Virus record (IMG/VR): IMGVR_UViG_3300048813_000140
Coordinates: 1-50,701 of that record
Source of the DNA: a virus
Lineage: Duplodnaviria; Heunggongvirae; Uroviricota; Caudoviricetes
Length of the DNA stretch: 50,701 bases
Reading direction: 5' to 3' (one strand)
Each line of letters starts with the position of its first letter. The stretch's first letter is position 1. The notes under the pieces are model-generated. The model was not told the origin of the DNA. It worked only from the letters and a program-made list of their open reading frames with translations, and did no database searches. This document shows, in pieces, positions 1 through 50,701 of this stretch. Both the position numbers and the translations under genes were made by a program.

Positions 1-2
1 AC

Positions 3-2102
3 CGCCCAGAACAAATCAAATGATGCGGTGTTCCAATCGGCCAAATAAAGTTTTCCAGCAGTTTCACTGTTTGAAAACATACCCCAACGCAGTGCATAAG
101 TAGTGTTTGCCGCAAGAGTTGCTGCACCACCATAAATTGCGGTCAATTGTAGAGTGGGAGCTACTAAGTTTCCAGTTAAAGTTATATTGGTTGCAAGTGC
201 TGTTCCAGTAAGAGTCGGACTAGCGCTAAAAACAACATTTCCAGTACCAGTCGTTCCGCTTACGGTAGTGCCTTGAATTTTTGCGATAGTGGACGCTAAA
301 GACTGCGATCCAGAAGCGGCAGAAGTCGTAACATCGCCAGTCAATTGATTAATTGCGTTGACCGTAACAGCGCCCTGAGCACCATTTACAGAAGTAACGC
401 CAGCGGCAGGAGTAACGAGTACCCATTTAGTACCATTATAGATAACTAAATCGCCAATTTGGAAATTGGTCATTGAAGGATCGGTCAATCCAGCAACGGT
501 TCCAGAATCGGCTGCGCTTACCCAATAAGTGTAACCAGTAACGCCAGTGCCGTCGACTAGTGTTGGAGTATTTATGTTAGGATTCCAATTGCCTTGGAAT
601 TCCATAAGAGTAGCAGGTAACTGAGAAAGAGGAACTTTTCCGCCACCATCTAATGATGCAACACCACTTGCGGCGCCGACTTCAGATTGAGTAACATACG
701 TTGCGGATAAATCAGGAATGTCAGCAGAAACCAACGCTCTAAAGGTAGGTTGAGCGGCAGAACCCGTAGCAGGACCAGCAAAAACTTTATTTGCAGTTTG
801 AGTTGCCAAAGTCTGCGTCAGAGTCCCAGACGAAGTGATGGGCGAACCGGTGATATTGTATATGGGAGTCGTAGAAGCGTCAGCAAAAGCTACTGAAGTA
901 ACGGTACCACTAGTAATAGTGGCCCAAGTCATTGGTGAAGATCCGCCACCACCAGAAACTAACGCTTGGCCAGAAGTACCTGCTGTTGCGGGTAAATTGA
1001 AGTTATACGTAGCAGACGTTGAAAGAGCCTGAATGTTAGTTAAGAAAGCGTTCGTACTATTGGCTATCTGTAGAATTCCATTGACAGACGACGATACACC
1101 TAGTTGTATGCCTGATGTGGACCAAGCTAATTGTTGGTTTCCGGCTGAATCAACCAAAATTCTAGTTTGATAATTAATTGAAACGTGCGCGGCATTATCC
1201 AAAAGAAGACGATTGGTTATGTCTTGGGCTACATTACCGGAAGGATCATAAATATTTCCGACAAAAAGATGATTCCAAGAAAATCCTGCAGCGCCTAAAT
1301 TAAATGTTGCTGAAGCGTTGGGGAGCAAGCTTTGGTTTATGGCCGTAGATGTTAAGTTAGAAAGAGCAGTATTTGCACCAGTAGCGGGAGCGGGTTGCCA
1401 AGAAGGTATGCCAGAAACTACGGTCAATATTTGACCAGTGGTTCCGATGGGTAACGCAGAAAGCGTATTTGAAGCGCTGGCATAAAGTGTGTCGCCGGTC
1501 GTATAAGAGGTCAGACCTGTTCCGCCATATTGGGGACCAATTGGAGTTGCAGTCCATATACCACTCGTGATCGTACCGATGCTGGCCAAGTTTGACAGAG
1601 TAGTTAGGGTAGTATTCGTAGTAGCCGTAATGTTTGAGGCTGTTCCTGAAGTGTTCGAAGTAATCGTCGAAGGAATATCAGCAGAAACCAACGCTCTAAA
1701 GGTAGGTTGAGCAGGTGATCCAGATCCGGGGCCAGCAAATACTAAGTTTGCATTCTGATTACTTAGAGTAAAAGTCAAAGTTCCAGCGCTAGTTACTGGG
1801 CTTCCAGAAATCGAATATATCGGGGTAGTCGAACCATCAGAAAGGGCTACGGAGGTTACGTTACCTGCGGATGCCCACGTTAAGTTTCCAGACCCGTCGT
1901 TATGCAGAAAGGTATTCGCACTACCTTGGGCAGCCGGTAAAACGACCGAATAGGTCGTAGTCGTCGGATTTGCCGTCATGGTTAGCGTACCAGAGGTAGA
2001 GCCGTTAAATTGTGCTCCGCCCAAAGATACTGTGTTTATGGCACTATTCTCAGTTCTTTGAACGCCGCCGCTAATAAATGAAAATAAATTAATAATTGAC
2101 AT
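3..2102 (-). CDS. Tail fibre protein, partial (about 700 aa, C-terminus beyond the left edge; not in the supplied ORF track)
   Basis: Manual translation from ATG at 2102 (AAGGGT upstream): MSIINLFSFISGGVQRTENS...; the frame was consistent where checked down to position 3. Gly/Ser/Thr-rich with fibre-type motifs AGP.SG..AQPTFRALVSADIP (twice), ASLDGGGKVPLSQLP, GDLVIYNGTKW and VTSVNGAQGAV. Confidence 0.85.
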   Translation of the reverse strand, partial: MSIINLFSFISGGVQRTENSAINTVSLGGAQFNGSTSGTLTMTANPTTTTYSVVLPAAQGSANTFLHNDGSGNLTWASAGNVTSVALSDGSTTPIYSISGSPVTSAGTLTFTLSNQNANLVFAGPGSGSPAQPTFRALVSADIPSTITSNTSGTASNITATTNTTLTTLSNLASIGTITSGIWTATPIGPQYGGTGLTSYTTGDTLYASASNTLSALPIGTTGQILTVVSGIPSWQPAPATGANTALSNLTSTAINQSLLPNASATFNLGAAGFSWNHLFVGNIYDPSGNVAQDITNRLLLDNAAHVSINYQTRILVDSAGNQQLAWSTSGIQLGVSSSVNGILQIANSTNAFLTNIQALSTSATYNFNLPATAGTSGQALVSGGGGSSPMTWATITSGTVTSVAFADASTTPIYNITGSPITSSGTLTQTLATQTANKVFAGPATGSAAQPTFRALVSADIPDLSATYVTQSEVGAASGVASLDGGGKVPLSQLPATLMEFQGNWNPNINTPTLVDGTGVTGYTYWVSAADSGTVAGLTDPSMTNFQIGDLVIYNGTKWVLVTPAAGVTSVNGAQGAVTVNAINQLTGDVTTSAASGSQSLASTIAKIQGTTVSGTTGTGNVVFSASPTLTGTALATNITLTGNLVAPTLQLTAIYGGAATLAANTTYALRWGMFSNSETAGKLYLADWNTASFDLFWA

Positions 2103-2188
2103 GATCTACCCTTTTAAAATTAGAAGTTCTTACTTCCTTAAGATTGTTCCCATTAAAGTTTTCTTAATTAAGCTGTTGATTTTCATGA

Positions 2189-2638
2189 TTATAATTGCCC
2201 AACGACCGATATCATCAATTTGATATCAAAAAGCGATGGATTGTACTCATTTTCTACGATTACGCCTATAAAAATTACAAAATCTCCAGGAGCGAATCCA
2301 CCTACACCTTCTGTGGGTTTGGTGTCTATAAGCTCTCCAGGGGTCAAACTAGCATAAACAGCTGACCCAATTGGAAATGAAGTTGTAATATTTTCAAGAC
2401 GGCCATTGTCCATAACTTGACCAACTGCACCATTTGGAATAGAAGTCTGAGTAAGACCTACAATTGCCTGAACATCGCTCTCGTTGGATGGATCTAACGG
2501 TATGATTTGGCCGCTTCCATTGATGCAGACCAAAGTTGCCTGAGGCATAGTGCTACCAGAGGCGTTTTGGAAACCAGTGGCAGTTGCCCTGCTGGTTCCA
2601 GAAAAAACATTATTAAATGCATTAGGGTTGTAGCTCAT
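2189..2638 (-). CDS. Virion structural protein, head-fibre/cement (DUF2190-like) fold suspected
   Basis: 149-aa ORF with pattern VCINGSGQ..AIVGLTQTSIPNGAVGQVMDNG..GSAVYAS..G, which resembles capsid-fibre/cement domains; sits between fibre genes. Confidence 0.5.
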   Translation of the reverse strand: MSYNPNAFNNVFSGTSRATATGFQNASGSTMPQATLVCINGSGQIIPLDPSNESDVQAIVGLTQTSIPNGAVGQVMDNGRLENITTSFPIGSAVYASLTPGELIDTKPTEGVGGFAPGDFVIFIGVIVENEYNPSLFDIKLMISVVGQL

Positions 2639-2639
2639 A

Positions 2640-5597
2640 TTAGAAGATATCCCATCCAGTGCCGTTGGAGATTAACGAATAAGAAACGTATTGAGTAGTT
2701 ACAGCGTAGCTGGCGTTACCATCTATCAAGTCTGTACCATTCGCCACTATGTTCATCGCATTTGTGGTCGAATCAACCTTTTTCATGTAAAAAACTTGCC
2801 CCGTAACAGACGATGCTGCTGGTAAATTAAAGGTAACTGAGTTAGAAGTACAATCAGCCCTTAAGAAACAATCCGTAGAAAGTACTGAATACGTAGCACC
2901 AGTTTTTGTGCTGATACTTACTGGTCCACCTAAAGCGTCTTGACCGGTCATTCCAGCTGGCCCTTGCGGTCCTGGAGGTCCTTGCTGACCACCGCCACCG
3001 CCACCACCACCACCTGCGAATGTAAACTCTAATCTATCTCCAACCACCAAAGGTCTTTGGAGTTCAATCTGAGTTGCGGGAGCGCCGACAGATCCGACTT
3101 CGGTGTAATCATCTCCAACGGTCATCTTTTGACCGTTTAAGAACATTTCTAATTTTCCATATCCAACCACATAGTGAACGGCTGGATCGCCAGAAAGTCT
3201 GGAATTGTTTGGCAATGTTATCAAGGTCAACGATGCGATTGGTCCCGTAAGAGAAGTGGGAGGAGTAGCGCCAGAGGCAACTATCGTAACGGTCTCATCG
3301 TATCCAGGCTGAATCGAGGCTGAAATCAAGCTAGCAATTACGTCATCTATCTCTTTGATAGCAAGCGTTAAATTTTGACCATCCTGAATGGAATAATTTC
3401 CTTGCCCAGTTCCTGCCTGAATAACAGACATAGCAAAAGGAGCAGAAATATTTATATTTGAAGGTGCGGTAGTTAACCCTGCAGAATTATTGACTACAGT
3501 TACTACGTTTCCTACAGAACTTGCTGTAAAATCGTTGAAATAAGTGCTATTGATCAACGTAACCAATGAAGAGGCAGTTTGTGTTGAAGTCTGACCGGGA
3601 ACAATGTCCCATGGCAAGCCTATCGCGTTAGCCAAAGGCGTAGGATCTACACCCGTACCATTGTAATTCACCCAAATATAATATTGCCGATTACTTCCAG
3701 AAGAGAATAAGTAGGCATATTGATTGGATGTCGTCATAGTGCTGGCAGCGCCAGTTGTTATGCTTAAAATTTCTTGCAATGCGCCAGGATACACCGTCGC
3801 TGTGTAGTCTGGAGCCGTATCGCTTTCCGATGGAGATCCAATGTATTGAAGTACGTTATCGAGTTGAGGTCCAGAAAGTTCTTGTATGTCACCTTGTTGT
3901 AATTCAGCGCCCAAGAATTGCACATAAACTCTAGGAGTCGATCCACCATCATCAGATCTAAAAAATAACCAAATGACATTCTGATTAATTGGAACTAAAG
4001 ATCTGTCTGCCAGTACGATATCTCTGGGAGTTCCAGTAGATAGGGGTAAAGTATATGTTCCATAAGCGTAAACACCAGGGACACCAGCTGCGGATTGATT
4101 GGCGACTACGTATTGGCCTGTCAATGTTACCGTGAAAGAATTGTTTACGGTCTGAATTTGATAATAATTGGCCGTAGTATCGCTGTAAGCTCTTATCCAG
4201 TCACCGGGCGATAGGCCAGTAGTCCAGGGAACACTGCCTACGGATACGACGGTCGTAGTGCCAGGAGATCCTGCATGAGTAGTGAAAAGTAAATTTGGAG
4301 CAACCTGAACATTTCGCGTAAGATTTATGTATGCGACTTCATTGTTGGCTAATGTTACTGAGTTACCGGTCGGATTCTCAGCAATTTGATAGTCTAAGCT
4401 CGACCCAACTATTTTGAAATATATCTGACCATCGCCAGGAGGGTTACTTGCCCAGTTGATCTGACCAGCTTGAGTTATCTGTCCTGCAGAATAAAAAGAT
4501 ACCATGACGCCAGTTGTCGTAGCGGTAGCTACACCAGACATAGTGACGGTAGTTCCTACGATATTTATAATAGTAGTAGCTGTGGGTATTCCAGTACCCA
4601 TAATGAGTTGACCAATAGCCAGTCCAGTCGTAGATGCTAGATTGGTCAACTGATTCGTAGAAACAGTGATATTGCCCATAGTATTAAGAACAGGCGTAGA
4701 GTTAGGCAAGATACCATGAGAAATGGTACTATTGCCAGTAAAAATCGTATTGCCCAGATCTTCTCTCAAAAGAGATAAAGAAGAGTTCGAAGAAGGAGAA
4801 AACCAGTAAGGGGTACCCTGTATCTGAGCCAAGGAGGTCATTACTGCATTCATCCAGTCCTTCAGATTGGATAGCATTTTGTCGCCACCCTCAAAAGGAT
4901 TTACTGAATTGGACGTAGAAGTGTTAGGATTTGCGTTCCTGCCTTCTGTCTGAGCGGTCCATGGGTATTGATAAAATGAATTTGGAGAAGATCCGCCAGT
5001 ACCAAGACGGAAAAGTAGCCATCTAGCGTCCGTGATTGATAGTACGTTATTCCCGCTATCGGTGGTAACGATTGCAATTGGTAAAATATTTGCTGGCCAT
5101 ATGGTAGTGGAGATACTGAGCGTATACTCTAAGATCTGCGCCCTAGGAGCGATAATGTCTGTTTCGGTATTTGATGTCGGGTCCCACAAGATAACTTCGG
5201 CGTCAGTAGAGGGATCTAAAAATCTAGAATAGTCTAGACCAACGTAGTTCGTAGAATTTGCGGAAAATGATCCAGTTACGACATTGGGGTTAGTTACGCT
5301 ATTTAGCGCTTGAAGAGGAGTTCCGGTAGGCACCATGAAGACGGTACCCGATTGACTAGCCGCAATATGGAATATAGCACCTGGGTCAACTATGACCTGT
5401 AAGTTGTTAGATGCGCCACCGATGGCCCCTGTCATGGATAACTCAAACCCACGAATAAAGTAACCCTGAGAAGTTCCGGTAACAAAAGCCTGAATTAATG
5501 TATCAAAATCTGCTGAAACTGATGATTCTATAGATCTTAGGTCGGGAAGATCAACCCTTTGTTCTGACAGGAAATTTACGCGGCGCAGTACACTCAT
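2640..5597 (-). CDS. Tail fibre / baseplate-attached fibre protein (985 aa)
   Basis: T/S/G-rich beta-type sequence; poly-Gly followed by collagen-like GPPGPQGPAGMTGQD; C-terminal TFNLPAAS..GQVFYMKKVD..NIVANGTDLIDG domain typical of phage fibre tips. Confidence 0.75.
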   Translation of the reverse strand: MSVLRRVNFLSEQRVDLPDLRSIESSVSADFDTLIQAFVTGTSQGYFIRGFELSMTGAIGGASNNLQVIVDPGAIFHIAASQSGTVFMVPTGTPLQALNSVTNPNVVTGSFSANSTNYVGLDYSRFLDPSTDAEVILWDPTSNTETDIIAPRAQILEYTLSISTTIWPANILPIAIVTTDSGNNVLSITDARWLLFRLGTGGSSPNSFYQYPWTAQTEGRNANPNTSTSNSVNPFEGGDKMLSNLKDWMNAVMTSLAQIQGTPYWFSPSSNSSLSLLREDLGNTIFTGNSTISHGILPNSTPVLNTMGNITVSTNQLTNLASTTGLAIGQLIMGTGIPTATTIINIVGTTVTMSGVATATTTGVMVSFYSAGQITQAGQINWASNPPGDGQIYFKIVGSSLDYQIAENPTGNSVTLANNEVAYINLTRNVQVAPNLLFTTHAGSPGTTTVVSVGSVPWTTGLSPGDWIRAYSDTTANYYQIQTVNNSFTVTLTGQYVVANQSAAGVPGVYAYGTYTLPLSTGTPRDIVLADRSLVPINQNVIWLFFRSDDGGSTPRVYVQFLGAELQQGDIQELSGPQLDNVLQYIGSPSESDTAPDYTATVYPGALQEILSITTGAASTMTTSNQYAYLFSSGSNRQYYIWVNYNGTGVDPTPLANAIGLPWDIVPGQTSTQTASSLVTLINSTYFNDFTASSVGNVVTVVNNSAGLTTAPSNINISAPFAMSVIQAGTGQGNYSIQDGQNLTLAIKEIDDVIASLISASIQPGYDETVTIVASGATPPTSLTGPIASLTLITLPNNSRLSGDPAVHYVVGYGKLEMFLNGQKMTVGDDYTEVGSVGAPATQIELQRPLVVGDRLEFTFAGGGGGGGGGQQGPPGPQGPAGMTGQDALGGPVSISTKTGATYSVLSTDCFLRADCTSNSVTFNLPAASSVTGQVFYMKKVDSTTNAMNIVANGTDLIDGNASYAVTTQYVSYSLISNGTGWDIF

Positions 5598-5599
5598 AA

Positions 5600-6691
5600 C
5601 TATTTAATTTTCCTATATTTATTTGAACTTACTGTTTCTGATATTTCCGTAAATTCTTCTGTAGAAATATCTGTTTTTTTAGACCATATCCAATTTTTAT
5701 GGGATAGATTTTTGTATATAACGCCGTTGGGCTTTTTTGTTGATGCACTATTTATAACTCTGCTAACGCATCCAACCGTAAATCCATCTTTCTTTACGTC
5801 ATTTACGCAAGTGTATTTTTTAATTTCTTTAGTTAGTATATTCATCCCTATAACTGGGATCAATAGAGGTTTTTGGGGTTGTTTGGGTTTATTTTGTATT
5901 TCGTATATTAATACATATCGTTCTTCTAGTAATAACTTACAGTTGTCCACGTCAGCAAAAACCCATACAAAATCATTGGATGTTTTCGATGTTTTGAATT
6001 GAGTCGCGCGACCTATTATCGTACTGTTAAATCCACTATAACTCGCTTCTTTGGCAGATTTAAATCGTACAATTTCTCCAGTTTTCAGCGACTTTCCCAG
6101 AATAGGGCGTTCATTGCGAACTTTTCCTCTTTTTGCGTGTACGCATCTTTCTTGTAGTTTTTCTAAAGAAAATTCTTCTTTTGAAATCCAAACCCATCCA
6201 CCAGTGGACGCAGATGTGTGGGATGGCCTATTTTTATTAAAACTGGTGAATTTTAGTACACATTTTCTGACACACTTTTCGTTAAATCCATCCATCTTAG
6301 TATCCATTGCCGATTCGTATTCTTTTATTTCGCCAGTTTTAATGCACATACCAACTATAGGTTTTTTATTAGCTTCTCCTATGATTCTCTTGGTGTCCTT
6401 ATCGTGCGTGTGTCCTTTGCCACCCTCTGTCAGATTATAAAGATTTAGGCTATTCTCAATAATATTTTGCTCTTCTTTGTCTAATTCTTCTATAGTGTTG
6501 ACGGTTTTTATTACCTCAAATCTAAAGGCTGACTCTCCATATTTAGTCCAGGCAGCCTGCAGATACCTGTTTTTGTGTTTTCCTGCTCGCAAACAATATA
6601 AATGCTCCCTAAACCTAATTGTCTCAGGTCTTGTTGTCTGTCCTACATATTTGTGTCCGCTTTCAATGTGGACTATTTGGTAGATAAGCAT
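5600..6691 (-). mobile_element. Free-standing GIY-YIG homing endonuclease with repeated NUMOD1-like DNA-binding modules
   Basis: N-terminal LIYQIVHIESGHKYVGQT..R..H and NRYLQAAW.KYG..F.FEVI; repeats KPIVGMCIKTGEIKEYES, RPILGKSLKTGEIVRFKS and PVIGMNILTKEIKKYTC. Confidence 0.9.
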
Positions 6692-6780
6692 ACTAATAAG
6701 ATTGTCCTCTTGCTTTATACTCTTATATCATATATAATAGATTTGAAGTCGCCCGATAATCTTATAGGTAGGAGATCATC

Positions 6781-7176
6781 TTGGGATATAATACTCGTGG
6801 AAGCAAAGAGCTTTCTCAATTACAGCAAATTCGCAAAGAAAATGACAAATTGAAGAAAGAAATCAGTAGTTTACGTAAACAGTTGGCTCGTTTAGATTTA
6901 GATCGTTTCTCTTATGTAAAGGACATAGTTCAGGAACATCTTGCTCAAGAAGGCGAAATAGAGACTACCGAGAAAATGTTACAAAGACTCAAGGATGAAT
7001 GGAAATGTGATCAGTGTAATGTAGGTTTCTTGGAAATTAACCTATATTCCAAAGTCGGCGAGGCGTGGTATTACAGAAAATGCTGCAATGCAGCATGTGA
7101 CCATAGAACTGTAGGTAAAAAGTACTCAAAAGAAGTCCGTGGCATCATAAAAGACGACCCAAAAAACTCTAAATAG
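6781..7176 (+). CDS. Hypothetical protein, N-terminal coiled coil plus C-terminal Zn-ribbon
   Basis: TTG start with AGGAG upstream; heptad-rich N-terminus; CDQC...CCNAAC. Confidence 0.7.
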   Translation: MGYNTRGSKELSQLQQIRKENDKLKKEISSLRKQLARLDLDRFSYVKDIVQEHLAQEGEIETTEKMLQRLKDEWKCDQCNVGFLEINLYSKVGEAWYYRKCCNAACDHRTVGKKYSKEVRGIIKDDPKNSK

Positions 7177-7204
7177 TTGAAATTGCTTATATTTTAATAA
7201 AGTC

Positions 7205-7233
7205 TTGACTTTCCTTCCATAATTTGGTATACT
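7205..7233 (+). promoter_or_regulatory. Sigma70-type promoter
   Basis: TTGACT (7205-7210), 17 bp spacer, TATACT (7228-7233) with TG extended -10; upstream of GGAGG and ATG 7254. Confidence 0.8.
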
Positions 7234-7253
7234 GTACGTGGATTGGAGGCTCG

Positions 7254-7655
7254 ATGCCCTATGACATTATTATTTTGGCCGCAGCAAAGGCCGCAAAAGT
7301 GTCTGGATCTTTACTTTTAGCCATCTGTATGCATGAGACAGGACTAAAAAACGTTACCGTAAGACAAGACGGTGGTTCACCTACGTATGGATTATGTCAA
7401 GTAAAGTATGAAACCGCTCAAGGCCTAGGATATGATGGCATGCCTGATGGATTGTTGATTCCTGAAACCAACGCCAAATATGCAGCTCTCTATCTCAAAA
7501 AGCAGCTTATTAGATATGATTACGATCAAAACAAGGCAGTAGCGGCCTACAATGCTGGGCGGTATAATGAAAGTACCAAGTATCCAGGATACCCAAAAAA
7601 CTTGAAATACGTAAAGAAAGTACTGGAAATATATGCAAAGAATAATGACTCTTGA
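7254..7655 (+). CDS. Lytic transglycosylase (SLT/lysozyme-like)
   Basis: Catalytic motifs AICMHETG, YGLCQV and AVAAYNAG. Start moved to ATG 7254 because GGAGG lies at 7245-7249. Confidence 0.9.
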   Translation: MPYDIIILAAAKAAKVSGSLLLAICMHETGLKNVTVRQDGGSPTYGLCQVKYETAQGLGYDGMPDGLLIPETNAKYAALYLKKQLIRYDYDQNKAVAAYNAGRYNESTKYPGYPKNLKYVKKVLEIYAKNNDS

Positions 7656-8199
7656 TGTTGAGTTGACTCAACCTGGAAAAAAGATCATTCAAATAGGCGC
7701 TGCGGTATACGACGTTCGCGATGCCAGCTTGTGCGGTACTATGGAAATTTTTGTGAATCCACATGAACCTATAAGTCAGGGAATCACGGAGCTTACCGGA
7801 ATAACCAATGAGGATGTGCAGCATGGCTATGACATAGCGCAGGCATATGAAAGGCTAAGAAGTTTTCATAAAGAACTCAAGCCATTTAAAAATCCATTAG
7901 TCTGGGGATCTGGAATAATGAACGATAGCTCTTTAATTTACGACGAATATATAGCGAGGACCGGACATGGAGACGAAAACTTCATGGGTCTTAGAGTCAT
8001 AGACGCAAAAACCCTATTCCAAAGTTTAATGATATTCAAAAATGGTAGCTACGCAGGTGGTCTAAAACCTTGCATGAAAAGACTTGGATTGACATTTGAA
8101 GGTAGAGAGCATACGGCTCTTGCTGATGCTAAAAATACGTTTACCCTATGGTACCAATTGGTCAGGATGATGCACGATGGATTCAAAACACGAAAATAG
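7633..8199 (+). CDS. DEDDh 3'-5' exonuclease (DnaQ/ERI1-like)
   Basis: ExoI TLDVELT, ExoII region WGSGIMND, ExoIII HTALADA. Confidence 0.9.
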   Translation: MQRIMTLDVELTQPGKKIIQIGAAVYDVRDASLCGTMEIFVNPHEPISQGITELTGITNEDVQHGYDIAQAYERLRSFHKELKPFKNPLVWGSGIMNDSSLIYDEYIARTGHGDENFMGLRVIDAKTLFQSLMIFKNGSYAGGLKPCMKRLGLTFEGREHTALADAKNTFTLWYQLVRMMHDGFKTRK

Positions 8200-8248
8200 T
8201 GCTATCTTCTTAGGAATTGTGATCTTTTTGATCTTGATGGCTATGATT

Positions 8249-8674
8249 TTAAGTTCTGTCCAAAGCCCATAATGGGACCTTTCCTGTGAAGGAAAAGTTC
8301 AATTTATATGTCGACTTGGTAGATATTGTATGGGATTCATTGGTGACCTTAGCTTCTTGAATATAGAGTATATCTTCCCCGGTGGCACGATCAGTTATCC
8401 TTATTGAAATGTACGGCGAGGCCGCCATGTCAATCCATAAAGGTCTGGCACTTATCGCTTGCAATCCACCACTAAGCTTAACTCTTACTCCGCTTATGCT
8501 TCCTTTTACGCTGGCCTTGTTGCTGGCTATTTCTTGTGCCCATGGAGTATCGATTCCGCGAATTTCCTCTTCTCCATAATCTACAGAAAATGAGACGGTT
8601 TGCGCTACATGATACGGAACGTTGTTTATTCGCAAAATGATGTTTGGACCTACCAAAACTACTGGAACTGCCAT
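8249..8674 (-). CDS. Tail tube-like / tube-fold baseplate protein
   Basis: 141-aa beta-rich sequence (AQTVSFSVDYGEEEIRGID..QEIAS..SVKGSISG) resembling tube-fold proteins; lies downstream of the baseplate genes. Confidence 0.55.
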   Translation of the reverse strand: MAVPVVLVGPNIILRINNVPYHVAQTVSFSVDYGEEEIRGIDTPWAQEIASNKASVKGSISGVRVKLSGGLQAISARPLWIDMAASPYISIRITDRATGEDILYIQEAKVTNESHTISTKSTYKLNFSFTGKVPLWALDRT

Positions 8675-10564
8675 TTAGGGACCCCATACCGATGTTATTT
8701 CTGAATAGATCGTGCCAGCTTTTCCCAGCCCTATATCAGAAGGATATTGAATCGTATAATTTATGGTCATACCGGTAGCAGCTATCGAATTGATCAAATC
8801 TTGTGCGTAAACCCTACCATCAACCACTCCAGTGACATAGAATGGGTAATCTGTGGCGTTTTGCGTCAAAACCACAGGATTTCTATAAACTAGAGAGACG
8901 GTCGTTCCTATAGGCCAATCATTCTGAACGGTATATGCTGGACTAATTTGAATGGTATCAAAAGAAGATACGCCTATGTAGGGTATCGGACCCTCTTGAT
9001 TTTGTGTACCGTATCCAAGCATTATGTAACCCTGGGTGTTTGGAAACTGCAATGCGTTTGCTACTTGTATAACCTTAGGACTGGCAGGATCTACGACCTG
9101 AGCCAGCGTTGTATCGGTAGCACTAACGGTAAAAGTTTGGGTAGTATCATATCCATAAGGACCAAATTGGTTTGGTGCCAAGGATTTATTATCACCCTGA
9201 GGGCCGCTAGCAACTATGTTTTGTGATCCAGAGTAGGCGATAGTTAAAAGTAGATTATATATATTGGATCTAACCAACACAACATTCGTACTGTTTACCG
9301 TAGCGACCAGGCCAGTTATGCTATTCACAGCGTTAACTATATTTTGTGTGGTTATGGCCGCCGTAGCTCCGATAGCAAAATCTATTCCAGCCACCAGAGA
9401 TGTTGAGGTAGTTATCGAAAATACTTCTCCAAGACTAGGATTGGCATTTAACGTAAATGTTCCAGTAGGAGGATAGTGAATATGAGCAGCGCCCATTCGC
9501 GTTCTTCCTGTGATCAACGTACTTGCTGGCATAAATATCTGCACTATGTTTGGCATAACCTGATAAACCGCAGCATACAGCAGATTGCTCGATAGTATTC
9601 TCTTTTCAGGACTATAAAACAGTACTGCGTTGTCCGCTCCCTGAGTGATTATACCAGAAGATCCGAATATGTTCTGAACTTCAAAATATGATGAGCCAAC
9701 CACTCCACCAGCAACAGCTGTTACTGGATAGCTTCCTGTGTTAGTAGAGGCAGAAAATCCTCCACCAAAAATATTGACATAGTTCCCTACGCTAACTTTT
9801 CCTAAATTTGGGTTAGCTCCACCACTCCAGACAAATTTTACGTATCCACCAGGCTGCAAGCTCAACGTCCACTGTGTCGATAAATTTCCTCCAGCTGGAA
9901 TTACAGATGCGTAGAGAAGGGCATTTTGAGCACTTCCACCAAACACAGTGACACTAGATGCAGGACCTATGGTATCGCTTAACAGTTCTACGTAATTTCC
10001 ATTGCCGTCATTTTTGGCAATGGCGGTACCGGTCAATCCAGATGTTCTGAGCGTTTCAGTAATAGCATCTGCCACTTCTTGCGCGGTGGCTGCGGCTATA
10101 TTTTCAAAATCTTCTGTGGAGAAGACTATATTAGAATTCAGGGGATTATTATCAAAATTTATGATTAAATTATCACCATCAGTCAAGTTGTAGGGCTCAT
10201 AATTCGTAGATGCACTGTAGGCTCTAACGAATTCATCCCCAAACATGAGATCCAGAATTTTATTCATGAGATCTCTTACTTGTTTGCGATTTTTTACTGC
10301 AATACCTATCTGACTAAATACGCTATCGGACAACCCCAAAGAAGGAGGTCTAGTAATTCCATATTGTGCTAGTCGTTCATCTAGGTACGTTCCAGACGCA
10401 GATGCTATGTAGAGTTGATCATTAACACCAGCGGCATTATTGATCAAATACTCAGACATTCCAGCCAAAGCATTAAGAATATTGTCGGTATTGACTCCCT
10501 TTATGTAAGGAGTCAAATATGACCTTAATCTAGTATATTCTTGGGGCAGCGTAGTTACGGCCAT
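8675..10564 (-). CDS. Baseplate wedge protein (gp7/P2 gpI-like position) with inserted beta modules
   Basis: Follows the J-like gene; N-terminal ASGTYLDERLAQYGITRP typical of wedge subunits; shares internal modules with the J-like protein. Confidence 0.65.
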   Translation of the reverse strand: MAVTTLPQEYTRLRSYLTPYIKGVNTDNILNALAGMSEYLINNAAGVNDQLYIASASGTYLDERLAQYGITRPPSLGLSDSVFSQIGIAVKNRKQVRDLMNKILDLMFGDEFVRAYSASTNYEPYNLTDGDNLIINFDNNPLNSNIVFSTEDFENIAAATAQEVADAITETLRTSGLTGTAIAKNDGNGNYVELLSDTIGPASSVTVFGGSAQNALLYASVIPAGGNLSTQWTLSLQPGGYVKFVWSGGANPNLGKVSVGNYVNIFGGGFSASTNTGSYPVTAVAGGVVGSSYFEVQNIFGSSGIITQGADNAVLFYSPEKRILSSNLLYAAVYQVMPNIVQIFMPASTLITGRTRMGAAHIHYPPTGTFTLNANPSLGEVFSITTSTSLVAGIDFAIGATAAITTQNIVNAVNSITGLVATVNSTNVVLVRSNIYNLLLTIAYSGSQNIVASGPQGDNKSLAPNQFGPYGYDTTQTFTVSATDTTLAQVVDPASPKVIQVANALQFPNTQGYIMLGYGTQNQEGPIPYIGVSSFDTIQISPAYTVQNDWPIGTTVSLVYRNPVVLTQNATDYPFYVTGVVDGRVYAQDLINSIAATGMTINYTIQYPSDIGLGKAGTIYSEITSVWGP

Positions 10565-13500
10565 TATACACCTACTTGAACAACGCTTATGTCAGTTTGG
10601 GGATTTATAATGAAGGCCTTTTCTCCAGGAGTCAAAACGATCTGATCATGGGCAGTGTCATATGAAGGGCTGGTTATTGACACGGCAATGATTCCAGGTA
10701 TCGCGCTGACAGCGGCCACTATAGAACTTATAGCTATTGACTTACCAACAGGATTTGCATTTACTAAGGAAGTTACCACATTAACAACCTGAGCAGCCGT
10801 TTGAGTGAACGGAACGCCAGTCGCCAATCTAATTGCTACGCCGACTTGAATTCTCGTAGCGAGAGGTCCACGAATGAATATAGGAGCGCCTGCGGCACCG
10901 ATACCAGGGTATGTGATGTTATCAGTGGGATCACCGTAAATGATCTTATTACATTCTGCAATCAAGCCCGTATTATAACTGTAGCTATCAAGGCCCAATT
11001 CTATGATAGTATTGAACTTTAATTTATTAAGAGCAGTCATCTGCACGAGTGCGGATTGATTGATTTGGTCAGATTGAGCATTTGTATCCAGCGTCAAAAT
11101 AGTTTGAACTGAACTTCCTGGCTGCGGAGTAGCAAATACGATTTTCTTATATCCATAGTAGGGAACACCTTCTTGGACATACACAGAAGATGTAATATTA
11201 TTCAGACTAACATTCGAAACGGGATTCAATACCCCAGTAACTACGATAGTATTTTGATCCAATACCTTAGAGATGGTCCAGGGTCCTATATTTGGAGTCG
11301 TAAAGTTATTGCTGGTTATCACAAATGTATCACCAGGAACCGTGGCTGAATATTCCAAGAATTGGATTTGAGGTCTATTGTCTTGTAGCAAATTCGATAT
11401 CGTAACACCAGATTGATTGGTAGCAGAAGGATTTATAGCTTCTACAAACGTTCTTTGTCCAGCCTGCAATATGGCAATAATAAAGGCAGGAGGCATCGTT
11501 ATGCTACTAGGAGAGGTAGTCTGTATGTATCCAGTCGTCGTTACTGTAACCACATTGGCAGTAACGGAAGTCGTAAAATCTAAACCACCATTAGCAGCGG
11601 CAATTACCGCAGAAGCCTTATTAGCAACAGATGAAGAGCTATCGCTGGAAAGAATTGTAACTTCTAAGCCTGTCAATCCCACAGGAGCAGGATCTGTATT
11701 TGATCCACCAGTTACGTTGAACCACACATAGTACTGATTTACGTTACCTGCACTATTGAGCAAGAAATACTGTCCAGCTCCAGATGGGCTAAATTGAGTT
11801 CCAGGAGGAAATGTAAAATTAACAATCTCTTGAAGCTTAGGTCCTGAGTCCACGACCATAAAACTACCACGATTGCCTGAAGAGAAGTCTGTCCCTAGGG
11901 TCAATATATCACCAGCTACGGTGGTTCCTAACGTAGGTTCAGCTCCAACACCAGACCACTGCAAAAAGAGGCTATTATTTGTAGCATTTACTGAAAATTG
12001 AGTGGTGCCATCAAATCCTAGATTTACAGGATTATAAGGTAATGACACTTCTTCTTCTATTGCGTTAGGATTTTCAAACCATACGCTGTTATTGAGTCTG
12101 CGAATTACTTTAAATCCACCAGGAGGACTTTGGTTGAGAACGTTAAATGGAGATCCTATCATTAAGGAATCGCCTTCGCTAACCATACCAATGGCAGAGA
12201 AATTCCCAGAAGAGAAAGAGATAGAGGATTGTGGTACGCCGATTGGATTTAAAACTTCTATGATTGTGCCGTTTTGTGAAACCCCAGTAACCAGAAATGT
12301 ACCATTATTGGCGGCATTGAATCCAGCAACGTTGATGGTTATCAGATCGCCGATAGACAATGTTGTAAAATTTGCAACACCAGTATTTATGGTATAAGCC
12401 ATGTAATCGCTTGAAGGAACGGTTTCAGAGACCGTAACTGTTCCACCCGCAGAATCGTTAAAGCTCAAACTTGTTTGGAATAGAGGATTCGTGCCGACAT
12501 TAGTCCAGCTCAAACACACCAAGCTTCCTTGGTTTTCTATCCTAAAAGTGTCGCCCTGAACCCTAACGAAATTTCTGGGTTTACCAAAATATCTTTGTGT
12601 TAAAGTTCTGCCAGATAACTGTATTGTAGATGAACCAGTGGTTGGCTCATTTGCTATGATGCTTACGCTTGTATTTGAAGAAAACAAAGTTTCTTTGAGT
12701 TGAACGTTTGTGGCGGCTAATCTAAACCACTGATCGCTCAATGCTCCGACCGCAGCTATGCTATTAACATTGACACTCATCAAGGAATTATCGACCCTGG
12801 TAGCAGAACCTAGTATGGGGATACCATATCCGTTTCCTAATCCACCAACGATCTGTATAGCGCCAACACTTCCGACCATCTGTGTTGCTAATTCTAGTCT
12901 TGTTCCTCTGTCTGCTACGTTGATCGTACCTGCGGTGATAAATCCGCTAACAGCAAGAACTGAAGAGAATAAACTAACCTGATCCATTGTAGTGGGCACG
13001 AGCTGTACGGTTTCGCCATTATTAAATGCATACCAATCATTGGCGGGTCCATCATATGGATATGCTAAGGGCAATTTAAAAGTAAACTGTGGAGAGCCAC
13101 CCAAATTGCTTACCGAAATCCAATTGATGCCGTCCTGTAGCTGTACCGATTTATAGGCGAATGCGCTGTCATCATAAGTGCTGAGAGCAATAATGCCAGC
13201 ACCAGATGTTCCACCGTCGTTGACTAGTGTTGCAGATATGTACTGCGGCAGGTTGGTTGCGACATAGGTCTGAATCTGTGCTGCCGTAGTAGGAGATGCA
13301 GCATAAAAAGATATGGCGCCTGCAACCGCCGTAGATTTACTTGATTCAACTACGCCATTCGGATTGGTTACCGTGAACGTTTCTGCTACTGGGTCTACGG
13401 CAGATACCATAAATACGCCAGTATTACCAGCGCTAAAACCAGTTTGACCTGTGATATTTACATATTGTCCAACCTGAACGTTGGTCAGATTTGGGTTGGT

Positions 13501-16500
13501 CCCTACGCCGGTAGAAAAGGTTATGCTTGATTGGGGGGTACTCGTAGTAGCATTTCCAGATATGGTTATGGTGGAACCAAATATGCTTGTGACCGTTGTT
13601 CCGGTAGGAATTCCAGTACCAACCACTAATTGTCCATTCGTGATTCCAACAGTGGTGGACGCATTCGACAATAAATTTGACGTCGCAACGGTGTTAGCCG
13701 CTATAGTTACAGGAGACGACGTGTAAGCTTGATACGTTCCCGTGGTATTTCCGCCTGCCCAGGCAGGCGAAGAAGTTACGGTATTGATTGGAGTGCCGGA
13801 AGTTCCAGTTACTTGATATTGATGAGTATTAATATAAGATGAAGTTGCAAAAGTATTGCCAGGAGTCATATAAGAACTACCCGCAACGTTTCCGGTGATT
13901 GTGTAAAAATCCGTAAGAGTTGCAGAAGCAGCTTGATTTCCAACTCCTGAACCAACCTGATTCGAAACGGTGAACTCTTCCGTAGTTGTAGAAGATACAG
14001 CAGCATTCTGCGACATCGTAATAGTATGGGTAACGGAGTTAATTGCGGTAACAAAAGTTGGGGTTAAGAGATGTCCATTATCCAGATCGGTGTTTATCAG
14101 TTGACCCACTATTATTCCAGCGGTAGAGGCAACGCCAGTCATCAAATTGCTGCCAGGAGAAATTGTCGCAGAAGGAATTACGACAATAGGAGTCCAAAAC
14201 AGCAAGTAAAGTCCATTATTTCCGGCAGGGCTTGTCACAACATTAGACAACAATACTGAACCTGGAGTAGTAGCATTTACGGCGGTTATTAGCGTGTTTG
14301 TCGGAATTCCAGGTCCAGTAATCAATTGACCAATAGCAAGACCAGCCGTGGAAGAAAGTCCACCAATAAAACCTGGAGAAATACCGGGAACCGTATTTCC
14401 GGTGATCGTAGATCCCTGAGGAGTATAAAACGTAAGAGAGGTACCAGTTGTAGCTGTAGCAGTTTTTGTCATGCTTACGGTGGACGAACCCACACCATTA
14501 ACCATACTTCCAGCCTGGATTCCGGGTCCTGTGATTAATTGACCAGTTACGATTCCAGCAGTAGAAGCAAGTCCGGTAAGAGTAGAACTACCATTTGTTG
14601 TGTTGGCCAGATCTGTAAGCGATGCGTTAAAATATGAGTACGTAAACTGATCCGTGGAAGGATTGGTTACATTCCATTGAGTCGTAGCATCTAACGAAGT
14701 TGTTACAGCAGCTCCGCTGGCTAAGCTGATGTTTATATTGACGCCGGTATTTACGATGATAGTGCTACTTATGGCCGAATTTGCCACTGTAGGATACACG
14801 TATCCCACGAACACGTTCTGTCCGCTTCTTCCCCACAGGGTAGACCTATAGAGTATGGCCGTTTGGGCAGCACTAGGTTTCAAAACCTTCTTGGCCTGCA
14901 TGTATACTTTGTAATTTGAAAAATCAAACGTTGGACCAAAATCGGCAGCAAAGCTAGCGGTAGGCCCTGAAGCCACATCATAAGCGTTGAAGGTGTTGGC
15001 ATTAGCAACATTTGTGGCATTGGTCAGAGCGGTTCTATAAAGAGGTATCGTAAAACTTTCACCAATAGGATTATTGTCGACTATAGTGACCAACGTATCG
15101 TTATTGCCAAAATCTAACGGGCTAGCAACAAAAAATCTATCATTGGCTCTAAGTCTACGAACATCTTTAGACACATTTAGACTAGAATTGGTTACTAAGT
15201 TCGGATAAGAAAGTCCAACGGTAGTTCCAGATACGAATCTCTCCTGCACAAATTCTCCAGCAGGTTGTTCGTCGGGTATTACTCCATACGGATGTAAGAA
15301 CGAGATCAATCTATTTGGATCATTGGGATTTAATGCAGTATTCGACACAAAAGATGCTATGTAACTATCTGGAGGATAAGCCACGGTTCCACTGGCTATG
15401 GTCGAATGAACGAAGAGAGGAAACTGAGCATCATACCATTGACTATTGTAAAATGCTATAAGAGATGCAACGCTAACACTCGATGCGCCCGCAGTAAAGT
15501 TCATCAACTGTGCCTGAGCATCAGCGGTTACGAATATTAGACTTCCTGCAGAATCTTTACTTTCAGTGCTTATGATTAGATATTCTTCTAATCGTTGTGA
15601 GAAAAGCAATTCATCTGTTTGAGCCTGTAGAGTTGTAACTACTTGATCTAAAGTGTAAGTTCCTGCTGGTAATTCAAACTTCTGGGGAGCTTTCGTAGTT
15701 CTTAAAACCACGAACCCTTGAGTAAAAATCACATTAGAGACAGCCGTCGCCGCAGCATACTCTGCCGGAGTTACGACTACGTTTATGGTGGTTGCTGTTA
15801 CAGCATTTACTCTGCCTTCAAGTCTGTCAGAATACGGCAGATCAGTAGACCAAACGATTAGGTAATCGCCTACTTCTACGTTTAAGAAGGCTCCAGGAGA
15901 ATTTGCTATATACTGAATTGTATTAGATCCAACAAGACTAACGCTTACTAGGGTGTTCTCAATTACTCCCGTAGGAATGATTTGTCCAGGATTATCTATC
16001 AACAGCCAGAAATAACCGCTCGTGGCGAAACTTACCGATACACCTGTGGTGGTCGCAGTTGAATTGTTGGACATGGTTACGGTGGTTCCAGATATACTGG
16101 TTACGGTTGTCCCTGCGGGAATACCGGCTCCAGTGATTATTTGTCCATCTATAATTCCAACGACAGTGCCGAGTCCTAATATTTGATTGGTTCCAATTGA
16201 GATATTTCCAGTAGTGCTGACCGTGGTACCGACAGTAAATCCGCCGCCAGTGATTGCGCTACTTTGTAATCTAGCCTGAGTTTGCGTGCTTCCTGCGGCT
16301 AAATTATCTCCAGCCTGCAAAGGGACCGTAAGTTCGAACTGTGCTGTATTTCTATTAAAAGTAAAATCTGACGTTGCGCCCTGAGACGTAAGCCCTACAG
16401 ATGTTGAAAACATTCCCTTAGCGACCAGTGAAGATCCTGCGGAAGTAAAAAATGTAACATCTACGTTTGTGGTTGTAGCTGTGGCATCATTTGACATGGT

Positions 16501-18432
16501 GACTATAGATCCAGATATGCCAAGAACCGTTGTGGCGTTCGGGATACCCACACCAAGAATGGTCTGGCCTAATTCAATGCCATCAACCGACGCCAATCCT
16601 GTCAACTGATTACTTGAAATACTTATATCTCCAGTGGTAGATAAAATTTCTACGGGTGCAGCCACTACGACAACGGATGCCCTGTCGCTTGCGCCCAAGT
16701 TGCTGGTGATCTGTATTTGGGTTCCTACGACTTCTGCAGTAACGCCTGTCAGCTTATTGTTGAAAACTTCTACCCATGAAGCGAGTGAATTTCCCGAAGA
16801 TACGCTTGTGTAAAGTCCAGTATTGATGAAATCGGCGTCAAAAATTGTATACGTAATAGGGGCTGTTCCATCGACTTCTAAGATCAATGTATCGCCGTTT
16901 ACTATCTCAGGACTCCATAATTGCTGAAATTGAGTAGTTATAGTTGCGGTATTGCCATCTTTACTTAGTGGAACTTGATTTTTATATAATCTCAATGTTT
17001 GAGCTTGGCTAGATGGGAAGCCAAGTAAAATCGAGGCGTCGACCAAAGAGATAGGCTGGGGAGTCGCGATCTGTATAGAGTCGTGACCCTCTGTATTATC
17101 TCTAATAACTACGTAAGTGCCATCACCAGAGGTTGTGGCTTCGAATCCGATTTTCGTATCGCCGTTTATGCTGGAAATAACTTCATATGCAGTTGCGCTG
17201 CCAGGAGTTCTAAAATCTGAAGTCACAAATGTATGCTGATAAGTTGTTCCACCAACAACTACTGCCAAGGTGTCTCCACCGACCAAGTTGAAGGGTGCTG
17301 CTTGTGAGGTTATTAAGAATGCTTTTGCGACGGGAGCTTGACTTCCACCGGTAGCTAATTGGAAAAACTGTTCTCCACCAGTAGCAGAGTCAACAATACT
17401 TTCTAATCCGACGCCTTTCCAGGTATCTTCGTATCCGGTACCATCGTCAATAAAAAGAACACTACCATACGAAGCTGACAACAAGTCGTCTGAAACTACT
17501 GTAGCTCCAGGTTGATCTGCGGCCTGGGCACCTATCACGCCAGATTTGACGGCGAATGCTGTTCCCAAACCTATTGAGGATAGTTGATTTTGTATTCTTA
17601 TTCTTAAGTGATCGTCGGTTTCGTTATCTTGTCCGTTCGTGAACGACAGCGGATTGGTAGCGGTAGCGCCAGCGAATGGAGGTGACGTAAATTGATTGAT
17701 AGCTCCGATTGGGACGTTACCATCAGTTCCAGGCAAAACTGCCGTTACGGGCACGTTGTTTACAGATGTTTCGCCATCTAATATGACGGCTGCCGTTGTA
17801 ACATTATATTGAACGCTTGGATTTAGGCCAATTGCTGGAGCAACGACGGTTGCATTTACAGGAACTGATCTGTTTCCGCCTTGAGCAAGAATGACTATTT
17901 CGTTGATATTGTGAAATTTGGTAGTAGGAACACTTAAGGTGATAACCCAATGATTACCAACCAAAACGGGAGCAGTCGCATAAGCTAAAGGCCCCTCTAT
18001 GTCTGGAGTTCCACGACCAATATAGATCGATCCAGAAGCTGGAAAATTCGAGGCATTTCCAACATTTACAGCAGTACTGCCCACATTCATAGACGGCGTA
18101 CCTGGATATACATTAGTCGAAATTTTGACAAAACTGGTATCCGTTACGGTGATAAGCCCAGTAGTAGGCGTAGCCGTAAGCGGTGTAATGCCATTCTCAA
18201 TTGCTAAATTTTGTAGTGCAGGACCAACAGCTCGTAAGATACTGTAATCTTTAAGAATTTGAAAAATATCGCCACTGGATCGGGCGGCCATGAGGGCGGT
18301 AACTTCAAAAAATGAGGTTATTGCTGAGCCTACGTTAAAATCGTCTACGCCTATAGCGGTAGCATACGAACTTAACGCATCGCCCAATAATTGCTCAAAA
18401 GACTCTGGCTGTGGCGTATTATTACTTGGCAC
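10564..18432 (-). CDS. Giant baseplate J-like (gp6-like) protein, 2622 aa
   Basis: N-terminal J signature (DDFNVGSAITSFFEV, AVGPALQNLA, VPVTAVLPGTDGNV, FTNGQDNETDDHLRIRI) and C-terminal J-type end (IQVGVAIRL..VVTSLVNANPVGKSIAISSIVAAVSAIPGI); about 2100 aa of repeat modules between them. GTG start with AAGGGA upstream. Confidence 0.85.
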   Translation of the reverse strand: MPSNNTPQPESFEQLLGDALSSYATAIGVDDFNVGSAITSFFEVTALMAARSSGDIFQILKDYSILRAVGPALQNLAIENGITPLTATPTTGLITVTDTSFVKISTNVYPGTPSMNVGSTAVNVGNASNFPASGSIYIGRGTPDIEGPLAYATAPVLVGNHWVITLSVPTTKFHNINEIVILAQGGNRSVPVNATVVAPAIGLNPSVQYNVTTAAVILDGETSVNNVPVTAVLPGTDGNVPIGAINQFTSPPFAGATATNPLSFTNGQDNETDDHLRIRIQNQLSSIGLGTAFAVKSGVIGAQAADQPGATVVSDDLLSASYGSVLFIDDGTGYEDTWKGVGLESIVDSATGGEQFFQLATGGSQAPVAKAFLITSQAAPFNLVGGDTLAVVVGGTTYQHTFVTSDFRTPGSATAYEVISSINGDTKIGFEATTSGDGTYVVIRDNTEGHDSIQIATPQPISLVDASILLGFPSSQAQTLRLYKNQVPLSKDGNTATITTQFQQLWSPEIVNGDTLILEVDGTAPITYTIFDADFINTGLYTSVSSGNSLASWVEVFNNKLTGVTAEVVGTQIQITSNLGASDRASVVVVAAPVEILSTTGDISISSNQLTGLASVDGIELGQTILGVGIPNATTVLGISGSIVTMSNDATATTTNVDVTFFTSAGSSLVAKGMFSTSVGLTSQGATSDFTFNRNTAQFELTVPLQAGDNLAAGSTQTQARLQSSAITGGGFTVGTTVSTTGNISIGTNQILGLGTVVGIIDGQIITGAGIPAGTTVTSISGTTVTMSNNSTATTTGVSVSFATSGYFWLLIDNPGQIIPTGVIENTLVSVSLVGSNTIQYIANSPGAFLNVEVGDYLIVWSTDLPYSDRLEGRVNAVTATTINVVVTPAEYAAATAVSNVIFTQGFVVLRTTKAPQKFELPAGTYTLDQVVTTLQAQTDELLFSQRLEEYLIISTESKDSAGSLIFVTADAQAQLMNFTAGASSVSVASLIAFYNSQWYDAQFPLFVHSTIASGTVAYPPDSYIASFVSNTALNPNDPNRLISFLHPYGVIPDEQPAGEFVQERFVSGTTVGLSYPNLVTNSSLNVSKDVRRLRANDRFFVASPLDFGNNDTLVTIVDNNPIGESFTIPLYRTALTNATNVANANTFNAYDVASGPTASFAADFGPTFDFSNYKVYMQAKKVLKPSAAQTAILYRSTLWGRSGQNVFVGYVYPTVANSAISSTIIVNTGVNINISLASGAAVTTSLDATTQWNVTNPSTDQFTYSYFNASLTDLANTTNGSSTLTGLASTAGIVTGQLITGPGIQAGSMVNGVGSSTVSMTKTATATTGTSLTFYTPQGSTITGNTVPGISPGFIGGLSSTAGLAIGQLITGPGIPTNTLITAVNATTPGSVLLSNVVTSPAGNNGLYLLFWTPIVVIPSATISPGSNLMTGVASTAGIIVGQLINTDLDNGHLLTPTFVTAINSVTHTITMSQNAAVSSTTTEEFTVSNQVGSGVGNQAASATLTDFYTITGNVAGSSYMTPGNTFATSSYINTHQYQVTGTSGTPINTVTSSPAWAGGNTTGTYQAYTSSPVTIAANTVATSNLLSNASTTVGITNGQLVVGTGIPTGTTVTSIFGSTITISGNATTSTPQSSITFSTGVGTNPNLTNVQVGQYVNITGQTGFSAGNTGVFMVSAVDPVAETFTVTNPNGVVESSKSTAVAGAISFYAASPTTAAQIQTYVATNLPQYISATLVNDGGTSGAGIIALSTYDDSAFAYKSVQLQDGINWISVSNLGGSPQFTFKLPLAYPYDGPANDWYAFNNGETVQLVPTTMDQVSLFSSVLAVSGFITAGTINVADRGTRLELATQMVGSVGAIQIVGGLGNGYGIPILGSATRVDNSLMSVNVNSIAAVGALSDQWFRLAATNVQLKETLFSSNTSVSIIANEPTTGSSTIQLSGRTLTQRYFGKPRNFVRVQGDTFRIENQGSLVCLSWTNVGTNPLFQTSLSFNDSAGGTVTVSETVPSSDYMAYTINTGVANFTTLSIGDLITINVAGFNAANNGTFLVTGVSQNGTIIEVLNPIGVPQSSISFSSGNFSAIGMVSEGDSLMIGSPFNVLNQSPPGGFKVIRRLNNSVWFENPNAIEEEVSLPYNPVNLGFDGTTQFSVNATNNSLFLQWSGVGAEPTLGTTVAGDILTLGTDFSSGNRGSFMVVDSGPKLQEIVNFTFPPGTQFSPSGAGQYFLLNSAGNVNQYYVWFNVTGGSNTDPAPVGLTGLEVTILSSDSSSSVANKASAVIAAANGGLDFTTSVTANVVTVTTTGYIQTTSPSSITMPPAFIIAILQAGQRTFVEAINPSATNQSGVTISNLLQDNRPQIQFLEYSATVPGDTFVITSNNFTTPNIGPWTISKVLDQNTIVVTGVLNPVSNVSLNNITSSVYVQEGVPYYGYKKIVFATPQPGSSVQTILTLDTNAQSDQINQSALVQMTALNKLKFNTIIELGLDSYSYNTGLIAECNKIIYGDPTDNITYPGIGAAGAPIFIRGPLATRIQVGVAIRLATGVPFTQTAAQVVNVVTSLVNANPVGKSIAISSIVAAVSAIPGIIAVSITSPSYDTAHDQIVLTPGEKAFIINPQTDISVVQVGV

Positions 18433-18547
18433 GATTTATCCCTTTAAAATTCAAATACTTTAATTAAAGATTGCTCTTGACCAAAATTCCATTTATTCTG
18501 GGTAATACGTAACAATTACGCGTATTTTCCCATATACTTATATCACA

Positions 18548-21187
18548 TTAATCAGTATTGTTGGTCAATTTAAAGCTCAAAGGGAAAACCCCAGCCTGAT
18601 TAGCTAGTTGTATCTGTAAATTGATGGAAAGTGTGGGTCCATTTTGTATTAATTGCAATCCCGAAACACTTTGGAATCTTGGATCTTGCGTAACCTGTTG
18701 ATTTATCGAATTAAATAAATCCTGAGCCGACAAAGTGGCTATTGAGGTGCCGGGGCGCACGCCTACGCCAAACTCTGGGTGAAGCAAGACTGATCCTGCT
18801 ACCGTACCAAATTTTATCATGAGGGCTTGAATTAAGTTAGTCATTCCGTATGAATAGCGAAAGTCACCATAACTGTTGACCGCTATATCGCCGCTGCTGG
18901 TTAGCAATAAATCGACCATACTAAGACCTTCTAGAGGGTCAGCACTTGCCAGAGATGGAACGATTATATTGGGATTATTTGGGATATTGACATCGCTAGG
19001 TATAAAAATCTTTTGCTGAGAATTCACCGTACCAGGAAGATAGGCTTGAATATAGGCCTGATCTACAAGTAAAAAGTTGTTTAAATTCGGTAACCCATCA
19101 AAAGTGATGAGGTAACTGGTATTAGAAAGTCTTTGTATGCCAGTAATCAAGCGCGCTGATGGAATTTGCGTGGCGCTTTGTATTAATACCGCCTGCTGCA
19201 AATATAGCTGTGAGGCGTCCGCTACAACTACCTGTCTTCCGGTAGCGTTAGATAAAAAATGAACTTGAAATCCGTTTTCGTCTATATAGGGTTCACGCAG
19301 ATTATTGAGCGTAACTATCTCAATCCATCTTTGGGGGTCGCCCAAATATCTAGCTGCGATCCCTTCAACTGTCAATCCAAAAGGAACCGGCGCCACTATC
19401 ATACTGTTGGGGATATTAAATTGAATACCTGAGTTATTAGCTAGCCCAGCAACGTATTCCATATTGGTTTCAGTATCATTGTCGTCGATTTGCGTACTTG
19501 CCGTTAAAAGATCGTAAGACTGCATAGTGTCATAAAGACAATCAAGCAATTCATAATTATCTAGGGATATTGGTACTATGCGAGATATGGGTGCTGGAAA
19601 ATTATATACCTTACTATAGAATGCATCTCCCGTACCAAAGTTATTCGACAGTTGTAGGGCCAAGGTTTGTATGGTACTTCTGAATTGTTTCAAATCATTT
19701 ATTGTTAATGCATTTGCTGCGGCAATTGCCGCATTGACCGCATTTTGTTGAGCATTGTCTAGAGTCAAACTGTTGACCGGAAGTTGGTCTAGCAGTAAGA
19801 AGTTGGCGGCAGGATTAGAAAACATGTTCAACGCTGGATTTGCAGATTGACTTTGTGAAGCTGATGTGCCCAGCTGCCCATTATTTACAGCATTTACGCT
19901 TAATCCTTCATTGTTAGCAGTACTTTTATTTAAGGTATTCAAGGTTACTGCGGTATTCGTGTTGGTGGCAGCATCGCCGGTTAGACTTGACGTATTCATA
20001 GTAGAAAAGGTACTAGCCAGGCTACTTTTGTACGCACTTATGATTTGATTTGGTAGATCGGCAGCCGTTACGAAGGCGCCCGCTATTCCTTTTACTAATA
20101 AAGTTGTCTGTCTAAGAGCCTCAAGAGGTGCCTCAACATCGCTTCTTACTGCGCCAATCAAATTCAGAGCAGAGCTTACCGTTTGCCTAGCAGCAAATAG
20201 TGTGTTCATAATCCTTTGGAGAATTCCAGGACTAAGCGGCGTTATGTTTGGAGAGGTTACCTTAACTCTCTCGTTTAAATTTATCCTTCTCCATGCCTTT
20301 AGCTGCATGGAAAATTGTATTTCCATAGCCTTACTTACATCTTGTCTCCAGGTGTACTGCATAGGCGTAACAATGAATGATTGATTCTGTTTTGGTACGT
20401 CAAATACTAATCTCCAACCAGCGTTTTTGGGGTTCTTTTTAGCTTCGGCATACTGTTCTAAGAACTGCTGAAGAGTCGAAGCGCAATAATATCCAGTAGT
20501 TACTAGACCATCATTGATACTCTCAGGTCTAGGGGTTATAGGTGTGCTTGCGGGATGATTACCGGTAGCGGTATTTACGATTCCTTGCACGCTACTGGCC
20601 AAATTGCCAGCGGCTGCTATGGTTCCACCAAAAACAGATTGCAAAACTGAAGGAGGGGTCTGAGGAGGAGCCGGAACGTCAGCCCTATTTGGCCAAATAC
20701 CAAAGGTACCTGCCGCATTGATCATTTTGAATTTTACGCCGTTGTGTTCTTCTAAAATACCTCTTAGAGTTGCCGTGGTATTGATCGCGAACGTATCCTG
20801 TATGTTCAACTGTTGAGGAGTAATAGGTAGCTCAAAGATCCACTGAGATCCCCAGTTCGAAATGTTGATAGTTGACGAACTTGTACCCTTAGATACCTGG
20901 ATATTCAGGGTTGATGGTGCTGCGCCATTTACTATCGCATTGTTTTGAGTAACGTCGATCACTATGAATCTATATGGAAAAAACTGATCCCAGCGTGTAC
21001 CGTCTATGGCGTGTGATGGAAAAAATGGACTTGTAACATTGCTTACATTCCAGGGAGTTCCATAGACAGGAGTGGTCGAAACTACAGGTTTGCCCTCTAG
21101 AGTCGTGAATGTAGTGTGCCCATTGGCGTAAAAGCCATCATTATTAGGACCAAAAGTATCTGCTGATTGTGCTGGGCCGTTAGCCAT
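18548..21187 (-). CDS. Fused baseplate protein: tube-initiator-like N-terminus, LysM/tail-X domain, C-terminal gp25-like domain
   Basis: LysM-like GLTVEGIAARYLGDPQRWIEIVTLNNLR; C-terminal GDIAV..GDFRYSYGMTNLIQAL..GSVLLHPEFGVG..ITQDPRF-like end resembles GPW/gp25. Confidence 0.75.
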   Translation of the reverse strand: MANGPAQSADTFGPNNDGFYANGHTTFTTLEGKPVVSTTPVYGTPWNVSNVTSPFFPSHAIDGTRWDQFFPYRFIVIDVTQNNAIVNGAAPSTLNIQVSKGTSSSTINISNWGSQWIFELPITPQQLNIQDTFAINTTATLRGILEEHNGVKFKMINAAGTFGIWPNRADVPAPPQTPPSVLQSVFGGTIAAAGNLASSVQGIVNTATGNHPASTPITPRPESINDGLVTTGYYCASTLQQFLEQYAEAKKNPKNAGWRLVFDVPKQNQSFIVTPMQYTWRQDVSKAMEIQFSMQLKAWRRINLNERVKVTSPNITPLSPGILQRIMNTLFAARQTVSSALNLIGAVRSDVEAPLEALRQTTLLVKGIAGAFVTAADLPNQIISAYKSSLASTFSTMNTSSLTGDAATNTNTAVTLNTLNKSTANNEGLSVNAVNNGQLGTSASQSQSANPALNMFSNPAANFLLLDQLPVNSLTLDNAQQNAVNAAIAAANALTINDLKQFRSTIQTLALQLSNNFGTGDAFYSKVYNFPAPISRIVPISLDNYELLDCLYDTMQSYDLLTASTQIDDNDTETNMEYVAGLANNSGIQFNIPNSMIVAPVPFGLTVEGIAARYLGDPQRWIEIVTLNNLREPYIDENGFQVHFLSNATGRQVVVADASQLYLQQAVLIQSATQIPSARLITGIQRLSNTSYLITFDGLPNLNNFLLVDQAYIQAYLPGTVNSQQKIFIPSDVNIPNNPNIIVPSLASADPLEGLSMVDLLLTSSGDIAVNSYGDFRYSYGMTNLIQALMIKFGTVAGSVLLHPEFGVGVRPGTSIATLSAQDLFNSINQQVTQDPRFQSVSGLQLIQNGPTLSINLQIQLANQAGVFPLSFKLTNNTD

Positions 21188-21243
21188 TTAAAATATCCCT
21201 CGTAATAATAAGATTGTGGGTTAAAACTATGTAAAATTTACAA

Positions 21244-21504
21244 TTAGTGAACCCTAAATGGGAATATTTTCAAGTACAGCAGGTTTTTGTGGGCATTCTT
21301 TTTCTCTAATTCGTCTCCATTCTCTTTTAGATCGTTTAAGTCGTCGACGATATCGTCAAAAAACGCTTCAGCCCTATCTCTAGAGAACACCATCTTTCCT
21401 TCGTACTCAAAGATCTCATGGCCTACTTGAATGTAATAGTTTCCCACTTCGGCCATGAATACGTCTTCTACTGAATGATTTCCATAAGGACTTTTGTCGG
21501 GCAT
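21244..21504 (-). CDS. Hypothetical acidic protein
   Basis: Sub-ORF of 21244..21567; ATG 21504 (MPDKSPYG) is preceded by GGAGG. Confidence 0.65.
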   Translation of the reverse strand: MPDKSPYGNHSVEDVFMAEVGNYYIQVGHEIFEYEGKMVFSRDRAEAFFDDIVDDLNDLKENGDELEKKNAHKNLLYLKIFPFRVH

Positions 21505-21506
21505 AG

Positions 21507-22049
21507 CTATCCTCCAATAAGCAGCTTGATAGCCGACAAAGATATGAAATCGAACAAAATATGGCATACCATGATCGTCCCAAATCCGTATTTCTTAGAT
21601 AATTTAAGTGTATACGGTATATAGAAACTTATGGCGCACGCAAGAAGTGGACCCTGATAGAGATGGCCAGACCCAAACGATAGCATCGTCAAGACAAGAA
21701 GAATCTTAGATAAGTACTTTTCCCATTTACTACTCGACATAAGGCTAAAAAGAGCCAAAGGAAGCGTGAAGCAGGCATCTTCCCAGTAAACGCCTAAGGT
21801 GGAGGCTACCGGTATCATGTCGACTATATCCTTGGTCGGCCCTATTCCACCCTGAGACATCGAAAACTTAAGCCATAACATTCTGAGTATGGTGATCGGA
21901 ATCATCCATACCAAGAATTTCAAGACGGCTTTCGTATCAACTCTCATCATATTTCCATATCCTGCTGCGCAGGCAAAGTAAATCATCCATATACCAAGAA
22001 GCCAGCATGGCAAGTATTGAGCAACAACATCTGATAAATTCATAAACAT
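21507..22049 (-). CDS. CPBP (Abi/CAAX-type) intramembrane metalloprotease-like protein
   Basis: Several hydrophobic segments; motif 1 WEDACF (EExxFR-like), motif 2 FGSGH and motif 4 HILFD. Confidence 0.75.
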   Translation of the reverse strand: MFMNLSDVVAQYLPCWLLGIWMIYFACAAGYGNMMRVDTKAVLKFLVWMIPITILRMLWLKFSMSQGGIGPTKDIVDMIPVASTLGVYWEDACFTLPLALFSLMSSSKWEKYLSKILLVLTMLSFGSGHLYQGPLLACAISFYIPYTLKLSKKYGFGTIMVCHILFDFISLSAIKLLIGG

Positions 22050-22051
22050 CC

Positions 22052-22591
22052 TTATTCTGCGTTAAAGGGTAGCGGTACAGGAATAGGCGGTCCAGGAGGA
22101 GCCAGCACTAATCCAATAGTAATAAAAACAAAAGCATCAACGTAATCATGTAAAGCTTGCGCCATTGGCTGCGGAGCGTCTTGAGAGGCGACGATGGTGG
22201 CCAACTCTTCTGTCAATAGAGCTTCTGCCACTGCAAGAGTAGGTATAGTGGCCAGCGGAGATGGTAGGGTAACGGCGTCAACTATGGATGCCGTCCATAT
22301 AGGATTGGTTACGGTACCTGGGGTTATGATTCCGGTTTCCACTCCTGACGCTAAAGCATTAACGAAAAGAGGTATCCAACTATTGCTTGGCGTAGGAGGC
22401 ATTGCTAGAAATAAGGCGATAGCCGTAGCATTGTCATATGTAAATATACCAGGCGTTCCGCCACTGCCAGCCTGAACTTGATTCATAAAATCAGCTACAG
22501 CGTTTACGAAATTTGTAACACCCTGAACCGGATCTTCAGATGGTGGCAAATTTAAAAGTTTAGTTTTTAAATCATCTACGCTTATCAACAT
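22052..22591 (-). CDS. Hypothetical virion/baseplate-associated protein
   Basis: 179-aa ORF directly after the spike gene; Pro-rich C-terminus PPGPPIPVP. Confidence 0.6.
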   Translation of the reverse strand: MLISVDDLKTKLLNLPPSEDPVQGVTNFVNAVADFMNQVQAGSGGTPGIFTYDNATAIALFLAMPPTPSNSWIPLFVNALASGVETGIITPGTVTNPIWTASIVDAVTLPSPLATIPTLAVAEALLTEELATIVASQDAPQPMAQALHDYVDAFVFITIGLVLAPPGPPIPVPLPFNAE

Positions 22592-22592
22592 A

Positions 22593-23546
22593 CTATTCTG
22601 TGTTAACCTTCATAGATAATGTGGTAGGCGGCATTGGCTCAATTGGAGGTCCTGAAGGTCCCAAAACTGTGGTGTGTATGTGCGTATTGAAATAAGTCTG
22701 GAATGTAGTTCCCTTGATAACTGCGTCAGAAGCGCTTGCTCCCAAGTTTACGGTCTTACCGTCTACGGTAGCAGTATCGCTAGCGGTTACAGTTGCATCC
22801 TTACAGGTGGCATTTATGTTTGAATTTGCCGTAATCGTAGCATTGTCGCAGTTAACATTAAGATCGCCAGAAGAAGTCAGAGTTGCTACCCCATTCTTTG
22901 CCAAAGTAAAAGTGATCGTGCTATGCTGAACCTGAAAAGATCCATCAGTCGCTATGGAAACTACAGTATTTCCCTGACTTGAATCTGTCGGCGTCCCAGA
23001 GTTATCTGTGGCGCCCTTAAAAGTCAAGCTGGTACTGCCATCATTGAGTATCGTAATGTGTACGCCATTGTACTCTGCTTCCAAATGCGGAGTGGTGTCG
23101 GTCAACATCGTAGGTCGATCTGGATTGTCGAGAGCCCCAACAATTACTCCTGTATCTGAGAATCCATTCAAACACAAAAGCATAACCACAGATCCATCTT
23201 GTCCAGATAAATGTGGTACAGTGCCATCAGTAGTCATAGTTACTATGGGTCTCAGTGTCATTTCAAAATAATCAGCTATAGACCCAAGAGATTTGGCGGC
23301 GGTGCAGTTTTTATAAATACTGACGCCCGATCCCTTATTTTCATACTGTTCAAATACCAATACGTCGTACTCTACAAATAATTTGTTGATATTTAATGGA
23401 TCAGAAATTCCATAAGAAGCCGTTATGACGCCAATTTTAAGGGCAGTATTTTGGTAAGTTCTTTTGAAGCCTTCCATTTTTGCCGCATGATTTTGCGACA
23501 ACAGTCCAGATGGCAAAACCGTACCATTTCTTAAGAAATTACTCAT
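22593..23546 (-). CDS. Baseplate central spike (gp5/gpV-like)
   Basis: OB-fold-like N-half (G..VVMLCLNG..GVIVGAL), beta-helix-like repeats (LNVNCDNATITANSNINATC) and terminal HIH metal-binding tip (FNTHIHT..GPSGPP). Confidence 0.85.
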   Translation of the reverse strand: MSNFLRNGTVLPSGLLSQNHAAKMEGFKRTYQNTALKIGVITASYGISDPLNINKLFVEYDVLVFEQYENKGSGVSIYKNCTAAKSLGSIADYFEMTLRPIVTMTTDGTVPHLSGQDGSVVMLLCLNGFSDTGVIVGALDNPDRPTMLTDTTPHLEAEYNGVHITILNDGSTSLTFKGATDNSGTPTDSSQGNTVVSIATDGSFQVQHSTITFTLAKNGVATLTSSGDLNVNCDNATITANSNINATCKDATVTASDTATVDGKTVNLGASASDAVIKGTTFQTYFNTHIHTTVLGPSGPPIEPMPPTTLSMKVNTE

Positions 23547-25510
23547 TTGTTTTGGCCTCTCTTATTCTTCTTTATCTTTTGGTTAGGCTGAGCAAACGGA
23601 GAATCGGGCTTTTTGACTTCTTTAGTCGTAGGAGCTACTCTATTATCTTTCGCTCTAGCTCTAATGTCTTGTTCTTCAGATACGCCAGGCAGAATCTGAG
23701 GACCATAATTATAATCGTCAAATCTATCGTTGTACCCTGTAGTGTCTTCCATTTCAGGGTATTCTATTCCAGTATTTGAAGTTGATACTGACACTCCATT
23801 ACTTAGTCTTACGGTCGTTCTGAATGTTTTTGCCCCATTACTTATAGCACACGAGTGCGTAACCTCTTCTATGTGGAAAACTATGCCGTCAAATTCTAAA
23901 TTGTCACCGACAGCAATTGGATCAACAATCCCAACACATTGTATGGTGCCGTTCATTTTTAGGTGTCCGCCCATCAAGGCGTCCCCAATTATCTGAGCCC
24001 ATCGCTTCCCTACCTTTGCGTCGCTCAATATTGTCAAATCTTCAAAGTTGGTAGTTATTACGTATGGTTTTAGTCCACTTCTCGTCACATCATTTATATC
24101 ATATACGAAATTCTTAGATGCTGTCTGGGTAGCAATAAATCCATCTGTTTTGCCAGCACCTCCACCTTGAGTAGATGGTTGCGCGTAAAATTGGACAAAA
24201 TTAACCCTTGCAGCTTCGTCTCTTCCTATGTCTGAAGCTAAAATTAGGGCTGTATCGATTTGCCATCTAGGAAGTGTGGAGAATTTAGTGACCTTCGCGT
24301 TTTCAGGAGTTGCGGCTGGAGACAGGGCGACCTGTCCAAAGAAATCCGTAGTAAACGGCATTTGCCTAAACACCACAGTAGGCATAACGCTGCCAGTAGG
24401 AGAAACCCTAAAACAGGTATATAGCTCATTCAATGGCGCATTCGTATACTGATTCAATATAGACCAGGCAGTGATCTGATTCCAATATTCCGGCTTAACC
24501 AGACACTTGCCACCGCACAGATCTGACATATAGGAAAATCTATTAATTGTACTTTTTATATTGGATGGGTTCATTCCCTGCTGTATGGGTATTTGCTGTC
24601 CATTAGACGTGGAGTACTGTTGTATTCCAAATAAATAGTTGTAGACATCTTTGGCCGATTTTGCGCTTGAGACACCCAAATAGATGCCTACTTGTTGCGG
24701 TATATAGAAATGCGTATTTGCTGTAACTGGAGATCCACTAACAGATGTTACGCCTTGGTCAGATATTCCTACGCCAATGAACGACTGAATCAGAAGTTTG
24801 ATAATGTCCTGAACTGCCGGATTTCTTTGGGGAGTCATTATAGCTTTGTAATCCGCATGTATATTGGTAGCAAACAGGAGAGAGTCTTTTGCTGACCCTT
24901 GATTGTCCCTATTTAGGTACGGATTGTAATAAATTACGTTATTGAATTCAGTAAAGGCATACCCATCAATTTTTATGAGAACTCTCTTTATTCCGCTTTC
25001 TGGGTCCACAGAGATAGACTTTCTTACGCTCTGTATTTTATACACGCCCTTAAAGCCATCATTCGCACCGTTTATCTGTGCGTTGACTCCAGTTCCAGAT
25101 CCGTTCGCGGCAGCTATGTTTGCGTGGGTATTCGACGATGCAATCTCGGCAATCCTTCTAGCATCTTTTTCCCAGTTTAACATATTTACGAACACAAAAT
25201 CGCCAGGAGCTATAGCGGTAGAATAATTGATGTCAGTTTCAACCAACACCGCACTCATCGACGGCGTTAAGGTGGCCTTATTGGAACTTGTACTGACCTG
25301 AATGCAATCATTTTCAACAACTAGTGGATCTCTAACCACGAGCAAATCAGAAGATACGCCATTATTAGCTATTGCTCTTAGGGTATCTCTAACGTTCCAC
25401 CTAACAAAGGTCAAGACCCAAGTTGGACTGGATTGATTTATAGCATTGCTTTCAGATACATTTGATCCTACAGGGCCTATATAGTGCGTAAAAGCTTGAG
25501 TCTTTGCCAT
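23543..25510 (-). CDS. Baseplate hub protein (gp27/gpD-like)
   Basis: Between tape measure and spike; C-terminal NGTIQCVG..IAVGDNLEF....FHIEEVTHS..FRTTVRLSNG typical of hub proteins. Confidence 0.75.
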   Translation of the reverse strand: MAKTQAFTHYIGPVGSNVSESNAINQSSPTWVLTFVRWNVRDTLRAIANNGVSSDLLVVRDPLVVENDCIQVSTSSNKATLTPSMSAVLVETDINYSTAIAPGDFVFVNMLNWEKDARRIAEIASSNTHANIAAANGSGTGVNAQINGANDGFKGVYKIQSVRKSISVDPESGIKRVLIKIDGYAFTEFNNVIYYNPYLNRDNQGSAKDSLLFATNIHADYKAIMTPQRNPAVQDIIKLLIQSFIGVGISDQGVTSVSGSPVTANTHFYIPQQVGIYLGVSSAKSAKDVYNYLFGIQQYSTSNGQQIPIQQGMNPSNIKSTINRFSYMSDLCGGKCLVKPEYWNQITAWSILNQYTNAPLNELYTCFRVSPTGSVMPTVVFRQMPFTTDFFGQVALSPAATPENAKVTKFSTLPRWQIDTALILASDIGRDEAARVNFVQFYAQPSTQGGGAGKTDGFIATQTASKNFVYDINDVTRSGLKPYVITTNFEDLTILSDAKVGKRWAQIIGDALMGGHLKMNGTIQCVGIVDPIAVGDNLEFDGIVFHIEEVTHSCAISNGAKTFRTTVRLSNGVSVSTSNTGIEYPEMEDTTGYNDRFDDYNYGPQILPGVSEEQDIRARAKDNRVAPTTKEVKKPDSPFAQPNQKIKKNKRGQNK

Positions 25511-27870
25511 TATTGTCCAGGTGTTCCGGTAGTAGGTTGTCCAAAGTTAACTAGCGAGTCAAGGATTGATCCTGGCTGCTGAGTATTCGAAAGAGTTCCC
25601 TTTGTTGTGCCGTCTAGTTTTGCAGCATTTCTTACGGCAGCTTCTCCTATGGTATCAAGTCCTGTTATGGCCTTATTTATGGCTGGCAATAAGTCATTAA
25701 AAGCACGTCTTGCATCTTCTTCGCCTACCGCCTGTTGACCGATAGCCTGATCGCCCGTTCTATCTCTGTTGTTCATTAAATCTTGCGCTTTTTCTTCAGC
25801 AGTCTTGTCGTCTGGCCTTCTAAGGAATTCTGGTATATCAAACTGCGTGCCTTCTCCTCTTACGGATTGTGCAACATATGCAGCCGCCTTAGACTGATCT
25901 ATGCCTTCTTTTTGTGTTGTGCTGTATAACATTTTTGCTTCGCCATATGTGGCTAAAATATCTTTACCCTCATCGGTTGTACCAAGCTGACCATTCCTAG
26001 CCTTCTCTGTAAACTCAGACATCGTAAGTCCATTTTTGGTCAAGTAATCAGCTATTCTACCGGTTGCACTTTTATATCTCTTGCCCAACTCTGGATTCAT
26101 AAATCGAGATGCTTCATTACCCTTATCAAGTGCTGCCTTTATTTTCTCTGGGGTATTTTTTGTCTTTTTTGCAAAATAAGCCATAAAAGCTGGATCATCA
26201 AGTTGATCAGGTCTTGCGGACATAAGTTCCGTAAGATCGGTAGGGTCTAAATTCTTTAACGTGGGATCTGTTTGTGCCATAGACATTCTGATGGTGCCTC
26301 TACGACCAGATACGTCTGATTCCCTTTTTTGATATTCTTCATATGCATTTCTGGCAGACTCTACGCCCTTATTGGTTCTCTCGCCCATAAATGAAGCAAG
26401 AAGATTTGCCATTCTGGCTTGACCTTCTGTATCGCCAGCCGCACCGCTGGAAATAATAGAGGCTGCAGCCTGTGTGAACCTGCGGTTTTCTTCAGCAAAG
26501 TCTGAATTATCTAAACCTGCCTTGAAAGATTCTTCCATAATACGTTTTGTAGTTCTCTCGACCGCCTCAGGAGATTGTATGGCACCGCTTAATTGACCCA
26601 AGATACCTGGGGAGTTGGTTAGGCCTCCTCTTTCCATCTGAAGTCCAAACTCTGATCTTTGACCCATCCTGGAAGATCCGCCAGCGCCCAATATACCGGC
26701 GCCCATCCCATGCATCTGATCTTCCATAAATCCAGCGCCATGGCCTCTTTTGACGAATCCCGTATTGCCGTATAGGTCGTCATCAGACATACCTAATCCT
26801 CTTTGTGTGCCCAGGTCTCTTCTGTAATTTCCACCATAACGATCCATCGCTTGTTGTAATTCTGGATGCTGTGCTTGCAATGCTGCATATCTGGCTCTCA
26901 TGCTCTCAGCCTGGCCTTCCTGTGCTTGAGCATTATATCCAGTCTGCATAGCTTCGCCTCCAGGTATAAGACCTCCAAGATGGCTGGCCTCTCCTAAACC
27001 GGCAAACAGAGCTTCTTTAAAACGTCCAGTACCCATTGCCGCAACGCCGAAGGTTCCTTTCTCAAGGACCCTTCTCCACTTCATTTCGTCAGATGCTTCA
27101 TCTTCTGCTTGTTGTCTTTGTGGTAAGAAAGCTTTATCGAATACTGATTGTCCGCTGTACCGTCTTTCTAAGTCTCTGCTGACGGTCTGGCTGATAGTTG
27201 ACCCTTGGGCCTGTTCGATGACTCTACTGCGAGACAGAGCAAAGTCTGCAGCATCAGTTGCGATCTTGGCTATTGCCAATGGCTTAAGTATAGGTATCAT
27301 ATTCATCAATGTACCTAAAGAGCCCATCATTCCGCCGCCACCAGGAGCGCCTTGGCCCATGGTGGGAGTTCCATTGGGAGGTGTCCATCCAGGAGGAGCA
27401 GTAGCTTTACCTAGTTGTTGGTTAGCATTCATCATCTGATTCATCATTTGACTTCGCTGACCATATTGCTCTTGCTGTCTGTTGATGGTCGACTTCATCT
27501 TTTGAATGTTCTCTAAATGCTTAGCTTCTTCTTGTGTACCCTTAGTCATCTTTTCTTGCAATTTTATCGAATGATCTAAAGCTTTATTGCGAGCTGCTAT
27601 TTCTTTTCCCAACTTTTCTTGCGCTCGAAATTCGCTAGCAAGAACCTGTTCCATATCTCTTTTAGTCTGATTTCCAGACTTTGCGAAGGCTTCCTGGGTA
27701 GTCTTTGATACGCCGGGGATTCCAGCGTCGGCTCCTCTTTGGGCAGTCTGTTTTGAGGCTAGTAAGTTGTTTACTTCAGATATCTTTCTCTTCATATGCT
27801 CGATTGACTGATTGAATTCAGTATTGTCAATCTTGTATGAAAGTGCAACCTTTTTACTAATCTCTGACAT
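25510..27870 (-). CDS. Tape measure protein-like (786 aa)
   Basis: Helical, Ala/Gly/Gln/Met-rich; N-terminal coiled coil; first gene of the hub-spike-wedge operon. Confidence 0.7.
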   Translation of the reverse strand: MSEISKKVALSYKIDNTEFNQSIEHMKRKISEVNNLLASKQTAQRGADAGIPGVSKTTQEAFAKSGNQTKRDMEQVLASEFRAQEKLGKEIAARNKALDHSIKLQEKMTKGTQEEAKHLENIQKMKSTINRQQEQYGQRSQMMNQMMNANQQLGKATAPPGWTPPNGTPTMGQGAPGGGGMMGSLGTLMNMIPILKPLAIAKIATDAADFALSRSRVIEQAQGSTISQTVSRDLERRYSGQSVFDKAFLPQRQQAEDEASDEMKWRRVLEKGTFGVAAMGTGRFKEALFAGLGEASHLGGLIPGGEAMQTGYNAQAQEGQAESMRARYAALQAQHPELQQAMDRYGGNYRRDLGTQRGLGMSDDDLYGNTGFVKRGHGAGFMEDQMHGMGAGILGAGGSSRMGQRSEFGLQMERGGLTNSPGILGQLSGAIQSPEAVERTTKRIMEESFKAGLDNSDFAEENRRFTQAAASIISSGAAGDTEGQARMANLLASFMGERTNKGVESARNAYEEYQKRESDVSGRRGTIRMSMAQTDPTLKNLDPTDLTELMSARPDQLDDPAFMAYFAKKTKNTPEKIKAALDKGNEASRFMNPELGKRYKSATGRIADYLTKNGLTMSEFTEKARNGQLGTTDEGKDILATYGEAKMLYSTTQKEGIDQSKAAAYVAQSVRGEGTQFDIPEFLRRPDDKTAEEKAQDLMNNRDRTGDQAIGQQAVGEEDARRAFNDLLPAINKAITGLDTIGEAAVRNAAKLDGTTKGTLSNTQQPGSILDSLVNFGQPTTGTPGQ

Positions 27871-27950
27871 TTATCAACTACTTACGGCCTTTTGGCCAGG
27901 AACGTGTTAGTTATGCTTACAAGTTAAAGATTCCAATTATGTTATATCAC

Positions 27951-27979
27951 TTGATCTACCAGGAGCTATATGGTATTAT
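27951..27979 (+). promoter_or_regulatory. Sigma70-type promoter for the plus-strand dut cassette
   Basis: TTGATC, 17 bp spacer, TG-extended TATTAT; GGAGG and ATG 28001 downstream. Confidence 0.7.
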
Positions 27980-28000
27980 AGAGGTTGTGGAGGTCAGAAA

Positions 28001-28183
28001 ATGAAGAAAAAGGGCAATATCACCCCAAGCCTAATGGACACCTTACCCAACAACCGCAATCAATGGCTGCAACTATGTATAAAACTTTCAGAAAGGGCAA
28101 TTTCTAGCCAAGAAAATCACAAAGATATGATAAAACAAGTTGAAAGGTTAAAGAGCGAATTGTTTGGCCTAAAATCCTCTTAA
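28001..28183 (+). CDS. Hypothetical protein (60 aa)
   Basis: ORF with GGAGG ribosome-binding site. Confidence 0.65.
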   Translation: MKKKGNITPSLMDTLPNNRNQWLQLCIKLSERAISSQENHKDMIKQVERLKSELFGLKSS

Positions 28184-28194
28184 ATTTCAACAAG

Positions 28195-28422
28195 ATGAGT
28201 CAAGAAATAACATTAGTGATTATATGTCTACTACCACTCTACGTGGTATTTGGCATCATATTTGGCGTAATCAATAGTAGATTCAAGGTGATAGAGCGTT
28301 TTAAGTGCAAATTAGGACGACACGTTTTTGAAAATGAAGACAATAAAAGACAATATAGGTGTTTATTCTGTAATAAACCGACTAAACAGCTGAAAATAAT
28401 AGAGAAAAAGGAGAAAATATGA
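28195..28422 (+). CDS. Small membrane protein with C-terminal Cys/His motif
   Basis: N-terminal hydrophobic helix; CKLGRH..CLFC; stop overlaps the dut start. Confidence 0.65.
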   Translation: MSQEITLVIICLLPLYVVFGIIFGVINSRFKVIERFKCKLGRHVFENEDNKRQYRCLFCNKPTKQLKIIEKKEKI

Positions 28423-28895
28423 AAGTTAAAATCAAAAAGTTACATCCTGACGCAGTGATCCCAGAATATAAGACCGCTGGGGCATCTGGATTCGATTTGG
28501 TTGCGTTAGAAGACACCCTGGTTATGCCTGGAGAAACCAAAATGGTCAAGACTGGAATTGCCGTTGAGGTTCCAGAAGGGTATGAACTTCAAGTTCGGCC
28601 AAGATCAGGAACATCGCTCAAAACACCACTTCGCGTAGCTAACAGTCCTGGTACCGTCGATTCCGACTATCGTGGAGAATGCTGTGTCATCATGACCAAT
28701 ATGGGTGTCGCGATGTCACTAGACAATACGCCAGGCAAAACTCGCTTATCAATGAGCGCATCTCAAATGATTAAAAAAGGCGACCGTATCGCTCAAGGCG
28801 TAATCTGCCCAGTTGTGCACGTTGAATTTGAAGAAGTTCAGGAATTGTCTGATTCTATTAGAGGGTCTTCGGGATTTGGGTCGTCAGGTAAATAG
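28419..28895 (+). CDS. dut: Trimeric dUTPase
   Basis: Motifs AGASGFDL, RPRSG, NSPGTVDSDYRGE, GDRIAQ and RGSSGFGSSG. Confidence 0.97.
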   Translation: MKVKIKKLHPDAVIPEYKTAGASGFDLVALEDTLVMPGETKMVKTGIAVEVPEGYELQVRPRSGTSLKTPLRVANSPGTVDSDYRGECCVIMTNMGVAMSLDNTPGKTRLSMSASQMIKKGDRIAQGVICPVVHVEFEEVQELSDSIRGSSGFGSSGK

Positions 28896-29047
28896 CACTC
28901 GTCACCCAAATAAGTAATATAAAAACGACCAACAGTCAGTAAGTGGCATCCACAGTAAGCGTGATCGAACCCCAAGCCAAGCCAATCTTTTAGAGTTGGC
29001 TTTCGATCACTTTTCCATAATCCGAATTCAATTCTCCAGAGTTGCAT
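28838..29047 (-). CDS. Hypothetical protein (69 aa)
   Basis: Coupled by a TAATG overlap to the upstream minus ORF; 3' end overlaps the dut 3' end. Confidence 0.5.
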   Translation of the reverse strand: MQLWRIEFGLWKSDRKPTLKDWLGLGFDHAYCGCHLLTVGRFYITYLGDECYLPDDPNPEDPLIESDNS

Positions 29048-29202
29048 TATCTGTCCTTAAGAGCTTTTCTGATTTCTTTTTTGCCATCTTGTCTTTCCTT
29101 GGCTTTAGCTCTTTTGGTAGACTTATGAGGCATCTTATCTGAGTGCCATTGATATTTCAGGCGTTCACTGTTAGCAACTCTTCTTGTGTCTCGTTTAGCC
29201 AT
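29047..29202 (-). CDS. Small basic protein (51 aa, below track cut-off)
   Basis: Manual translation MAKRDTRRVANSERLKYQWHSDKMPHKSTKRAKAKERQDGKKEIRKALKDR; start and stop overlap both neighbours. Confidence 0.65.
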   Translation of the reverse strand: MAKRDTRRVANSERLKYQWHSDKMPHKSTKRAKAKERQDGKKEIRKALKDR

Positions 29203-29639
29203 TATTCGCCTAGGATTTTAAGGGCTTTTTCCATGTCTTTTTTAGTAAAGCCAACGTATGGATTGGGTTTTACATATTTATGGTCAAGTTCTTTTAACTC
29301 TGCTTCGTCGTCTATGATTACAAAATTTTCTATTTCTGGATGGGCGCTAAGCCAATGTTCTATGTGGTGCTCTCTGGCTTTTGGTTGGCCATGTCGCTCT
29401 TTTGGGCCTTCGGTTATGTCTATAACTTTTGTAGGATCTATTCCGTTATCCTTAAGAGTTTCTCTTACAGATTCTAGACCTTTAGCTCTCCAACTGCTGG
29501 AAACAACTATTCTTAGATCTGGTACCTTGATAAGCATATCGCTTATGTGGCTGCAGGCCATTTTGGAGAATTTTCCTGTTCCTGAAAAAGTCATAAATGG
29601 GTTTAGGACCCCATCAAAATCAACGAACACGATCTTCAT
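29202..29639 (-). CDS. HAD-family phosphatase (Swiss-army-knife RNA-repair-like HAD domain)
   Basis: Motif I FVDFDGVL, VVSSSWR, and motif IV FVIIDD..L; GFT near the C-terminus. Confidence 0.85.
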   Translation of the reverse strand: MKIVFVDFDGVLNPFMTFSGTGKFSKMACSHISDMLIKVPDLRIVVSSSWRAKGLESVRETLKDNGIDPTKVIDITEGPKERHGQPKAREHHIEHWLSAHPEIENFVIIDDEAELKELDHKYVKPNPYVGFTKKDMEKALKILGE

Positions 29640-30235
29640 AATTTCACCGGAATTTTCTTTCCCTTTTTAAGATTATCTATATGCCACATTGGCTGCAAAT
29701 TACTATAATGACACAATTTTATGATCTCTTTTTCGTTTTCTGTAGAGGACAATGGCATCTTATGATCAATGCTCCAGTTTCCGTGTTTATTTCCATAATT
29801 TTCCCAATTCATACCTGATTGAAATTGAGACTCCAAATAATTCCTTAAAAATTCTACCGAACACCCTAAGTCTTTTATGGCCGATCCCTTTTTCTGATTA
29901 TTCTTTATGGCCTGACGAAGTCTGGTCCTGAGAGATCTTTTAAGTCTGTAAGAAATGTCTATTTTGGCTCTGTCTTTATCATATTGATTTTTATATACTT
30001 TTATTAGTTCTTTATGTTCTGTAGCACGTTTAGTGCTTCTCACAATACATGATTCTCTATTCAAAATATACCAATTTCTATTGTACTCTGATTTTTCTTC
30101 TGGATTATATTCTTTCTTTCTGCACATTTTACAACAATACCTATGTCCGTCTTTACTTCTGCTGTCTTTCCCAAACTCAGGTAGACCTTTGTTGATTTTG
30201 CACATACTGCAAGTTTTCATATGAGAATTGGACAT
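29636..30235 (-). mobile_element. HNH homing endonuclease (N-terminal Zn finger)
   Basis: CSMC..K..EF..CCKMC; LGCSVEFLRNYLESQF; WSIDHKMPLS..CHYSNLQPMWHIDNLKKG. Confidence 0.88.
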
Positions 30236-30492
30236 CCTATTGGTTTACCGTTTATCTTGGAGTAGCCGTAAAAAGCTATTAGACTGTCTATGGTGGCCAT
30301 CAATTCTGGAGTCCAACCGTCGTGCTCACCTATCCAAATTGCAATTGCTATGCATGGTACGAACGTCGCAGAGGGCAAAACGCTTATGGTATTGCTGAAA
30401 TCACTTCTGCGTTTATGCCACCTTAGGACGAATTCCTTGCTTCCTTCATAAACAGCGATATCTATTACCATTCTACTAAGATTGCGTATCAT
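30217..30492 (-). CDS. Hypothetical protein
   Basis: Sub-ORF of 30217..30525; ATG 30492 is preceded by AGGAG. Confidence 0.6.
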   Translation of the reverse strand: MIRNLSRMVIDIAVYEGSKEFVLRWHKRRSDFSNTISVLPSATFVPCIAIAIWIGEHDGWTPELMATIDSLIAFYGYSKINGKPIGCPILI

Positions 30493-30508
30493 ACATCTCC
30501 TGTAAAAA

Positions 30509-31237
30509 TTACAATTTCCAGCCAAGTTCTTTTAAGAAGGCTATGGTTACTGGGGCGACGTTCGCCTTTTCAACCTCTTCAAGCATCAATTGAGCGATAC
30601 TACGTATCTCAGGTTGAGCATGGTCAGAATTTCGCTGTTTTTGATAATTAGCAAAGGATCTTAGATTAAATATGGTGGTTCGTTCCACCATACCAGCCGT
30701 AGGTAGCACGCCACGAATGGTTTCGCGAGCACGCTTAAACTCTGCATTTGTGATTAAACATGCTTTTTCAGCTTTCTTTAACTCTTCGACCCTATCTCGA
30801 TACCAATTATTAGTTGATTCGCATAATAAATCGTATTGATATTTAACTTGATCGCCAGAACCTCTAGCGCAATCGAAGATAGTCTGTACGTCTGTTGGTA
30901 ATGAAAACCAATCGTCAGGTACGGTTCTATATCTGCCGCTTAAGCCATTGTGTGAGGCTATCCTGTGAGTCATATGCTGCCTGTCCGTGAACAGTGGCAT
31001 GCGAATCCAAAATCTCAAAATTACCGACTCAAACGGTACACCATGAGGCGTGTCAAGCGGTGTACCACCATCATTAAATACTAATTTTCTAAGCACGCTT
31101 TCAACTTTTTTTGGGTCATCATATTTTTCATCTCGACGATCTTTATCGTAAGTGGACGTCCATGCTGCATTGGCAATAGATTCGTCCGAACCCATAAACT
31201 CCTGCAATTCTACTAAAATTTTACCGGTGTTTTTCAT
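30509..31237 (-). CDS. thyX: Flavin-dependent thymidylate synthase
   Basis: H..PFES, variant RHRx7S motif (THRIASHNGLSGRY), E.AR..LP and RNSDHAQPEIR. Start at ATG 31237 from the ATGA overlap with def. Confidence 0.92.
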   Translation of the reverse strand: MKNTGKILVELQEFMGSDESIANAAWTSTYDKDRRDEKYDDPKKVESVLRKLVFNDGGTPLDTPHGVPFESVILRFWIRMPLFTDRQHMTHRIASHNGLSGRYRTVPDDWFSLPTDVQTIFDCARGSGDQVKYQYDLLCESTNNWYRDRVEELKKAEKACLITNAEFKRARETIRGVLPTAGMVERTTIFNLRSFANYQKQRNSDHAQPEIRSIAQLMLEEVEKANVAPVTIAFLKELGWKL

Positions 31238-31719
31238 TTGAATCCCCATTTCTTAGCCAACATTTTACGTTTCATTTTAGGTAACGAGCGAGACTGTAGA
31301 TGTGACTTGCCATTCAAATGGTCCATCTCATGCTGAACACATACTGCGAAGATGGCATTGAACACCCTCTTTTGGAGTTCACCCTTTTCATTCTGGAATT
31401 CTATCTCTACCCACTCAGATCTTTCGTCAAGTTGTAGATATTCCCCAGGAGCGGATAGACAGCCTTCAGACAACTTTGCTGATACCAATGACTTCCTGAT
31501 AATCCTAGGATTAATTACGTAAAGTACGTCTTCATCCCATGTAAGCATTACGAACATACTGTAAAGTAAGCCTACCTGATTTGCCGCTAAACCCATCCCG
31601 TGTTTTTCCACCATGATCTCGTACATTGAATCTAGCAATACTTTGAGTTCTGGACCAAATACGGTAACTGGATCGCATTTTTTGAATAATGATGGATGAG
31701 GATATTTTAAAATTTCCAT
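31234..31719 (-). CDS. def: Peptide deformylase
   Basis: All three PDF motifs: GMGLAANQVG, EGCLS and QHEMDHLNG. Confidence 0.95.
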   Translation of the reverse strand: MEILKYPHPSLFKKCDPVTVFGPELKVLLDSMYEIMVEKHGMGLAANQVGLLYSMFVMLTWDEDVLYVINPRIIRKSLVSAKLSEGCLSAPGEYLQLDERSEWVEIEFQNEKGELQKRVFNAIFAVCVQHEMDHLNGKSHLQSRSLPKMKRKMLAKKWGFK

Positions 31720-32042
31720 TCTAACCTCAATAGAGACTTGGATTGCCCAATATCAGCTTTCATAGAAGTACACACTCCAAAGTTGGGCAATGTGAAAGTA
31801 GCAGCTTTGTCTGCTATACCTTTTATTAGAAAAACTCCACCGGCAACCACATTTGCGTTGTTACCTAGATAGTCACGAACGTCGCTTTCGGCATTCTTTG
31901 TTACTTTGGTTTCGAATTGATTCATTTCGGTTTCTACGCCAGATTGCTTGGAACCGGCAGTCAACGCATTATTACACGCAAGCTGGTTTTGACCAGAAAG
32001 TCCGACGCAGGAAGTAACTATCAAGGTCTCGATAAGACTCAC
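31707..32042 (-). CDS. Hypothetical exported/lipoprotein-like protein
   Basis: GTG start; hydrophobic N-terminus with Cys (LIVTSCVG). Confidence 0.55.
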   Translation of the reverse strand: MSLIETLIVTSCVGLSGQNQLACNNALTAGSKQSGVETEMNQFETKVTKNAESDVRDYLGNNANVVAGGVFLIKGIADKAATFTLPNFGVCTSMKADIGQSKSLLRLEWKF

Positions 32043-32043
32043 G

Positions 32044-32259
32044 TTATTCCTCTTCGTGGGTAGAATTCCACCAGTCTTGTTCTATATCTGAGTCGGTCTC
32101 TCCATCTGGAACTTCCTTACTTAGGATTTTATCAGATAATTCCATTAGATGAGCGATCTTCTTTTGATCGGTTGTCGAATTTATCATTTCTCCGATAGCC
32201 TTAAATGCTTCCTTGGATGATAATCTCTCTTTTTGCCACTCGATGCACAACATACACAT
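32044..32259 (-). CDS. Hypothetical protein (71 aa)
   Basis: ORF tightly packed in the operon. Confidence 0.6.
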   Translation of the reverse strand: MCMLCIEWQKERLSSKEAFKAIGEMINSTTDQKKIAHLMELSDKILSKEVPDGETDSDIEQDWWNSTHEEE

Positions 32260-32262
32260 AAT

Positions 32263-32775
32263 TTATTCTTCCTTTTCTATATTATACCATTCCTTGGTGT
32301 GTATGTCAAAAGGTTTAACATCATAGCCAATATAAAGAGGATGAGACGGCGATCCATCTTTGTTGAGCTTTAGAGCTACGGCTTTACAATCATTTTCTTT
32401 TATTAGATCTAGGACTTGTTTTCCACGGGCATTTAAGGAGCCATGCTTGCCCCAACCACAGAGGGTTACATCGCATGCCAGGGCTGTCCATTTTATGAAG
32501 TAATCATTTTCTGGGCCAACTGGATCTTCTACGTTGTAGAGTTCTTTTGGATCTGTGGATCTGTAAGCAAATGCATTTACGACAATTATGCCACCAAACC
32601 CCAATTTCTTGGCTCGCTCAACGCACCTAGCTATGGTAGGATCATTCTCTACTTCATCTGCCGTACTTGGATTAAGCATACAAAAAGCCATCCTAGGTTT
32701 GGTATCGTCCCAAATCCTATGAAGGCTGTATCTGTACTTTTTACACGGTGAAAACTTTGCACCAGAGTAAATCAT
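32263..32775 (-). CDS. DUF1643-family protein
   Basis: AKFSPCKKYRYSL.R.W, FCMLNPSTAD..NDPTI.RC, NAFAYRSTDP, GWG.HG and HPLY. Confidence 0.88.
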   Translation of the reverse strand: MIYSGAKFSPCKKYRYSLHRIWDDTKPRMAFCMLNPSTADEVENDPTIARCVERAKKLGFGGIIVVNAFAYRSTDPKELYNVEDPVGPENDYFIKWTALACDVTLCGWGKHGSLNARGKQVLDLIKENDCKAVALKLNKDGSPSHPLYIGYDVKPFDIHTKEWYNIEKEE

Positions 32776-33308
32776 CTACACGCTGCCCAATGTTTATATA
32801 TTGACACTATCTGATTTTTAAAATCATTCTGCGTGTGATCTTTTTTCATGAAATTGCAAAATTTACAAGCTGTCAAAACGTTCCTAACAGTATAGCCCTT
32901 ATCAGAATTAATCCTATCTATTCCGTTATATTCAAACGTTCTACTGCCCCTGGTTTTCAAATTAGACTTAGGATTGCCACAATAAAAGCATGGGTTTTTC
33001 AGAAGTGACAAGAATTACTTACTAGATAATTTGAACGGTAAGTCTTTTTTCCAAGCTCGAAATTTATAATCACGCATTATAATCATAGACATAGCTTCTT
33101 CTAAAGGCTTAGATTTACACTTTCCACATTGGTTAACTTTTGTTTTACGTAAATTATTTGAAGCTACAATGGTTTTTCGCCCACATTCACAAACACAATT
33201 CCAATGAGATCTACTTTTGAAAATATGAGAAAACCCAGTTACTAAAAGTGCTCCAAACCGTTTAGCCGTCAAATCTTTAACTCTAGTGTTCATCGGTATT
33301 AGTTTCAT
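32772..33308 (-). pseudogene. HNH endonuclease interrupted by one in-frame TAA (33015-33017)
   Basis: Track ORFs 33015..33308 and 32772..33011 are in the same frame: ...LPFKLSSK*FLSLLKNPCFYCG...NGIDRINSDKGY..NVLTACKFCNFMK. Collinear with the intact HNH at 38903..39526. Confidence 0.85.
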
Positions 33309-34515
33309 CTGAAAGATAATCCTCTGAGACCCATTTTAGAGCTTGTTTGTTGCCACCAACGCTGTAATCATGCATGGATTTGATTACAATGCCTTCGCGC
33401 ACCTTCTCGACACCACCATTGAATTTGGATGGTCCCTTAGTCAGTGCATAGGCCATCTCTTTGTTATATGGACCACGATAAAGTAGTGGAACGTACTTAA
33501 AACCGCGATTCATTGCGTACATTTCGACTTCATCTGGGATCATCCAAAATTGAGTTCCATCTACATTCATGACCTTAACATCAAAAAGTACGAATTCGTG
33601 TTCTTTGAGACCATACGAGTAGTTCTTTTGGATGCCTGGACCGACGATTTCTCCGAATACCGATTCCCCAAGCTTAATCTTGTTGAAAACGTCTATTTTG
33701 CTGAATACGGAACCGTATACATCTTCACCGTAGAATCCTTTATAGCTGGACTTAGCTGAAATCTCAACATTGTTAGACCCATAGCAGTTCTCAGTCTCAG
33801 GAGCGAGTCCTAGAAATTTTTTGATTTTCTTGAAGAACGTATTGGCTTCAAACGGTTGAATCGAGGCACGAGCGTTGGTACCATGTAACTTCTCCTGAAT
33901 GACTACTTGAGTCTCTTCAGTGAACTTATTAGGGAACCACTTAACGTTGTCCAATCCATTGTATTTGTGGAAATTTACGTGCTCAGTCTTCTTATTGCGT
34001 TGACCCTTAGGACCAGGCAAATGAATCTGCTTAACCGGTGGCTCATACTTGGTAACGCCAAGAATCAACTTAAGATCCTGTTCATCAGTAAAATATTTTG
34101 CGTTAACCAGTGAAGAGATTTCTTCAGGGCTAATTAGCATACCTTGAGAAGCAAGACCGCGCAGCTTGATCTGACGAACCCTGTGATGGTGTAATTTGAC
34201 CTTGGAACCTTCAGGGAATAACATGTATTCAAGCTTTTCGGGTAGAATAGAGTCGATAGGAATGTAAATAGCCTTGTCGCCTACTTTATAGCGACCCTTG
34301 GAGACCACAACTTGGAACCCATAAACTGTAGCTATCTCTAGACGTTCAGCGTTGCTATGCGGTTGAATGTCCAAAATAGACGTATAGGGGACCTTGTAGG
34401 TAGTACCTTCTTCTGGAGCCTCTGTTGGTGCTAAATCTGGTGGACGCAAGACGCTTGGTTCTGCAGGTTTATTTGGGTCAAACCATCTATTTTTCCACAA
34501 ATTGTACAATCCCAT
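33283..34515 (-). CDS. RNA ligase (DRB0094/Rnl2-like) with N-terminal OB/tRNA-binding-like domain
   Basis: N-terminal IQPHSNAERLE..V.GFQVVV.KG; motif I EKLHGTN, motif III GEIVGPGIQ, IIIa FVLFDV, IV REGIVIK and V KWVSEDYL. Confidence 0.9.
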   Translation of the reverse strand: MGLYNLWKNRWFDPNKPAEPSVLRPPDLAPTEAPEEGTTYKVPYTSILDIQPHSNAERLEIATVYGFQVVVSKGRYKVGDKAIYIPIDSILPEKLEYMLFPEGSKVKLHHHRVRQIKLRGLASQGMLISPEEISSLVNAKYFTDEQDLKLILGVTKYEPPVKQIHLPGPKGQRNKKTEHVNFHKYNGLDNVKWFPNKFTEETQVVIQEKLHGTNARASIQPFEANTFFKKIKKFLGLAPETENCYGSNNVEISAKSSYKGFYGEDVYGSVFSKIDVFNKIKLGESVFGEIVGPGIQKNYSYGLKEHEFVLFDVKVMNVDGTQFWMIPDEVEMYAMNRGFKYVPLLYRGPYNKEMAYALTKGPSKFNGGVEKVREGIVIKSMHDYSVGGNKQALKWVSEDYLSDETNTDEH

Positions 34516-34516
34516 A

Positions 34517-34720
34517 CTAAGTCTCTCCTGACATATCCTGACCTAGAGTTTCTTTTTCTAACTGCATAACTGCGCGATCTTTAGCGTTGGCTAGTTCAAT
34601 CTGAATTTGATCCCTTTCGATCTCCAGACGCTTCTTTTGAGTCTCAAGTTCCAGAACCTGAGCTGTTTGACTGTCGATCTTTGCTTTTCCTGCTTTAGTA
34701 CCAAATAAATTATTGAACAT
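34517..34720 (-). CDS. Hypothetical coiled-coil protein
   Basis: ATG 34720 (MFNNLFG) is preceded by AGGAG. Confidence 0.6.
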   Translation of the reverse strand: MFNNLFGTKAGKAKIDSQTAQVLELETQKKRLEIERDQIQIELANAKDRAVMQLEKETLGQDMSGET

Positions 34721-34771
34721 TTTGTTCTCCTTTTTCTCTATATTATCACATGTAATTTTTATAGTAAACAC

Positions 34772-34993
34772 TTATTTCTCAAAGGGTCCATATATTGACT
34801 CAAATGCTGGATGTAAGCATGGATGAGAATCATCATCTTCGTATTCTTCTACTTGATCTGGAACATGCAGCTTTTGCCACCCATTGATTAGATAGAGGAC
34901 CTCTCCATGCTGTAAATCGTGATCTACGTGTAACTCCAAAAGAAGTTTCTCCATATCAATCATTATGTCGCCAACTCTTCTAAGTGCTCTCAT
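34772..34993 (-). CDS. Hypothetical protein (73 aa)
   Basis: ORF coupled to its upstream neighbour by an ATGA overlap. Confidence 0.6.
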   Translation of the reverse strand: MRALRRVGDIMIDMEKLLLELHVDHDLQHGEVLYLINGWQKLHVPDQVEEYEDDDSHPCLHPAFESIYGPFEK

Positions 34994-35163
34994 ATCTTTA
35001 CAACTTTCTCATTACCGCATTTCTCACATTGAAGAACATGCTTGTGGTACGCAGGATCTTGTCCTGGATACCGTTTGCCACCCCACGTTCCATAGATAGA
35101 TATGACCTGTATGCGCTGCCATTTATGGTCGCATAGCCCCAAAATCTTTCTAAACCAACTCAT
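34990..35163 (-). CDS. Small Cys/His protein (57 aa, below track cut-off)
   Basis: Manual translation MSWFRKILGLCDHKW...VLQCEKCGNEKVVKI; ATGA overlaps at both ends. Confidence 0.7.
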   Translation of the reverse strand: MSWFRKILGLCDHKWQRIQVISIYGTWGGKRYPGQDPAYHKHVLQCEKCGNEKVVKI

Positions 35164-36044
35164 ACTTTCTCCACTAATTTCTGAATCTCTCTAAGAATGG
35201 TTTTATATTGATCTGAAGTTTGGTAAGCTCCACCCAAAGATCCATAATACTCTTCTAAGCATTCCAGCAAGATCTTCTTGACCTGTTCCTCATCTGGACT
35301 ATGACGCAGTGTAGACTGGGAATAGACATGCTCCAAGGACTTTTCCTTGTCGTAAAAGTGCTTCTCAATTTCTTCAATCTTCCAATCTCCACGACGAATA
35401 GCTTTGAGCTGCTCATGGTTACGCATTAGATCGAGATCGTGCTCCGTTAAGATCTGCTCTACTTCATCCAAGAGACGAACAACGTGATAGGCAAACTTTA
35501 CATCGTATCCATACTTCTGAATTGACTCATAGCGTTTAGAAGTTGGATCTGGATCTTTAATTCTCATCTTATGCATTTGAGAATAAGCATAACCCTTGAA
35601 CTTGTGCCAAGCTCCTTTGTGGAGGAAAAGTTTTCGGTTGTCGCGTACATGGTTGGCGACTTTGGTAGAAGCCAAAACACACTGTTCCCTAGTAAATAAA
35701 GAGTCAATCATATTTGGGTTATTACCAAGACACAAGTGGAAGAATTTTACGATATTGTAGATAGATATGTCGTATTCTTTACTGTGATCTTTTTCCACAA
35801 TATTATGCTGTTGGTATTGCTCGAACCTTTGTTTTTCCGTACCAAATCCAAAAATCTCCCCAGCCAAATGTGGAAAAACGAGGTCCTTCGGGGGTATGCA
35901 AAATCCATAGATATCCATGTCTGAGGTATCACTAGAAACTCCATAGGCTACAGAGCCTGTAATAGTTAGATATTGGGTACCTCCAATGACGAATGGAGGA
36001 GGCTTAATTAGACCTTTTGAGTGTAATCTTTCAAGTAGATCCAT
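35160..36044 (-). CDS. Pol-beta-superfamily nucleotidyltransferase (RlaP/YcgL-like)
   Basis: GSVAYG.SSDTSDMDIYG motif, NNPNMIDSL and YDVKFAYHVVRLL. Confidence 0.88.
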   Translation of the reverse strand: MDLLERLHSKGLIKPPPFVIGGTQYLTITGSVAYGVSSDTSDMDIYGFCIPPKDLVFPHLAGEIFGFGTEKQRFEQYQQHNIVEKDHSKEYDISIYNIVKFFHLCLGNNPNMIDSLFTREQCVLASTKVANHVRDNRKLFLHKGAWHKFKGYAYSQMHKMRIKDPDPTSKRYESIQKYGYDVKFAYHVVRLLDEVEQILTEHDLDLMRNHEQLKAIRRGDWKIEEIEKHFYDKEKSLEHVYSQSTLRHSPDEEQVKKILLECLEEYYGSLGGAYQTSDQYKTILREIQKLVEKV

Positions 36045-36201
36045 TTTTGGCCTTCTTTCTCATCTTTTTGAACTCTTTATCGTAAACACCGTCTTTATCA
36101 TATGGAAAGTACAGTATGACTCTACATTTAGAGCATATTAATCCACCCATTTTAATGATTAGAGACTGAGGTTTCTCACACTTAGTACAATAGTACTTCA
36201 T
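36031..36201 (-). CDS. Small Zn-ribbon protein (56 aa)
   Basis: MKYYCTKC...CSKC; ATG 36201 overlaps the TGA of the upstream gene. Confidence 0.65.
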   Translation of the reverse strand: MKYYCTKCEKPQSLIIKMGGLICSKCRVILYFPYDKDGVYDKEFKKMRKKAKNGST

Positions 36202-36479
36202 GGCTCTAGACCTTTGAGTTTTTTCATTAAAAATGTGAATTGTTTCTCTATTGATAGTTTTTGCGGGACATCGATCCAAACGGCATCGTCTGCCTTGGCT
36301 TTGTCCAAGAAATTGGGTACATCTAAGTCTGGGGATATGAATACATCAGCGCCTAAGTCCAGCGCATCATTAAGCCAAATCTCGTCTGGATCGTTTCCAG
36401 CTGTACGCACTACTTCATAGTGCTGTTTAAGCCTTTGTACGACGTATTTCGAGATTTGGTTGTCGATTGCTAGTTTCAT
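36198..36479 (-). CDS. PIN-like domain protein (DUF5615/Mut7-C-like)
   Basis: MKLAIDNQIS..V..L, G..PDEIWL..A and VFISPDLD match the compact PIN acidic-residue layout. Confidence 0.6.
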   Translation of the reverse strand: MKLAIDNQISKYVVQRLKQHYEVVRTAGNDPDEIWLNDALDLGADVFISPDLDVPNFLDKAKADDAVWIDVPQKLSIEKQFTFLMKKLKGLEP

Positions 36480-36487
36480 ACTTCATA

Positions 36488-38116
36488 TTATATGCCACAA
36501 ACACCGTTAACGCAAGAAGTTTCGTTCTCTTCGAAGACAACGCCTTCATTTGCTAGGGCTTCTTCTAGGGTAACCCTAGTTAAAGGCTGACCACCACGGC
36601 ATCCATCGGGGTAAACCGTGAATCCTCTTAGTCTTTTCGCATATTTAAGTAGAACTGCTGCATTTTTCTCATAATTAGACGCATTATTGGCGTCAGATTC
36701 CCATGGAGGCATATTGCAAGTGCTTGAGATGGACATATCTACGTAGTTTTGAACATCTGCCTGAAACTTAACGCGCTGTTTAAAACTTAGATCATATGAA
36801 TCTCTGATATTTTCTACTTTTACACCTTGATCTATCAATCTTTTGACGGTCCCATCTACTACGTACTGATGAACCCAAGCACCTTCTGTGTTTCTGTACC
36901 TGCGTTTATATGCCTTACAGAATAAGGGTTCGATTCCTGTGGTAGTTTCTGCGATAATGCCGATTGTTCCAGTGGGAGCGATGGCCCTAACACCTTTAGG
37001 CACCGACACGTTGAGCTGTTTAGAGCCAACGTATGCCATTCCATCGGATTCTTCTTTGTATATCGATAGCCATTTATGTAATTCTGGGGTTACTTCATAC
37101 TCATAACCGCGTTGCATGAGCCATTCGTGCATTCCACCGAGGCCAAGTCCTATCCTGTTGTTCTTCTGTCCGATTTCTTTGATAAGTTGTGTTGGTACAT
37201 CAGAATAGATACCGCCGCATAGCAGGAAAAGTGTCGCATATTTGCAACATTCACCGAAATCTTCTTTGGTCTTGAACATGTTCATCCAAATGGTACCCAA
37301 ATTACATTTATCGCTGTCATCTTCTGTCGTAACTTCTGTGCAAGCGTTTCGGAGATTCTCATTATCCTTACGGAAATTAAAAATCATTCCTGGCTCAGCC
37401 GTAGAGAAGGCTTGTCTGCAATTGTCTAGCCATACTTTCTTAGCATGCTCATGTTTAGGATGATTCTCGTCTTCTACCGCAATGAAAAACTCAGTATTGT
37501 AATCTACGGAAATATTGGTTAGTTCCATGGGTACTGGGAAGTTGAAGTCTTTCTCTTTTATTGCCTTGATCTCTGGAGAGTAGTCTTTTAGGTGGATGAA
37601 TTTAAAAACGTCTTTGTGATCCCATCGCAATCCAGCCCAAATAGCCGATCTACGTTGTCCGCCCTGCATTATATATCGGCCCGCTTCGTTAACCATATTG
37701 GCAAGAGCGATAGGTCCTGTGGCCTTTCCACCAGTTCTGCGAATGATTTCATTCTCAGCCCTAACGGACGAATAATTTATGCCGATACCGCCACCAGTCA
37801 TGAGGGACGCGGTACATTTTTGCATCAGATCTGCCCAGCCTTCGCGACTGTCTTCTGCTCTGAATAAAAAGCAGTTGTTGACTTGGTGAAATGGTCTTCC
37901 GGCAGAATAAAGGTAGCGACCGCCTGGAATGAACTTTCGTTCTATCATATATTTGAGAATTTTCTCTTTAGTCTTTGAATCCAACAACTGTCCACATACC
38001 GCGTTAACTACGCGGGCACAGGTATCTTTCCAGCTTTCCTGTCCATCCATCGAGTATTTTTGGAGGTAAATGTCTTGGGCAAATTTATTCGAGAAAACGT
38101 CAAAGGCGCTTTTCAT
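36488..38116 (-). CDS. nrdJ: Ribonucleotide reductase, probably class II (B12-dependent)
   Basis: PGGRY, NNCF, GGGIG, NACTE (NPCxE-like), CNLG, LGLG and IAPTGT. Compact, with no ATP cone and no adjacent small subunit. Confidence 0.8.
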   Translation of the reverse strand: MKSAFDVFSNKFAQDIYLQKYSMDGQESWKDTCARVVNAVCGQLLDSKTKEKILKYMIERKFIPGGRYLYSAGRPFHQVNNCFLFRAEDSREGWADLMQKCTASLMTGGGIGINYSSVRAENEIIRRTGGKATGPIALANMVNEAGRYIMQGGQRRSAIWAGLRWDHKDVFKFIHLKDYSPEIKAIKEKDFNFPVPMELTNISVDYNTEFFIAVEDENHPKHEHAKKVWLDNCRQAFSTAEPGMIFNFRKDNENLRNACTEVTTEDDSDKCNLGTIWMNMFKTKEDFGECCKYATLFLLCGGIYSDVPTQLIKEIGQKNNRIGLGLGGMHEWLMQRGYEYEVTPELHKWLSIYKEESDGMAYVGSKQLNVSVPKGVRAIAPTGTIGIIAETTTGIEPLFCKAYKRRYRNTEGAWVHQYVVDGTVKRLIDQGVKVENIRDSYDLSFKQRVKFQADVQNYVDMSISSTCNMPPWESDANNASNYEKNAAVLLKYAKRLRGFTVYPDGCRGGQPLTRVTLEEALANEGVVFEENETSCVNGVCGI

Positions 38117-38136
38117 TAATGACTCCTAAAATGTAT

Positions 38137-38301
38137 TTATTTTATGTAAGGTAAATTGTAAATATTTCCATGTTTGTCATGGACTGTCCTGCATTCGTAA
38201 CATCCGACCATGGTACCTATAGATCTATTCCATACCGTTAACTGCCTATGCGATCTAAACAAGCAATGGAAAAACCACTTTATTGCGTATAAAAATAACA
38301 T
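38137..38301 (-). CDS. Small Cys/His protein (54 aa, below track cut-off)
   Basis: Manual translation MLFLYAIKWFFHCLFRSH...GCYECRTVH...; start overlaps the upstream stop. Confidence 0.55.
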   Translation of the reverse strand: MLFLYAIKWFFHCLFRSHRQLTVWNRSIGTMVGCYECRTVHDKHGNIYNLPYIK

Positions 38302-38906
38302 TACTTATTCCTGTGTTCTTCAATCAATTCAATAATTTGTGCAAGAGAAACTGGCTTGAAATCCCAAACATCAACACCTACGTTAATCATTAGAGATCCT
38401 TTTGGGGACAATTTGGTTTTCCAGTGCTGGTGTATGTGGCCACAAAGCAATATCCTGCCTTCATCCATGGGTCGCCATCTAGCATATTTGTCGCCTCTAT
38501 TGCTGTCATCTTCATATGGATGATGACACATGTCTACAAATCCAACATTATCTCCTAAATCTATTACGACCTGTTCATTTAGGACTTCCCAACCGTGTTG
38601 TTCATAGAATTCGATCCATTTTTTTTGATTCTCTAATTTACGACTTTTCTTATGGTACGAATGGGTCCAATCGTGATTTCCGCTTATTAAGCGTTTTTTA
38701 CCCATCAATCTGGACGAATATACCTCTACTGGTCTTATGGCTAAACTAAAATCGCCTAAACAATAAACCGTATCATCTGGATCAACAATTTCATTCCAAT
38801 TCTTGATCATAATTTCATTCATTTCTTCTACAGAAGAAAATGGACGGTTACAATACCTAATCACATTTTGATGATAAAAATGGCTATCCGAAGAAAAATA
38901 TATCAT
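38301..38906 (-). CDS. Calcineurin-like metallophosphoesterase
   Basis: SDSHF, LGDF, GNHD, CHHP and GHIH motifs. Confidence 0.92.
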   Translation of the reverse strand: MIYFSSDSHFYHQNVIRYCNRPFSSVEEMNEIMIKNWNEIVDPDDTVYCLGDFSLAIRPVEVYSSRLMGKKRLISGNHDWTHSYHKKSRKLENQKKWIEFYEQHGWEVLNEQVVIDLGDNVGFVDMCHHPYEDDSNRGDKYARWRPMDEGRILLCGHIHQHWKTKLSPKGSLMINVGVDVWDFKPVSLAQIIELIEEHRNK

Positions 38907-39526
38907 TTTATTAATCCTTTATTTTGCATATGAGAATAAATCTTAGAAATCCATTTTACAAAATCCTCTACAGACATAGAATTCTTTGCAAAATTACATG
39001 TAGTACAACAAGAGCATACGTTGTCAGACATGTATGGTAATGAACTATTTATTCTATCTATACCATTATACAGAATGTCACCACTATCAGCCCAGTCTTT
39101 GGCTGAAGTCACATACTTTCCAGACTTGCTTTTATAAACATTGTACGGTTGGTTGGGTTCTACTCCACAATATGTACAGTTTTCACTAAACAGTATTACG
39201 CATTCCTCAAAGGTTAAAAACCACTCAATATTTCTTCTTATTGAGGTATTTTTATATCTCCTTACCAAAGATTTATAAGAAACGTTTTTGGCAGATTCTG
39301 ATTTTCTATTTCCATGACCAAAAGTAAAATTGGAACATCCACACGACTTTGTGATTCCATTTATTAAGTGTTTTCCTCGAACATTTCTTACATTTCCACA
39401 ATCGCATAGGCATTCCCATTGACCACTAACACCATTTGCTTCTACTTTTGTCAATTTTTTAATTACCGTCAACATGTTGAATTTTAATTTACGTAAATCT
39501 TGACCATAAAATCTAGGCTCTGTCAT
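38903..39526 (-). mobile_element. HNH homing endonuclease
   Basis: WECLCDCG..SCGC N-terminus; CTYCG..NGIDRINS..Y..NVCSCCTTCNFAK. Confidence 0.88.
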
Positions 39527-39849
39527 ACTTCCTCATGCCTGATTTTTCTTTTGATTCTATTGCCCTGGTCATCGTCTTCTTCAATCTCTACTTGACCTTG
39601 TGCAGCATCTATCTTGAGCTTGAGCCAAGACTGAAACTGAGGAGTGTTAACACATCGCTCAAAGGCTAATTTTCTATTTTGGGACTGTTTTCTGCTCTCT
39701 TCAGATTCTCCCATGGCACCGGACGGTTCGTGGAAACACTGTATGGCAGAACTAGTCTTATTCTTTTTCTGTCCACCGCTTCCAGATCCTCGCTTTTCTT
39801 TGAAGTCAAAATCTTTTTCGGTGATACTGAAAAGGAGTTGTCTTGCCAT
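39523..39849 (-). CDS. Stand-alone class I release-factor domain-3 protein (ArfB/PrfH-like, GGQ)
   Basis: RGSGSGGQKKNKTSSAIQCFHEPSG..S..RKQ.QNRKLAF.R matches the RF-1 peptidyl-tRNA hydrolase domain; basic C-tail. Confidence 0.88.
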   Translation of the reverse strand: MARQLLFSITEKDFDFKEKRGSGSGGQKKNKTSSAIQCFHEPSGAMGESEESRKQSQNRKLAFERCVNTPQFQSWLKLKIDAAQGQVEIEEDDDQGNRIKRKIRHEEV

Positions 39850-39850
39850 A

Positions 39851-40048
39851 CTAAGATTGCTCTGGAGTTGCCTGAGGAGGTTTCTCCAAGTCTAACTTAT
39901 TGTAGATAGTTTTGACGCTTACTCCCAAAATCTTGGCAGCTTCTACTTTGTTACCCATCGTTTTCTTCAAGACGATATCCAGATATGCCTTTTCTAGCGT
40001 TGCAAGAGTTGGTAAGCCGGAAATGTCTAAGGTTATTTGATTGTCCAT
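39851..40048 (-). CDS. Fis-like helix-turn-helix protein
   Basis: TLATLEKAYL..VL....GNKVEAAKILGVSVKTIYNKL; ATG 40048 is preceded by GAGG. Confidence 0.85.
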   Translation of the reverse strand: MDNQITLDISGLPTLATLEKAYLDIVLKKTMGNKVEAAKILGVSVKTIYNKLDLEKPPQATPEQS

Positions 40049-40076
40049 TATATCCTCGTTGGTCAATTATATCACA

Positions 40077-40448
40077 CTATTCTTTCTTTTTATCACAAAT
40101 CTTACAGTATTCAAAGACTTCGCTAAGTCCTTGATATTTAACCCAATCATGACCAAGCATGCATGTCGTTACAGAAACCTTTATATCGTTAAAATCCATA
40201 CCACCAAACAAAGGTGAGGCATACGACGGTATCCAAACTGGAGATACTCCACCAAAAAGAGCAGGTAGGTGAGGCTCCCAGTTGGTATCCCCGTCAGCTA
40301 TAGAATAATATTGTTGACTTATCGCCATATCATCCCAGACTACTACATATTCGTCTTGTCTATTAATTTTATTCCAGATCACATCTACAATTTGACCGGT
40401 TGCGCCATTGCTTTTTACTCTAAATAAATCGCCAGCCCGAAAGTTCAT
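40077..40448 (-). CDS. Hypothetical protein with C-terminal C-x3-H...CxxC motif
   Basis: ATG 40448 overlaps the upstream TGA; ends CMLGHDW..CKICDKKE. Confidence 0.65.
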   Translation of the reverse strand: MNFRAGDLFRVKSNGATGQIVDVIWNKINRQDEYVVVWDDMAISQQYYSIADGDTNWEPHLPALFGGVSPVWIPSYASPLFGGMDFNDIKVSVTTCMLGHDWVKYQGLSEVFEYCKICDKKKE

Positions 40449-40885
40449 GATTTTACCCCACAAAGTTCTTCTACAATCTTTCCCCAAGATTGTTCTGGGT
40501 TATGTCTATCAAAATGAATAAATTGTCCATCAAATACAGGACTCCAACGCTCTAAGTCATCATCTATAAGTATGTCACCATGCAGCAATTTCTTATCGCA
40601 GACCAATACCATACTCTTCAAAAGAGCTGGGAAATGTTCTTCTATCCATTCTGCCTTCTCGGTGAATGAATGAAGATTCTTGGTAGTCGGCTTTGAGCCA
40701 ATGTAAACTTCCAGATCTGGATTTTCAAGAAGCTTTGCTACGGATTGTTTGGCGCCAGGCATTACCTTTAGATTCCTGAAAAATCCTACAACAAACATTT
40801 CAGGTGGGTCCCAGCCTGATCCTGGTGGTATCGCTCCATCAAAATCAGCGAGTACGCCATCCATATCCAGAAATACGATTTTCAT
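40445..40885 (-). CDS. 5'(3')-deoxyribonucleotidase (NT5C-like HAD)
   Basis: FLDMDGVLADF, EKAEWIEEHFP and DKKLLHGDILIDD. Confidence 0.9.
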   Translation of the reverse strand: MKIVFLDMDGVLADFDGAIPPGSGWDPPEMFVVGFFRNLKVMPGAKQSVAKLLENPDLEVYIGSKPTTKNLHSFTEKAEWIEEHFPALLKSMVLVCDKKLLHGDILIDDDLERWSPVFDGQFIHFDRHNPEQSWGKIVEELCGVKS

Positions 40886-41883
40886 TACCAGTTATCCTTC
40901 TTGATGATGCCCATTCCAGGCTTATCTTCTTCAGAGCTAGGAATGGTAAACAATGTTCTCAATCGTTTGATTTCATTGTTTAACTCTTTCTTTTCCCTAT
41001 ATACCGCATTTATTAACGCAGTAAGATGATCAATCGTAAAATTGTTAGAGTTATCAACTATATAATCAACATCTCTATGGTTTTTAAGGATAGCCTTAAG
41101 GTAAGCTTCTCGTGCCTCTCGTGTTGGTAACCCAATTTTAACAACATGGCTAAAACGTCCAGGACGATTATAGATACGAGGATCTAACTTCTCTGGATAA
41201 TTCGTAGTCGCAATAAACATGACATTATTAACCGTTTTGGCAGAATCAAGTAATTCCAGATATGCCGATTCCCCATAGTACTGGATCAAACTATCAATGT
41301 CTTCCAGAATTACTATGATTTTTCTATCAGGCTCGATTCTTGCAAAGTCATTAAACCAACCCGACACAAGCATTGGAGATGTTGAAGCAAAAAATACTAT
41401 TCCACCTCTTTCAACCAATTTCTTTGATACGATTTTTATCGTGCAAGACTTGCCAGATCCAGGAGGACCATAAAGCATTAATCCAGCTTTAAATATAGCT
41501 CCACCATTAACAAATTCATTTCCCTCTTTATAGTCTTTTTCTGATTCCCAAAATCTATCGACTATTCTTACCACTTCTTCTGATCGCATCTGCGGTAATT
41601 CTAACAGTATACCTGATGGAGGTAATGTAGGAACAACAAATACTCTATGGTGATGAGATGCTATGTCGTAAGATCCAGCCGGTAGCCTATCTATCGTAGG
41701 CGTAGTAGCTGCATATCCGCCGCCATGCAAGGCGTACTGAGTAGGAGTTCCTGGTGTAGGCGCCTCATCTTTAGTCGTCAAGCTTGTAGGCTGATTCTCA
41801 CGGAGACTCGTACTGTCCCTCTTACTTAAAGAATATTCTCCAGCATTATTTGCCCACTCTACTGCGTCGTCTAACTCACTCAT
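40885..41883 (-). CDS. AAA+ ATPase (BCS1-like)
   Basis: Walker A GPPGSGKS, Walker B ILEDID, and ATTNYPEKLDPRI..RPGRF. Start at ATG 41883 from the ATGA overlap. Confidence 0.9.
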   Translation of the reverse strand: MSELDDAVEWANNAGEYSLSKRDSTSLRENQPTSLTTKDEAPTPGTPTQYALHGGGYAATTPTIDRLPAGSYDIASHHHRVFVVPTLPPSGILLELPQMRSEEVVRIVDRFWESEKDYKEGNEFVNGGAIFKAGLMLYGPPGSGKSCTIKIVSKKLVERGGIVFFASTSPMLVSGWFNDFARIEPDRKIIVILEDIDSLIQYYGESAYLELLDSAKTVNNVMFIATTNYPEKLDPRIYNRPGRFSHVVKIGLPTREAREAYLKAILKNHRDVDYIVDNSNNFTIDHLTALINAVYREKKELNNEIKRLRTLFTIPSSEEDKPGMGIIKKDNW

Positions 41884-42584
41884 TTTTTGGGTCCTTTCTG
41901 TCGGAATGACCATTTATCGAATCCGTGTTTTGCTATCTTATCTAGATCAGAAATCGTTACGGTCTTATTTACGGGCTGATTTAAGTACCCACCAACGAAT
42001 TGGTAAAGCTCTTGATGTGCAGTAAAAGGGTCCTTAACACCTGCGAATCTATAATCTTTGAGCTTGGGATTTATCTGAAGTTCACAGTCGTGACCTCTGG
42101 CTTCTTTATATAGGAAACAAGGAGTATTAAGCTCAAAGAACTTATTCTCTAAAGCTTCCCAGTTCTTTCTTTCCTCGAAATATCGTTTACATTCATTTAA
42201 ATATCCAAGATCGAAGCCATCACGCCAGAACCATCCAGGTTTCCCATTCTTTATAGGGAAATTGAGATCATTTACCCATTTTTTGAGATTATCATAATTG
42301 TAAAAAATCGCCAAAACCTTATCTGATGGGTATTCTCGTATTCTTATTAGAGGGTACAGATATCCACAAAATCCTATTATTTCTCCAGATATAGTAAATC
42401 GATAGAGTGGGTTTTTGGAAAGCATCCCACTTCTTGCTCCATCGTTTACTACTTTGGGATAGCTCTTGGACCTTTTGTTGTCAACTTGAATTGTGTACTG
42501 TTCACGAATATACTTGATTTCTTTGTCAAGATATTGATGACTTACACTGTCATAGTAATCTCGGAACTTACTGATCAGCTTCAA
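41880..42584 (-). CDS. Hypothetical phage protein (234 aa)
   Basis: Long ORF coupled to both neighbours; no motif assigned. Confidence 0.75.
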   Translation of the reverse strand: MKLISKFRDYYDSVSHQYLDKEIKYIREQYTIQVDNKRSKSYPKVVNDGARSGMLSKNPLYRFTISGEIIGFCGYLYPLIRIREYPSDKVLAIFYNYDNLKKWVNDLNFPIKNGKPGWFWRDGFDLGYLNECKRYFEERKNWEALENKFFELNTPCFLYKEARGHDCELQINPKLKDYRFAGVKDPFTAHQELYQFVGGYLNQPVNKTVTISDLDKIAKHGFDKWSFRQKGPKK

Positions 42585-43066
42585 AGGTTCTCTTCCATAT
42601 TGTTACAAAAGCTTACATAATTCTTGACATACTCGGTCAACTCTTCCAGGGTTTCAACTACGTTGATGCCATATCTCTTGCAGACGATATCTACATTGCC
42701 TTTTCTCCAAAATCCGGCGGGGCAGCAAACAATCATTGCCTTGTATGCGTTAAGTCCAAGCTCCAATAAGGAAATTGGGGACATCGTACTTGGATCAAAA
42801 TACATAACAATTAAATCTGCTCCCTCAAGGGCGTCCAATTCCCAGGTAACTTGCTCATTGAATTGAGGATTTTTAATATCTTGCTTCCAAGAAGAATCCC
42901 AATCGTCGCGTCTTGGGTTAAGAACCGTTACATCAAGCTGCGATAGAGAATTAGTCAGTTGGGTTTGCCAATCAACGGCTTTACCCATCTCAATACTGCC
43001 AGCCAAAAACACTGTCAGATCTGACAGTTCCCAATCAATTTTACCTGGAGCTTTGATTACTTTCAT
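42581..43066 (-). CDS. Nucleoside 2-deoxyribosyltransferase-like protein
   Basis: VFLAGSI..WQ, NPRR.DW, QV.WEL..LE.AD, SPISLLELG and GNV.IVC. Confidence 0.85.
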   Translation of the reverse strand: MKVIKAPGKIDWELSDLTVFLAGSIEMGKAVDWQTQLTNSLSQLDVTVLNPRRDDWDSSWKQDIKNPQFNEQVTWELDALEGADLIVMYFDPSTMSPISLLELGLNAYKAMIVCCPAGFWRKGNVDIVCKRYGINVVETLEELTEYVKNYVSFCNNMEENL

Positions 43067-43299
43067 TTGTTTCCTACTATCTTGTTCAATGGATTAGAGA
43101 AATGACTCAAATAATGAGCATGTGCGTGTGAGGAGAATCCAGCCGCTATAGCCGCCAAAACAATGGCCGATTTGAAGATCGATCCAATGCTGGACAATCT
43201 AGGTAGCCCCTTTTTATAGATATGGAAGCTAACCAAGGTAGAAACCCAAATTCCTACATGTAAAAAGTAGGCATCTGCCCACTGAATAAAATAATCCAT
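43063..43299 (-). CDS. Small membrane protein
   Basis: Two hydrophobic segments; coupled to its neighbours. Confidence 0.6.
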   Translation of the reverse strand: MDYFIQWADAYFLHVGIWVSTLVSFHIYKKGLPRLSSIGSIFKSAIVLAAIAAGFSSHAHAHYLSHFSNPLNKIVGNK

Positions 43300-43487
43300 T
43301 ATTCCGCCTTGGGTTTGTCAAAACAATGACATTTGAGGAAGTCATCTTCATAGGTTTTCATATTGGTATCGTCGCAAGATTTGGCACAGTCTCTAATGGT
43401 GGATGGCTTTCCTGAGATTTCTTCGTTCCTCCTGATGGGTACCATACATCCTACGGAAAACACCAAAAGTAATGGTAAATATTTCAT
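43299..43487 (-). CDS. Small lipoprotein-like Cys-rich protein
   Basis: MKYLPLLLVFSVGC lipobox-like sequence; GGAG upstream of ATG 43487. Confidence 0.6.
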   Translation of the reverse strand: MKYLPLLLVFSVGCMVPIRRNEEISGKPSTIRDCAKSCDDTNMKTYEDDFLKCHCFDKPKAE

Positions 43488-43560
43488 ATTAACTCCATTC
43501 AACTACATTATATCTCAAGCTTGTAATTATTGCAAGAACATTCGTCCTAATCTTATACAC

Positions 43561-43920
43561 ATGGCAAGTATACCCGCAAAGACAGCAAATACAGATACCG
43601 TATCCGATCTGGCAGCCCTTACAGCCGCCGACGAAGCAAGTTTTATCGCTATGGTAGACGCTCAGATCCTATTAGCTATAGCTCAGGGCCGATATCAGGT
43701 CAGCGCTACTACGTTTGGATACGTGAAACCTAAGGATATCTTCAAGTATTACGCTAACTTAGGGTACCACATATATTTCCCAGATATGATCCAGGGGCCA
43801 TTTGGCTATCAACCTGCTAATTTGTTTGGTGAATTCTGGGATTTTTTCTGGGGCAGCTCATTCACCCCAAGACTGCCCAAGGGTCCAGTCAGAATCATTA
43901 TTCAATGGTATGGAGTCTAG
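43561..43920 (+). CDS. Hypothetical protein (119 aa), lone plus-strand gene
   Basis: Sub-ORF of 43363..43920 starting MASIPAK, directly after the AATCTT motif; the upstream part of the track ORF is the shadow of a minus-strand gene. Confidence 0.7.
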   Translation: MASIPAKTANTDTVSDLAALTAADEASFIAMVDAQILLAIAQGRYQVSATTFGYVKPKDIFKYYANLGYHIYFPDMIQGPFGYQPANLFGEFWDFFWGSSFTPRLPKGPVRIIIQWYGV

Positions 43921-44299
43921 AACTCTGTTCACCTAGGGTACCTATCCTGGGGTCCGTATTTCCACTGACATTTAAAATCAAAGAATCTATAGATATTCCA
44001 GATATGTATTCGGTACCATTTCGTCTTTTCATGAAACCGCCGATACAGGGATAATATCTCTCCAGCATGCTTGTGGGTGCCACGCATTCTTCGGAAAACT
44101 CAATCCTATAAAGAAGCTTACCAGCATTATAAAATAGCTGGGCAGTTCCAAGATGGAAGTCTTCATGGGTAGGAAGATGGTATAAAGTAACCGGAACCTT
44201 GCCAGACGGTATGGATACGGCTGTTTCCTCATCAAGAATATCTCCAGCTATGTCAGGCGTTCCATCAAGATTAGCTAGTACTCCTTCAAAAAATCTCAT
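43898..44299 (-). CDS. Hypothetical protein with weak prohead-protease (HK97/S78-like) resemblance
   Basis: FEGVLA..D..GDILD, VPVTLYH, LG.A.L and ISIDSL..V.GN.DP pattern. Start at ATG 44299 from the ATGA overlap. Confidence 0.45.
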   Translation of the reverse strand: MRFFEGVLANLDGTPDIAGDILDEETAVSIPSGKVPVTLYHLPTHEDFHLGTAQLFYNAGKLLYRIEFSEECVAPTSMLERYYPCIGGFMKRRNGTEYISGISIDSLILNVSGNTDPRIGTLGEQSSRLHTIE

Positions 44300-44459
44300 T
44301 CTGCTTTCTCCTTCAACCAATCCAACACGGGAATTATAGAAAGGCATAATTTATCAAGGTCGGCTTCAATTAAAGCTCCCCAACCTCTACTATATCGCAT
44401 GGAAGCTTCGTAGTTAGATAATTTATTGAAAACTTCTAGAAATACCTTGATCTGCTCAT
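44296..44459 (-). pseudogene. Probable small gene with a frameshift at its start
   Basis: AGGAG-linked ATG 44459 stops after 7 codons, while an adjacent frame is open for 54 codons (NEQIKVFLEV...WLKEKAE) and its TGA overlaps the ATG at 44299. Confidence 0.4.
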
Positions 44460-44851
44460 TTGCCTCTCCTGAAGAATTCCTGATGTTCTTGTTCTTTGTC
44501 GGCCATAACTCTTAAGGTGCCTTCAAAGTCAGGATATCTAGTTGCTAGATATCTATAATTTACTATAGCAAAAGCCTCCATAGAGCGAGCAACAAAATCC
44601 AACATGAATAGAGGGCACACCAAACATGCTAGGCGAATAAAATTACCAATTACCAGAAATGGAAAATTTATGAACACAGAAGGGCGTTGACCATTGCAAG
44701 TCAAAATAGTATTAAGCATAATTTGATGATCCATTTCGTCTTGAGCAATCTGAGCTATGGTCTTATCTTTAGTTCTTTTAAAATGGCCAAGATAGGCCAA
44801 TCTAGCGCCTATCTCGACTCCATAATTGAACTTCAGAAGGAAGTGCTTCAT
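44456..44851 (-). CDS. Ferritin-like di-iron protein (COQ7/DMQ-hydroxylase-like)
   Basis: Ligand pattern E(VEIGA..AY.G)...DEMDH...RPS...MEAF..NY...KEQEH. Confidence 0.75.
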   Translation of the reverse strand: MKHFLLKFNYGVEIGARLAYLGHFKRTKDKTIAQIAQDEMDHQIMLNTILTCNGQRPSVFINFPFLVIGNFIRLACLVCPLFMLDFVARSMEAFAIVNYRYLATRYPDFEGTLRVMADKEQEHQEFFRRGK

Positions 44852-44863
44852 TTCTTAAATCTC

Positions 44864-45067
44864 CTACATGTAACTAATACAATTTGGAACTTCTTCCTCG
44901 ATAATAGGTACGGCCACCCAACTCTCTTCTTGAGTCTCTGTATTTATAAACTTCTGTTGAAGAGTTTCTGTATACCTTGGCTCTAGTTTGCTGGTCCATT
45001 CATAATAGTGAATCAGTCTATGCCGTCTAAATATGAGGGTTGCCTGCAACATTTTAATCCTCTTCAT
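44864..45067 (-). CDS. Hypothetical protein
   Basis: Track ORF packed in the operon. Confidence 0.55.
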   Translation of the reverse strand: MKRIKMLQATLIFRRHRLIHYYEWTSKLEPRYTETLQQKFINTETQEESWVAVPIIEEEVPNCISYM

Positions 45068-45500
45068 CTATCGGTGAGTGGGTTGTACAAAACATAGTCT
45101 GAACACCTTTAGCTACTGACCGCGTGTACCCAACTTTACCATTAAGATCTGCACCACAAACGGAACATGGGTCTCTATTTTCAACAGGCATAACGAAAGT
45201 ACCAACATTCCAGGTAATTACTTCTTCATCTGGAAGTTTAGCCAATTCTTGGTGTTGCTTATATTTAGCTTCCATAATGGAACTAAGCCATGGGTTAAGA
45301 GGCGGTTCTTCACCTACTCTAATAGGATTTTCAGGATCGGTACGGTCGTAGATTCCAGGACCTCTACCGTAGTTAAAATAACGATGAAACACAGATGCCT
45401 TCTCTTCATGGATATGGCGCTTGATCTTAGCCGAAACCCTGAATTGCTGCTCAGGGGTAAGATTTAGGTATTGGGTTAGGTCTTTCATTAGATCGTGCAT
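45054..45500 (-). CDS. Hypothetical protein with C-terminal CxxC...CxxH
   Basis: CSVCG..FCTTH. Confidence 0.65.
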   Translation of the reverse strand: MHDLMKDLTQYLNLTPEQQFRVSAKIKRHIHEEKASVFHRYFNYGRGPGIYDRTDPENPIRVGEEPPLNPWLSSIMEAKYKQHQELAKLPDEEVITWNVGTFVMPVENRDPCSVCGADLNGKVGYTRSVAKGVQTMFCTTHSPIDEED

Positions 45501-45911
45501 TTAATAATCCTCGCTTGCAGGATAACCATAGAGTTCTTCCTGTATTTTTCGTTTTCCTCGAAATTTATACAATCCCTCAGTGACTATGTGTGGATCTACG
45601 CTTTCTACCTTTTCTGGGTCAGGCTTTGGTAGTTTGGCTGCTGCGGGTCTAAGTCTTGCCAACTGTTCATTGGCCATCTGAATCTGCCATTCAGCGCTTG
45701 CTATCTTTTCTGGGTCAGGCTTTGGTAGTTTGGCTGCTGCGGGTCTAAGTCTTGCCAACTGTTCATTGGCCATCTGAATCTGCCATTCAGCGCTTGCTAT
45801 CTTTTGAGCTATATCAAGAGCTGCGAATTGCTCAAGACTCAAAGAGAACACATAATCTCTCTCAGAAGCTATCCTAGCGTAAGCGTTGTCGATATCTTCA
45901 TTTCTTCCCAT
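45501..45911 (-). CDS. Hypothetical protein with internal 32-aa tandem duplication
   Basis: ATG 45911 is preceded by GGAG; KIASAEWQIQMANEQLARLRPAAAKLPKPDPE occurs twice. Confidence 0.7.
   Translation of the reverse strand: MGRNEDIDNAYARIASERDYVFSLSLEQFAALDIAQKIASAEWQIQMANEQLARLRPAAAKLPKPDPEKIASAEWQIQMANEQLARLRPAAAKLPKPDPEKVESVDPHIVTEGLYKFRGKRKIQEELYGYPASEDY
45609..45805. repeat. Perfect 96-bp tandem duplication
   Basis: Copies at 45609-45704 and 45705-45800 are identical; CTTTT recurs at 45609, 45705 and 45801. Confidence 0.95.
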
Positions 45912-46119
45912 CTGATTGCTCCTTTTTTGGAAATCCACATATTTCGTACATTTTCATAAGTTCAACTCGATGACCAGTAGCATCTTCTAGTCCATATCCA
46001 AGCTTTGTAGCCTCACGTTTTAGTTCTTCCATGGCCACATCTATGAGCATGTCCTCACCTTCACATTCAACTACAGAGGTGATCTCAAATCTTACCTTAG
46101 CTACGTACTTCATTTTCAT
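45898..46119 (-). CDS. Hypothetical protein (73 aa)
   Basis: Track ORF packed in the operon. Confidence 0.6.
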   Translation of the reverse strand: MKMKYVAKVRFEITSVVECEGEDMLIDVAMEELKREATKLGYGLEDATGHRVELMKMYEICGFPKKEQSDGKK

Positions 46120-46176
46120 TTTAATGGTCCAGTCTCTTTGGCTAGTTTTCTAATATATTTGGCAGCTCTTTTTCAT

Positions 46177-46383
46177 CTAATCACACCTTTTCTTGAGATC
46201 ATCTGGGATCATTTTCATAAGATTAATAAATGGATCAGTTTCTTTACTACAAATTCCACAGTCATACATTGTGTAAATTGGTCTGTATTCCTTTTCATTT
46301 AAGGCGTCACACATCTTAAGATCAAATCCAGACCCAAGAAAACAGGACATTAACGTCGGATAAAGAAGAATAGTACATATCAT
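46177..46383 (-). CDS. Hypothetical Cys-rich protein (68 aa)
   Basis: ATG 46383 is preceded by GGAGG; the longer track ORF extends into the tRNA-like region. Confidence 0.65.
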   Translation of the reverse strand: MICTILLYPTLMSCFLGSGFDLKMCDALNEKEYRPIYTMYDCGICSKETDPFINLMKMIPDDLKKRCD

Positions 46384-46491
46384 ATAGTCCTCCAAAAAGT
46401 GACGAGTCCTGTCGCTACCAGAACGTTCGATCTTGCGGGTATAAGTCGAGGATCGACCCCTCCTTTGTCCCTGCAGGCTGGCTTTCCAACA

Positions 46492-46565
46492 TACATTAAC
46501 GAGCGGGAGTTGAACCCGCAGTCTCCCCATTCCTGAGGAATTTTACCATTAAACTACCGAATGTA
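46492..46565 (-). pseudogene. Degenerate tRNA (Gly-like D and T arms)
   Basis: Minus strand: TACATTCGG-TAGTTTAATGGTAAAAT-TCCTC AGGAAT GGGGA-GACT-GCGGG TTCAACT CCCGC-TCG TT AATGTA. The anticodon loop is 6 nt, the acceptor has a 2-nt bulge and there is no CCA. Confidence 0.7.
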
Positions 46566-46597
46566 CGCATCTACCAAGTTATGTTCGTCACTTGATT

Positions 46598-46626
46598 ATT
46601 ATATCGTAGGTCTTAGGGGAGGTCAA
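46598..46626 (-). promoter_or_regulatory. Sigma70-type promoter upstream of the pseudo-tRNA and accessory operon
   Basis: TTGACC, 17 bp spacer, TATAAT on the minus strand. Confidence 0.85.
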
Positions 46627-46734
46627 GCAAAATTTACATTGTAATATATACGAAGGCGAAGCCGAGAGTAAATCGCGATATTTTGATTTTTCAACTCAAA
46701 TCGAATATAATGCAGGTAGTTATGAAAGAGGCTT

Positions 46735-46825
46735 CCAGGCTATCACGGATTCGAACCGTAAATTAAGTAACCACACCTGGCACGTAATCGGAATCGAACC
46801 GATGTCGGGAGCTACCCAACGCACC
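46735..46825 (-). ncRNA. Two abutting tRNA-like acceptor/T-arm minihelices
   Basis: GGTGCGT...ATCGG TTCGATT CCGAT T ACGTGCC (46825-46779) and CCAGG...TACGG TTCGAAT CCGTG ATAG CCTGG (46780-46735). Confidence 0.5.
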
Positions 46826-46867
46826 TGCTTGTGACCTCAAAATCAGTATAACACGGTCTTGAAAGTT

Positions 46868-47812
46868 TTACAAGGAGTTTTCGTAGACGAATAGATTCTT
46901 GCCGTCTTCGCCATAATAATTGATTCCCAAAAGTAGATTGAACTGGATGACCTTGTTGGGATCATTTGGGTCAACCGAGACTTGACGCACCCAGTTAAGA
47001 TCTACCGACTTAACCCGTTTCAAAAGCGGGTTATAGAACTTAACTTCAAACGGGTACGACAGATCCATGACGGCGCAAGGGACGATTTCTTTGACTACGG
47101 TCCCTTTGGGGAGAATTGACAGATAATCTGCGATTTGTTCTTGTAACATGGCGTCAGTGTGTTTGGTAGTATCGCCACCAAGAATGGCCGTATTCCAGTA
47201 TGAAACGTAGATTCCAGCCAGAAACTCGCCGTCAGATAGGATAGGTCTAATATCGCCAAAATGGTTTCCAATACCGCCTTCAAGGGTATAGACATGTTTG
47301 TGGGTTTCAGCAATATAGTCGACTTGGATATGGGGAACGAGGACGAAGCAGAACACGGCTACAGTAGGTGCTTGTTTTGGCATCCTGGCCAGTTTAAGGA
47401 TTGACATTGGGGCTAGACAGGAATGGATGAGTCCTTCCTGGGAAAGCCTATTGATGGTGTTTGCGATAATTTCGACGCCTTTTTCAACTTCTTCAGGACG
47501 GGTCTGAATTGAAAAATATACACTTCTGAAGAATTGACCATCGTCGTATTTGACGGTAAGCGTCGCGGACTTACGTTTAAGGTCTTCTTTGGCACCGTCA
47601 GATAGGTACTTGTCAGCCATTTCAGAAACGTCCGTAACATGAATGGCTGACCCTACCGTAAGTTTTTCAGCAACTGGCTGAGCTTCCAAATCTTTGGCGA
47701 GTTCTTCCACTTCTTTAATAAGTGATTCGTCAATATTCATGTTTTCTAGGTTTTTGGCGATTTTTTTTAAATTTTCTTCTGCTCGTTCTTCAAGTGTTTT
47801 ATTTTCAGACAT
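46868..47812 (-). CDS. Hypothetical protein (314 aa)
   Basis: AGGAG ribosome-binding site; acidic helical N-terminus; no family assigned. Confidence 0.8.
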   Translation of the reverse strand: MSENKTLEERAEENLKKIAKNLENMNIDESLIKEVEELAKDLEAQPVAEKLTVGSAIHVTDVSEMADKYLSDGAKEDLKRKSATLTVKYDDGQFFRSVYFSIQTRPEEVEKGVEIIANTINRLSQEGLIHSCLAPMSILKLARMPKQAPTVAVFCFVLVPHIQVDYIAETHKHVYTLEGGIGNHFGDIRPILSDGEFLAGIYVSYWNTAILGGDTTKHTDAMLQEQIADYLSILPKGTVVKEIVPCAVMDLSYPFEVKFYNPLLKRVKSVDLNWVRQVSVDPNDPNKVIQFNLLLGINYYGEDGKNLFVYENSL

Positions 47813-47835
47813 TTGGGTTTTCTCCTGTTTCCTTT

Positions 47836-47847
47836 GTTATATCACAC
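47836..47847 (-). promoter_or_regulatory. Extended -10-type promoter motif GTGTGATATAAC
   Basis: Same motif family recurs upstream of minus-strand genes at 6722, 18537, 27941, 40066 and 43507. Confidence 0.55.
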
Positions 47848-48268
47848 GTTAGGGGCTCAGCCCCGAATCCATTCCAAATTGATTCGCAGTCACATAGGCG
47901 TCCATCACGGAGCGCATCAGATGTGTGTAAATTGGATCTGACAGGGCTCAGTCACATAGGGCATCACTTTGGGGATTATGGTGTTTATAGCGGCTTTGTA
48001 GTCGAAAGGGGCAAATTTAGGATCGGGAGACGCATCAGTTAGAGACGCCCAAGGGAAGAGTATTGGGGAATTTTTCTGGAAATATTTTTTGCTATTAGAT
48101 TGTAAAATTTACATCGAATCTATAAAATCCATGAGCAAGTACATCAGGGGCTTGACTCAATCTAATACGAAAACCCCGATAAACCCGTATTCCCTAACAA
48201 AATCGCTCCTATAGACTGTACTATGCACTGGCCTTCTCATTTCTCTGGTACGACTCAATAGGTCACTC

Positions 48269-48286
48269 AATCAAAGACCGTGCCAG
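48269..48286 (-). promoter_or_regulatory. Second, imperfect sigma54-like element
   Basis: CTGGCACGGTCTTTGATT: perfect -24 TGGCACG, with GA in place of GC at -12. Confidence 0.4.
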
Positions 48287-48297
48287 ACCGTTCCCCC

Positions 48298-48315
48298 TTG
48301 CAAGTATAATGCCAG
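48298..48315 (-). promoter_or_regulatory. Sigma54-type -24/-12 promoter
   Basis: CTGGCATTATACTTGCAA: GG-N10-GC with TGGCA and TTGCA intact. Confidence 0.7.
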
Positions 48316-48326
48316 TCTGTAGTATG

Positions 48327-48595
48327 GTCACTCAATTTAGTCGGACGTCCAACTCGACAGTGCACGCGTCGGAGGTCTCTCATTTAATTTAGTCACGAAT
48401 ATAGTCAATGAATTCAATCATTTAGTTTGTCCCAAAACGAGACAGCATTTCGCAGTTCTCGTCTGTCACGAATATAGTCAATGAATTCAAATAGATATAG
48501 ATACACAGATGCCCGACGAGTTTACGTCAGGCATTTAAGGCGCGGTCAGTGAGTGAGGCGCGTATATAGTAGTAGTTTCGACTAAATTGAGTGAC
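48327..48595. repeat. 17-bp perfect inverted repeat pair
   Basis: GTCACTCAATTTAGTCG (48327-48343) and CGACTAAATTGAGTGAC (48579-48595). Confidence 0.9.
48392..48490. repeat. 26-bp direct repeat pair
   Basis: GTCACGAATATAGTCAATGAATTCAA at 48392-48417 and 48465-48490 (period 73). Confidence 0.9.
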
Positions 48596-48881
48596 AGGTC
48601 TCCATGGACACGACGGACCTATTAAGGGGTCTATATGTCTAAACATGCCGTGAGGGGTCTAAACATGCCATATGTTACCATACATATAATATTAGTACAG
48701 AGACAAGATTCGTGTATGTTTTTGAAACGTTTACACTATAGACAGCCACACAAAAGTTATACAGTGTACTAAGATCTGGGTAACACTCATGATTTTTGAA
48801 TATACCTAAATAGTGACCATACGTTCGACAGCATCCCGAATTTAGACTTAATAGTATTGAGGTGTTATCCTATTTAGTTTC

Positions 48882-48897
48882 GGGCACGAAGTCTGCA
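48882..48897 (+). promoter_or_regulatory. Sigma54-type -24/-12 promoter
   Basis: GGGCACGAAGTCTGCA: GG-N10-GC, about 45 nt upstream of ATG 48943. Confidence 0.6.
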
Positions 48898-48942
48898 ATA
48901 TAGATCTGTGTCGGTCCTAAACAACTAAACAAAGGGGTCTAT

Positions 48943-49458
48943 ATGTACGGCATACACGTTGAATCAAGTAGCATGACAGGTCGCCTCATGTCTAATAAGC
49001 GTTATAATGAGTTGAGACTTCAAATGTCAACGGGCGAGTATGGCACGCATACCGCTATTAAAATTAAGACCTCAACTCTAAGTGTTATAATGAAGAGCGA
49101 AACGTCAACTCATTGCTATTTAGAACTAAATGGCGACTCATGTAACGTGACTCTTCGTTTCGACAGAGGTGATACCGCGCGTATATGCGGTTATCCTCAA
49201 GAATGGCTGTTACACGATCAGACAGACCCATATGACCATGATAGCGATACAACGGGCGCCGATCTTTTTGAATGCGATACGATACCTGAACATGTCACTC
49301 AATATGTCTCTAAGGATTTAGAGTGCTCCATACTCCAATTGCTATTAAAATGCGTTACTAAACAGTTTCAAGACCCCTCATGGTCCGACTCATGCGATGA
49401 CGCGACTCGACAAGACGTTATTAATAAAATCGAGAATGCTATTAAGGCGTTGTCATGA
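48943..49458 (+). CDS. Hypothetical protein (171 aa)
   Basis: AAGGGG ribosome-binding site; first plus-strand gene after the strand switch. Confidence 0.75.
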   Translation: MYGIHVESSSMTGRLMSNKRYNELRLQMSTGEYGTHTAIKIKTSTLSVIMKSETSTHCYLELNGDSCNVTLRFDRGDTARICGYPQEWLLHDQTDPYDHDSDTTGADLFECDTIPEHVTQYVSKDLECSILQLLLKCVTKQFQDPSWSDSCDDATRQDVINKIENAIKALS

Positions 49459-49538
49459 GTCAACTGTTAACTGCAATCGTGGCATCATATGGCGTGGGTC
49501 TCGTTATCGGGACTTTAATCTGTAAACTATTAATATAA
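49455..49538 (+). CDS. Putative 27-aa single-TM peptide
   Basis: MSQLLTAIVASYGVGLVIGTLICKLLI; ATGA overlap with the upstream gene. Confidence 0.45.
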   Translation: MSQLLTAIVASYGVGLVIGTLICKLLI

Positions 49539-49661
49539 CTAAATAAAGTGAGGTATATCATGGTCGAAACCGACGACAGTCGAGTATGGTGAGGCGTATT
49601 CAAACATATATGGTGACTAAATACTTAATTTTATTAATAAACTTTAAAATAAGGGGTCTAT

Positions 49662-49925
49662 ATGTCTACAGAGACTAAATTGCAATATATTGAATACGTT
49701 CGAAACCAACTCAAGACCATCGACAAGACCGATGCCGTTGCGTCGTACGATACGGGTTTCGGTCTTGATATAGTCGATACGCATTTAGGCGACGAAGTGC
49801 ACTGTATGGACGTCCGATGTCACTCAATATTAAAAATCAGACCGCCCAATATTCAAGGTAATGAATGGTATACGGCGTGGAAGCACGCGAAACGCATGGT
49901 GCGCACTTTTTGCAAACAATTATAA
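49662..49925 (+). CDS. Hypothetical protein (87 aa)
   Basis: Same AAGGGGTCTAT leader as the gene at 48943. Confidence 0.75.
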   Translation: MSTETKLQYIEYVRNQLKTIDKTDAVASYDTGFGLDIVDTHLGDEVHCMDVRCHSILKIRPPNIQGNEWYTAWKHAKRMVRTFCKQL

Positions 49926-49932
49926 GTACTTA

Positions 49933-49959
49933 GGCTGTCTCGTTTTGGGACAGCCTTTT
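49933..49959 (+). terminator. Intrinsic terminator-like hairpin
   Basis: GGCTGTCTC-GTTTT-GGGACAGCC followed by TTTT, 8 nt after the stop at 49925. Confidence 0.65.
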
Positions 49960-49980
49960 GCAGTTATCGTCTGTAGCATA

Positions 49981-49993
49981 TAACTAATTGATT
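49981..49993 (-). promoter_or_regulatory. IHF consensus site
   Basis: AATCAA-TTAG-TTA matches WATCAA-N4-TTR. Confidence 0.6.
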
Positions 49994-50007
49994 TTATTAA
50001 TATATGC

Positions 50008-50238
50008 TGTGTGACCATGCTGTGTGACCATGCTGTCACGGCACTGTGTGACCATGCTGTGTGACCATGCTGTGTGACCATGCTGTCACGGCACTGTGTG
50101 ACCATGCTGTCACGGCACTGTGTGACCATGCTGTCACGGCACTGTGTGACCATGCTGTCACGGCACTGTGTGACCATGCTGTGTGACCATGCTGTCACGG
50201 CACTGTGTGACCATGCTGTCACGGCACTGTGTGACCAT
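50008..50238. repeat. Two-unit tandem array: A=TGTGTGACCATGC (12 copies, last partial), B=TGTCACGGCAC (7 copies)
   Basis: Parsed order A A B A A A B A B A B A B A A B A B A(11 nt); no mismatches seen between copies. Confidence 0.95.
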
Positions 50239-50288
50239 ATGTTTGAAACTACTACTAATAGTGACATGAGGCACTTTTTGAGACAGTC

Positions 50289-50301
50289 TAACCTATTGAT
50301 T
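50289..50301 (-). promoter_or_regulatory. IHF consensus site
   Basis: AATCAA-TAGG-TTA matches WATCAA-N4-TTR. Confidence 0.6.
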
Positions 50302-50520
50302 TCTAAATATGGGATTCTCAATCAGGGATTTTGAAAAAAAGCCCATATTGCAAATGCCATGCCAACGTATCATAATGAGACATTCCAATCCAATAAGTCC
50401 CAGTATTGATCTAGGTTTGGGACTCTCACATATTCCAATGCTAATATACGACCTAGCATATTGCATAGAGTCTTTAGATATTCAGGTATCGTCAAGTATT
50501 AAGATTTTTGAGTTTCATAT

Positions 50521-50560
50521 GTATTTCATTGTATGTATTTCATTGTATGTATTTCATTGT
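50521..50560. repeat. 14-bp tandem repeat (about 3 copies)
   Basis: GTATTTCATTGTAT twice plus GTATTTCATTGT. Confidence 0.85.
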
Positions 50561-50701
50561 TTTTAGATTGAATTGTTCAATCAATTGCCCGTACGTCTAG
50601 GAATATATTTTGCGTTTACATAGTGTATAACATAATTAAAGTATATCCATTGTGGCGTACAAAACAATACAGAGTAGGGGAGTGGGTCTTTTTTGACTTT
50701 C

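Follow-up and report, generated by a model that had tools for sequence, protein, structure and literature searches.

In well-studied phages, long contiguous blocks of non-coding repeats are mostly replication or packaging sites, and long inert repeats are seldom retained in phage genomes. Iteron origins of phages include lambda ori with its O protein, SPP1 oriL/oriR with two box types and G38P, P4 ori/crr and T4 oriE. The lambda iterons carry dyads with a period of about 24 bp, and lambda ori, the T7 primary origin and T4 oriF/oriG are transcription-activated. At packaging sites, short-repeat arrays lie by the terminal repeat of the T7/T3 concatemer junction and hexamer repeats surround an IHF site in P1 pac; in many phages with terminal repeats, the ends are found at the start of the early-gene block. 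Two further systems are relevant here, namely tandem-repeat centromeres such as F sopC, R1 parC and the heptad arrays bound by omega protein, and the sigma-54 promoter architecture, in which an enhancer, an IHF site and a -24/-12 element follow one another, as in Pseudomonas Pu, Klebsiella nifH and E. coli glnHp2.

The locus described here lies in the window, which covers the initial 50.7 kb of the 175,837-bp record (G000) of an uncultured phage, one of a poorly known group of large phages from soil. About 200 bp are shared, with a few mismatches, by the two ends of this record (window 1-200 versus G000 175633-175837), so that the record is a circular assembly, although labelled linear, and consequently does not give the physical ends of the DNA; the mismatches in the overlap suggest population variants. 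Leftward genes extend up to 47812, two plus-strand genes, of 171 aa and 87 aa, form a small operon at 48943-49925, and a long plus-strand block of small early genes starts at about 51034. What separates the last two is a gene-free gap of about 1.1 kb (49926-51034) in which nothing gene-like was seen when coding potential was assessed. We regard this gap around 50 kb as the main control region of the phage and the repeat array inside it, beside the point of transcription divergence, as its most conspicuous element. The gap contains separate repeat blocks, comprising the A/B array, a 14-bp array of three copies and a duplicated 73-bp module, and the following features were located within the window:

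49934 to 49956, plus strand: hairpin GGCTGTCTC-GTTTT-GGGACAGCC, then CTTTTG (read from the sequence)
49961 to 50007, no strand: AT-rich left flank of the array, 47 bp, easily melted (stability windows)
49981 to 49994, minus strand: left copy of TAACNNATTGATTT; the minus strand reads AATCAATTAGTTA and matches the IHF consensus
50008 to 50238, no strand: A/B array with 11 full A units, 7 B units and 1 cut A (exact parse, Tandem Repeats Finder)
50289 to 50302, minus strand: right copy of TAACNNATTGATTT; the minus strand reads AATCAATAGGTTA and matches the IHF consensus
50350 to 50364, minus strand: sigma-54-type -24/-12 element TGGCATGGCATTTGC, then AATAT (strict match; 22.5 bits)
50441 to 50701, no strand: AT-rich, least stable part of the gap, running on to about 50910 beyond the window (stability windows)
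50518 to 50560, no strand: three exact tandem copies of the 14-bp unit TATGTATTTCATTG, 155-200 bp upstream of the minus-strand promoter element

The hairpin is terminator-like and would form the end of the 171-aa/87-aa operon and the left limit of the gap; its 19-bp core recurs exactly, in inverted orientation, at 48428-48446. The module of about 73 bp is duplicated from window 50675-50701 on to about 50820 (L002 4675-4820), each copy containing TAGGGGAGTGGGT and AAAATCATTTTTTTGG, and related words occur in a gap at 59.6 kb and in the relative L003 at 4680-4770. Elsewhere in the window, a 96-bp unit is repeated 2.2 times with 98% identity (45599-45805) and overlaps a minus-strand ORF (45501-45938).

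The array is a real, non-coding block of dense, dyad-bearing half-sites that is unique in the genome. It is built from unit A (TGTGTGACCATGC, 13 bp) and unit B (TGTCACGGCAC, 11 bp), and an exact parse from 50008 gives the order AABAAABABABABAABAB, amounting to 18 full units and 220 bp. The block ends in a cut A (TGTGTGACCAT, 11 of 13 bases), for a total of 231 bp without a single mismatch, and Tandem Repeats Finder reports it at periods 13, 24, 37, 50 and 61. The initial annotation had described 231 bp made only of A and B in the same order and had set CRISPR aside, and the parse bears out both statements, with only units A and B present and no unique sequence between them. Its count of seven GTGAC-N6-GTCAC dyads was likewise reproduced; all seven lie in the array and none elsewhere in the 175,837-bp genome, and a second dyad, GTCAC-N8-GTGAC, also has seven copies in the array. 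The GTSAC half-sites number 19 and are spaced by 11 or 13 bp. Calculated at 10.5 bp per turn, the dyads take up angles of 0, 274, 17, 120, 223, 51 and 154 degrees, which differ from copy to copy as expected from the earlier suggestion that the 24-bp period rotates successive dyads round the helix. The order BB is never seen (P = 0.034 for a random order of 12 A and 7 B), so the dyad-forming AB of 24 bp looks like the basic unit, to which extra A has been added.

Several readings of these units were tried and rejected. In a genome-wide search, exact A and exact B were found in the array only, and near-copies of A elsewhere numbered 4 against about 3.9 expected by our own chance estimate, which speaks against reuse of A or B as single operators. 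A coding reading fails on the missing ribosome-binding site, on the repetitive peptide and on the encoding of the repeat in shifting frames; one frame of the array is open because the stop codons of B fall in two of the three phases, and the ORF spanning the array has no protein relatives. GTSAC is not avoided genome-wide (observed/expected 1.02), contrary to a restriction decoy. An array of sigma-54 promoters was dismissed as well, given that GGCAC in B lacks a partner at -12 and that the score of the array is below 0 bits. A literature search for the dyad found nothing, and among CRP, Pho-box, LexA, WalR and NifA sites we know of none that fits the array in both spacing and sequence.

We favour, tentatively and with a probability of roughly 0.3, a reading of the array as an iteron-like protein platform that would probably serve as a transcription-activated origin. 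Nearly as likely is that the array is a young neutral minisatellite, in which slippage at shared CTGT junctions expanded a short seed that has no sequence-specific job. The junction C|TGT is common to every unit and partial units stand at both array ends, the pattern that slippage would leave. The complete identity of the units over 231 bp, their lack of reuse elsewhere in the genome and the presence of other perfect tandem arrays in this genome and in its relatives agree with this, and the lack of any divergence between units is equally compatible with a young and with a selected repeat. The dyad is statistically not compelling either: a 5-bp dyad has, by our estimate, a chance of about 0.2 of arising in a random 24-bp unit, so that the dyad alone is weak evidence for binding. 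Against a neutral origin speak the avoidance of BB, the rarity of long inert repeats in phages generally and, as set out below, the company that the array keeps.

The repeat could conceivably also be a product of assembly, considering that short-read assemblers can mis-build repeats. The longest repeat inside the array is 89 bp and both of its ends join unique sequence, so that the assembled order is the unique path at k of at least 99, which argues against an artefact. The real array may nevertheless be longer than the assembled one, if it was collapsed in assembly.

Both flanks of the array carry perfect matches to WATCAA-N4-TTR (49981-49993 and 50289-50301), each on the minus strand. The two co-oriented consensus IHF sites of the initial annotation thus exist, but they stand 14 and 50 bp from the array rather than the 15 and 51 bp given there. 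Matches to this pattern are more numerous in the window (10) than expected from shuffles (3.97 +/- 2.3); the 14-mer TAACNNATTGATTT has exactly two perfect matches in the window, the flanking pair. Since the two copies have this longer word in common, they are a related pair and not two chance matches, and a related pair that brackets the array is one of the observations against a neutral minisatellite. We consider the motifs putative IHF sites on the strength of their match to the consensus; no HU/IHF gene was found in the phage.

In terms of duplex stability, the array ranks within the most stable 1-3% of the genome's DNA and is adjoined by easily melted DNA. On its left, the 40-bp windows at 49961 and 49981 fall among the least stable 1.2% and 5% of the genome, respectively. 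On its right, no 150-bp window of the genome is less stable than the one that starts at 50759, about 520 bp from the array, and the window starting at 50497 ranks 4th. Part of this right-hand DNA is of a long promoter-cassette type also present at 59.8 and 78.9 kb, which makes the stability signal suggestive only and not special to the array. The cumulative GC skew is lowest, genome-wide, at 46-47 kb, which is the position of the strand switch, and per-gene skews show no clean replichores.

A feature newly recognised here is a strong sigma-54-type element that would read into the array. Using the strict pattern TGGCAY-N5-TTGC for a genome-wide search, we obtained 8 matches, all within 48.3-64.6 kb, compared with about 0.7 expected by chance in the whole genome (our own estimate). 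The strict match at 50350-50364, scored with a promoter matrix built from 13 other sites, has the highest minus-strand score in the genome with its 22.5 bits. It faces left, with 112 bp between the GC of its -12 part and the array; counted from the expected start, the right IHF-like motif would occupy about +37 to +50, followed by the array from about +100 to +330. It is the only sigma-54-type element within 700 bp of the array, the nearest plus-strand one being 740 bp away. That a strong promoter element is aimed at the array, in a region packed with regulatory motifs, again counts against a neutral minisatellite.

In this phage group, early gene expression seems to rely on promoters of the sigma-54 type. 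Shared words, GGTGTTATCCTATT and TTGACA...TATAAGTTCTACA, mark the upstream parts of the plus-strand promoter cassettes and show no relationship to A or B. Of these, TATAAGTTCTACA is found repeatedly in the early block, about 55-135 bp ahead of sigma-54-type elements and in many cases following TTGACA (positions 50844, 51929, 52000, 54635, 59975, 63246, 64539, 70513 and 70583); it may be a real activator site or a second promoter. In the relative L004 (IMG/VR 3300050138_000202), positions 3100-5900 are dense in sigma-54-type motifs, with 22 in 13.6 kb; they lie on both strands, some only about 30 bp apart (4192, 4221, 4251), a density that seems too high for all of them to be promoters.

These promoter elements bring up a regulatory function, in which the array would be a sponge or operator battery for a dimeric transcription factor of host or phage, or a downstream enhancer of the element at 50350-50364 helped by an IHF bend. 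The sigma-54-type cluster in the early region is dense and exclusive to it within the genome, and an IHF-like site, the putative bend site at 50289-50301, sits exactly between promoter element and array. Short tandem arrays also lie about 150-250 bp upstream of such elements in two relatives and here: L019 has TGTAAAGACT repeated 3.7 times in tandem and L003 has CTGTCGCAATA and TGTCCCAAT repeats, in both relatives within gene-free gaps and at a distance of 200-250 bp, and the third case is the 14-bp array of three copies. GTSAC pentamers are, moreover, enriched about 5-fold at 46-50 kb outside the array. However, the element is on the minus strand and faces the array, which places the array downstream and not upstream of the sole nearby promoter, and the 740 bp to the plus-strand promoter element do not provide a canonical enhancer position either. 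The cassettes' own upstream motifs are unrelated to A/B, no other promoter of this phage carries the dyad or the units, and no PF00158 activator (bEBP) gene was found in the phage genome. In addition, the dyads are distributed round the helix instead of on one face, and seven of them far exceed what an enhancer needs. With geometry and motif sharing wrong for a normal enhancer, we regard a regulatory array as unlikely, and the sigma-54 enhancer battery proposed initially is weakened by the downstream position, the unrelated cassette motifs and the missing activator gene.

Transcription from the minus-strand element might instead yield a non-coding RNA of about 400 nt, either a repeat RNA with multiple protein-binding sites or an antisense RNA to the 87-aa/171-aa operon. 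The element faces the array, no credible gene and no Shine-Dalgarno sequence follow downstream, the 14-nt flanking motif is present on the transcribed strand on both sides, and a hairpin stands at the far end. On the other hand, RNA folding of the array gave no defined structure, with a centroid unpaired in the array and much the same z-score on either strand (-2.8 and -2.6); stems could reach no more than 5 bp, Rfam has no match over the array and gap, no T run comes after the hairpin at 49934-49956 when the minus strand is read, and conservation of the array is lacking. We therefore judge such an RNA improbable. A further reading, equally speculative, would treat the array as the payload of a sigma-54-driven non-coding unit that acts early in infection as a copy-number-tunable DNA or RNA decoy for a dimeric host or phage factor. 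The unit would run from the 14-bp repeats through the promoter, flanking motif, array and second motif to the hairpin, and to our knowledge no phage decoy device of this sigma-54-driven repeat kind has been described.

Comparison with other genomes returned no counterpart of the array. An exact 24-mer and 21-mer of it were absent from the viral, metagenome and genome collections searched, from which records of this genome or of very similar ones may be missing, and blastn of the array against phages and plasmids gave no match. We also fetched homologues of the flanking genes together with their surroundings, namely L012-L015 for the 171-aa gene (48% identity), L027 for the 87-aa gene (60%) and L016-L025 for the first gene right of the gap (35-47%). 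None of L012-L025 and L027 has an A/B-like array beside the homologue, and the gene order there differs. The closer relatives L003-L005 (55-73% identity in the GP88-like protein) are without the dyad and the gap sequence, their contigs stopping inside the early region. As the early region is mosaic, absence of the array from relatives is weak evidence; such as it is, it favours a young neutral minisatellite, which would have no counterpart. The relatives' own short arrays in gaps indicate that repeat blocks are a habit of such control regions, although their sequences differ. In L018-L021, which carry a homologue of the first right gene, an in-frame 18-bp coding repeat, GTGTCTGGGAATGCTCGG, numbers 10 copies in each of two samples, 22 in another and no fewer than 15 at the end of a contig, and the gene that contains it is a copy-number-variable repeat protein gene.

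By its large terminase, the nearest cultured relative is Myxococcus phage Mx1 (31% identity over 88% of the protein), and for this reason the host may be a myxobacterium or a relative of one; myxobacteria are rich in sigma-54 activators. The first 135 kb of Mx1 contain neither a cluster of sigma-54 motifs nor a comparable array or a large gap. Several six-base palindromes are nearly absent from the whole genome studied here, with GGATCC at 4 occurrences against 73 expected, GAGCTC at 2 against 35, CGATCG at 0 against 31, GCCGGC at 0 against 27 and TCCGGA at 0 against 25 (counts pool both strands; expectations from a Markov model). This scarcity has the appearance of an evasion of host restriction and is a possible clue to the host.

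The array could also be a repeat block at or near the physical ends of the packaged DNA, comparable to the arrays that flank T7-type terminal repeats, or a docking site for the small terminase subunit. Several distinct repeat blocks occur in the gap, which lies at the start of the early block, where many terminal-repeat phages have their ends, and the circular assembly with its overlap of about 200 bp does not mark the true ends. Three independent assemblies of relatives (L016, L017 and L022) stop about 100 bp upstream of the first-early-gene homologue; we suspect that short-read assemblies break at repeated promoter cassettes there, none of which was identified at those contig ends, and a break at cassettes rather than at an equivalent array counts against packaging. 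Mx1 is virulent, with a genome of 169.6 kb that is similar in size to the one studied here, and a phage of its group has been reported to transduce (PMC6070905), which by analogy suggests headful packaging from a site. Conversely, no terminal repeat is visible, the array is absent in relatives, and the portal gene (121.4-123.3 kb) and the large terminase gene (G000 125359-127227; L031:11359-13227, minus strand) are about 72-77 kb from the array, a distance that weakens the packaging signal envisaged by the initial annotation. Taken together, we rank this reading behind the regulatory one and hold it to be unlikely too.

Gene content bears on partition and on replication alike. Perfect tandem dyad repeats resemble centromeres of the F sopC or parC type, and the array might accordingly be a plasmid-type partition site, as had been proposed. 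A search of the phage genome found no AAA_31 ParA, ParB_N, tubulin or integrase gene, the partition genes covered being AAA_31, ParB_N and tubulin. Furthermore, the nearest cultured relative is virulent (PMC6070905). Together with the missing activator gene, these absences weaken the partition and enhancer readings, and we consider a centromere and an assembly artefact, even jointly, very improbable. The broader idea of a binding array put forward initially is reasonable, if unproven, and its enhancer-battery and centromere options are weakened. As for the immediate neighbours, the 171-aa and 87-aa proteins have no Pfam or PHROG match to any function; the predicted structure of the 87-aa protein has no fold match, and that of the 171-aa protein is not reliable. 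For the first gene right of the gap, the predicted fold resembles a methyltransferase. The distance from the array to the replication genes is 80-110 kb, a PolIII-alpha type polymerase being encoded at 147633-150491. Other genes of the phage encode a minimal CRISPR polymerase (mCpol) domain protein (99712-101280), a GroEL-like chaperonin (127659-129431) and a large protein with an ice-binding-like domain (107757-109736).

Returning to the origin reading, we propose that a 24-bp AB unit with a 5-bp dyad was expanded in tandem in one lineage, with extra A units joining it, and that the uniformity of the units would stem from recent expansion or ongoing slippage. A dimeric protein that reads GTSAC half-sites would dock on the array in many copies, and the favoured role of such a docking platform would be that of the iteron block of a replication origin. 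The stable repeats with their protein coat would then have bendable IHF-like sites and AT-rich, readily melted DNA on their flanks, and transcription started at the neighbouring sigma-54-type promoter could cross the block and aid opening or priming. Protein binding, a replication start at this place and firing of the promoter are all steps that we infer. It is this combination of a stable block between meltable flanks, bend motifs and an incoming promoter that a transcription-activated origin fits best, and hence we placed it first. The direct repeats are clustered as in iteron origins, all 19 units being at a single site of the 175.8-kb genome. The AT-rich stretch by the repeats is a weaker point, as similar DNA occurs at other cassettes. 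Against an origin are the lack of an initiator gene candidate beside the array, the absence of DnaA boxes (no TTATCCACA with up to one mismatch in 49.9-51.05 kb), the missing conservation and the alternative explanations of the AT-rich and skew signals.

If the array is an origin or a host-factor decoy, it provides a handle on the start of replication or on host takeover in such phages, and its copy number would be a natural marker with which to follow populations; were it just a young minisatellite, it would be little more than a curiosity.

Set beside the described systems, the locus has elements of each. It has in common with the sigma-54 architecture a dyad repeat block, an IHF-consensus site and a strong -24/-12 element in this order within 360 bp, but here the promoter faces the block and so has it on the downstream side of the start; the dyads number seven rather than two or three, the phage has no activator gene, and the array motif is absent from its other promoters. 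With the T7/T3 junction and P1 pac it shares short repeats in a gene-free region by the first early genes, and the IHF-like motifs by the array recall the IHF site among the repeats of P1 pac. Unlike these systems, the locus has no known terminal repeat or cut site and lies far from the terminase genes, and the array units are longer and perfectly identical. The contiguous, near-identical direct and inverted repeats are like those of sopC, parC and the omega heptads and could carry a helical protein coat, whereas the phage, which appears virulent, has no partition ATPase, adaptor or integrase gene. From phage iteron origins the array differs in that its units are identical, abut without spacers and alternate irregularly between two types, that it has neither a nearby initiator gene nor DnaA boxes, that it is not conserved in relatives and that its promoter is of the sigma-54 type. 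It resembles them in being a unique non-coding block of direct repeats with internal dyads and a dyad unit period of about 24 bp, adjoined by AT-rich meltable DNA, accompanied by putative sites for a bending protein and, as we infer from the facing promoter element, entered by transcription.
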